Shown here: piece by piece, positions 1-64,000 of the stretch
Layout of the letters: each line of letters opens with the position of its first letter
How positions within the stretch are numbered: position 1 is the stretch's first letter
Origin: Harriotta raleighana
Lineage: Eukaryota
Reading direction: 5' to 3'
DNA length: 64,000 nt
Assembly (NCBI GenBank): GCA_050575255.1
Contig: JBNZDD010013730.1
Coordinates: forward strand, 9,022,381 to 9,086,380
The notes under the pieces: model-generated
The model's database searches: none
Told to the model about the DNA's origin: nothing
The model's input: only the letters and a program-made list of their open reading frames with translations
Translations under genes and position numbers: made by a program

Positions 1-59
1 ATTGTCTGTTAGATTTACATTAACTGCATTGTACACTGTCGCTTTTGTTTTGATTAGCC

Positions 60-400
60 AGGTGCTTGACATATGCTGAAATCCATCATTGAAGGATATA
101 GAAATGATGGAAAGAGTACAGAGTAGGTCTATTAGGACAATATCATGGCTAGTAGGTTACCACAGAAGAATGAGGCTTGAGTGATCGGAAACACAATACA
201 GTATATGATTTGGATTGAAAACTAAAGATTCAAATATTCGTAGAGAAAGGGTTAATTCATATTCCCAGTTTCCCCCAAATAATGAGAGCTATTGTGCAGA
301 TGGTATTTATTATAGGTCGTTAAGGACAATGGTTATGAAGCATTTCTCTTCTATTGTCTCAAGGGAAAGCTCTACTTGTTTTGGGGCCAAAATACTGAGC
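60..400 (+). mobile_element. Highly degenerate CR1-like LINE ORF2 3' fragment
   Basis: Reads KDIEMMERVQSRSIRTISWL, similar to the C-terminal CR1 ORF2 motif; boundaries approximate. Confidence 0.5.
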
Positions 401-1726
401 TATTTCTGGAAATGCTTTTATTTCTGGTTGCAACAGTAATTTTCAGAATTTCAAAAAAGTTTACTGGAGGAGAACAAATCATTGAAATAACTTCTTTAGT
501 AAAGCTTGACTGGCGCAGTGCCTTCTGCCTTACGAGCACAGAAACAATGGATGGAAAAGGCCCTTCTGCCTATCTCCACATCCCTTGATACCTTTACTTC
601 CCAAGTGTGTATATTTGTCCTGTGTATGGACGAAAATTAAACAGCTATCCCAATTCAAACATCCAAATAGTCTAGTCTTCTGGCAGAAGCCTCCGAGATA
701 CAAGCCAATGTAATGACAACTGGTTTTGCGTGCTATTCGTGCTTCTTTTTCTCTCTCTCCCTGGCCCTCTCTCGGTTTCCTTTTCCTCCACTTAGCCACA
801 CAAGCAAGGTTTTTGTTTCAACTATAGAAAATATGATTCCTAAAAATATGGCTGGTTCTATTTGCCAGGCTTCAACTCAATCTAGTGAGATACATTGATG
901 ATTTGCTGAATATCAGTGGCCAGCAGTGGTGCTCCTACTTGTGATCTAATCTTCTGCAACGTGCAACCATAAGTTACCATGTCTAAATTGTGTGTAAGTT
1001 ATGAACCACATGTTATTGCCAAGTGGTAACGTACCTGCTTGTGATACCAAGCGCCATGGGTACTAAAGTGAGAGTATTCCCTCCAGCTTGAGCCAAACAT
1101 GTGAACATGAGCAAATTTGGGTTAAGCCAACATGCAGCCATATATTATTTGGTAGCAAACAAGAACATGTCATAGTCCTAAAGGCAGATGAATAAGGCTT
1201 GAGTGATCTGTAACACAGTCTATGACCTGGGGTGAAAACTACAGGGTCAAATATCATCTTGGCAGTTTTTAACAACACTATTGAGGTGCGTAAATGGGGG
1301 CAAAAGAGGTCAGGCTAACAGACGATTAATTTTCTTCTCAATTCTGGGNGTTTTTAACAACACTATTGAGGTGCGTAAATGGGGGCAAAAGAGGTCAGGA
1401 GATCAGGCTAACAGACGATTAATTTTCTTCTCAATTCTGGATTCTTGTAAATATGAAGGTGGATATATAGTATCCATTATGTGAATTGGATATTTTTGTC
1501 ATTATTCAATATAAATTGGTTACTGTTATGAAACAATTAAAACAAATATTAATTGAATCACCCCCAACATTTTCAAACAGGGTTTTGAGGGAAATAAATT
1601 CCACACCCTGAGTGAATGATATATCAATAAAGAATTTAAGAAAGCTGTTCAAAAGGTTTGCAAAAAAAGTTAGTTTGAAGCAATCATAAGGAAATCAAAA
1701 TGTCTCAAAACATTAACAGTAAAAAA

Positions 1727-2212
1727 AATCCTTGCATTTGATATAGTGCTTTTCACGTCTTCTAGATGTCTCAAAGCGCTTCACAGAATATATTTTAAAG
1801 TGAATTGACTGTATATATGTGGGCAAAAAACATTCGCACAATGAAGTGAATTGACAATTGTTTTGTAAGCAAATTCAGTAGCTAATTTATGTAGCCATAA
1901 TGTCCCACAATCTGCTGTGAACTAAATTAATCTTTTGGGGGTGAAGGTGATTGAGGGAAGAATATTGACTAGGTCACCAGGAGTATATACTCTGTTCTTT
2001 GTAATCATGTTCTTTAATTCTCCCTGAATTGCTAGGACAGGCAAAATGAAACCTTGGTTGAGTATCTCATCTGAAGGACATTGTCATACTTGCTCAATAC
2101 TGCTTGGATTGCTAGCCTCGACTATGACATACAGTCATGGGCTAGGGCTTGGGTTAAACACAAAATCAACTGACCCAGAGATATGCCTGCGACCAACTGA
2201 ATTAAGCTGATG
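1727..2212 (-). mobile_element. SINE 3' tail plus older Deu-type SINE remnant
   Basis: aatccttgcatttgatatagtgcttttca...aaagcgcttcacagaatat tail shared with other copies; tctcatctgaaggac core and accaactga head remnant. Confidence 0.7.
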
Positions 2213-2407
2213 CCTAACTTTCCTTCATTGTACTGAAAGTTGAAATTAAATCACAAGAAAACTAAAAGGCACCTCTGACTCCATTGGAAACAAATGTGAA
2301 TCTTGCCTTCACCTTTCCCAATGGCCCATATGTATGTGAGTGTTCCATAAAGGATCAAACATACAGACTATTCACTGACGCTAGCCAATGTTCCAATACA
2401 CATTTAT

Positions 2408-2728
2408 AATTTGGCTGTGCGCAATTTGGCTGCCACGTTTCTCCCCAGATATACACCTGGTTTTCCTTCTCTCTTCCTTCTACCCCAACCCCTCCCCTTG
2501 CCCTCTTTCCCCCTTTCAATCCCTGGCCCTCTCGCTTCCATGACTGTTTGTGGGGACACTGCTGTGCGCAATTTGGCTGCCGCGTTTCGCCCACAAATAT
2601 ACAGTCAGTATTTTCCTGCTTTTCTTCCCCCGACCCCTCCCCCCACTTGACTGTACAGCGCCTTGGGACGTCCTCCTGACGTGAAAGGCGCTATATAAAT
2701 ACAATAAATAAATAAATAAATAAATAAT
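2408..2728 (+). mobile_element. Young SINE/L2-tail retroposon with duplicated core and (TAAA)n tail
   Basis: ctgtgcgcaatttggctgcc core occurs twice; gacgtgaaaggcgctatataaat tail; closely similar to 32985-33255. Confidence 0.8.
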
Positions 2729-2965
2729 AGGAAATCCATTAAATGTTTCTAAACCGGAAAATAACTTGTTTTTCATATTCTGGCCAATTGTGGGCAGCAG
2801 ACATATCCAAAAAGAAGCAAACTAATATTGGTGTATTTTGTCTTGCAACATAGTCTAGACAATGTGGAGGGAGAGGATTGCGAGGGTATTGGAAGGGGTA
2901 ATACACTTACGTACTATACCTGTAGCTGGCAGGAAAGAACCAAAGTATTAGCCTTTTGTACTCAC

Positions 2966-3085
2966 CTGCTGCCCAGTGACAAGAAGGATAGCACCTTCTT
3001 TCCAATGCGCAACTTGTCTATAAATGTGATCTAAAATTAAAAGCTCACTCCAGCAGTTCTGAAGAAGCTTCATTTGGTCATCAAC
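2966..3085 (-). CDS. NR5A2: NR5A2 LBD exon, 120 nt: [40 protein letters not shown]
   Basis: Manual translation; acceptor ttcacAG|GTT, donor CAG|GTGAGT; phase 0/0 matches the upstream exon. Too short for the ORF track. Confidence 0.96.
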
Positions 3086-3875
3086 CTGTGAAGCAAAAAA
3101 AGCACAGTCTCTCAGAGATCAATTCCCAAATGTCATTGTTTTAATAGCAAAATAAGTTTATCACAGGAAATATTAACAGTAAAATCCTTTCCCCAGATTT
3201 CATACAGGCAGCTTGTAGGTCCTGGCAAACAAGCTTTTGAATTTCACAATTGCAGCTTATTGGGCATCCTTGCTACTGTACTCAGAGCATCTAACTCACT
3301 ACAAATCGCAAATGAATCAAATCTGTGTCCTTTCCAGTCTGTTCAGCTCAGTTGCTTTTAAAAATTGACGTACATATCAATCAATTTCTCCAAGTCTAAT
3401 GTTCCAGAGATGCACATCAAAAAAGGCTTTGCGGATAGTTGTGTGAATCGTGGCTGTAACCTGAAAGCTTTCAGCCTCCGAGGGTTAAAGGAGTTTCTAT
3501 GGATAACAGAGAGTAATTGCCTGGAAGAATTATTTCTGTGGTACTTATTCATTAGACAGGGCACAAGAAGCAAGCTGTCACTATCCGTAAGTACACAGGA
3601 AATTGAATTTGGGTGTTTCAGTAGACAGGACTTAATTCAGAGAATTTTATGTAATTGTTCAGCTCTTGCCAAGCAATTTGTATTACCCCTCTCTGAGTCA
3701 TATATATATATATATATGATACTATAAACGATACTATAGAAAATGACAGGCAGGGTGTAAAAAGACTGGAAAGCCAAGCTAATTTATTTGAAAAAAATTT
3801 AGAGTGAATTGAACTGAAAGATTAGCATTTCTCTCCCCAACCCACACATACAATTCACTTCACACTTCACTATCT

Positions 3876-4052
3876 TGTAGGGCGCTTGACAATGAGGGAA
3901 ACATGAGGCAGAGCCGGGGGGAGGGGGAGGTGACTGGAGGCATAGTCGAAGAGGAAGGTTTTCATGTACCGACCTGAAGATGGCAAAGGAAGGGGCCAGG
4001 GATAGAGGAGGAATGTTTCAGAGTTCTGGGGCATAGTACCTGAAAGCGCAAT
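3876..4052 (-). mobile_element. L2 LINE ORF2 C-terminal fragment
   Basis: Minus strand reads AFRYYAPEL...KTFLFDYAS, typical of the L2 ORF2 end. Confidence 0.65.
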
Positions 4053-4319
4053 CACTGACACTAATTGTGAGATCAGCAAGCACAGCACAGACCATGGATT
4101 GAACCCGCAGCCTTTCTCATCTGTAGAGCTTAGTTTCACTCAAATCAGTAGCTTTACCAACTGAGCCATGAGTGCAGCCTCAGTCTCTGAACTTTTTCCA
4201 ATTTATAAAATAATCATTGGGATGCAAATTAAATATTGCAGGGGTCGATTTTCAACAACAAAAAAAGATTTAAGATGCTTTAAAACTGAAGGGATTAAAT
4301 AATATAATCAGGTGTGATC

Positions 4320-4462
4320 TCAGTTTCATGTCTCAACCGAAGGTCGGCACCTCCAACAATGCAATACTCCCTGAGCACTACATTACTCTCTTGATGTGAG
4401 ATGTGAATCCACAACCTTCTAAATTAAGAGGCAAAAGTGTTACCAACTGAGTCAAGTTGACA
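4320..4462 (-). mobile_element. Deu-type tRNA-SINE 5' half
   Basis: tctcaaccgaaggtcggcacctccaacaatgcaatactccct core and ttaccaactgagtcaagttgaca head. Confidence 0.6.
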
Positions 4463-6282
4463 AGTGATTTTCCTCTTCACTGCAGAGCAGTTGCAGTTTT
4501 GATTTCTTTCATATCAAGTCAAACCTTATTTTGCAACAGCGGGTTGCAATGTCAGGGCATAGATCATAATCCCTCTATATTGTAGTAGTGGGAGACCAGG
4601 CTTGATTTATTTGCTTTGGCCTGCAAGAGGTTTGAGCAGTGATGCTAATTCGCACAAATTTTTCCATGAATTAAAGCAGAGAAGACCTGGAATAATGGTA
4701 GTAACAGATCAGGCTTAAATTTTCGAGATCTTTAGGGTGGGAGCTGAAGAGGATTGGGAATGGAAGTAGTTGACCAAAAGCATGGCCAAAGATGTAAGTC
4801 TTGAGTGGGTTTAAAAATGGAGAAAGAGGGTGATGAGCCAAGGGGGACTTTGAAATAGAGATCCAGAGAGCAGGGCAGAATGGCTAAAAGCTTGCCCACT
4901 GATAGTGGGGCAGATAGGGTGAGGAAGGATTATGAAAGTCCGAGAGATGGGGTAGGGGGTGAAGCTGTGATGGGGGATGCTATGCTGGGGAAACAAAATA
5001 TTTTTTGTTCCCACAATTAACATTGTGCAGGGAAATTGGTGTGGGCAAACTGAAGGGTGAGGCAACTTGTCACAAACAACCACTCTGTTTGACTGGGTCG
5101 GCTTCGCGTCTGACTTGCAAGGGTTCTAACTCACTGCACCACCTATTCCACTGTGTGAATAAGATTTCCAGTAACCATCTGCTGGTAGCATTGGGATTTT
5201 GTTTGAAGTATTTGTTTGATCCACAGATGAATATTCCAACATGAACACAATGTTTCAAAATGTCCAGTTACTTAACTGAGTGCTTCACAACACATGCTTC
5301 CTTTGTCAAGGTTATTTATTAAGTAATTTGCTCACCAAACGACAGGCCTCTGCACAATCATTTATTATTAATTTTATTATAGTAAAGGGTTATCTCAACA
5401 CAAGCGGCTCCTGAAGCCAAGTAAATGCCTGTGGTGACGTTCAATATGAAGGAGTCAAAGTTTGAACAAGAGTGTTATTGTTGCCTGGATTTCTTCCCAC
5501 ACCTCCTCCCATTAATTAATTTAAACTGTTGCTGATAAATGAAAGCAAGCACTAAGGTTGGTAAACAGAGCAAAAGAAAAATGTGTATAATGTATGGGTA
5601 AAATAACATTTTTGTTCCCCTTATCTCCTCTGTGTAACCATCCTTTGTACATGCTGTGACATTCCACTAAAAACTATTTATCAATTATCTGAGGAAAAGG
5701 ACAATGTTATAATATTGCCTCCTCAGCTGGGGGTATATTTGCTTCTGAAACTATTTGAAAAAGCCCCATGATAATACAACTGTGCCAGTCAGCTTTGAGT
5801 TTTCGATTCAGTCAAAGGACCCCCTAAATCACTGGTCTGCCCAATCCACTGTATATACAAGCTACCATAACTAATTGAATAACACTGTATTGAGGAATGC
5901 CACCCATTAGCTGTGTCAAAATCTCCCCAAATTGCTATGGAATTTTCCAGAGCCAAAGGCTAACATTGCTCATATCTGTTAGTTTTGTTATTTACATCAT
6001 GTTAATTATTTAGTGACAATTTTACTTAAACGAACATGAATCGTTTTCGGCTGGAAAGTTCTGCCTCTGGTCATCTACTTAGTTTTCATCCACTTAGTCA
6101 CCAACAGCTACCTGGCTTTAAGCCCAAGGGTCAACTACTACTGACAAGTGTCTGTGACTCAAGCTACTTACTAAGGGGATAAGTAATCATCTGGGGTCTG
6201 GATGAACTGATACAGCTGTTAGTTGTTGCAGTAATTGAGTTTGCATAAATATTCTTTCTGTATTTCAAAATATTTTTTTAAA

Positions 6283-6466
6283 AATTGGTCATTCATTCCA
6301 TGACTGTTTATGGGACACTGCTGAGCGCTATTATCTGTTGTGTTTCGACAGACACAAACCATACAGTCAATTCACTTTACAGTATATTCTGTGAAGCGCT
6401 TTGAGACATAGAATCATGGAATCATAAAATTACATCTCAAAGATGTAAATGCAAGAATTATTATTA
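6283..6466 (+). mobile_element. tRNA-SINE 3' half
   Basis: ggtcatt..ccatgactgtttatgggacactgctg...tgaagcgctttgagac...gcaagaattattatt. Confidence 0.75.
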
Positions 6467-9400
6467 ATGTCATTTTTCATCAGGTTTACTTGAATGAAGC
6501 TAATCAAAGCTACACACATGTCATCAAGTAACAGAACTGCTACGCTCCCCAAACATTACTCTTAAAGGGGCCATCTCAATCTTCAAATTGTTTGATGAGA
6601 TATACTGAATGACAAATCTGACAATAAGGTATGCAAACAATGCATTTTTTAATGCTTATTTAGCAATGAGATTTCAATAAACTGGACCAAGTCAAAACTA
6701 TCTGCCGCTACTGTATGTTAAACTAACAAAGAATAATACAGAACTGGTAAAGCTCAGACATCAGTGCCCAGAATCTAAATCATTTTGGTGACTTTGGAGA
6801 ACTTTATAATATTGTAACGATACATATTAATTCATTCCACTCCAACAATTAAAATGCTTTCACAATCACTCTGTGAAGGTTAATGAATATTGTAATAACA
6901 GTGTGGGTAATTTGCTCCCAAGTGTCCATTCCAGGAATCCCCAATATCTATTTTTAAAATTCAATGGATTTCTAAAACAGTTACAAGATTCCACATGTGG
7001 CTCCAAGTAGGGGGAATTCCTGGCACGTACATCTAGCATTTTATAATCGATACTCATGAGGATTCACAATGGATTCACATCTTTACAAGATGTAAAGAAT
7101 ATCTTTTATCCGCGTGTACGTGACAATGAGGTACGTTAGAATAAGGAATTATAGCACGATCAACACGTTGGGAACAACATGGATGGGATAAATTTGCTAA
7201 GAGGGAAGTGGAAGGAGAACTTGGAATGCAAGTTGGTTTGTTGCTCACCAGTGTCCAAACAGTGAGATGCAGCAATAAACAAGGAGGGAATAAAACTGCT
7301 GGATGGGGCTGCAATGCCAATTCCGTTGAAGTCAGATCCCAAAAGTCATGTTCAAGATATTCTAAGAGTACTGCAAAGCGCACTGGTTGCTGTGACAATG
7401 AAGAGCCATCCGGAGCCAGGAGGCAATCTGGAGGAAAGCAACAAAGCTGATTTCTGGTGTTAGAGATAAACTTTGAGGAATGACTAGATAAACAAGGGCT
7501 CTTCAGCCTTGTTAAGCATCATCACAGTCTGGGTATAAGATGCTAAATTAAATAAGACCAATACTCTGAGATAATTCAAGAAGGCATGACAAGAAAAAAA
7601 TGTTCAGGATTTTGAAGAGTAATTTTAGTACAATAATTAGACCGCTTAACTCATTTATCAAATGGATGATACAGAACAATAGAATACCAGCTTCAAAGAT
7701 AAGACTGAACTCAACAATTTTCTGAATTCTGAGTGCTCTAAAACACTATCTAAATAGATTAAATATAGACCCAGATGGAATTTCTCCTCATAACTAGACT
7801 TTTGTTTTGGGGAGGTGGGGGTGGGGAGAGAGAACATTAACCTGGTTTGCTGGTCCCGATCGATACTGAGTGGAACCACCCCTGAATAACGTGGACAAGC
7901 TGAAGACAGTTTAAGCGCAGATGTGATTCCCTCTCTTCTGTGGTTGAACAGCCTGTTTTAGCTTCATACACGAAGAAGGCTACTTGGGTTAGATCCTGGC
8001 AGACATCCAGTGCCTTGGCAGCATACCCAGTATAAGTAGAGAAGAAAGCATACACAAAACGAGCAATTTGGAGTTTAACCTTACACACTGGTCTTTGATG
8101 TAATAAACTAACTCTTGCAGTTGTCTGATCAGAATATCAACACCGGCTCATTTTTGCCCCCACCCCCCCCGCACCCATCCCCAACCCCCAAATATACCGT
8201 CTAACTAAAAGCACTTTTTGTTGTTTCTTTTAATCCTACTCAATAGATACAGCTCGGTCAGTTGTAATCTTTTTTTCAAGCAGAATTCTCTAAATCCAAG
8301 CTCCCTGAAGGAAAAATGAAACTTTCACTCTCATTCATTTTATTGAGCTTCTATCAAGGCAACTCCATGTCAAGTAAGGTTCTGGCGAAGAATGCCAGAT
8401 ACTTGATTCTGTAGTTGATCAAAGGGGAGGATATTATCCACATTTCTGAACTTTCCCTCTTTGTGTCATTTTATCTCGAGAGCTTTCCAGGAGAATTTAG
8501 GCCAGGTTACTCAAAACCCCTGTATATCTGAGATGTACATTCTTACTCTTACTCTAAGAATAAATTTATGAATGAGGACACATACTGAACCCTCTATATA
8601 AGAACAAATTAGAGTCAATCCTTTACTTTGCTCATTCTCCAATTTGATTGACAGCAGGGAGAGTGGGAAAGGTCAATAAAACACAATCTGATAGGCTTAT
8701 CATCTTGGAAGGCTACCTCTATCTTCATGGTAAAGGGTACAAATGGTGGTTTGGGAGTTGGCTGACTGCCCACTCTATCGGCAGTGGATGTACCACATAA
8801 TGAGGTTAATTTCTGTAAAACTAAATTACAAATAAAATCATCTTTTTAATATTAATAGCTGTCAATGTTGTGGAAGACACACATCCACGTGGACTTGCAG
8901 CAGAATCTACTTGCGTTTGATATTGAATTTGGAAATTGTCAAGTTAGCGAAGCTGGAAGCATTAAACTCCTTCCAGGTACAATGGCTGTCAAAGATTTTA
9001 GACAAGAACATTTAATTACTAATGCATAAAAACGTCATCTCAATGACTGATCCACCATCATTACAGGTTTAGGGACCAACTGGACATTGCTTAAACAGTC
9101 AAATAAATCACCTGCTCTTCGTTTGCAGTCTAAGCATAGCAAGCCTAACAGTCTCCAAACAAGACTCGTAATTCAAATGAGGTGAAGTGTTTTTTTTTGA
9201 CACTACAAAATACTGTTCTCCAGTAAATTTGTAAACAATCTACATCAATGCTTTTAAAAGATAACATTGAAGAATTTCTACCCTACTCATTGAACTAAAT
9301 TTTTGATGAATCACAAATGGCTTATATCTATCTTTTATTTATTCTTTTAATAAGTGCTTTATCTACTGTATAGACAAATGGTTTCAATCCTATATCTTGG

Positions 9401-10996
9401 ATTGCAGACAACTCAAAACAAGGTGAGACAAATGCAAAACCTCCTCATGAGTGTGGGTTTGAACTTAAATGAAATGCACTCAGCTTTCCTTCCAATCACT
9501 CTGTTGCTTACTTGCAATTAATTTTGACAAAAGTTCCTCCAAATTCAGAAACGGTCAAATCTGTGACATTTCGGAAAAATACATCCCGTTAGCATCCACA
9601 ATGACTCACAAAAATTTTGCAATACTGCAATATGCAATACTGTAAACCTGCAGTTCAGTATGATGTGTTTCCAGTTATTGGAAGGAGAGATCGTGTGGAC
9701 TCCCACAGTCCGGCACTCAAAACTCTGTGATCCAATGGGTTGTCAGTACCAACATTGACCTTGGGAGGCTTTGGGTTTGATGCCAAGTCAAGGCTGGGGT
9801 AAAGGGCTCTCCATCATATTTATCAATCAACTATGTGGTTTTACACTACACCCTGCAATTTTCACCCTATAATTTTCCCCCTATAATTTTCCCCATGCAA
9901 TACTGCAACCTCAGTTAATGTTGTTAAGATCAACTTCCCTTTCCTGATTTCTAGCAAGGATCCCCTGCTGGAAAGAGCATGTCTGCATATCTACAAATAT
10001 CTGGTGAAAGTAAGATACGTTTGGTTAGGATACACAGCAGTCAAAGAGCCTGTCAAGACCAGAGGTGGTTTCCCCCATAGAACTGAACCCTAGCATGATT
10101 CTAGGGCTTCGGTAAGGGGCCTTTCGGTAAAGGTTGACTTAATCGTCATTCAGTTTGTTGCAAAGCATTCTAATAGAAAATGTGTCTATTAATCCCTCTT
10201 GGAAGGCATGATGTTTAACAAAGCTCAGGCTGTCTCTAATTGACACAATTCTGTGTATTTTCTACAATATAAAATACATATTTATGACTTCCTCATTGAT
10301 AAGAATGTTGATATAATGTCCCTACGGATTTCCCCATATTTCTGTGGCTGGTGCCAACAACACTGCAAATTACAAGCTAAGATTCACACTTTTGATTTAA
10401 ACATGAAAAACATGGCCAACGTCCCAGAATTGCTGGGCAACAGCAGGGCTGATTTTTGAAAGGCTCATTTCCACATGAAATGATTTATTTGCCCCAGGAG
10501 GCTAGATTAGCTAAAGGCCCGAAAGCTCACAGAGGATGTGGGCACTAGGTGTGATGCCCTACCTACCCAAAGTTGGTCCTACATCAAGCTGAGATGTTTG
10601 ATCAATGTGCTGACTTGTGTAATACCATAAGATTGTTCGCTCTACTAGATACAGATGAGTATCAACCAAAGTTTCTCCTTCTATTTTTCTCCCCACCCAT
10701 CTCCTGAAGGCATTTAACTGTTCTCTTCTACTGCAGTAGAGTGCGAAACACCATCCGGTACCTCACACTCTTTTGGCTTAATTCTATGTGTAAATACAAT
10801 ATTTCATATATTGTCAGGTGACTGTAATAGGTGATATATTGTCATCTGTTATACAGTAAATAACCACACTTACTTTCATTCAACAAAAGTACCAAAGTGG
10901 TAAAGCTCTGGGCAGCTTATTAAGCTATTCGCTTTAGTTTGTGTCATTGTAGTGGGAAAGGAGTGATTGATCCCTGCTGGGTGACATTAGAATATA

Positions 10997-11262
10997 ATAA
11001 TAATAATAATAACCATTGCATTTGATATAGCGCTTTTCATATCTTCTAGACGTCTCAAAGTGCTTCATAGAATACACTACGAAGTAAGCACTCTGAGACG
11101 CCGTCCGGCGTGGAGGGCGCTATATAAATCAAAGTTGTTGTTATTGTTATATCTGTGGGAGAAATGCGGCAGCCATTTGCACACAACAGTGTCCCACAAA
11201 CAGTCTTGGATTAAAATGACCAATTTTATTATTGTGGTTCTTTTTGGAAGGATTATTATTAA
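10997..11262 (-). mobile_element. SINE 3' half interrupted by an opposite-strand L2-type tail (11084-11148)
   Basis: (AAT)n tail and core match 13061-13270. The insert aagcactctgagacgccgtccggcgtggagggcgctatataaatcaaagttgttg resembles the reverse complement of 25635-25690. Confidence 0.75.
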
Positions 11263-13060
11263 TGATATTTACACAAGGCATGGTCTAAATCTCCAGCATG
11301 CTAATTTCTGATCTGATTTAATGATTTCAGGAAAGTGGCATCATACTGAAATGCTGCTGGGTATCTTTATATAACTGTATGCAGCAGATTAATAGCATTT
11401 TAACTATTTGGGGAAATATCTTTGTGAAGTCAAGGAAATGGGGCATTTGTGATACTGAACTACCTGGCTAGAGAGCCGGAAGTATTGAGGCTAAGACCAT
11501 GCTGGGGAAGCCGAAGGCTTACAGTATATTTTACATTTAAAAGCATCAAACTATACCTGAGATTAAAAGAATTTACCGTACCTAAATGATTACATGTATG
11601 CTGCTGGGGACAGGGAGATGAGGAGATGGAAGAATATGCTTCAATGACTATGGGATTTAAGGTATAGAGTGTAGAATGTTTTCTCTGGGGATATAATGTT
11701 TGGGTTAAGTAAAAACGGTGAAGAAAATTGACTTAATGGGACAAATAGCACATGGTTCTTTATACTCCTGTAGCCCCTTTATTACATCAATATGGATTTC
11801 TAGCTAGCCATTCTGACTGCCATTTCAGTCTCCATTTTTTGTGTTGAAACTTGGGAGGTTCAGTATTATCGAGGCCACAAGGATGTCAACAGAGACCATC
11901 CAACCAAAACCTTCACTCTCACTGTTTGCTCTGCAGAGCATTTTGTTCAGAGCGTGTGAAACAGGAATATACCGTAAACACACTGGAAATACATACAAGG
12001 GTCAGAGGATTTAAAAATTGACTGATAAATCATCAGAGAATAATTGTATTGGATTTAAAATATATCCTGTAGGATCTTATTAGATGTGCTTTCAAAAGCT
12101 GGAAGATATCTCATGGTTTATGAGTGGAACAGAGTAGGATTTTTGAAACAAGCTTTATAGCTCAAACAGTAATATATTCCATAATGGTGAAATGTGATAT
12201 CAGATTTGTCAGTGCATTAGTTCATCATAGAATCTTACAGCGCAGAAGGAGTTCCACTCTGATCCTTTTCTAATCCTGTTCTCTGTGTTTAAAACCATGA
12301 GCTGACAAGCATATTGAACAAGGTGGTTTAATAATATTAAAATACCATTCGTATATATGTTTTATGAGCTGAAATGGTAAATTCTGACTCTTGAAGTTGC
12401 TACAGTGAAAGGAAACCTTCATTTTCCCATACAACAGCACCAAATTAAACTAGTTTGGGGTGAATCGAACTAATTTCAAGGCTGCACCGCCTGAATGAAT
12501 TTTTTTTCATTCTCTCTGCTTATTCTTCTCTCCCCCCACATACAATATATTCCATTTTGATAACCATGGATTACACTTTCAAGAAAAAAAATTACTTGTG
12601 AGCAATAATACAGCTGATTATGGAAAAAATAAAATTCAATACTTCCAAGGTCTCCAAAATGCCAAATGAAAATTTCATCAAATAACACTAGGACCTTGTT
12701 ATAAAGACTGCTTTTAAGAACCATACAAAAAGTTGGTAAACTAAAAATACACAATAACTCTCTATATGTTTATTTTGTGAATTTATGCTAAAGTACATGA
12801 AAAGCTCTCTAAGCCATCTGTTGAAATTATCCAGCATTTATTTTTGTAGTGAGGGAATGAATTGTAGAAATTCTGGTCGCACTGCAGAGGAATACAGGAA
12901 ACAAGCTCTACTTAATTTACACTATGCATTAAGTTTAGGGTGAGAGTGCTTTGCTACACATAATGTCAATGTTATGGTTGACTGCAGTGTATTCTACTTT
13001 GCTTTTCATCCATGCTTGTTAATAACTTTCTTTATGATTATAATTTCAAAAATGTCAACT

Positions 13061-13385
13061 AATAATAATAATAATCCTTGCATTTGATATAGCGCTTTTC
13101 ATATCTTATCGACGTCCCAAAGCGCTTCACAGAATATACTGTAAAGTGAATTGACTGTATATTTCTGGGCACAATGCGGCAGCCAATTGCGCACAGCAGC
13201 GTCCCCACAAACAGTCATGGATTGAAATGACCAATTTTATTATTGTTGTATTTTTGGAGGGATTATTATTAGGCATGTGGAGTAAGGAAACTTGCCCAAG
13301 GTTTCGCCCTGATCTGCCGGGATTCGAACACAGGTCTCATGCTTATAAGACAAGTGCTCTAACCACTAAACCACAGGAGCTCCAC
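13061..13385 (-). mobile_element. Full-length tRNA-derived SINE (Deu-like core, L2-type tail)
   Basis: Pol III A box TGGTTTAGTGG and B box GTTCGAATCC on the minus strand; core ctgctgtgcgcaattggctgccgc; (ATT)n tail. Confidence 0.9.
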
Positions 13386-16300
13386 GTCTCGGATTGATGC
13401 AAAAACCTGAAAAAAAACTCCACATGGTCTCNCATGCTTGTAAGACAAGTGCTCTAACCACTAAGCCACAGGAGCTCCACGTCTCGGATTGATGCAAAAA
13501 CCTGAAAAAAAACTCCACATGGTCTTAACAAATGGAACAACGTATTTTCACTTCTTTTCAAACCACGAATGCAGAAAACAAGTATGGCAAATCCACTTCT
13601 TAATGTACAAGTCAGTGTATGGTCATACTGATTCCATTACGTTGGGAACAGGTTTCCTTACTCCATAAGCTTCTGTTTACCTAGAAATAAGTAGCAACTG
13701 GTTGTTAAGTCGATTAGTGGATTGCTTTTCCATGGATAATAATCCTTTTTAAAAAAAATTGGTCACTCAATTCATGACTGTTATGGGACACTGCTGTGCC
13801 TTGTGATAGTTGAATTCACAATTTGAAATTGCCTTGTCCAAATTGCATTTGACATCATGAACCTGAAAGTCATGAGATCCTCTTTCTTAAAGGACTATAG
13901 CGTAACGATACTCAAAAGATTACCCTTTGTACAGATATATTTTTAAAAATTCACTTGGATCTAGATTATCTTTGTTAATGTACAGTAGTATTTTACAGCA
14001 TTCAGAATTTTCAAAATTGCAACATGTTACATTAGTAATGTAAATCTAGAACAAATGGAATTCAAAATTTGGCAAATTCCGTAAAGCATATTTAGTTTGT
14101 TATTGTACGTTTCTGTGAAGAACTGCAGAAATACAATTCCCAAATTAAAACTGAATTCAAAAATTTGCCAAATTCTGGTTGTGCTTAAAATGCTACAAAG
14201 ATAGAATTTCACCCTGAACCAGATCAATACTGTTTATCAAAACACTGTAAAGCAGCTCTGTTCTATACTGCAACCTCACATAAAATCAGCCTCCATAATT
14301 TTGTCATTCAAAAGCCCTCTCGATATTGTAAGATTATTATAGGTTTTACAGCTAATCCTATTGAAACCCATGAGACAAAACTAACCACAATAAGGCTAAT
14401 CTAATATCTTATAAGATCTTTTGAACAACTCCAACAATTGATTTTTTGTAAGCAACTATAATTAGATTAATAATAATAATTCATTCTCATGAAGCATGCA
14501 TAAGTAATTATACTTAAATGCAATTTTACTTTTGGCTTTTTGCGAAAATTCCAAAGAGTGCTGTTTTTGTATACCTTTTTAACTTGCGGGCGACACAGGG
14601 AATTCAATGCTCAAGTCAATGCTAATCTATGTTTTGCTAAATCTTTGTGTTTAGCGTATAAGACACAGTTGCAAACTCCCATATTGCTGCCAACGCCCTG
14701 AGAGGTTAGAGAATTGATGGAACAATTAGAGACTGCTCCTCCCTGCCTCCGCCATGCATCAGCAAATATAAGCAGCAGGCTGCCAAAATGAAGTGGTGAT
14801 GTAAATATACTTGACTTGTCTCACTAGATGCTTCCTATTGGTTCTTTAGGGGTTTTTTTGTTTGCACACTAACTGATGGAGACCAAGCGGGATGGGGTTG
14901 ATGGGCTGTGGATCAATATGTTGAGGTATGGAGATTGATCAATTCCCTCAGCGACCACATTAACAGACTCCTAAAGGTGAACTTTGACCGCTTCTATGGT
15001 TTACATTCGTTCAAACTCACCATTTTGAAAATAAGAGTAATGCAGTTCAAAGGTCTCGGCTTCCTATTAATTAGTGTGGTGTTCCCTTGGGAGCACAAGT
15101 GCAAAACTGTATAGCACAGCTTGTCAATAACACCAACAATATTCCTGTACAAACTTCCAATCCTAATGTCTAGTACCTTTCTCGAAAATGTTAAAGTACT
15201 TTATTTACCATTCTGTCAGGGCCATTTAACTGAAAACGGAAACTATACAAAATCTAGTTCATCAATCGCATTTTGATTGATTAAACCCTGCTGTATGGCT
15301 CCCTAAAGAACTGCCTTTCAATACATTTCATCAGATCCTTTTTTATGTTTGACGTTCTACATCAGTATGATAAATTAACTATTGATAATATAGAAATCTG
15401 ATAAATTATTGGTAGTCATTGCTGACTTACAACTGTATTGTCTCAACACCTGAGCTTATCTTTGAAGTGAACTAAACAGAAGTTCTCTCAGTCTGTTTTA
15501 GCAATTTTCTTTTATCTCTTTTGAGCACTCTCTTGGTGATGGGAAGATTGCAAATTGCGACACGAGCACTCCATATACTGAAACACTGATACATTGACCA
15601 CTGGAGAACAATCAATAATCTATGTTAATTTTGAGATTATATGTCAGAAATGCGAGATACTCAGAAGATGAAGCAATCATCAGAATTATCAAGTTTCTTT
15701 ATAAATGCCAGGCAATTTAATCTTTCTAAAAATCAATGTATAATAAGCACAATGCAGTAGTTCTAAGCTACAACCAATGTTTTTATATATCGATCTAAAC
15801 TACTGTAATACACTGCACTGGTTGGCAGACTGAAAAGGGATTGTACATTAATATCTGATGTGTGTTGTGTGATGGGGATGAGATGGTTCTGGTTGAGTCA
15901 CGATTTGCTTTGGTCCATTTAGATTAATTACTATTGAAGGAATTTATGCACTGTTCCAAAATTCAAATGTGTTCTCCTGTTATATAAATGTTATCTAAAT
16001 GTATTTTTTTTTAAATCATTTAAACTTAAGAGTTGTTTCATAATGCGCAGCGCTAAGAGTCAAACAGAAATCCTCCCTTCCACATGTCTTGGGATGAAAA
16101 GCTTTAGCATTTCAGAATTCAAAGGGTTAATTTCCTTCTGTCAGCCTATTATGTCACTGTAGTAGGAGAGAGACGGACCACTTCATTGCATTTTTCCCCC
16201 GCATTTACAGAATTGTACACTCCAAGTAAGAAGCTCTAAAAATTCTCAAAGCAAAAAATAAAAACCCTAACTTTTTCAAGCTTGCTTTGTTAATTTATCA

Positions 16301-18269
16301 GAAAATCAAATCGGAATAGGTCTAGAAAAATCCACCTCCATCCTTATTTAATGACCTTTAAAAAATTATACTGCTGTACTAAAACTGAAAATTCAAAGTA
16401 ACTACATGGGAGTTATTCGATTTGTGCCATTTTTGAAATACAGCCTCTAGGTAGGTCATGAAAAAAGACTCATGTCATTGTAACAATAACCACATAGCCA
16501 TGAAAATAAACGTTCAGCAGTAAAATCAGACAAGAGATAGACCTCAACAGACACCTGCTGACAAATATTGACTAACACCAGTGACATTTCAATGACCCTA
16601 ATCTTGCTAAGATTTAATTAAGGACTCTAAATAGGACATGAAACAGAACATCTATGAAATGTGCGATGGGGATTACTAATATATAAAAGGATAAACTACA
16701 TTGTGTGGATAAGGTGTAAGGTTCAACGTGAATGATGGCAATAAGGAGTAGAAAGAAACTGCTGGTTGTGTGTTATTTCAAAACTTAGAAGCTAGGAGCA
16801 GACAAGCTATCGCTTGTAACTCTTCTGTCAACGGAAGCTTTCAGCCTTCATTAAAGCAACAAGTGGAAGAACAGATGCCTCTTTGCTGCAAGCACTTCTT
16901 TTTCATAACCCTCCAGAGGGAGTGAAGGTCCTAAATCTCTCCTTTTAACACACACACAAACACCACACACATTTCCTTCCTACTGTCTGACTCCCCGAGG
17001 TACATCACAGAGATCTGGTCTTCTCTCCTGGTAGTCTAACGTAAAATCTTTCCACGCCCTGGTGGAATTGAGTGTAGAATAAGCACACACTACTGTATAC
17101 TTGGAGGGGAAACTAGTGGGCGTTTGACTGTCCAGTGTGATATGAGGAAGAAGTCTCTTGGCTCTCAGTGTTGACAAGCAAACAAATGCCTTGAGAAAAG
17201 GTTTATTTGAAGTTGCATTTCCAGTGCCAGGACTGGCAGCTGGATAATGTTTGGCAATATAATGAATAGTACTGTGGTGTCATCAATCGATGCCCAATGA
17301 AAGCAAATCTATATAACCTACTGTACATCTTCTGCACTGCCTGTGTCATGCATGAAGAGAAAGTCACTCTGTGGGGTTAAGCTGATTTGTGTTTATTATT
17401 GGTGTTCGCTTCATAGTAGGGCGACTATTGTGAAGACATTTCTGGCTTGCAAACTAAAAGTTTCTGTACCCCATCAATTCAGTTAGGATCAAGAACAACA
17501 CTAATTACCTAGATGGGTGGAAACGTGATTAAAACGTTTGCTTGTTCGAAAGGAGGAACCTTTAGCAAAAAGTTATTTCAGAAAACTATTCCAAAATTTT
17601 GACAGAACTATACTCCTCTGTCTGCCCATGTGTGAAGTTTTCCAAACATATCGTTTGGGAATTTTACCTTGCACATCAGAAATCCTCTGTGACAGAGTTA
17701 TCCCCGTCGTCTTCCCCCACCCCCACCCCACCACCCACCCAGGACATCTCAACGCCCTGGGACTTCCACCTTAAATGAGTGAAAATGGACATAGGATTTT
17801 CTGCAAGCAATGGTGTCCCAGGGCATAGAGCTGAAGAGGTACTGGAGTCATAGTGGAATCTGGAAACCTACTCAACCACTCTCCCACTTGGGAGATTTAT
17901 AGTGGTGGAGCTGGGAGACTATAATGAGGGCAGTAAAGTTTATGTTAGTCGGATATTGATCTCGTCATTTAATTATGTGCTGCTGTTTTTACAATATGTT
18001 AGGCAGTAGCGCAAAGAAGTTTGTGAGGGCAGAATTGAGATTATCAGTCAGCATCATCATTGCACAAACAAAGGAGATCACTGTGACTTTAGGAGAGACA
18101 AATATATTTCTCTGTCGAAACAGGCTCAGTAAGTCTTCCCGAGCTGCTGCTGCTGCCGGAGATTGTTATCCATAATAATAACCTTTGTATTTGGTTTGGC
18201 AGCTTATCACATCAGCAACCCTTCTCAAACAGCTTCTTTGACAAAGCATTATAAATTTTTTTAATGTTT

Positions 18270-18760
18270 TACCAAATGAATGATACCAGGAATGGGGAAT
18301 CTTAGCTATGAGGACAGGCTGGAGAAGTTAGGATTTTTCCCATTAGAGCAGAGAAGGTTATGCGGGGACCTGATAGAGGTCTTCAAGATCATGAAAGGTT
18401 TCCACAGGCTGGATAGGGAAAAGCTGTTTCCGCTGGTAGGTGTGTCTGTGACCCGTGGTCACAGTCTTAAGATATCTACCAAAAGAAGCAGTGGGGAGGT
18501 TAGAAGAATTTTTTTCACTCGAGAGTCGTTCGAATTTGGAATGATCTGCCTGAAAGGGTAGTGAGGTCCGATTCGATAGCAGCTTTTAAGAGAGAACTGG
18601 ATAGGTATCTGGGGAAGACGGGTTTGCAGAGTTATGGGGAGAAAGCTGGTGATTGGGGTTAATGAAAGTGACATTGCTCTGTCAAAGAGCCAGCACAGAC
18701 TCGATGGGCCGAATGGCCTCCTTCTGTGCCGTAACATTCTATGATTCTATGATTCTATGA
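18270..18760 (+). mobile_element. CR1 LINE 3' end (ORF2 C-terminus, 3'UTR, (ATTCTATG)n tail)
   Basis: ORF MIPGMGNLSYEDRLEKLGFFPLEQRRLCGDLIEVFKIMKG; gatgggccgaatggcctccttctgtg and the ATTCTATG repeats are diagnostic of CR1. Confidence 0.93.
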
Positions 18761-21489
18761 ATCCTTGAATTTCATGTCAGGTCGACTCAAAGCACTTCAC
18801 GGGATGTACTGTTGAATGTGTATTTTGTAGGCGAATGTCTGGGGTCGCAGAAAGGTTTGAATGTAATGTTGAATATGGCTCTGAATCAGCGACAAGTCCA
18901 AAGGTATAATCAGATCAGATGTGACCAGGATTGTTCCCCAATCTTATTGAAGAATACAAAGTCTTACTTACCCCAAACTTTTTAACTTTGGTAAAAATTG
19001 GCAAATTTACATTTCTGAATTTGCCTGTATCTCTGGATCTTTTGTTTATTAGATATGGTCACTAATAGAAATATAACAAGAAATACTTGCATTTAGTTCA
19101 GTATTTTGTAGGTAAACCTCTGTAAATTCTTCCAGTCCTATTCTCCTGCCCTTTCTAATTCAGGTCTATTTCTCGTTCCCCATTCTTCATCCACCATGTT
19201 CCCCATGGTCTCTGAAGCAGTTTCCATCCTTAATGCTTATCACTATATCTGTCAAGTAATTTTACACATTTACTTTGACATCCCTCCACAGTCTTGTTCC
19301 ACCTTACCTCTGCAACCTTCTTCACCCACACCGACCTGGACACTCCCTTTGCCCAGCATACAGTAACCTGTTTCATGTAATCCCCTTTCACGCCCAATCT
19401 GTTCCACCATCAGTGGCAAGTGAACCAATACTGGAAGCTTGTTAAGTGTTATTAACAGATCTAGCCACACTTTGGAATCTTTCATAACATTTAAGAAATG
19501 TACTGTAAGCAATCCATGTGAAGGGTGGTATATCAATGCAAGTTGTTGTACGTTGTTGTACTTATGGTGGGATTCTTTGTATCTTGTGCATCTTTATGCA
19601 GATGTATAGTTGTTCCTGGGCAAGAGCAATTTCAGAGAGCAAAAATATAAATCCTGTTTCCCATCTCCTAACCTCGCTGAAGCTGGAACCGGTGACAAAT
19701 TTCTTCCCCAATATAAATGAGACATTGCTGAGAGAAAATCATCGAGACAAATAGAAGCGCTGGGAAATCAAATGCAAGAAATTTAAGGTCTGACAATTAG
19801 TCAATTAAATGGAGAATAATGGCTATCTAGCAATGATTACAAGACATCACTCTAAGTAAAGGGTTCAAAGGGCATCATTAACTGCAAGATTGCAGGTCCA
19901 GCATTTCATGACACTCACTGAAATACCACGATTAGAAAACAGTCTTGAAATTACCATTATTATTTATAATATATATTGTCTCAGTTTTAGGAGAGTTCTA
20001 TTCAGTTTTCAGCCGATATTTGCTCCAAAGAACTGTGGGAGTGAGGACATTTACTAGAAAAGTGCTGGGTTCGTGGAAGATGCATTAATCTGTACTCTAG
20101 AGGAGTTTCACACTTGGTGATTAACAGCTCAGAAACCATCATACTGCAGGTTTATCACACTACAATCTGCAATTGAGATATCTGGAAAATGCAACATTAA
20201 ATATAAATTACAACTGATTTATCAATTCCCAGTTGTAATTTCACACAAAAAAAAAATCAATTAACTGACTTGCAAGCGATCTGGCCAGATCAGGCATGGT
20301 GTAAATCTGGGTCTGCAGCAGATCACAGCTTCAGGTCATTAAAATCCTTGTGGCATTAAATGAATGCAGATGTGGGTTCCCCTTTGATTACCATCCAGCC
20401 AATGTGTACATTAGCTGACCAAGTAATCAGGATGAGCTGAATGTCAGTGAACCCAGTCATCTACCACTAAACGTGTGTGACACTGAGCTGAAATTTATCC
20501 AGGATGTTCCATATCTTAGCAGTAACATTGTATGAATGAGTCTCGTTATTATTATGCCTGCTAGACAATGTTTAGTACCCTTTCACCTCCATTGACACGT
20601 CCTTCTCTGCTCAGCCACGGCAAGCCAGTGAGAACATTTCATCATAAAGAGTGCATCATTCGTTACCCCCTCTACTCTCATTCATAAATCCTTTGAGTTT
20701 TGCTTACGTGGGGAACTGATGATATCATCAGACTTGCTGACTGAGTTCCTGTCCCTGTGACTCACTGTCAGCCTGCCATCCCAACAAACTACACAATTAA
20801 ATCAATGACTGAAATAAATGGCAATGTGAAATTAAAGAATCAGTACATACTGAGATTAGCCCACTAAGCAAAAGCGGATCAAACTGTTGACATGGCCAGT
20901 GAATCTGGTTCAAGTGCTCGACATTTGGGGAGCTCTCTTGAAGTTTAATGTATTGGCTAACTGAACCAATACAGTTTTCTTCCTTTTTTTTTGACAGGCT
21001 GCTGATTTGCCTGTTATCACATTATTTATGAATGAACAGAGAATTACACATCCCCCCAAGCCCCCCGCCCCCACCCCACCCCAGGCTCCCTGATCAAGCA
21101 GATATGGTTACAACCAGGTTCTGAAATAGCAACCACAAAATGCAGGTCTCTGCCAAGGCTGCACACATCGGATTGTAAAGGAATGCAAACGGTTGAGGAG
21201 CTCAGCAAAATCTTTACATATGGGATGAAGCCAAACCAAAACTCACACGCCATCACCGATTGTGAACAGCGGATCATCTATCAGTGGACAAGTGCAGGAA
21301 CTTTGGAATGCTACTTCTCAAATGAAATAATATATCTTTTAAAAGCCAATGCCCACTTCAGGCTCAAAGACTATATATCAAGCAGCAGCCACTTTACAGT
21401 CATTAACCTTACACCTGTCTCCCCACGTCCTTCACGATGATCCCCTGCCCTTGGTTTTTTTTTCCTCTCTCTCTCTCTCTGTTCATCTT

Positions 21490-21720
21490 CCTACTCTGTA
21501 ATATAAAACAGAGGGCCCGTGGAATAATTCAAACCCACTGGAGCAGGAACACAGTTACAAATCTCTGCCACAAGCACTCTCTGCTCTGAAAGGCAGTTTG
21601 TCAGTTCTGCACAGAGTGACCTTTGTGACATAGATACGAGGGGGAAAATGCTGTCAGTGAGTAAACAAGATGATCTCTTGGCTCAAATTCAATAATTAAC
21701 TCCTATTAGAAGCAAACTGC
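21490..21720. promoter_or_regulatory. Candidate intronic endoderm/liver enhancer
   Basis: TGACCTTTG (HNF4/COUP-like) 21617, GTAAACA (FOX) 21661 and an HNF1-like GTTAATTATTGAA on the minus strand at 21688-21700, all within 85 bp of non-repetitive DNA. Confidence 0.4.
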
Positions 21721-24700
21721 AGGTCGGGTAGTATTATTGCCAGGATTTCAAAATCAGAAGCTAAGGTCCTTTGCAGAGCTTCAGCCAGCTGTTTTTTTTT
21801 ACATCCAACCTCATTGCCGGGTGCAGAAGTTTAGCACAATGATACCATTTAACGCATTCAGTGTTAGAGTTAACCAAATCATTGTCATCACTGACCTCAA
21901 GCTCAAATCTGTATTTGATCTGCTTTTTTGAGTCTGTAATGCAATGTCACCCTGGAACACACTGCCAGTAGCACATTTTACATAAGGTCACGTTCAATTC
22001 AGATCAGGATATTGTAAGATGAAGACAGCCTTGCTGTGTTACACCGTTGTCACTTCAATTCAGTGTTAATTTAGCAACCTGACATGTGCTTTGTGTTTCT
22101 CTCTGCGGCAGAACATGACAAGCCATTCACATTGATGGTTTACACTAGTCTATTGTCACTTCCTTTCCAACCCAATCAAATTCCTATCAGCCTTGCATTC
22201 AAAGGTGAGAGTTGCACTCTAAGCTAAGACCCCAGTAAATGCTTGGGCAAGACTTACATTTCCATATTCACCATGATTCAGAAGGTATCAGACACATAGG
22301 TTCAGCTGTGGTGTAAATAGGGTTTTAAAGCCAGTTTTAACATAGGTGAATTGAATTGCAGGATCAGCCTCGTAAAATCTCCCTCTGCAAAAGGGACTGG
22401 CAATTTAAGTAGTTCACTTTCATGTCCTATAGACTAATATTATATAATAATAATAATTCAATAGCATCTGCATTGGATCCAGGAGTTGCTTGATTTGTGT
22501 AACTTTCTTTAGTTATTATGGTTCCCTTGAGAGCCATTATAATGTTGATCCAACCATCACTAACCCTACAACATAATTCTATTAACATACCAACTGCATA
22601 GCAGCTCCATTCTTTTGGGTTGGTTGCATAGAAGAAGAAAAAAAAACTTTTCAGTTAAAGATTTATCCCTGTACTTTGTTCAGCCATTTAATAAGAAATC
22701 AGTTTATGAGCATTTCACACAGAGCTCAAGTAGGCATTATTTTAAAGCAGAAATGTATTAATGTGTAAAACAGTATCTTACTTTCACACAGCTTCCTGCA
22801 GGGGCATTGTTGCTACCAAAAAGACAGCAGGCAAGCACACACGATGGGAATGAAGACACTATTTCTGTCACTCAGGATTTCTGCAAAAACTGAAACTAAA
22901 CCTAAACTAAACTGAAACAAAGGTAAATAAGTTTTCCTGGACAGCTAGTATGGTAGATCTAAACCACAATACCCACTCCAAGCTGTTTCTACAGTCCTTT
23001 AGCCACTGAATCTTCTGCAAATAGCGTTTGTATTTCGCTTTGAAGAGACTGATTTCTCGCAGTACAAAATTGCTTTACGTGAGAGTTAATGCAATGGATG
23101 GAGAGTAGTTTTTGTAAATTTCTTCAAGGTCACAATTGCATTCCAGCAGGAGAAGGGAGGATAATGGCAATTTATAAATCTACATAAATGAACTATGGAA
23201 GAATCTGGTTAAAAATGGAACTGCTGTATATTTCTCTTTGACTGGGGGAGACCAAAGTAAAAATCACACCATTATCCACTTTGGCTTCAAAATTGTAAAC
23301 TTCTATCCCTAATTTAAATAGACCCAACCCTCCTATTTGGTTATTTAGTTACACACTCCATATTTCTGAGGCTGCATTATTTCCAATTGGTAAATCAATG
23401 AAGACAGTGGAATAAGTTACTTCGCCTTCAAAATCGTTTCAAAAGAAAATATTCCTCCTGCTCAGTTTCCCCTTTCATTTCTGTGAAGTACTGTACTTCA
23501 AAGTGTTCATGCAATATTGATGGTTCTAATTAAATACAGGTCAGTGAGGGACCGAATGCTATACATGATATTGGGGGAGCTATTTTAACTGCACACATAC
23601 CGCTAGCCGCAGAAATAAGGCTATATTTATTGAATCCAATTGATGTCAAATCAGTAAGTATAATTTCTTTCACTCACTGTGCTATCTCATACAGTATATT
23701 AACTGAATTAACAAACCACATTTACTTCACAGACAAACATCACTGGGAGCTTGTGCATAACGTATGCTGTAGATTAACCACCTACATTTATGTATTTATT
23801 TGCGTCATTTTAGAGCCATTGCATATGTAGCAATCCATATTTTGAGGAATACTAATCTTATAATACAGACATGGATGTAACAAATTCATGTTTTTTTCAC
23901 AAATGTTTCCCTAGGTAAGACACAGTACTGAACTCAGACAGTAACAGTACTGCATGGAGTGATTAATACGTTTCCCTAGATTATCCGAAGTATATCAGTT
24001 GGAAATATGTACCTAGAAAGTGCCAGATCACTGTCCAATAAGACTCTGAGCTTTAAAATATCCTGCCAATATGAAACATTTACAATGAAGGTTTATTATT
24101 CAAATTACAGTACCAGGTTGAGCTCACATCTATACTTCCAAGTCTTGAATTGCTTGGACCTGCCTTGCATTCAACTACAAAATTTACAGTCACTGCACTT
24201 TGCAGTAAATTCTGTGAAGCACTTTGAGGCATCCACTCAACGTGAAAGGTACAATATCAAAAAGCAAGAAGTATCACTATTATGTCTTAAGAGCCAGAAC
24301 AGCCCAAATTCATCACCCAGAGGATATGTTTGGACATGCTCCTCAGTTTATCACTTGCAAAACAATAAAGGCCTACACAGACCCATGAGAATTTGAACAC
24401 ATAATTTGTTATTTCTCAAGGCAAGTGCTCAACTAACTGAGCTACTGTACTGGGGTTTACAATTTACATTCACATTTATCAAGCAGAAAAATTCTTAAAT
24501 GCATTGAATTGATTTACAGAGAATCATGGAAAGCTTGCTGCTTGCTTGAGGGAGATACGTGACTGGGCCAACTTGTTTCAAAGGGAGAATAGCTTCAGAG
24601 AAAGTTCAAAATGGAAAACGGGCCAACTCTTCCACAAACATGTTCCTGCAGTACAGTACAATAAATGGTAGTCTGAGCTTTGGTAAAACAATGTCTAATC

Positions 24701-25631
24701 AAGCTCGGAAAATCCTGAGCCAAAGATGACTTCAGATCAGTAGCATTTTCACACAAGTGAACTCTTAAAATGCATTCCAGCTCTTAAGTCAGTTTCTGAC
24801 AGCAGCAGAGGGAATATACCCAGTCGGATTTAAATTACGATTCTTAAGAAAATCTAGAGTCGAAAAGCACAGTGCAACTTGTTCTCCGCCGACTTGATTG
24901 TTGTTTAAAAATAGTGGATGTTTCATAAATTGGAAGGCTCGCAGGGGCTGTTTTTACTGCCTGCGTGAGTAAAGGCTGGTAGTGGGAACACTCCATTCAA
25001 ACAACCAACCTGACCCACAATGAAGAGGTGTTCTTAATAGGCATGAATCACTCCCTTGCATTCTTTCCAACCTTAAACAATCACAAATGGGATAAATGCC
25101 GCTGAGCATTGATGGTGGCAACAAATTGTATTGTCCTTGTGAACATCTGTTTCCGTCTCCCACGCTGATACATGACAGAAGTGAGCACTAGGGCTGGGAT
25201 GGATTAGCATTACATGATCTGAGGCAGCAGAAGAAACCGGAAATTCCTGCACTAATGTCTATATCTGAGCAACAGACTAGAACCACTCCATACAGGAAAT
25301 GCCCTTTAAACACAACATATTGGGAAGGGGGAAGTAAAAATGCGGTGTATGATGTGATATTTATCACGTCACTTACTTTCCCCCCTGTGTGATTTCCTTG
25401 CATTACATGTTTCTCAAACAAAGTCTGAGTCCTGATAAAGCAAGATTTGCTTTGCTCAATGAAATGATTAATACAGATTAAATTGCGCTATTAGTGATTG
25501 TGCAAATGCTGTAAAGTAGTTTGAGATGTCCGCCTAATGAGAAAGGCACTACATCAAGTGGAAGAATTATTATGCCTCAATTCGCAAGTGCTGCCCCAAT
25601 CTGAGGTTAGACAATGTCCCCGATTACAGCA

Positions 25632-25750
25632 AAAACAACTTGGATTTATATAGCGCCCTCCACATTGGATGGCGTCTCAGAGCGTTTCACAATAACGGAT
25701 CTCGGGGCTGAGCCAGGGGGAGGATGAAACGGTGACCAAAAGCGTGGTCT
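25632..25750 (-). mobile_element. L2 LINE 3' terminus
   Basis: aacaacttggatttatatagcgccctccac...gtgaccaaaagcgtggtc (ORF2 end DHAFGH on the minus strand). Confidence 0.7.
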
Positions 25751-28700
25751 AAATTTCTAAACCTTAAATACCTAATAAAAAAGTACACCCAACCCATCTA
25801 ACACAATTCACTTTAAAAAAAAATCTAAATTGCTCTCTTTCTTCAGGCTTATTTAAATATAAACATTATTTTATTCTTTCTCACTCTAGTTGGGAGCTGG
25901 CGGAGGGAATGAATTTGAAGGCAGCCGGAGTAATAACTCAATCTCCCTTGTGGACACTTGGAAACAGTCGCCATTTGTCCCCAGTGTATCATCATAATAA
26001 AACTTACACAAGCACCGAGTTATCTATCCTTTGTGCAATTTCCAAGATAGCATTTTGGTGCGTTTCCACATAATAAAATCCTGCATGCAAACTGCCACAT
26101 GAATGTCCTATAGCTATGGAAAGCTGGGCACGAAAGTGAGAATGATACATCACACTGCAGCCTGATCCTATTATAAGCAGCCTGTGGAAACCAGGATTCC
26201 AACCAAATGCAATATTTCTGAATACCCTCGACTAGGAGAAAGGAGCCAGAATGAAGTAACCACGCCGCAAAGTTCTATTCAATTGCTTACTAACTGAACT
26301 TAGTGCCAGAGAATTTGAATTCTGGTGGTTCCACTCAAGCATTTCAACCTTTCAAGGTCAATATCTGTAAAAATGAATGTCAGGTCTTAAAAATACCTTT
26401 GGATACAGCTAGGGGAGGAAAACAGGGTATCGAACTATCAGAAGAGCCTAACAGACTCCGGTACAGTACAATTACCAGCGAACAATTACATTTAGTGATT
26501 CGGACAAAACATGAGCAGACAGATTAGTTCAAATCCACTATCACAGCTCAGAGGAGAAAAAATGAACTCCTTGCTAAAGTATGAGAAGCCAAGTGGCCAA
26601 GTTAAGTCCACTCATTTATTGTTAATAATTTTTGGGTGTCAGCAAAAGTTTCAAATGCATCTTGCTGTAGTGGCTTCTTGTTTTTACCTTTGAATTACAT
26701 ATCAGTACATTAAATTGCCTTTCTCTGTATCTAGGAACTGATAAGAGAAAGTTAAGTGATGAACTGATGCTCTCCATTGCTGGTTGCATAGCTGGGTAGA
26801 CATGGCCTGAGCAGTATGTAAAAGGGTGCATTGTTCTCTTTGCTGTTTCTGAGACTTTAGTCAAACAATTATTGAAAAAAAACTTTTCAATCTAATTCTA
26901 GCTATTGCCTGATGGCCAATTTATGATTATTTATGTGTTCTTATCTCTTAACAGTATTAATCGGCACAATGTATTTATAGAAGCAGAACACAATCAAATT
27001 CCAGAAGCCAACAGTAACTAATATTTCCTGGGTTTCATACCGTTCCAAGTTTCCAAAATTTGTTTACATCACCAGGGTACAGCTTAGAAATGCAATGATT
27101 TATGTAAAAAAAACCTCTCTCCTGTGCCACTGTAACAAAAAAAGTTCTTTTAGGAATGTTGCACTTCATCAAATTCTGTCACGCAATTATTCACGGTCCC
27201 TACGTAATACCTCCCTGTCCTGTGTGGAAACACGTGCATGTCTGCACGACAGATCTCCAGTGGAGAGCAAACAGTAAACTAATGGTAAGCATGAAACTTA
27301 CTGTAAGAAACTTACTGTAAGTGAACCACACTGAAGTGACAAACTCCATGGGTAGTTGGTTCGAGAAGCTCATTAATTTGCATCGCTTCTGTATAAGCAC
27401 AATAACAACAGCAAAATGAGTACCAATTATCAACACGCTACAGAAAGCATCATGGGATTTTTGAGCAACACATTAGTTGTCCCAAGAATTTTAAGGGATC
27501 ATTTTGTCCATTTAAATTGAAGTACTTACGCCAAACATCTGAGTTCTGAGCATGCATTTAATCGCTCACACACGACTGTCGAGCCTATGGCCATCATCAT
27601 GGTGTGGGGAAGTAGGAATCAAGCTTCCCTCTCCACTTTGCTCTAGAAACACTATCCCTTCAATTCCAGCAGTATAAACAGGGCATTAGCACTCATCAGA
27701 GGATCACCAAGAGACAGACAATCTCTCCTTTATTTCTCTCTCATATTATAATTCACTTCACTTAAAGCAACCACAACAGCCTCTTGTAAGCACTAAGCTA
27801 ATCCGATTCAGCTAATTGGATTTCACTCATTCATGTGTACAGACAAACAAATAGCAGACAAGTGGCCAATTAATTAGAAGCATTCAGATTTGAAATGTGC
27901 CTCCTTTGATTGGAATTAATTTTATTATTGTATTTCCAAAAAAGGATTCGGAAACTTAAGTAGCTAAAGTGAGGCAATTACAAAATTCTCCAGTGTGTTA
28001 TTTTCGCAGTGGGATGTAATCAGCAAGCACTTCTGGAACCAGACATGCACTTGAGAAGATTTGAAAAATATTAATTCTTTTATAAATTAGCCATCTCATA
28101 AAATGTTATTGGAAACCATTTAATATTATGAATGAAATGAATGAACAGCTTTCACTAAGCCTTCTCTCATTCATCTTGTTGTAGAGTGAAGTTTTTTTAA
28201 AACACCATTCAACTTCCAATTATTTGTAATTACTGAGTAATTTTTCCAATGCAATTATTCTATTGTTTTCCTTTATGTACACAAGTGAGGAGGGGCTCAT
28301 CAGAGTACTGATCCCCAAAGACTAAGAGCTGGTCATCGACTCTCCATCCATTGGTTTAACTCTCACGGAAGGATTGCTATACATTGTAAAATGAAGTGAA
28401 TTACAAATCCCAGAATGCAACAAATTAAATCATTTTATTTCGACAAAGTTTCATGACACAACCGTCCTATTAAAATAATTTCTGATTACAAGCCTCCTCG
28501 TATAACAAGCACTGGTATGCTTTTATTACAATAAGGTTTAACTTTGGGGCCCCTAGTTTCAGACATTTTCCCTGATGGCCTCACTGGACCAACTACCATT
28601 TATGTTTTAAGCTCAATTACTGCATATAACTGTAATTTTACAGTAAGAAGCTCACTCATAGTTCTATTAGGTAATACAGTCTCTAAATTATTAAAAGAAC

Positions 28701-28864
28701 AAAAACAATTGTATGCAAAAAGTATTCCTCAAAAACATGTTTTTATTTTGTTCATTGCTGGATTGTAAGAAGCTTAACATGCTGGGATGAGGAAACTGTT
28801 CCGAGATGTGCTATGGAGGTGGATATTAAAAAATCCCTATTGAAAAAGAGTGTCTTGGACAACA

Positions 28865-29040
28865 ATCATCCAGATAAACAATTGTTCGTTTCATGGCTGC
28901 TTGTAGGACATTGCTGTACTCAGATTGGTCGCCATTGTTGCTTACGAAATACAGTCACTGAACTTTAAAGCAATCACCAGTGACGTGCTTTTGAGATGTT
29001 TTGATGTTACAGTTGCTTTATCAAATGCAAATATTATTAT
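28865..29040 (+). mobile_element. Degenerate Deu-type SINE 3' half
   Basis: ggacattgctgtactcagattggtcgcc...acagtcactgaacttt...tatcaaatgcaaatattattat. Confidence 0.6.
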
Positions 29041-30899
29041 CAACAAGTGTGTCCAGCATTGCAATACCATTCCAAGTTCAGGAATCAAAATGTAGTTGAA
29101 GACTGACAGTTCTGAGTGGGTCTGTGGCTATTTTCCAGACTACCCAGCAGACGTTCTCTCTATATTTAAAGACTATTTTAAGAGCAACATCTGCAAAAAT
29201 TGCATTGTGTGGTGAAGTACTTGGATTCACGACTCATTTGTAGCATTGGAAGGGGAAGCGCTAAAATGGTCTGAATGTCATACAGTTCCTTCCCAAGTGG
29301 AATCAGTTAACACTCTGCGCAGGTGAATCCTGAAATTCTCGAAACAATGTGACTTTATAAGTCCACTCAGTGGAAACATTTAAATTTGAAGAATTCTTGT
29401 TCTGAACAAAGGCACAGCACAATGAATCTGTGGCAATAAAACGCTGCTTCCTGCCAAAAAATATTTCTTATTGTGTTCTAAGAATGGAAGATTCTAAGCT
29501 TCCAACAAGAATCTGATGAGTAAACAAATTTGATACAATCACTGTTATCTGCTGGAAATGAGCCACTAGTGCAAACTGATCCATCCACTATCCTGGCTGA
29601 ATAAATGGGAAAATAGTTCCTTAAAAATACCACTTTAATGATTATGAAGCTCATTCTCCAGAGTCAGTGTGTGCTGTACTTGGCTTTGCGTGCCACACTG
29701 TAACGGTGACAGAGAAAGGGATGAATAGCAGAGTTCAGCTAAGGATACTGTTTGGATATAGTGTACCGTAATACAACTCTTATGAATGTATGCACCTATT
29801 TTCTTGGTCTGAAAAGCAATTGAAAGATTTGAAGGAAAAACACTGTAACTTGCTTCTCTCTTGTACATTAAACTTTTTTCAAACTTTGTCTCCCAAGATT
29901 TTCACTTAGGTTTTTAGTTTCCTTCAGTGTTGTTCCAGTAATTTTCGGTTTTGTTTTCACATGAGTCAGTCAAACTGGCTTTGTGCCAGCTGTGATGTCC
30001 CTTTCAAAACAGTATTAAGCAGGAGAGGGCAATAGGCTTCCAGGCTGCCCTATATTTATTGCATCCTGATTTTCACATTGATTTCCAATTGGCAAATGTC
30101 AGTGATTGAAAAATGTACCTTTAAGTTATATGAATGGATAACAGTTTGCTATCAAATAACCAGTGATACATAATTGCCTTCAAAATCTGTGAAACACAGA
30201 CCTATGTCATCAGTACCAACTTATGGAGACTGGCGAATGAGTTCTCATTAACGTACGAGTTGACTTCACTGACAGTTAATAAGAATTTTCATAGATCGAG
30301 AATGCATCAATTCTTGAAGATTGTAGTGACTGACTCTTTGATAGTGTGGACTCTTTAATAATGTGGTTCCACAACACACTCAAATTTAGCAGCAACATGA
30401 TTCTCTAACTCGATCTGTCATGACATTCCACACTGATTGAAGTAACCTAGGAAGTGATTCCTTTCATCAGCGGTGTTAGTTAAACTTCCTGGTGCAATCA
30501 TCAAGCTGCCACAATACTGCCTTCTGAAAACCACCCACACAGCAACCAGGAGATTACTGAAAAACATTTCTCCACTTCTAGCTTAGTTTCACACTTGAGT
30601 GGATATCTCACGACATACTTTGGCAATGTTGAATTGTGTTTACTTCAAACAATGTCAATGCTTGGGCAGTCAAAATATACCAAAAATGTCAACTATTTTA
30701 AGAATTTTTAAAATCAAAATCTTTTCCAGTATCAGAGATTGGATGTGTCTTTTCATCGAGAAGTTATTGTTTTAGTTTAAAAGGCCCCCACACACACTGA
30801 AACATTGGGTAGTTTCTTCTAAAGGAGACTGACATACAAATTATCTTAACAAGAGAGCAAGAGTTTTGGAACATTGACCTCCCCGATCTGATTGACCAC

Positions 30900-31255
30900 A
30901 ATGGATGAGTTGTCAGCCTTTCTGTCCTTGTTCTTTGAATCCCCAGCTAAGATTGCCATGACCTCAAACCCTCCCTAACCCTTTTAAAGCCCACCTTAAA
31001 GTTTACAGCTTTGACTGTGCTTTCAGTTGTCTCCACTCTACTCCCTTACTCAATTCTCAACTCTCCTTCCAACTCAGGTTCCTAACAAAGTTCTGACGAA
31101 GAGTCGTGGACCCGAAATGTTGACTCACTTTTCCTTTCTCCGTAGATGCTGCCTGACCTGCTGTTTTTGTTTTGGGTTCCTAACCAGCTGTGTGAAGCAC
31201 TTTGAAGTGTTCTTTCGATGTGAAAGGAACACCGTGAATGTAAATAGTATTGCAT
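30900..31255 (+). mobile_element. Old L2 3' fragment with nested Penelope-like short insert (about 31088-31165)
   Basis: tttaaagcccaccttaaa...tttgactgtgctttcagt and a tgtgaagcactttg..gtgaaagg tail flank ctgacgaagagtc..gacccgaaatgttgactc..agatgctgcctgacctgctg. Confidence 0.55.
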
Positions 31256-32984
31256 TTTGTATTGTACCGTGATGCTACCTTCGTCTGATCCTTGTATTAT
31301 AGCAATGGAGAGAATGTTTTGTTAACATTGAAACAACAATGCATTCATGTCATATTTCACAACCCAAGCTCACAAAGCTGCACCACATTCATTTAGTCTC
31401 TGTGCTGCTTACTTTCTGTAGTAGTGTCACAAAGAAGACTTCAAACTTTTACTACAGGCTCCTCAGCAAGAATACCAAATGTGAGTCTTTCATTCATTAC
31501 AACAACAATCCTTATAATGCCAATAGGTATTGAGTGAAGAGTGCCATTACCACCAGATACAGGATTCATACTTCCCAAACAAGGACCATTACAGCAACGT
31601 GGAAAGAGAATGTTCACCTCGCTCAGGGCCACATTTGAATTCAGATACTGGTGCTGACAGGCACTGTTTCCACTCACTGCGACCCTCTTCCCTTGCTAAA
31701 ACAAACTTGTACAGATTGTTTTAAATGCTAAAATAAATTATCTGTAACCTCTTGAGGCATAAATGTGCAATATATGCAATTCTAAATATGCATTTCTATA
31801 GAATTATAAAATAATCAATGAAGCATGCTATAGGGAAATGCCAGCATATTGATGCTATTAAAAATAGAATCAGGTAGCCTGTATCTTTAACGTACTTGTG
31901 AAAATATTGCATAATCAGTTCTGTTACCAAAACTCATTTCAGGTTATAAATGAAACTCAGAACCTCATATATTCTTTAAACATTTTGTGGATATTTTCGT
32001 TAACTCTGGGTGTTCATGCTGACCTGATTTAATGTTCAATGCAGATCTTAGTTGGCTATCCATTCTGGTTATAATATTCAGCAGCATTTGGCTCCCTCCA
32101 ATTCTGATGAAGGCAAAGCAGGAATAATTGCCATATCTGCTCTCAAGGCTAACCAGTGGAAAATGCAGGACTAAGCAGAGGGCTGGTTATCATTATGAAT
32201 AAGAGTATCATGGTATTTCTGATCTGATAATGGTTCCTCTTCAACATGTTATTTCTTATCAATTGTCAAAGTCTAAAGAAGTAAGGTAGCTCCTGATTAC
32301 TCATCAATCCAAAGGTATAAGCAATGATTTCTATGATTAAAATACTGACTACAGATGACATAGATGAATTGATAAATTACGTCTGGAGTGTAGAATAGGA
32401 CACCGACTTGGGATTATATTAACATAATCAAATCAAAAACAGCTGTCAGATATTCTGGAAGTCTCTTCAGAGGAGAACAATGTTTTTTAAGTGCAGCAAA
32501 TTAATGTGACTTATTCTCTGTACTTTTATTAATGGTACCATAGGCTTTGCTGGATGACAGTTTCAGCGACGCGGGAGAGAAACTGTTAAAAACACTGGAT
32601 GTGAATGCTGAGCAATATTCGGCTTGTTTCAGAAGCGTAACAAAGATGTGTCCTTATTAACATCATTAAATAATGATCAATGTATCTGTACAACCACCTA
32701 AGGAATGTATCAGGGTTCAAAAACACTAAAGTTAACTCAACAACAACAAAATCTTGCGTTTATATAGTGCCCTTCATGTAGGGTAGCATCCCAGACTGCT
32801 TAGAAGCATTTAAAGTTAGTCCTAACTTGAATTAGGGGGCTAGGGCTGGCGATCAGATAGATGGCGGTGAACTTGGAATAAGTTATGTGGATAGGTATCA
32901 AGTCAGGATTCCACCCCAACCAACCCCCCTCCCTCCCAAACCCCTCCCTCAGTTGAAATAAGGAGTTTTATTTAGATGTCTTTC

Positions 32985-33255
32985 TTGTTTTTCGCCCCCA
33001 AATATACACCTAGTTTTCCTGCTCTCTTCCCCTACCCCAACTCCTCCCCTTACCCTCTTTCCCCCTTTCATCCCTGGCCCCATCACTTCCATGACTGTTT
33101 GTGGGACACTGCTGTGTGCAATTTGGCTGCCGCGTTTCGCCCACAAATATACAGTCAATTTTTCCTACTTTCCTTTCCACGAGCCCTCCCCCCCTACTTG
33201 ACTGTACAGCGCCTTGGGACGTCCTCCCGACGTGAAAGGCGCTATATAAATAAAA
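32985..33255 (+). mobile_element. Second copy of the pyrimidine-rich SINE/L2-tail retroposon
   Basis: Closely similar to 2440-2700. Confidence 0.8.
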
Positions 33256-33542
33256 TTTTGATTGATTGATTTTAATAGAAAACTGATATATTTTTACTTT
33301 GAAAATGACATTTTCTGCCCAACTGAGTAAATGCTCAAAACACATTGCTAAGAACTGATGGTATAGCAAGGGAAATTAATGAAGAGGAAGTGATACAATT
33401 TTGTCAAAACGATCATATCATAATGAGTTAAAATTAAGTGAAACGACAATCAGTGGCCACTGATAAAATACTAATTTGTGCTCTAAAATTCCATTGCCTG
33501 CATATGTACTTAAGGAGAATGTATGAGAAATAACATCAATTT

Positions 33543-33724
33543 GTGGAGTCGTGTAGCTCAATGGTTAGAGCACTCCTCTTGCAAGTGAGAGACCTTGGTT
33601 CGATTCCAGGCAGGGCGAAACCTACTCATAAATATACAGTAAATTCACTTTACAGTATATTCTGTGGTGCTTTGAGACATTTAGAAGATGTGAAAAGCAA
33701 GGATTATTATTATTATTATTATTA
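33543..33724 (+). mobile_element. Internally deleted tRNA-SINE (head joined to tail)
   Basis: A box TAGCTCAATGG and B box GGTTCGATTCC, then directly aaatatacagt...gcaaggattattatt. Confidence 0.85.
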
Positions 33725-34874
33725 ACGTTTACCAGTGTTTCAAACTCATAAGTACTTTGCATGGTGCAAGACCCTAAAAAACAGTTTCTGCAGTTTCAAA
33801 TTGAGGGAAAATATTAAAAACAGTTTGATTAAGAAATTACTAATGGGTTACATTTATGAATGTGCTGAAACTAAATATCCACATTTCTGGGGAACACAGA
33901 ACATTTAGAGTAACTGGTTGAGCAGCGACTAAGTAAGAGTGACAATTTCACAGAATCCTGGAGAGATACCAGAAATAAATTGTGTCATTTTGGTTGGCGA
34001 ATTTTACTTTCGATCCCATGTTCCCAGATAACAATTTTCTAATACAGTAGTTCTTACAAGTTTTTTTTTACTCTTATATATAGAAAGAAATGTAATCTTA
34101 CAACTGTATTAGATGACTCAATAAAGTTAGTATTATCTACCTACTGTTTATATCCCACATTTTAATCATGAATCCAAATATTGCTTTCACTTTCTGAAAT
34201 CAGTACTTCAAAAGATTGAAGCAAAAGATTCTTCATATGCTCCCTTAATACGGTCACAAAAATGTAGCCAACAAATAGATATTACTTTTAAATAACAGCC
34301 TTTCTGTACATGTAGTTAGCTTCAATATTGCACGATATTACTGTTTAACGATACAGTTGCAATTCCTCATGCTGATGTTACCCAGTAGTCAGTGTGATAA
34401 ATGCAATACACTCTTTTCACAAAGATCATTGCTATGTAAATGTTTATGGAAACCCCACACAACATGCACAGGAACATCTGTACATTGCCCACTTTAGCAC
34501 AACAGATCTTGTTGGGACCTGTTAATCAGCATTGTTAATGGAGGAACCAAAATTTTGATACAAGTGTTTTCCTCCACATCAGCATCAAACGCTCCATGGT
34601 ATTTAGAGACATGTTACTTTTTTCTGCCCATTTCCTCCAGTGATGAATCAGATTACAAAATAAAATGTACAAAAACACACAATCTAAATTGTGAAATTCG
34701 GAAAATGATTAGTAAATAATAAATCCTTTAGATATGTTGCTCCAGCTCTCTAGAACTGGAGAACTGATCTCAATTTAAATTTCTGTATAATGGTCTCAGT
34801 TCCCAGGAAGAGACTAGTGTTTTCGCTATTTACAAATCCTTTTATGAAACTTGCAATTTAGATCTCCATTATAT

Positions 34875-35177
34875 ATAATAATACTGTAATCCTTGCATTT
34901 GATAGATGCTTTTCACATTCTCTAGACATCTCAAAGTGTTGCACCGAATATAATGACTGTATATTGTGGGCCAAATAGGCTGCCAATTGTGCACAGCAGT
35001 GTTCCACAAACAGCCGTGGATTGGTGACCAATTTATTATTGTTTAGTTTTTTTGAGGGATGATTATTAGGCATGTGGAGTCAGGAAACTTGCCCAAGTTT
35101 TCACCAATGCCGGCAATCAAACCCAGGTCTCTCACTTGTGAGGCGAGTGTTCTAACTACTGAGCTACGGGACTCCAT
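34875..35177 (-). mobile_element. Near full-length tRNA-SINE
   Basis: Colinear with 13061-13385. Confidence 0.85.
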
Positions 35178-35799
35178 GATGTGGAAACAGACGTGGAAAC
35201 TGTCAGAGCAGGAATGCTTAAAATTCACTCCAACTATTGCACGAAAAGTATCAAACCCAAAGCACCATTAAAACAAATCAAGCAGCAACTGGAAAGAAAA
35301 TATTCCTTCAAATCCCAGTAGTAGAGTGCACAATCCTATTGGAAACATCTGTGCTGGGAATATAATCTATCTTTTGGTCTTCTGGAAAGAGCTGGCCTGC
35401 TCTCAATGAGTAGAATCGATTGCACACATAATTCCTTGAGCGAGGAACAGTCTAGTCCTTGCCAGAATAAATGGTGATAATCATTTATTTCCTTCACTTC
35501 CTTTTCTGTGGGCCAACAGTTGCCAAAGGCTGAAAAGGCCAGAAAGGCAATACAACCGACCAGAGTGGGTAAATCAGTGTTCTTTGCAGTAATCTGTATC
35601 AGTATCCTTTCCTTCCTATTTTTTATTCAGAATCAAGATAAAATGAAAGTCCGCTGCTGATTGTTAGTGATGATGTATATTTCATATGTACTCAACAAAA
35701 AATGATAGTGTCTCAATAGCCTAGTGGGTAAAGATGCACTCAGTACACTGTATTTTATGCAAAGACATAAAATAGATTGTGTGGTCAAACAAAGTTCGA

Positions 35800-35980
35800 C
35801 AGGGATGGAATAAAATAGTGAAGATACCCACTCCTGATCAGTATCCACCAGTGATATCTGATGGCAGGTGTACATGTGGGGATGAGAAGAGGATCAAGCA
35901 TGGCTGCCATGCCCTTCATTATCAAATAGCTTGCCAACACTCACTGTCTCAAGTTCATGCATAAAGCAAGGTCCACAAAA
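35800..35980 (+). mobile_element. Ancient SINE-like interspersed repeat (second family); related pieces at about 9940-10060 (+), 10680-10830 (-), 38440-38675 (+)
   Basis: Shared motifs ctcctgat..ctg(c)tgg(a)aag.g..catgt..g.tga..a(g)gat..ggct..tcaaa(t)agc(c)tgcca; family name not certain. Confidence 0.5.
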
Positions 35981-37055
35981 CAGGTGAGAACAAAAATGGC
36001 TATCTCTACCTGCTGGACAAATGAAAATCTGTGCTTAAAATATGTAAGTATGACTGCACACATCCATAGCATTGTGTATGTGTATTGGTGACACAACATA
36101 CTGCACTGTGTCACCCCATGAGCCGGAACATTTCCGAACATGTCAAGAACCAATGAGAAAACCAACAGCAGTAAAACAAAGGTTTGAGTTTAGAAAACTG
36201 CTCTGGGCAAAGCAATGCAATGCAGGACTATATTCTATGATTGTCCCAATCTCTATTTGGTTTAATCTATAAAATTCAGTGAAGAAATTTCCATTTGCAA
36301 CTCTAAAGAGAATAGACAGCACACAGGTGTTTCTGCAAACCCTGAGAAATGAACTATTTGTACAAATATAAAGTATCCTTACTACCGTTTTCTGCCATCT
36401 TTGACTATTATGCTTTAGCTTACTCCCAGACTCGCTCTGAATTCCTTTCTGGTTAGTTTTAACAAAAATTATAAGAATCTTTGCATTTGATACAGTGCCT
36501 TATCATTTCATTCAGATGTCTCAAAGTGCTTCACAGAACATGTTGGAATGTGGATAGACTGCATATTTTGCAGGTGAATGTTTGGATAAAGATTGGATTT
36601 TGCACAATTAGGTGCCAGGAAAACAGGAATTAAGAACCAGTAACAAAATTCCCAACTTCATATCATTCTGGATGATAAATAAACAAAGTTCTGACATTTT
36701 GTCACAATTCGGTTAAAACTGACACTTTCCATTGTCGATTCCCAGTTATGCCCCCTGATTTACACAAAATGTTTGTATGTGTACACACTGTATCGTGTTG
36801 GTGTCATAGCAGTCAGTATTATGTGCACTAAGCACACAATGGAATCAAAACAGGAAACAGAACGTTTGGAATGGTCACTGCAAAATGGTTCATCGCAAAT
36901 GTTCCTCTGTTCAGAAAGGTCATTCCACTCATGTCACTCAGTGTTTATATTGAGACAGTTTCCCTGACATGTTGAAAATGAAAGTTGTATAAATCTAACC
37001 AGGTCTTGCCTAAAGCGAGGTTCTTTTCAAAAAAAAAAAGGTTCAGTAAAACTTG

Positions 37056-37065
37056 AGTGTGTGTT

Positions 37066-37084
<19 letters not shown>
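37056..37084. repeat. (GT)n microsatellite, continuing to about 37104
   Basis: Directly visible. Confidence 0.9.
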
Positions 37085-37107
<23 letters not shown>

Positions 37108-37639
37108 GGGGAGGGGTAGAAAAGAATGAAGTAAAGAGTAAAGTATCAGTTTTATCCCGTAAATGATGACATGTGTTTCTAAAACTATATAGAGCTTTTC
37201 TTAACTGGTTCGCACCCAGATGGTTTTCCTTGAAATCTCCGAACTTATGTTACAGCATTCTACTGAATCAATTACTTAAAAACCTCTTAAAAAGTATATT
37301 CAACTGTGGGCTGTATAATATAACTGTATAATATATCATTTCTATTATCCAGATTCTGCAGTGTATGATAAAGAGAATTAATCACCAACAGAGTAAGAGG
37401 TCCTTGAAATAAATCTTCCCATTAACAGTCACCCATTAGCTAGTGTGCACATTAGGCAGAGGTTCATATTTATCTATATTGACACATTGTCCTCCTTGTT
37501 TGGCCAACAAATAAATGTTTCTTCATTGAATATGTCTTGATTTATAGCATTAATCTATGCTATCTTGCTATTTTGATGACTATTTTGTTGGCTAACCAAT
37601 ATCAACAATCCTTGGGACAATCAGGGAACACACATTTTA

Positions 37640-37912
37640 TATAATAATAATCATTGCATTTGTTATAGTGCTTTTTATGTCTTCTAGATATCTCAAAAGC
37701 ACTTCACACGAGTAAAGGGAATTGTTTGTATATTTTGGGGGTGAAACACAGCAGCCAATTGTGCACAGCAGTGTCCCATAAAAGACCATGAATTGAGTGA
37801 CCAATTATTATTTTGTTTTTGTCTTCTGGGATATCAAGCATGTGGAGTAAGGAAACTTGCCCAAGGTTTTGCCCTTCCAGGAATCGAACCCAGGTCTCTG
37901 CATGCTCTAAAC
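37640..37912 (-). mobile_element. tRNA-SINE
   Basis: Tail, core and B box (ggaatcgaaccc) colinear with 13061-13385. Confidence 0.85.
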
Positions 37913-39602
37913 AGGACAACATAATCTTTTATTTTAAATGGAATATTCCACTGCAATAAATAACCAGTGGATGGAGGGGGAACAGTCCACAGGCTCCCTG
38001 AACAATGAAATCTACACACAAGAGAAAAATTCTTACATATAATAGTTTTCCAATACTTTTTTTCCAATTCAAATGAGTTTCATTCTTTCAGCTTTGAAGC
38101 ATTGACATTAACGTTGTGGTTTGTCTCATAGATAAATTGACACAAGAAAATAATGAACAGAAGAGCAACCTTACACTGATGGCAAGAGCATAATTTCGAA
38201 AAAAATTCTATTAGACGTGCTTTGGGAAAGGATGGCACAAAGAACAATCTAGTTATGTTTGACTACAAGGCATAATATCAGGTTAGATCTCAACAAGTGG
38301 CCAAAGAATAGGTGATTTAACAACAACAGCTTGCGTTTGTATAGCATGTCTCACACAGGATTGCCATCCCAGTGTGCTTTCTTTATGGTAAGATTAGAAA
38401 CAAATTCTGTAGTATTTTCCTTTACCTATAGAATAAGGTTCAGCTGCTAAAATGAATCCTTGTCTGTGCTGAGTTAGCTGATATGTCGGGTAGCAATAAA
38501 GCACTAGTCTTGGTGATATCATGCCTGGGATAGAGAGAAAGAATGAAAACAGACAGGACAGAACTCCTTTGCCTCTCTATCAAGTGATCTCAGTAAGTGG
38601 TTTATATGTGTGAATGTTGGATAAGAATTAGTCTTAGCTATAATGCACCTCTGTGGTCACTTTGCCTGCTGATCCTCCATGATCAAACAGGAGCAATGGC
38701 TCAGAGAAGATGTTGCACACCCCTTCCCCCCACCCCTCAACAAGAGAGATTGTTTCAAAAGAGGAGGGGGCAAACATGGAAGAGAAACACCCAAGAGTTG
38801 CAAACCCAAAACTGAGCTGAATTTAAGCAATGTATCACTTTCCCTTGTAGATATTGCAACACACGCTCCTTAAGATACATTACTGTATGCTTTCTTACAC
38901 AAGCGTTTTATATATGCTGAGTTCGACATTTCTCAATCAACTCTTCTGATAAATTATAGAACTGTACACACATTTCATACACTATTGCATACACTCCTTA
39001 AATACACTGCTATACCGAGTCTTTACATATACTGTGCACTTTGAAATGGATCTAGAATCATATTCTGTACAACTTTCTTCTCACTGCAGACGTTAACTAA
39101 AAAACATTCAAGTGAGAAATTCTCCCAGGTCTAGATTTACTCCATCTATGTAACATTTTAGAGCAGAATCCATAATTTCTTAGAATCAAACTTAACTGTG
39201 ACAGTCTGGTTTCTTACAACCTCCAGAAAACTAGCTCCAAAATTAATACTATAGTAATGCTATGTAAATATAATAAATGTAGACACAGGTGGAATTTGCC
39301 CCTTAAATTTTGAGCTGCAAATAGATAAATAAATCCTCAGGTTTCTGGGTTTGAATCATTGATAATAAATAACAATGCAACTGCTTGCCACTTGTCAGAA
39401 TAATTATTTTGTATACATTTCAGAGAATTATAATTGTTTTTAAATGCTCACAAAACACCAATTAAACAACAGCAACTATTCCGACAGGCTTTATTAAAAA
39501 CTCGCCCCATTTTGAAATGTTTTCTTATATTCTTACCTTAGGTTTTAAAACAAACACAAATTTCTACTGATTAAAGGTATAATGGCCCTTAACTTCACTT
39601 CT

Positions 39603-39782
39603 AATAATAATAATGAATTATTCATTTCAATCAATGATTATTTGTGGAACACTGCCAAGCGTGATTGGCTCCCACATTTCGACCAAAAATATATAGTTAA
39701 TTACAATATATTCTGTGAAGTGCTTCCAAGGTGTTCAAAGACGTGATAAGCTGCTATATAAAATGCAAGAATTATTATTAAT
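39603..39782 (+). mobile_element. Degenerate SINE 3' half
   Basis: tttgtggaacactgc..attggct..ttctgtgaagtgct..gctatataaaatgcaagaattattatt. Confidence 0.65.
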
Positions 39783-40502
39783 ATTATGCATTTTTAATAT
39801 ATTGAATAAAAGTAGAGGACTTAACCAAGATTAAGATCCTAATGTGATCTGGATTGAACAGTTGATTGTGGCTTAGTGAAATGCAAGATATTAATGGGGG
39901 AAAAACTCACATTACCAAGTGTAGCAAAATGATAGATGCACACTATTGGGGTAAGAATTCCAGGTCTATGCACATTGTCAATGTCGCTACACAAGGAATT
40001 TTTATCCCTAGTATTTACCTTTTATCAACACGATCCCAGAGGGAAAAACTAGAGTTGCGGATACAATTTATAAACCATAAATAGTTCAAGGATTTTAAAC
40101 AGGCAGAAATAACATTATAAATCTCAGAACGTATTTCAGGGATGGTGATATCTGTGTTGTTAAGGATAGCACTTTAACTATTTCTTGTAATGGGAAAAGA
40201 AACACTCACTATATAGATAATTGATAGGTGTCAAATGAGTAGTGTATGTACCAGCGTATACATGTAGTGTACATGTGCTGTAGATGTAGCTTCATCCTCT
40301 GCATGTCAACATGTGCTTTTCGGCCGGTCAACTATTCTACATGTTGAATCAATGGCGAGCTGATGATTATACTTTGGGAAATTTTCACTCTACATCTTCT
40401 TGAACCGACTGAAATAAGTCAATTATTAAATCAAGAGAATGCATACCGGTTCCCTCCCCCTCTCCTGGACTTGTACAGCAGTACATTACAAAATTGGAAT
40501 CA

Positions 40503-41198
<696 letters not shown>

Positions 41199-43699
41199 TC
41201 ACAAAAATACTTGCCATTAAGAACATTTCAATAGCTTGCAAATTATTCAGTGTAAATAGATTCACATAATATTAACATCCTCTGCAAAATGAAGGAAGTA
41301 AATGCAAAGTGCTCCAAACTTTTGGGGGGACTGAATTACTTCAGTCAGCTTCCATGAACACACGTGAAATACAGAGAATAAGAAGTTAATATAGCTGGTC
41401 AGATTAGTCAATCCTACAACAATAACATACTATATGCAGATATAGTATTGGCATTTTAAGATGATTTTGTTTTAAGTTGATGTATCTTTACCATATAGCA
41501 GCAGTTGTTATAGGGTAAAGAAAGCTGCTCAGGTCAGCTGTACAATGACAATGACAGCCATCTGAAAAAGCAACCATTGCAAGCTGGCAGATTCTTAGTA
41601 CAACTGCAATTACTTTAAGTATCAGCATGTTTATATGCACTAGGGATTTTGTTGTATATTTTTGCTGTGTGTTCATTGAGTACAGTATGTATCTCTGAGG
41701 CAAATTTAAGAGTGGTAATATTGGCTATAAGACAAGCATTAACATATTTTGTGCTTCTAACTAGTGAATGATTTGTGCATTGACAATGTTGCACCCGTAA
41801 GACCTGGGAGCAACAAAGGTGTCTTCTTCGGATGCCAAATTGATTTGCAAAGTATCCCTTCTTATACCCTCAACATTGTTTATCTAACAAAATTACAATT
41901 GTATTCCATTCATTCATCGCCATTGTCATTTTTGCAAAGAAAATAAATGTAAGCAACTAGAATGCCAACAAAATTGTTAAGGCAATAAACAAAGAAACGT
42001 TGGATAAAATAAGAGTCTGTTAGCTTTAAGACTGCACTCCAGTGGGATGCTGAGATTTCCTTAATCAAATGTAATATTGTTTCTTCTACATATACCGCAT
42101 TCATACCGTTGAGAAGGCTTAAAAACAACTGCCTTTATTTTTGTCTCCTGTAACTTTGACATCACTTTTCTAGTTTTTCTTTGCTTGAACCACGTTGCAC
42201 AGCAACCGTATATTATACAAGCAGCATTCAGATATTTCCCTGGTGAAAAAACAACAAGCTCATTCAGAGCCCATTGCCACTGTTATGTCTTCTAAAATCT
42301 CCGGAATTAAAAATAAATAAAACAAATCCAGTTCAACAAATGCCTTGGGAATAATTTTAATGGCCTCTGTCACAGCAGTGTCTGTCACCACTGAGTTGTT
42401 CTAATGGCCACTGAGATATTCTTACTGAAGCGGTTTCATCTATTGGTGACTAAAGAAAAGCAGAAACCTCTTGACAGCTACATGACATGTTGAGGTTGTT
42501 GTAAGCCACACTTGAGGTTATATTTGCAGCTTTTTATCCAAGGGATTAGTGCAATATTAAAAATTTATCACAGCTTGTGTATCCATTATAAGGACATTGA
42601 CAATTATAGGTTCAAACCAACATGGTAGAATGGGGGCAATAACTAATTGTGAGTCCTATTGGGAAAACTCTCTTAGCTTAAAGAAATCTAGTCGAGTGCT
42701 TGCATTTAGGTGGCTATATATTTTGCTAATTTTCCCTGTAGACTATTAATATTTATCATAAAATATTTCCGAATGTTACAGAGGTCGATCCCAAATGTTG
42801 AACTGACTACAAATGTTGGGTGGGGGTGGCAGAATGGCTTTTCACTCCACCGGGAATGTGGGATCGATTGATCTGTAGACTGCTAAGTGCCATCAAAACA
42901 CTATTTAAGTATGAACTCTGCAACCAGCCAGAGTAAGAGACTCACCCACTGCTGGAAGCAGTGTGACTGCAATATGGAAATGCTGGCTCAAAGCTCTGAA
43001 TCACCTCAGAGGTTTTCTTACTATGCAGGGCACATAATCATAAATTAGACATGCCGGTGTCAAGGATCAACCTCATAAAACTCAAGATTGTGTGAAATTT
43101 TAGGTCCAAAAAAGACCTTTTGGAATTAATCAATTTGTTCTATTATGTAATTTTACAATCATTTTTTCACAACCTTTTAAACCACTCATTTTGTAAATAT
43201 AATTCTGGAATCATTAAGAGTAGTGTGCAGAACATGGTTGCAGCAGAGGTGACCACTGATAAAGATGTAGCTAAAGTGTAATGATAGAATTATTTTCCAG
43301 TGGCCTGAAATTCCATCTAGTATTAACCTGTGAAACCATTTTATATTAAACTTTCAAATTGTATAAAACTGTGGAAAGTTCCTAAATTCAGTCTTGATGT
43401 GAATATAATAATACGTTTTATTATTAAGAAAACTGCATATTTTCTGCAGTTATTTAAAAAAATCTTCCAAATTCAGACAGAATTTCAGAATTAAGAATTA
43501 GGAATTCTCATGGGTGTTTTATTTTGAAATGATATGTTTTATGTTAGTTGTGTTCCAGAATCTCATGCCTAAAGTGGGGTGAATTGATTTTAATTGACAT
43601 ATATGGTTTGGGTAACACAGAGTAACATCAAATATTGCAGAATTATATGGCATGATAAGGAGATATAATGTGGCAGTGTGTGATAATTCACTGATGGTT

Positions 43700-44340
43700 C
43701 TAGTCAACGTAAAGTGGATATCAACAAAGCTTATCAAATACTACGTTTCATCTCGAGAGCATTTGATTACGGGTCAAAAGAAGTTATATATTCTTCTATA
43801 AATCATTGCTGAAGACACGTTCAGAAGAACATTGCATGCCTTTTTAATTATCCTCCCTTCAGAGAAATATTGAAAAATGGCAGAGGATTCAGAAAAGAGT
43901 TAGCAAGATAATTCTGATACTTAAGGAGAAGTTTGCAGAGCTGAAAATGTTTCATTTTGAAAAAAGAATGAGAGGCCTTGATCCAGGTATTTAAAATAGT
44001 GTAAGGCATAGGATGATACAAATACAAAACTATTTGACTTGATTCATGAGAGTAGAACAAAACGGTAACATTTTCAATTTAAGCAACCTCAAGTTAGACT
44101 AGTGATCGAAACATTTGTTTTGTAGAATAGTGAATACCTGAAACATTCCCCGCAAAAGTGTTGAAAGCCTCATTGATTATTACTTCATTTAAAAACTTTG
44201 CTAATTCTTCAAAATTGAAAGATTTAAGTATTACCTTGTAAATAACTTTGGAGGATACTTAAGAATAGATTAAACCAGGATAAACAAATATTCTAGTGAA
44301 TCCAAAGGCTCGTTTGTGTCGCTAGAACTGGGTAAGTTAT
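43700..44340 (+). mobile_element. Old degenerate CR1-like LINE 3' region
   Basis: Reads KAYQILRFISRAFDYGSKEVI..., then L-I-Q-V-F-K-I-V; frameshifted and AT-drifted. Confidence 0.65.
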
Positions 44341-44359
44341 TTTATGTGGACATAAAAGC

Positions 44360-44442
44360 AGATTAGATAGATTAGATAGATAGATTAGATAGATAAAATG
44401 GATGGATGGATAGATGGAAAGATGGATGGATGGATAGATAAG
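44360..44442. repeat. Compound (GATA/GATT)n-(GGAT)n microsatellite
   Basis: Directly visible. Confidence 0.9.
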
Positions 44443-46003
44443 ATATTCTTGTGTTTTGCTTATTAACCCAAGTCTTAGATTTATCTATGAAGAACTTATT
44501 CAAAGAGATAAGATGGATGTTATGAGGTGGACAGTAGGGTACAGTGGATTGGACTTTGTGCACTAAATGGCTTTCTCTTGTTCTATCTTCCTTACAGTTA
44601 TGATGGGAATGACAGAGCAACAGAAAAAGTTGCAGACTGACACACAGTGTAGTGTAGTGCAGTGTAGTTTGTAATGTGAAACATATTGAAGTAGCATAAT
44701 GCAAACACAGATAATACAAAATGATCCAAGAGTACTTTTTCTGATTTAGATGAATGATGCAGCAGAGTCGGAGGATGTGTAAAGTATAATGTGAAATGAC
44801 ACAGAAAGTCAATGAATTTAGCTTCTACTAGGATTTGAAATGACAGTGATTTATGAGCTAATTCTCATTGACAAATTGCAGCTTTTAAAATTTAATTTCC
44901 AAAAATAAATACAGTATTCAATTTTCAATAATGTTTAAACTACATCCTTATCTCCCCTTCAATATTCACTTCATTTTCATTCATAATATTGGGGTTTCCA
45001 AATTTAAAATCTTTAGATGTTGAAAAGCATCACTGTAGGTTTTGCAAGATAGTCCTTCAGAACCTATAATTCTTGCTTCTAAACAAAAATGATACAATAG
45101 AAAACAAGACACCCTTGGATTGATAAACTGTACATGTTCAGCATGGTTTGCTAATTTGGGCATTAGTTGAATCATTAAAATAAATTCTATTGCCCCAAAT
45201 TAACAAATAATATATATTTTTTTTTTAAATCGTGCACACAGATTTGCACCCGTTAAAATATTCCAGATATGTGCACCTTTGATGAAATCTTTGTCACTAT
45301 TGTATTTTATAACACTGGATGGTACAATAGGTGAATTCAGTTTATACAAAAATATATTCACTTAGAATTGTCATTTAGCTGAACAATGCTAAATGTTAGC
45401 AGTCCATAACAAAAGAAAGTGATTATCGTATTCATGATACATTGCAAAAGAAGACAACTACAACAAACGTTCAGTGTACATTCAGCCACCACACAATGTC
45501 ACGGGAATACTGAAGCTGTTCTGAAATAATATGATCAATTGAAAAATAGTGCCAGAAAGGCAAACTACAATATGTATAGAAAACCTGGCTCGTGCTAATG
45601 TCTCTATGAGCTGTCAACTGCTGATCATTGCCATAGATAATGATATATCCAGGAAAATACATTTGCAAAAACACCTGAACTATTTTAAAATTATTTAAAA
45701 AATAAGATTATATTTCAGATATTGGGAACATATTATATTTTGAATCAAACACTTTGTAAATAACTGGAGAAGCATAGTTTTCTGTTCTTTCATAGTTTGC
45801 TGTAACCACTGTGTGAAAGGTACTCTACGAATAATAATAATCCTTGTATTTGATATAGTGCAGCTTTGAGATATCTCGTAATTTTATATTCTATGTTAAT
45901 ATGTCAACCTACAATCCAAACCTTGGGACAAGAAATGAGCCCCTACCTATATATTTAAACTTAATGCAAACATAACGAATTATTTCCAAAGCTTTTTAAT
46001 GGG

Positions 46004-46085
46004 AACATATGTAGATTATAACAAGCTGTTATAAGGTTAAAACATATGTAGATTTATAACAAGCTGTTATAAGGTTAAAACATAT
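46004..46085. repeat. Tandem duplication of a 37-38 bp unit containing a palindrome
   Basis: aacatatgtagatt(t)ataacaagctgttataaggttaa x2. Confidence 0.85.
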
Positions 46086-46538
46086 TGAAACAAACTCACA
46101 CCTTTTGAGAAAGAATGAGACTGCAAATTTATTTATGCTCATAGAAAATGTGATAGAATTTGAATCCATTTTCATTGAAATGGACCTATCTCTTTAACTT
46201 TTTGAAAAGCTTTCACTTGCATTGTATATATTGTAAGACCGGTGCAACTATTTAAAATACATCACAGATGTTTCCAAATGCTGAACAACTAAACATAGTG
46301 TTGGGAGCCTCCTCTCCCCCCTTTCCTTTTTGACCAAACAAGCGCATACTGAGAACATCTGTAAAGTAACACCACAATTGTCAGAATTTTTCATTTGCAG
46401 ATGTGCTAAAGTTGACTATATTTGCATTGTTTAATACGGGGACGCCTGGTAAATTCTTGGCTGTTTGTAGCCGCATCTCTAAGTGTATCCATTGGCTGTT
46501 TTCCTGACAAAGTGTGAGAGCAAAATACAATGGCTTAC

Positions 46539-46680
46539 CTTCCAACTTCATTCCAACGCTCAGGCATTTCTGAAAGCGACAGTATGGACACCTTTTCCGC
46601 TGAGTTTTATCGATCTGACAGTTCTGGTTTTCTATACAAGTGTACCTTTTGTTATTTTGAACTGTGCGTTTGAAGAACCC
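46539..46680 (-). CDS. NR5A2: NR5A2 second zinc-finger exon, 142 nt: [47 protein letters not shown]
   Basis: Manual translation of the minus strand; acceptor ctcttttAG|GGG, donor GAAG|GTAAGC; phase 0 in, phase 1 out. Not shown in the ORF track. Confidence 0.97.
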
Positions 46681-47427
46681 CTAAAAGAGGAGGGNGGGGG
46701 GAGGAGGGGGGGGGGGGGGGGGGGGAGGCAGGGAAAAAAATGCTCTATGTGAGTGATGAGAAAGCAATGATTTCCTTCGCACCCACACCCCCCACAGCCC
46801 ACCCCCCAAAGATACCTAAAGCAATGAAGGGCTTTAATAACTGCAGACTTAATCAGTTTTGCGAGGCATCGACGCTTGTGAAACGACTGTCAAAATTGAT
46901 GAAATAATCCTCACACGTGTATGTGTGTGTGTGGGTGTGTGTGGCTGTGAAAAAGAGAGCGTCATTTGAGTTTTGTAAATCAGAATTGTAACACGGTCAC
47001 AGATTTATCTGGACTCAGTTCAGATGCTGGGAATTTTACTGTGTGATCAATAAAGCCGACTGAAGCAAATGCGACTGAAAAATAAACGCTTCACAAGTTG
47101 GTCAACGCTTCACAAGCAAGTTTGTCAATTGGATTGGTTTTTTTAGAGAGGGGGTTTNNNNNNNNNNNNNNNNNNNNNNNNNNNNNNNNNNNNNNNNNNN
47201 NNNNNNNGGGGGGGGGGGGGGGGGGTAGCAGGTGGAAATCATTCTACAATTTTAAACGTATTCTTTCTTTTCAGACCAGTTTGACGACAGTGAGACAGAC
47301 ATACACATACACACACACACACACACATACATACACACACACATGGGAGAAAGGGCTGACTGACTGGGAGTCCAAAATCCTAATGCAAGCAATATCAATA
47401 TGCTCAAATATCTAGTAAGTGTGTGTG

Positions 47428-47459
<32 letters not shown>

Positions 47460-47728
47460 CGGCGAGGCGAGGGGTTCATTTAAATTTGTCATTAGAAAAA
47501 AAACTATTTAAAAAAAAACGCATTGATCAAATCTGTCCTTATTTCACGAAAGATTNNNNNNNNNNNNNNNNNNNNNNNNNNNNNNNNNNNNNNNNNNNNN
47601 NNNNNNNNNNNNNNNNNNNNNNNNNNNNNNNNNNNNNNNNNNNNNNNNNNNNNNNNNNNNNNNNNNNNNNNNNNNNNNNNNNNNNNNNNNNNNNNNNNNN
47701 NNNNNNNNNNNNNNNNNNNNNNNNNNAG

Positions 47729-47956
<228 letters not shown>

Positions 47957-49073
47957 TCAGAAGCACTTTGGGAAATAGTCAATTGTAATTACACAGTGTC
48001 GGGGTGTAAATCAGTCCCGCTATGAATACACCATCGATCGAGGGGACAAATCCAGGATTTATTAATTTCCCACTGAGACACCAACAACCTGGGAGCATCT
48101 GAAACAGCAGCAAAATGATGGGAGGGGAGATGGGTGGGTGGGGAGGGAGGGGGGTGGAGTGTGGGTGGGGGGAGGTTTGCTCAGACCGAGGCAAATCCTA
48201 ACCATTAAAAGGATTAATGATCAGCGAATAATAAGAGCTGTGTAGTATTAACGCAGATTAGTTATCATATAAGACAGCGGAGGAAGGTGGGGGTGGTCAG
48301 AGATGGGGGTGGGGAGGGGGGGACACACACAAATGAAATCGTGCATTGTATATTAAAGTTAACGCACCTGATGAAACCGACGGATTCAANCCTGAGGCGT
48401 TTGATGGGAGTTCTGTTCAATATATAATTCCTAATCATCATAATAAGTACATTGCTTCCTCTATGTATAATTGCCTTCATCTCCTCAAGATACATTTATT
48501 CCACCCCCCAATTTTTTTTGGGGGGGGAAACAAACCGTACTTATAAAACAGGCTTCATCGAATCGCTCTAATTTCACTANCCACTAAGCTCTCGTTCGAT
48601 TTCAGAAACTCGGGCAAGCGGGGGCGATGGGTTTTCTCTGCAACTCAGACTGACTTCAGGAGCTTGGCGTCAGCGAATAGATCACTGCAATAAAATGCAA
48701 AGAACTTTTTGTTAAAAAAAAGTAATTTTGAGGGGGTGGGGGATAAANNNNNNNNNNNNNNNNNNNNNNNNNNNNNNNNNNNNNNNNNNNNNNNNNNNNN
48801 NNNNNNNNNNNNNNNNNNNNNNNNNNNNNNNNNNNNNNNNNNNNNNNNNNNNNNNNNNNNNNNNNNNNNNNNNNNNNNNNNNNNNNNNNNNNNNNNNNNN
48901 NNAGAGATAAACGTACAAAATTCTGAACAATTGCAAACGTGTTCTGTCTCCCCCCCCCCCCCCCNNNNNNNNNNNNNNNNNNNNNNNNNNNNNNNNNNNN
49001 NNNNNNNNNNNNNNNNNNNNNNNNNNNNNNNNNNNNNNNNNNNNNNNNNNNNNNNNNNNNNNNNNNNNCCCCC

Positions 49074-49104
<31 letters not shown>

Positions 49105-52100
49105 ATTTTGTTAGCTTGTGGGACTGCGCATTGCGCGCACTGGGCAAGGGACAGTGTGGGATTCTGATACTTTCTGACACATCGATTAGAAATTGAAGGG
49201 ATGCGCATTTATTTTCTCCCCCATCCCCTCCCTTCAGAATCGGTTGCATTTTTTGTCACATCTCTAGAGGAGGTTTGGGGAGGGGGTGGTGGTGTGTGTG
49301 GGGGGGGAGGGTGAAAAAACAGCCTGGAATTTGCTAAAGTATTAAAAGAAAACGATCACGTTATCAGTCCTCTCTGCTCTCTCAGTTCTAGCGCTTTTAA
49401 TTCTCTGCTATTGAACTGCCCAGCACTTTTAAGCATGATCATAATTCGATATGCCATAGAAATCTTGGCCATTCATTCATTCATTCATTCCTGTGAGATT
49501 TCCAAAGTTATATTCCCACGTTACGCTTTAGTTGTCGGAAGAGTTAACTCATAAAATTGCGCAAAGACAGTAAAAAAAAACAAATTTTGTTTTACTCTAG
49601 GTATCGTTTATACAATGAAATGTGCTGAGACGGAAAACAAAAACAGACTGATCAAGGTGTATTATTTACTAAGTATAACTCGTCTCTTGCCTTTCTATCC
49701 CTGGGAGTAACGTGAGCAGAGATTTGGTCATTCGCATCTTGGTTTGGTAAGGTGAGATTCAGTGACTGATCACTTGTTTTTTTTGTGTTGGCGGTGAAAG
49801 TGGGGAGAGGGGGGGAAGGGAGAGAGGGGGGCAAAACAATTTCAGCAAAAGTTGCCAGATCCCCTCACCTTTACGTCTCTCTCTCTCTCTCCCTGCCCAC
49901 TGAAAAGCTGCAGTCAATGGTAGTAGCAGCATTAAAGCGCCCACAGGGTTGCAGGAACAGGTATAAAGCATACAGTCTTGGATTGGGAGAGGGAGGGAGG
50001 GGGCAATATTTATTCTATGGTCTATTTTGCAATACAGCATTGCCCACAATTGTCTGGCATTTAGTTCATTGGCGGATTGGCTCCTGGTACTTTAACTTAC
50101 AAGGGGAAAATTGAGGGGAGAACTGGGTGGGGGAGGGGTGGGGAGAAGAAGTGGGGAGGGAATCGAGCTAGATTTTAACGAGTGCCTACAACTAGAGAAT
50201 CTGTACGGCCTACAAGGTGGAACTGTTCCTTGTCCTGTCAAGGAAATTCAAAATCTTCACCCTCTACCATTAGAATCTGGAATATCTCGTTTCCTGAGGC
50301 GTTTGATGGGAGTTCTGTTCAATATATAATTCCTAATCATCATAATAAGTACATTGCTTCCTCTATGTATAATTGCCTTCATCTCCTCAAGATACATTTA
50401 TTCCACCCCCCAATTTTTTTTGGGGGGGNNNNNNNNNNNNNNNNNNNNNNNNNNNNNNNNNNNNNNNNNNNNNNNNNNNNNNNNNNNNNNNNNNNNNNNN
50501 NNNNNNNNNNNNNNNNNNNNNNNNNNNNNNNNNNNNNNNNNNNNNNNNNNNNNNNNNNNNNNNNNNNNNNNNNNNNNNNNNNNNNNNNNNNNNNNNNNNN
50601 NNNNNNNNNNNNNNNNNNNNNNNNNNNNNNNNNNNNNNNNNNNNNNNNNNNNNNNNNNNNNNNNNNNNNNNNNNNNNNNNNNNNNNNNNNNNNNNNNNNN
50701 NNNNNNNNNNNNNNNNNNNNNNNNNNNNNNNNNNNNNNNNNNNNNNNNNNNNNNNNNNNNNNNNNNNNNNNNNNNNNNNNNNNNNNNNNNNNNNNNNNNN
50801 NNNNNNNNNNNNNNNNNNNNNNNNNNNNNNNNNNNNNNNNNNNNNNNNNNNNNNNNNNNNNNNNNNNNNNNNNNNNNNNNNNNNNNNNNNNNNNNNNNNN
50901 NNNNNNNNNNNNNNNNNNNNNNNNNNNNNNNNNNNNNNNNNNNNNNNNNNNNNNNNNNNNNNNNNACAACAAAAAAACAATTTCACACACACACAAAAAA
51001 AATCCCTGACGTTGGATTCTTACGAAACCGAAGAGCTGAACAAAGGCAAACGGATTGTAGGACAGGTGACGCCTTTCATCCAGTTAGACTGCTTTGGTGT
51101 CTGCCTTCAGCTTGTTTTTTATATATATATATATATATATTTGGGGACACAAATGTGTAAGAGAACTCCCAAGTATTTATCAAGTAACTTCAGTCTAATA
51201 GTTTTCTCCACAGAGCAGCCACACACACTCTTGTCTACAACACAAGGCAATTCCTCTGGCTTTACATGCGATGCTAACTCCGCTCCCACTCCCACTGTTT
51301 GTTCCCTTGTTCTATTTCCAGAACAATTTGAACGGGCTATTTCTGTATCTTGTTATTTTTATGGGTATTGTAACCGTTCTGAATTAAAGTTGTCGGGATT
51401 AACAGACACGTGCGCTTACTGGTGCTGCAGTAAGAACAGAAATAAACAGCTGTTTTCTAAAGTCTTTCACTGGGGGGGGGGGGGGGGGGGGGNTGATTTT
51501 TTGCTGGACTCGATTATCCGCGAACAGTCACTCAAAACGGTGCATCTATGTGCGTTTCGCGTAAAACGAGTCGATAAGATACCCGACTGTTTTAACCCAC
51601 AGGTGTGGCTTTTTAGTATTTTAGTTGACATTAAACCAGTCTGATCTGATCTGTCAACTCGAAATAGCTAAAGTGCAATTCAGACCCGGCGCAAGTGTAT
51701 GCCAAACGCCAAAATAAATGCTCTCAAGGCATTTAATTAATAACTGCAGCTGAAACTCGTCGTGCATAATATCCGAAACACCGCGCGTGAATAAGATTCA
51801 ACTTGGGATTCGAGTCGAAAAAGCGTCCTGAACAGTGGGAGAAAACATCCCAAAGCGGGGTGTCCAAACGCGGCGGGTAACGTAACATCGAGTTAAAATG
51901 CGCAGTGTCACGGCACTTCGACAGCTCATTACTCAAGGCATTTTGGGCGAGTGAAACATTTCGTAGCGAAAAGTAAAAATAAATGTTAAAATGCAAAAGT
52001 GGAGTGCATTTTGACACGGTGCAAGGAATGCAACTCGATGGGATTCCACTTGTTACCTTTCGTACAATAAATACTCTTCAGATTATTATTCCACCAGCCC

Positions 52101-53662
52101 CCCCACCCCCCACCTCACCTCCCCACCACCACCCACTCCTCCTCCTACGAGAGATAGAGAAAAAAAGAGCCGATGGGGGTTGCAATATCCATCCATTCAA
52201 TAGTGCAGTTCACAATGTAACACACCGACCGGATAATTAGTCACAGCATTTCACGTGGGTGGGGGAGCTAATCGCTAGAAATACCAATCGCTAGATACCT
52301 CTTATCTGTACGAAACTCGAGAAACATTGACTCGGCAATGTGGCCCCTTCTCCCTCTGCTTTTTGACGCAGTGTGGACGGAGTTTTTAAAAGTAAGAAAA
52401 ATAATAATGATTTCAGTACTTTTCCAAAATTTGCAACCTCTACATTTGGAGCGTCTGGAGGGGAGGAGGAGAGGGAGGGGTGGGGTGGGGGAGGGGTGGT
52501 GGGGTGGGGTGGGGGGGGGGGGCTTGACTTTTAGTTTAATTTTAAACGTATTTGAAGTTTGTATTTTAGAAGGGGGGAAAAAAAAACTTTGCTTTAAGTC
52601 AGATTCATTCGATATTTGTATTCTCTCAACAAAGTTACAGATGCGAAGCTGGTTGTACTCTGATTGGTGGGTCTGTCTCCACAATTAGACGTGGAGTGGA
52701 TTTTTTTCTGAGCAGGGAAATAAAACACTTAAAACTCGATTTTTGAACACAAGGAAAGCTGCCCATTTCCCCCCCAAGAAACAGGCCAGTGTGAACTCTC
52801 TTTACAGTCGCTTTTGCTGTCAACAAATTCGAAGCACCTTTGGAAAAAATCAAAACGTCTGCACTTTCTGTAGTTACGTCAGAACATCTCTCTCTGTCTC
52901 TCTATCTATCTGCTGTTGTTGTGAAATGGGACATGTAAGTTTATCCGCTTCTCAGTAAACACAGACACAACCAACCATCCGCCAACTCACAACCCACGAA
53001 GCAGGATTCTCTTCCTACTGTAAAACATTTGCTAAAGGACACCCCCCCCCCCCAGCCCAATGCCTTTAAATGCTTCATTGAAAGCATTTAAATGAAGCAT
53101 TTAGGCTGCAGCCTTTGCAAACTGTTTGGTCTGGAGTTTAGCTTAGCTGTCACTTTGATTTCCTGATGATCCCGCATATATACACACATATATATATGAG
53201 ATATATAACATTCTCCCAACACGAACCGATTATAAGATTGCAATACAGAGGGTTGCTCTCCAGGCTTATCGCAGCTGTAGGTAAAAATCGCCGCACATTA
53301 TTGTCTTCCAATCGCCACACGTCAAACAATGTGAATTGCCTGTATCATTGCATACCAGTCGCTAAATCGGGTCCCAAGTCACACTGATTGTCCGAATAGC
53401 CCATTATATACCCCATTAGCATTGCACGCCCATGTTCAAAGTAAGAAAAACAGAAGACACGCCGGTACTGGATAAGTTGACACACATCTTAAAACTGTCC
53501 CAACACGCAGTTTGTCACCGGGACAGACATACACACACACACAGACATAGACACATACACACACATACACTGTCGGCACTATCGGTATGTGGCAGAAGAG
53601 CTCCCGTTAAAATAAAGTCAATCAATCCGGATCATTCAACACAATGCGCTCACTTCGCTTAC

Positions 53663-53772
53663 CGCGCATCGTATCCGGCATCTGATCCCGTTCCCCGTAC
53701 GATCGAGCTACAAACACCGATGTATTCTGCCTTTGCCTGGGGCAGCATGACACTTAAATCTTATTCAAAACG
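53663..53772 (-). other. NR5A2: Homolog of NR5A2 exon 2 (A/B domain 'MLPKVE..ARSHGEQGQMP'), frameshifted as assembled; probably 5'UTR/uORF
   Basis: GTCATGCTGCCC start at 53748 gives MLPQAKAEYIG, and the +1 frame gives VARSYGERDQMPDTMR. Donor G|GTAAGC at 53662; acceptor ctcccAG at 53773-53774 with a CTAAC branch point about 33 nt upstream. Confidence 0.75.
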
Positions 53773-54092
53773 CTGGGAGTAGGGTGGAGGGTGTAGGGTG
53801 GATAGGTTAGGGGTGGGGGGTGGGAGGGGGGGGGGGCCTGGGAGGGCGACACTTCATCCAGAGGCAAAGCAGAAAGAGAGGACCTGAACCGGGGTTAACA
53901 GCCAGCTGGGGGCGGGGGGAGGGGGCGGGGGGGAGAGGGGGTGGGAGGTGTTGGTGGAGCAATATTGACTTAAAAGAGAAGCTGCAAAGCTGGATCGAGC
54001 ATCAAAGCACACACACACATACTCACACTCACTCACACACGTACAGAGATCGACAAGGGTTTTTCTGTGTTAGTACATGATTTTTTTTTTAC

Positions 54093-54335
54093 CTACGATG
54101 TGGACTCGTCATTTCCCTGGGTCAGGCCGGGCACACGGAGTGATTCTGGTGTTGTGTGGACTGCACGGTGTTGTGTGGGAAGTTCGAACCTCCCCATATC
54201 CTCCTCACTCAACCCGCGCTTTCCCAGCCCTTCATCAACTGGCGACTTGGGAGCGAACCGTCCAATGGACTGTCTCCCAGAGTCTATCAGCACTTTAGGT
54301 GAACCAGTGAGAAAGCATTGACAACCAACCAGCTC
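54093..54335 (-). other. Candidate non-coding upstream exon of NR5A2 (5' boundary unknown)
   Basis: Complex CpG-containing block between low-complexity tracts, ending in a donor TAG|GTAAAA at 54092, which would give a 320-nt intron to the exon-2 acceptor. Confidence 0.35.
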
Positions 54336-55794
54336 CTCCCTTCCTCCCCCCCCCCCACCCTCTCTCTCTCTCTCCTCTCCCCCCNNNNNNNNNNNNNNNN
54401 NNNNNNNNNNNNNNNNNNNCCCCCCCCCCCCCCCCCCCCCATCCCTCGCCCCCCCACCACCCTCCCCACACACCCCCCCCCGCACCCCTCCCCATCACAT
54501 ACACACACTCACACCAACACCCCCCCCAAACACACCGTCTCCGAAACTATTAACATTCCTCCTGGGATAGGAGATCACAAAATCAATTCCTAATAGATAA
54601 TACTGACTGCCTCCCAACCCCCCCACCCCCCCCCCCCCCCCACCACCTCTCTCCCTCCACTATACGCGATTCTATTGATCACAGGTCAGTGGATAACGCT
54701 GCGATCTGTGGGAACAAATACATCTCTGAAGAAGCATGTTGTTGTTGTTGTTTTTGTTGTTGTTGTTGCTTGACTCGTAGCGACCGGGTGCTAAAGTGAA
54801 TAGGTTGCTAACATCTGGAGTCACTACAAAACGGAACATCACTGTGTCTAAATCTACGTGAAAGCCTCACCGGAGCTCTCAAACGCGCAGTTGTCGTTCT
54901 CTATGTTTGTATGTATGTATGTAGGTGTGTGTGTGTGTGTGTGTGTACAGCATATAGAGATGGAATGAAGATCTCGCGTTGGGAGAGGCAGCAGCAGTTA
55001 CTGAACAGGTATGGGAGCAAAGTGTAGGTGTTGAACATCCCAGATTGGCTGGAACATGTCAACGCTGTGTTCTTAGGAACCCGTTGTGAGGCGAGGGTAG
55101 AGCAAAGGAATAGTTCCCCATCCCTCCCCTCCAGGTGTCTCCCTGAGTATTGCAATAACTTGGGACCAAAGCAAAAACGATCTGGAATCTCCAAAACTCA
55201 GACGTGTGTTTTTGTTATACACACACACACACACACAGAGGCACTTTTTGATGTACCGGCATTTCTGAAACGTGACACGATATTAGCCTAAAATATGATA
55301 AGTGATGACACACAGAAAGCCAAAGGATTCTAGTTGCACCCAAATATCACCCAAGTGTTGTTGACTCTGAAATCCAATGCAAAATACAAACGGATTCGCG
55401 CGTCTTGGGGGGGGGTTTCCTTCGACTGGAAAGCTTGCCGCCGAAGTTAATCATTTTATTCAAGTGTAAACTACAAGCTGAGCTGCCTTGCCCCAAAGAG
55501 GAGCAGAAAAAATTCCACCTCATCTTTTTCACACCTGGTAACTCGCGGGCGTTTTTGTCATAAAGCCCTGGCTCTCAGGGCAATATTTATAAGATTTCTC
55601 TATCACAATCTCCCCACCCACCCCCCACCCCCCCCATACACACACACACACATACAGACCACCCCAAATAATAAAAGCTCAATCAATGGTCCTGTAGCGA
55701 TCACTTGAATTCACCCAACTCAAGTTATGAATTAGGATTTTGAGTAGAAAGTTCCCATTTCATTTAAGAGATGCTTCTGTCAGTATTCACTTTG

Positions 55795-55892
55795 AAACTA
55801 ACTAACTCACTCACTCAACTCACTCACTCAACTCACTCACTCACTCAAATCAATCACTCACTCACCTAACTAAACTAACTAAACTAACTAAC
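55795..55892. repeat. Compound (ACTA)/(ACTC) tetranucleotide microsatellite
   Basis: Directly visible. Confidence 0.85.
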
Positions 55893-56069
55893 GCCGCAAC
55901 CTTGACCCAGAGAAAGATCTTTCCCTGAGCTAGAGCAGTTGTGTGTGATGTACCTTTTACATCTCTGGGCCAGGCACCTTCATCTCCCGAGTTAAGAGCA
56001 AAACAAGAGACAGCGTGTTCGGATGCGTCCTCTTCTCAAACAGTCGCCGGTCGGTGTAGTTAGTTATTG

Positions 56070-56200
56070 GGTGTTGCTCGCAAATATTAAGCAATACCGT
56101 CTCGATTCCACCGGCAATGTCATCCCCCTTCTCCTCGACGTCCCTGGTTCTTGACAACAACGGGCTGTTTGTGGCAATTAACGTTTGATATTAACCTCTA

Positions 56201-56232
<32 letters not shown>

Positions 56233-56415
56233 GTGTGTGTGTGTGTATTCGATAAGAACGATTCATATTATTGAAGGGAGCTCNGGTGTTGCTCGCAAAT
56301 ATTAAGCAATACCGTCTCGATTCCACCGGCAATGTCATCCCCCTTCTCCTCGACGTCCCTGGTTCTTGACAACAACGGGCTGTTTGTGGCAATTAACGTT
56401 TGATATTAACCTCTA

Positions 56416-56448
<33 letters not shown>

Positions 56449-56494
56449 TGTGTGTGTATTCGATAAGAACGATTCATATTATTGAAGGGAGCTC
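56070..56494. repeat. ~213-bp direct duplication around a single N (probable allelic assembly artefact)
   Basis: 56070-56283 is repeated at 56285-56494; the copies differ only in the GT tract. Confidence 0.85.
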
Positions 56495-58283
56495 AGTGCA
56501 CTCCATATTCCAGGCAGATCACCTCATGTGAAGCTCTAGGATCCTGTGTAACACTAGCCCGGGCGAGGTGACTGACCCATTTTAAACTCACATTGTCCCA
56601 CTGACAAGAGACGGGTCATTAATACTGCCAGGCTATTCTTTCCTCAGCTACTGACAGCCAGCTCGCATACTTGGGCAGATCTCTTTCTCTATCTCTCTCT
56701 CTCTGTCTGTCTCCCCCCACCCCCTCTCTCTCTCTCTCTCTGTGTCTCTCTCCCTCTCTGTATCCGCCAAAACATTACGTCCAACTCTCGGGAATCCGCC
56801 AACAGATCCGGTGGGCAGCCAAGAATAAAACATCCAGGCAAAATTTAATTATTGCTATCTACTCGTCCATTTTGCTAGGCTTTGCATCGCGTTATTTGTA
56901 TTTTACTTATCAGCTCTTTCTCTCTCTCTCTCTCTCTCTCTCCGGGTATTATATAAATATATACACACACACCACACACAATGCCAAGGCACGACACCGA
57001 AGAGTAACTAGACAGACGATAACAAGCTATTTTGAGAGGGATCAGAGTTAACTGACTCGAGATTCGACACCTTCGTGTATAATTGCATCGCAGGGCAAAT
57101 CTGTACTGTTACGACACAAGTAAGCAATGCGACTTGTATAGTTATCTGTCAGCCCCCTCTGACTATCTAACTATCTATCCGTCTATCNNNNNNNNNNNNN
57201 NNNNNNNNNNNNNNNNNNNNNNNNNNNNNNNNNNNNNNNNNNNNNNNNNNNNNNNNNNNNNNNNNNNNNNNNNNNNNNNNNNNNNNNNNNNNNNNNNNNN
57301 NNNNNNNNNNNNNNNNNNNNNNNNNNNNNNNNNNNNNNNNTCAACAATACCTGGAGAAAAAATATATTTGTGTAATGAAATTGTATACAATGCTCATTCA
57401 TTACATTAAGACAGTTCTGGCATCATCTACAGACACAAGCCAGTGATAAGATACTGTAGTCATCTCACTTGAATTCATTTTGATGTGGTGTTTTTTGATA
57501 CACCCACAAACACACACCTCATGGGGTTATTTATACCGACTTCATTGTCATTTTCGGGCTCAGTCTGACAATGCTCGGCTATTTATCTTAATTGTTTTTT
57601 TGGGGGGGGTGGGGGGGGAGTGTGTGGGAAAAACATCTATTTGTCTCCTTTGATCCTTTTGCAAAGTGAACGACTTGGGAGCTATTTGTGTCCAGTTATT
57701 AACAGACACAACACAACACAACGCTCTCAGGTTATAACATTGCTCGGCTCGTAAGACTTCAGCACATTGCAGGATTAAATCATTCTTCTCACTTTGGCTC
57801 ACCACAGCAGATTATTCTATACAGTCGCCAATGAACATTTACTGTTTCCCGAGTACAGTATTCATACAGTATTTTTCTTAAGTAAAAAAAAATACATTTG
57901 TTTTCTTTTTTTAAATAAAAACAATCCTTTTAAAACTCAGGGTGAACGCTGCACTGGACGAAAGAAAAACCATTGAAAGTGGACGAGACGATTTCAGTGA
58001 AAGAATACATATTTTGAACTTGATCCAATACTCTTTTTAACTGGCTTTGCACAAGCACGTGCATTTTAAAACTCACCGATGCATTTCCAGGAACATTAAT
58101 AATCTGAAATAAATTATCTTCAATATCACCCAAGGCATAAGACCACCCCCTCCCTCCCCACCCCCACCAGAGTTAGGTTTTCTGAGTCTGTCAAAGTTTA
58201 TGAAAACAATTCAAATTAGACTCTTCGAGAGAAAGTGTATCAGTTGGATATATAAAAACACAGGTTTTTCCTCCCCTAATGTC

Positions 58284-58615
58284 TAATAGTAATCCTTGCA
58301 TTTGATATAGTGCTTTTCAAGTCTTTTAGACGTCTCAAAGTACTTCGCAGAATGTACTTAAAGTGAACTGTGGGACAAACGCAGCAGCCAATTACACCCT
58401 ACAGTGTCCCACGAACAACAAAATTACATTTGTTTAGCGCCTTTCACATTGCGAGCACAAACAGTCATGGATTGAAATGACCAATTCATGAATTTTTTTG
58501 ACGGATTAGGCGTGTGGAGGAAGGAAACTTACCCAAGATTTCGCCCTGCCTGGAATCGAACCCAGGCCTCTTGTTTGTAAAGCAAGTGCTCTAACCACTG
58601 AGCAACAGGACTCCA
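58284..58615 (-). mobile_element. Full-length tRNA-SINE with short internal insert
   Basis: B box ggaatcgaaccc, head ctaaccactgagcaacaggactcc, standard tail. Confidence 0.85.
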
Positions 58616-60329
58616 GACAACTAAACAGTCGGAAGGTATGTTAATCTGTTCAACAGGACATTTATCTGTTTCACAATACAACCAACCACTAGTCGAGTCT
58701 CAGTAGCGTGGGTAACATACACTGGCTTGTGTGAAAGCAAGACTGTGTCTACAAATCCTTAGCTGGGCTCTTACCCTCAGGCTAGTCATCTTATATGAAC
58801 CCTCTTCACAGTTAATGCTCCAACTCTGACAGGTCTGTCCTCTGTAAAGGTGAATATATTGCCATTTATTGATTTGCATTTCCATTTTAATTCTTATGTC
58901 ACGGAGCCCTGTTCTATTGTTAAGTCACTTTTAAGTGAACTCGACTCAACTGCTCTTATTTTATACCTTGCCTCACCATCCGACAAGTCAGGAATGCTGA
59001 CATATCTACTCAAACTATCTGAAACATTTGTACTTCTGCTCTAGCAGATAGGAGATAGCAAGTCCCTTACTTTACCTTTATAACAATAGCGTATTTCCAA
59101 TTCATTAAAATGATCACTCTTGACATTTAACTGGAAACATTATAAATTCTTTAAGCAAGAGTTATTCTGGCAGTGTTTTATAACATTGTAATGACGGGTA
59201 CATTTTAATTGCTTATTTGTACAGGAATTCTCAGCTGGCTTTGTAGAAGTAATATTGACAAGTTAATAATAAACAAATGGACTCTAGTATTTAACAAAAG
59301 TACTGTAGCAAAACAGAGAAGGGGATGCGGAAACAAATCTGAAAATAAATTGTAATTATCTGTTGGTACCAACTAATGCATTTAAATTAGCTTCCTGAGA
59401 AAACAAACACATAGTACAAATTTTTAAAAATATATTTCTTAAATACCTGTTCAGTATAACTACTAAATTTTGCATGCTTTCTGAGTTGTGCTAGAATAAC
59501 ATAAGCCCCACTTACCAACATTTCTTAGACTATGATATATGGATTTCTGGTTGATACCAGAGAAAGGATATCAACCAGAATGCTGGCTACATGTGTACAA
59601 CATTGGATCCCACAGGTGCAAAACCTGTTTTCTTTATCGACCTTGGATGAAAACATAAAATAATAACCATTGCAGAAACTGAAATAAAATATCATTCAAG
59701 ATTTTGGGAGGATACATGTGGTTGTTTGACTGGACTCTGATCTGGTTCCAGTATTTAGTGGCCTGCTAAACTGTGTGCACCATCTCAGGTTGGCCATTAA
59801 TCAGAAGGATGGGAAATTGGAGGTTGGTGATAGGTCTTGCAGAGTCATGTGTTTTTGTGTAGTTTGATAAGAAGACCCTGTTATAAACTGACAGTGAGAG
59901 AGATAAGAAGTCTTTGCAGATAATGGCAGAGAAATGATTAACCTGAGGTGCAGGAGTGAGTGAGATGGTTGTAGGCCTCTAACTCAATAGAAGAGTTTTA
60001 GGTGCAGAGAGAGGGTCAAGAGATCATACTCAGTGGATATGTACCTGACTTAACCCAACTGTAGGCATCTGCAAACTAAGGTCCTGTGACCTAATGTTTT
60101 CATGTCAGTACTACTGAGTCAGTGAATCATAGATTGGGGATAGTTTGATTAGTTTAAATACTCTTGTCATCCATCATGTAACAACTTAACCCTATACTTG
60201 CAGTAACCTTTACTACTACAGTTTTGCAAAGTGATCAGATGAGTTTGGTGTGTAATTTTTGTTATGGTCTGTTTCTTGGTTTGTTTTGCGAAAGGAGCGA
60301 GGGAACAATATGTGTTGCTTAATTGTTGC

Positions 60330-60440
60330 TTGGGACTATCAACCAGCAATACAGCTGCATGACAAAACTTGAAAGAAAATGAAAGGGACTAGCTGGCTCG
60401 ATACTCTTTGATGTTTGATAGTGGTAGTGATATGATAAAA
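60330..60440 (-). promoter_or_regulatory. Candidate distal promoter/enhancer motif cluster (3 GATA, E-box, Nkx-like, TCF/LEF)
   Basis: CTATCA 60336, CAGCTG 60352, ACTTGA 60367, CTTTGAT 60406, TGATAG 60416, TGATAA 60433. Confidence 0.35.
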
Positions 60441-60594
60441 ACAATCTCTTTATAATATTAATGATCCTTGGATTTGATATAGCGCTGCATCTTGATGTCA
60501 AGCAGTGTCATAGCATCTAACATTCAATTATTCAATTTCTGCACAATGTTCCACAAACAGCCATAAGTGATTGACCAAATTTATTTAACAAACG

Positions 60595-60950
60595 ACAACA
60601 AAATTACATTTGTATAGTGCCTTTCATAATGGCAGGAGGATGACCGAAGGCAAGGTCGTAGAAGAGGGTCTTGAGATGCGTCTTGGTGGAGACAGGGCAG
60701 AAGCAAGGTGGAGGGACTGCACAATGGAGTTCCAGAGAGTGGGGGCAGAGTGGCTGAAGGCCAGCCTGCCAATGGTAGAATGGGTGAGGAGGGGGACGTG
60801 AAGCAGGCCGGAACCCACTGAGCATAGGGAGTGAGTAGGTTGGTAGCAGGCTAGGAGATTGCAGAGGTAGGGGGGCATGGGGGAGCAAGGCGATGGAGAC
60901 TTTAGAAAGTTAGAATCAAGGGATTTTGGGGGCAGGACAAAGGGAATCAT
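60595..60950 (-). mobile_element. L2 LINE 3' end nested in an older SINE (60460-61100)
   Basis: ORF PPYLCNLLACYQPTHSLCS...IGRLAFSHSAPTLWNS, and HLKTLFYDLAFGH in another frame; SINE tail to the left, Deu core (ttctcatctgaaggac) to the right. Confidence 0.85.
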
Positions 60951-61354
60951 TACCTTCTCTTTTCAAATAGTGCCATAGGCTGTTTAACAACCACCTGGGT
61001 AGGCCTTCAGGACCTCAGTTTAACTTCTCATCTGAAGGACCTCAACTCTGACACTGCAGCATTCCCTTCAGCACTACATTGGAGTATCAGCCTGGAGTAT
61101 GTTTCCAATTTCAGTCATGTAATTTTAGAGTGTTGCAAAGTGTTGATGGAAGTGGGGAGAGGGATCAACTAATGCTTCTCTTATTCACCTGCAATTCGGT
61201 ATTGGCAGAGGCTTCAATAAGTAAATAACCCTTGCATTTAATATGGATCCTTTCATAGATGGAAGATGTCTCAAAACACTTTGCAGGATACACTATCAAG
61301 TGTAGATACTGTGCATTTTGTAGGTGAACATAATAGATTGTCCATTACCTGCTT

Positions 61355-61658
61355 TGTGGAGCACAGTGGGTAGAGCACTCACCTTACAAGCGAGAGATCT
61401 GGGTTCGCCTCCAAGTAGTGCAAAACCTTGGGCAGGTTTCCTTACTCTATACGCCTGACAATAATTCTTCAAAAAAAACAGTAAAAAAGTGGTCATTTCA
61501 ATCCACGTCTGTTTGTGGAACACTGCTGTGAACAATTGGCTACTGTGTTTCACACAATATATACAGTCAATTTAGTTTACAGTATATTCTGTTATGTGCT
61601 TTGTGACGTCTAGAAGATGCGAAAAGTGCTATATCAAATGCAAAGATTATTATTATTT
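61355..61658 (+). mobile_element. Full-length tRNA-SINE
   Basis: Head cagtgggtagagcactc...gggttcg, core and tail tatcaaatgcaaagattattatt. Confidence 0.85.
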
Positions 61659-62121
61659 TCGACTGGGGCGGCTGCGGAATTGGAATATGAATTATATACC
61701 TTCCAAAAACTGGGCGAGGAAGGAAAAGGTGCTTCTTTCACTCCCTGAATACTATGGCTGAGAATATGTACAGGACTGACTCAGCTCTAGTCTTATTGAT
61801 CTTTGTAACCTCATTCACTAATACCTAGTTGTATATTAAATGGCACTTACAGTTCTATTCCTGTTCTTTGAAGAGAAAATGTACCAATCAATTCTATTTT
61901 AAACAAATCAGTTACAAAGAATCATGCTTCACCTAACTTTTTAAAGCTTTTACTTGTTTATGTAAACATTGCCTTTTTAAAATCAAACTGTTTCATATAA
62001 TTATTATTAACCCCAATATCCTTATGGGATTCTAGATATTTCCATTAATTTCTTTGTGGTTGATGAGGTCATGGGGGAAATATGTTTAGGAAATACTCCT
62101 GAGCCTGGCAGTACCATGGAA

Positions 62122-62225
62122 TTATAATAATAATAATCCATGCATTTAATATAGACATCTTCTAGACATCTCAAAGCGCTTCACAGAGTATACCTTAAAG
62201 TGAATTAACTGTATGTTTGTGGGTG
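62122..62225 (-). mobile_element. SINE 3' tail fragment
   Basis: aataataatccatgcattt...ctcaaagcgcttcacag...aaagtgaatt. Confidence 0.7.
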
Positions 62226-63917
62226 GAATTGCATGAAACAGTACTGTATAAGTGCATACCTAAGATTAAATAAAAAGAAAATGCATGATTGACTTAATTG
62301 CTGGCACTCTCACATGTGGGTCAGAAAGACAAGTTTACTGTGGAAATTTCAAGACGCATTGTCTTGCCCACCACCTTCTCCCATCCCCTTTTATTGTAGT
62401 GATGAGTAAGAATGTGTAGGATGGTATATTGCGAGCTGGGGGAAGAAAGAGCTAAATAAAAATTTAAGTAGAAAATTCTCAGAATAATACTATTACAGTA
62501 TTACTATGATTATTATAAAAAATTTATGTTGGTGTCTGAATGAAAATGATTTGCAGCATTTCAATCGAGATTGTAGTTCAAAGTGACACAAGAGACTTGA
62601 GAAAATAAGTAGTGTGAATTTTCACTCCAAAAATTACTGTAGGATACCACGCTTGGTCTCGTGTGTCTCTCAGTGATCTAGCTCGCTTGCTCTCATATTT
62701 ATGCATGAATCTGCAAACCGTATGCATTGCTTCTTTGGGCCTCTAGATCCAAACAGCGAAACCAATGGACAATGTGTTGTATCTGGAATAATCTTCAGTA
62801 GAGTCAATAATTTTGAGCCTTTGTCAGAGAGCGAACTTTGCCAGAAGCACAGATACCAGGGGAAGGGAATGGGGGATGAAGCCTTTCCATATTTTTAATT
62901 TACCTATCTGTTTCTCCGGTTAGTAATCCATTGTGGAGTCAAACCATACTCACTACATATAAAACTTATAGTAGAAATTGGATAATTGCTGCATTAACAC
63001 TGTTCACCACTGAAATATTTACAGAAGGATAAACAATGTACAGCTAATGAAAATTGAACTGATGTGATTCTTAACGTCATTTCAAGGTATAGGCTAGGTA
63101 GGTGATTGAACATGAAGGGATGCTGTCTCCCTGATGAACTGAGGTAATAACCACCAGCTCATTCATATTCATTACAGCTCTGCATTTGGAGCTGTGCAGT
63201 AACTAGTGTAAAGAAAGATCTCTCAGCCCTTGTTGTTTTAGATAAACAGCTGTAAGCATCCAGAGGTAAGGTGAGAGTAAATCCATAAATTAATGTGCTG
63301 GAGATTTGGGTCAAATCAGATCAATGAATTTAAAGGAATGCTAGAACCCAAATTAGATTACTATAAAACCAACTATTAAAAATAATTGGACTAAATCTTC
63401 AAGCCAAGAATGAAGAAATTATAATGCAATATTATATTGAGAGTTGAAAATGTGGTATTAACATTGGAATTCAAAAAGGATATTAAATACTGTATTCCAT
63501 CACACCAATCCTTGGGAACTATACACTGTGTTTTGCATGTAACTAAACAGTCACAATATTCGGCAAGGATTTTGTGAAGAGTTTTGAAACATACTCAACT
63601 TTATAGGTGTTATATTAAGATGCTACATATTAAAATTCTGTGTTGTCATGCCAGACAGAGTTCCAGTTTCCAGCATGATTCAATATTTGCAAGGATTTTA
63701 TAACAACATTTTATCTACCTTCAATAGACTAAACACAATCAATGGAAGGAATGGGCTTGACATACTAAATGGCCCTAAATTGTTACACACCTTTTACTGT
63801 TACGTGTCTGCAGCTCTCACTTAGTATGTGCTGCTGGTAATCAGAATTTATCAATCTTTGCAGCAATGTGGCACATATGCTTTTCTAATATTTTGTCTCT
63901 GCAACACAATATTTTGT

Positions 63918-64000
63918 CTCCAAAACCCTTGTGCGTGCCTTTGTCACCTATTGGCTGGACTACTCCAATGCCCTCCTCACCGGTCTCCCTTCCGCCACCA
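63918..64000 (+). mobile_element. L2 LINE ORF2 fragment running out of the window
   Basis: Reads KTLVRAFVTYWLDYSNALLTGLPSAT, a characteristic L2 ORF2 motif. Confidence 0.8.

What the first reader, a model, noticed from the sequence alone, without database searches (positions are those of the whole stretch)
53663..53772. NR5A2 exon 2 homolog is frameshifted: a coding exon possibly turned into a uORF-bearing 5'UTR
Seen: ATG at 53748 reads MLPQAKAEYIG. About 4 extra nt (GTTT) then shift the frame, and the recognisable second half VARSYGERDQMPDTMR is in the +1 frame. ATG-to-donor is 86 nt. Recalled: bony vertebrates have MLPKVE(T/S)E.LGLARSHGEQG.MP.NMQ in one frame (82 nt, phase 1). Splice signals are intact. 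Spliced to exon 3 as assembled, neither frame joins the zinc-finger frame. The first ATG gives an overlapping out-of-frame ORF ending in the 142-nt exon, and the ATGCCG frame stops (TAA) 4 nt before ATGGAG. Inference: this lineage may have lost the NR5A2 A/B domain while keeping the exon as a translational control element.
Basis: partly seen in the sequence, partly recalled or inferred. Interest (0 to 1): 0.7.

Follow-up and report, generated by a model that had tools for sequence, protein, structure and literature searches.

The report
Chimaera LRH-1 lost its N-terminal tail
In this chimaera fish, the two exons that encode the front tail of the liver and gut regulator LRH-1 (NR5A2) in sharks and mammals are broken while the rest of the gene is intact, so the protein likely starts at its DNA-binding domain like its sister protein SF-1; whether the leftover start codons are used to damp its output is untested.

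Summary
The 4 extra bases in the NR5A2 exon-2 homologue are in an independent contig and in raw reads. None of 18 exon-2-containing splice models joins an upstream ATG to the zinc-finger frame. The loss is wider than reported: an exon-1 remnant at 59516-59590 (rank 1 of 525,900 positions) has an in-frame stop, the front of exon 2 has a C-rich insert and stops in all frames, and exon 3 is 16 nt longer. The 468-codon body is intact, with 2 differences from Callorhinchus milii. The longest C. milii RefSeq model also starts at the DNA-binding domain, and its upstream residues have drifted differently. Best reading (0.7): the A/B domain is lost, probably in all chimaeras, and the old exons persist as leader relics. 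The leftover ATGs would lower output from exon-2 mRNAs, but nothing here shows they are selected for that (0.15). Weak points: no RNA evidence, and only one read over the exon-3 C-run, where a one-base error would reopen a frame. A new variant of a known process; interest moderate.

The parts
59516..59592 (-). Remnant of NR5A2 exon 1: homologous frame interrupted by TGA at 59573-59571; ATG at 59592 followed directly by TAG; intact phase-1 donor at 59515; a non-homologous ATG at 59521 is in frame with the zinc finger if exon 2 is skipped
   Evidence: (rank 1 of 525,900 with the combined profile; 5 and 2 with shark-only and bony-only profiles; first of 28,411 sites with a phase-1 GT in all three). 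Not covered by reads.
53749..53883 (-). Decayed 5' part of exon 2: 135 nt before the ATG against 53 inferred for sharks; C-rich insert about 53835-53775; stops in all three frames near 53770-53754
   Evidence: (weak match at 53861)
53663..53748 (-). Exon-2 segment from the old start codon to the donor (86 nt), two homologous pieces in different frames; further ATGs at 53681 and 53669; K and E of the MLPKxE motif changed to Q and K
53712..53715 (-). The 4 extra bases (placement approximate)
47762..47896 (-). Exon 3: 33 nt before the ATG against 17 inferred for sharks (C-rich extension); QFKM changed to QCKT; main start ATG at 47863 in strong context (A at -3, G at +4); first zinc finger
46539..46680 (-). 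Exon 4 (142 nt), second zinc finger; holds the stop (46632) of the overlapping upstream ORF, 93 nt before the exon's end
40506..41152 (-). Exon 5 (647 nt): FTZ-F1 box, hinge, start of ligand-binding domain
2966..3085 (-). Exon 6 (120 nt), ligand-binding domain; exons 7 and 8 lie outside the window (L019, L021)
47001..58000 (.). CpG-enriched region spanning exons 2-3 (observed/expected 0.30-1.02 per kb, 10 of 11 bins at 0.46 or more, against 0.32 for 1-40000); a likely promoter region
   Evidence: promoter role inferred

Best explanation
This is an intact NR5A2 (LRH-1) gene whose two upstream exons and the front of exon 3 no longer encode the N-terminal A/B domain, so the protein likely starts at the ATG just before the zinc finger and the old exons likely persist as untranslated leader relics. 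Shown: the lesions, the intact 468-codon body, the read support for the exon-2 insertion. Inferred mechanism: selection on the A/B domain relaxed, probably before this lineage split from Callorhinchus; stops, a frameshift and C-rich insertions then accumulated. Productive mRNAs would come mostly from skipping exon 2 (which adds at most 13 unrelated residues) or from a promoter in the CpG-rich region. Exon-2-containing mRNAs would be translated poorly, by leaky scanning past three ATGs, and could be NMD targets. That damping is read here as a by-product, not a selected function.
For: Three separate lesions in three exons. Exon-2 insertion in two samples. Exons 1 and 2 each have one match in the assembly, so no intact copy was found elsewhere. 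Body intact, 466 of 468 identical to C. milii, whereas the 4 residues before the start differ at 4 of 4 positions (Fisher p 7e-9, post hoc); those four are identical in horn shark, devil ray, paddlefish and tinamou, and the Met changed here is kept in 136 of 136 non-chimaera proteins scored. Position 6 of the exon-2 block is E or D in 90 of 90 bony-vertebrate and 15 of 15 elasmobranch blocks, K here. The C. milii RefSeq isoform X1 is 469 aa and starts at the DNA-binding domain; three UniRef models carry three different patched N-termini. No holocephalan protein appeared among the 4 hits to the shark exon-2 peptide (only 22 candidates, weak). In mouse an isoform lacking 61 N-terminal residues acted like full length and no specific function was ascribed to the domain (PMC3594184, passages); the commonest human isoform skips exon 2 (PMC13643060, passages).
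Against: No RNA was seen, so the splice models are predictions. The exon-3 C-run rests on one read; one more C there would put ATG 53748 in frame. The exon-1 stop is not read-checked. Truncated RefSeq models also occur where they are probably artefacts (Sorex araneus 469 aa while Sorex fumeus and Suncus have the N-terminus), so the C. milii evidence is soft and no shared mutation is shown. The exon-2 remnant is still 12-17 of 27 identical to orthologues and both donors keep GTAAG. A review calls AF-1 crucial to LRH-1 function (PMC13643060). The mouse short isoform probably still starts at the exon-2 ATG (inferred from lengths), so it is not a full model of this loss.
Confidence: 0.7

Rival explanations
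1. Selected exaptation: the A/B domain was lost and exon 2 is kept because its ATGs act as uORFs that lower NR5A2 translation and trigger NMD, making exon-2 inclusion a dosage switch.
For: All three old ATGs survive; the first has a purine at -3 and its ORF overlaps the main start and stops 93 nt before a junction; the other two stop 4 nt before the main ATG. Donors of exons 1 and 2 match consensus at 7 and 6 of 9 positions (true coding donors 7-9 of 9). The region is CpG-rich.
Against: The ATGs are inherited Met codons and need no selection to explain. The lengthened exon-3 start that sets the uORF frames appears absent in C. milii, whose models keep the ancestral number of residues, so this layout is not shared. 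No expression or ribosome data.
Confidence: 0.15
2. Compensated frameshift or cryptic splicing: an N-terminal extension is still made from ATG 53748, either because the exon-3 C-run is mis-assembled by one or two bases or because a weak site is used (acceptor at 47955, donors at 53715 or 53700). The extension would be partly scrambled.
For: Only one read covers the C-run. The AG at 47955 gives a formally open frame. Phase-0 GT and GC dinucleotides exist inside exon 2.
Against: The one read agrees with the assembly. The 47955 site ends in AAG and has another AG within 23 nt, unlike 5 of 5 true downstream acceptors; the internal GT donors match 4-5 of 9. Exon 1 is broken independently and invariant residues have changed.
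Confidence: 0.1
3. Assembly artefact or private allele: the species has a normal A/B domain.
For: The assembly is fragmented (13,732 contigs) with N runs nearby; exon 1 is unchecked; read depth is low.
Against: Two samples from two studies carry the insertion; restoring the ancestral frame needs errors in three exons; substitutions at invariant residues; C. milii models point the same way.
Confidence: 0.04

Closest known systems
Callorhinchus milii NR5A2, RefSeq XP_007885508.1 isoform X1 (P0122, 469 aa)
   Same: 466 of 468 residues identical; also starts at the DNA-binding domain
Shark and ray NR5A2 (Heterodontus, Scyliorhinus, Mustelus, Mobula, Hemitrygon; P0004, P0005, P0007, P0131, P0141)
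   Same: About 96% identical body (two tested); same exon order; exon-2-skipped and 'MMEY'-start isoforms annotated
   Different: Exons 1, 2 and 3 are open in one frame; skates have a diverged but open N-terminus (P0130)
Mammalian LRH-1 isoforms (human isoform 2 without exon 2; mouse pituitary variant 2 without 61 residues)
   Same: N-terminal shortening by splicing or promoter choice (PMC13643060, PMC3594184, passages)
   Different: There it is optional and the exons stay coding; here the loss is genomic and removes the minor SUMO site K44 (PMC4749390, passages; K44 maps to MLPK in 3 of 3 541-aa mammalian proteins)
NR5A1 / SF-1
   Same: Protein that starts just before the DNA-binding domain (architecture recalled; the paralogue L002 has its ATG 9 nt after an acceptor and no A/B match in 20 kb upstream)
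   Different: A separate gene on another contig; this gene is NR5A2 by sequence

Membership tests
NR5A2 orthologue | Best matches of the hinge and ligand-binding region are NR5A2 | tested here: met
   top hit C. milii NR5A2 at 99%; most of the 120 listed are named NR5A2, a few equid and pig entries are auto-named steroidogenic factor 1 or unnamed
NR5A2 orthologue | Intact DNA-binding domain, FTZ-F1 box, hinge and ligand-binding domain | tested here: met
   468 codons, no internal stop
NR5A2 orthologue | Distinct from NR5A1 and the third NR5A locus of the genome | tested here: met
   two other NR5A-like loci on other contigs; no tree was built
NR5A2 orthologue | Coding A/B domain from exons 1-2 | tested here: not met
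   0 of 18 exon-2 models in frame; exon 1 has a stop
Functional regulatory uORF | Upstream ATGs lie in a transcribed, spliced leader | tested here: inconclusive
   splice signals present; no RNA run was available to lay
Functional regulatory uORF | uORF is translated and lowers main-ORF output | not testable with these tools
   needs ribosome profiling or reporters
Functional regulatory uORF | Start, frame or stop conserved across related species | tested here: inconclusive
   no orthologous chimaera DNA; C. milii protein models suggest a different exon-3 start length
Pseudogene | Main reading frame disabled | tested here: not met

The most novel reading that the evidence does not exclude
All chimaeras converted the NR5A2 A/B exons into a regulatory leader: inclusion of the old exon 2 works as a poison-exon and uORF switch that sets LRH-1 dose by promoter or tissue, while the protein converged on the SF-1 layout and lost its K44 SUMO site. 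It would be a datable case of a coding exon turned into a translational brake in a vertebrate transcription factor.
Probability: 0.15. Interest if true: 0.65.

Novelty: new variant of a known kind. Interest (0 to 1): 0.42.

Why it matters
The LRH-1 A/B domain is conserved from sharks to humans, yet its function is unsettled: one paper ascribes none to it, a review calls it crucial. A lineage that lost it while keeping the rest almost unchanged is a natural deletion, and suggests the domain and its minor SUMO site are dispensable in at least one jawed vertebrate group. It also shows LRH-1 converging on the SF-1 layout. If the leftover ATGs prove functional, it is a traceable origin of uORF control. 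I found no report of it in the held library; most subscription papers are not searched, and the short C. milii model is already in RefSeq without comment that I could see.

Tried and rejected
No RNA holder listed in the run search; this is no evidence either way. Laying reads on exon 3 gave one read from 4 runs. A genome search with the shark N-terminus found nothing at E<=10; the remnants were found by local tblastn. A search for short chimaera protein fragments showed none named as a holocephalan among 120 listed of 421 (many rows unnamed). I considered that the gene is NR5A1, because of its start and an NR6A neighbour, and rejected it on sequence. One search used boundaries for exons 4-5 that were off and produced a false stop at 41140; corrected. 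The K count at position 4 of the exon-2 block (90 of 90) is circular, because blocks were picked by that motif, and is not used. The exon-1 profile length was chosen after seeing the hit. Promoter motifs near exon 1: NR5A-type site not above chance (4 seen, 3.2 expected); HNF1-like 5 seen, 1.45 expected, not interpretable without orthologues. Rfam found only tRNA-like hits, no miR-181. Two recalled papers on fish NR5A isoforms and evolution were not held. Earlier findings had nothing on this locus.

Full report
Gene identity. The minus strand holds NR5A2. The hinge exon's best hit is Callorhinchus milii NR5A2 at 99%, then shark and skate NR5A2 at 95-97%. Exons 3-8 give 468 codons with no internal stop and 2 differences from C. 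milii P0122, so the animal is most likely another holocephalan. The genome has two other NR5A-like loci on other contigs. The gene is alive.

The observation. The ATG at 53748 lies 86 nt from the donor at 53662, and shark and ray proteins match in two frames, 53754-53713 and 53711-53667. Bony vertebrates have 27 residues in this block, elasmobranchs 25; the remnant has the 27-residue length plus 4 nt. Of 4 runs laid, two cover the insertion: a 202-nt contig of X4 with no gap, and 4 reads of X5, all in the 99+ class with no indel listed. The tool lists read indels only from 3 reads, so a rare intact allele is not strictly excluded, but assembly error is unlikely. The exon-3 C-run has one agreeing read among 4 runs.

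(a) An exon-1 remnant ends at 59516 with a GTAAGT donor in phase 1. A 14-residue profile from 9 shark, ray, paddlefish, bird and mammal exon-1 peptides ranks it first of 525,900 positions in 264 kb; shark-only and bony-only profiles rank it 5th and 2nd, and first among the 28,411 positions with a phase-1 GT. Its homologous frame has TGA at 59573-59571 and no ATG after it. (b) The front of exon 2 probably starts at 53883, has about 82 extra, C-rich bases, and has stops in all three frames just before the ATG. (c) Exon 3 has 33 nt before the start ATG where shark isoforms imply 17, and QFKM reads QCKT. Removing either indel alone would not restore the homologous frame. Across 3 exon-2 acceptors, 2 donors and 3 exon-3 acceptors, 0 of 18 models give an in-frame extension; the 3 exon-2-skipping models do, from a non-homologous ATG at 59521, adding 3 to 13 unrelated residues. 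A formal rescue exists through a poor acceptor at 47955.

Relaxed constraint. The four residues before the start differ at 4 of 4 positions between this animal and C. milii, against 2 of 468 in the body (p 7e-9, post hoc), and are identical among horn shark, devil ray, paddlefish and tinamou. Each lineage changed two of the four, and different ones. The lost Met is kept in 136 of 136 non-chimaera proteins scored (4 C. milii rows left out; proteins not independent). The K and E of the MLPKxE motif are both changed. That K is K44 in 541-residue mammalian proteins, described as a minor SUMO site (PMC4749390, passages).

Other chimaeras. C. milii RefSeq isoform X1 is 469 aa and begins at the DNA-binding domain; in the listed sharks and rays X1 is the longest model, so this is probably the longest C. 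milii model. Three UniRef models have three different N-termini, one beginning MLPK. This fits a loss shared by chimaeras, but it is annotation, not DNA, and short models also arise by artefact (Sorex araneus). No shared mutation is shown.

Mechanism. Shown: lesions and intact body. Inferred: translation starts at 47863, which has a strong context. Messages that include exon 2 carry three upstream ATGs; the first opens an 89-codon overlapping frame that stops 93 nt before a junction, which by the usual 50-55 nt rule (recalled) would invite NMD, and the other two stop 4 nt before the main start. Such messages would give little protein. Exon-2 skipping is the commonest human form (PMC13643060, passages) and is annotated in sharks, and the region from exon 2 to exon 3 is CpG-rich, so productive routes are plausible. 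Mouse pituitary transcripts start just upstream of an internal coding exon, and the short protein acted like full length (PMC3594184, passages). I therefore favour relic leader exons (0.7) over a selected uORF switch (0.15), a compensated or cryptically spliced extension (0.1) and artefact (0.04). The surviving ATGs and donors do not separate the first two.

Novelty. Searches in the held library found no report: 223 papers with two of three terms; none of the 20 listed mentions nr5a2; 11 listed, none on this; 2, unrelated by listing; 0. Searches served for background. I read passages only, of PMC3594184, PMC4528200, PMC4749390, PMC13643060 and PMC4339804; no supplements. A survey of cartilaginous-fish nuclear receptors exists in a subscription journal (recalled, not seen) and might cover this. 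Loss of a domain by start-codon shift, with old coding exons left in the leader, is a known kind of event; this instance appears undescribed.

Verdict. Real and broader than reported; the loss is well supported, its regulatory use is not. Interest 0.42.

Noticed in passing
L029 4419-4505 (G000:C13730:9190799-9190885, minus) and L016 211-71 (minus): A second nuclear receptor lies about 75-110 kb upstream of NR5A2 exon 1 on the same strand; its zinc finger is closest to NR6A1/GCNF (PDB 5krb, E 8.5e-23, next best 8.5e-15). A similar gene lies about 95 kb upstream of the NR5A1-like locus (L032). So both NR5A loci seem to keep an NR6A neighbour, i.e. a second NR6A paralogue beside NR5A2 that mammals are not known to have (recalled). 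Completeness untested.
   Followed up: partly
L003 (G000:C13327:171022-174099): Third NR5A-like locus with a divergent zinc finger, possibly NR5A5-like (name recalled); introns are rich in simple repeats.
   Followed up: no
proteins P0130, P0008, P0147, P0151: Skate NR5A2 models have a diverged, shortened but open N-terminus (QFKM reads RSQM), a possible second case of relaxed constraint.
   Followed up: no
window 59638-59646 and 59933-59942 (minus): NR5A-type and HNF1-like motifs just upstream of the exon-1 remnant, which would fit a retained liver-type promoter; consensus recalled, the first not above chance.
   Followed up: partly
window 51001-52000: CpG observed/expected 1.02 inside intron 2, a candidate alternative promoter or first exon that would bypass the uORFs.
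   Followed up: no
window 58541-58612, 33547-33618, 13314-13376: tRNA-like Rfam hits, probably tRNA-derived SINE copies.
   Followed up: no
proteins P0002, P0005, P0006, P0132: Catshark, smooth-hound and Mobula NR5A2 models are 40-130 residues longer downstream of the DNA-binding domain than others, suggesting an extra exon or tail in some elasmobranchs.
   Followed up: no
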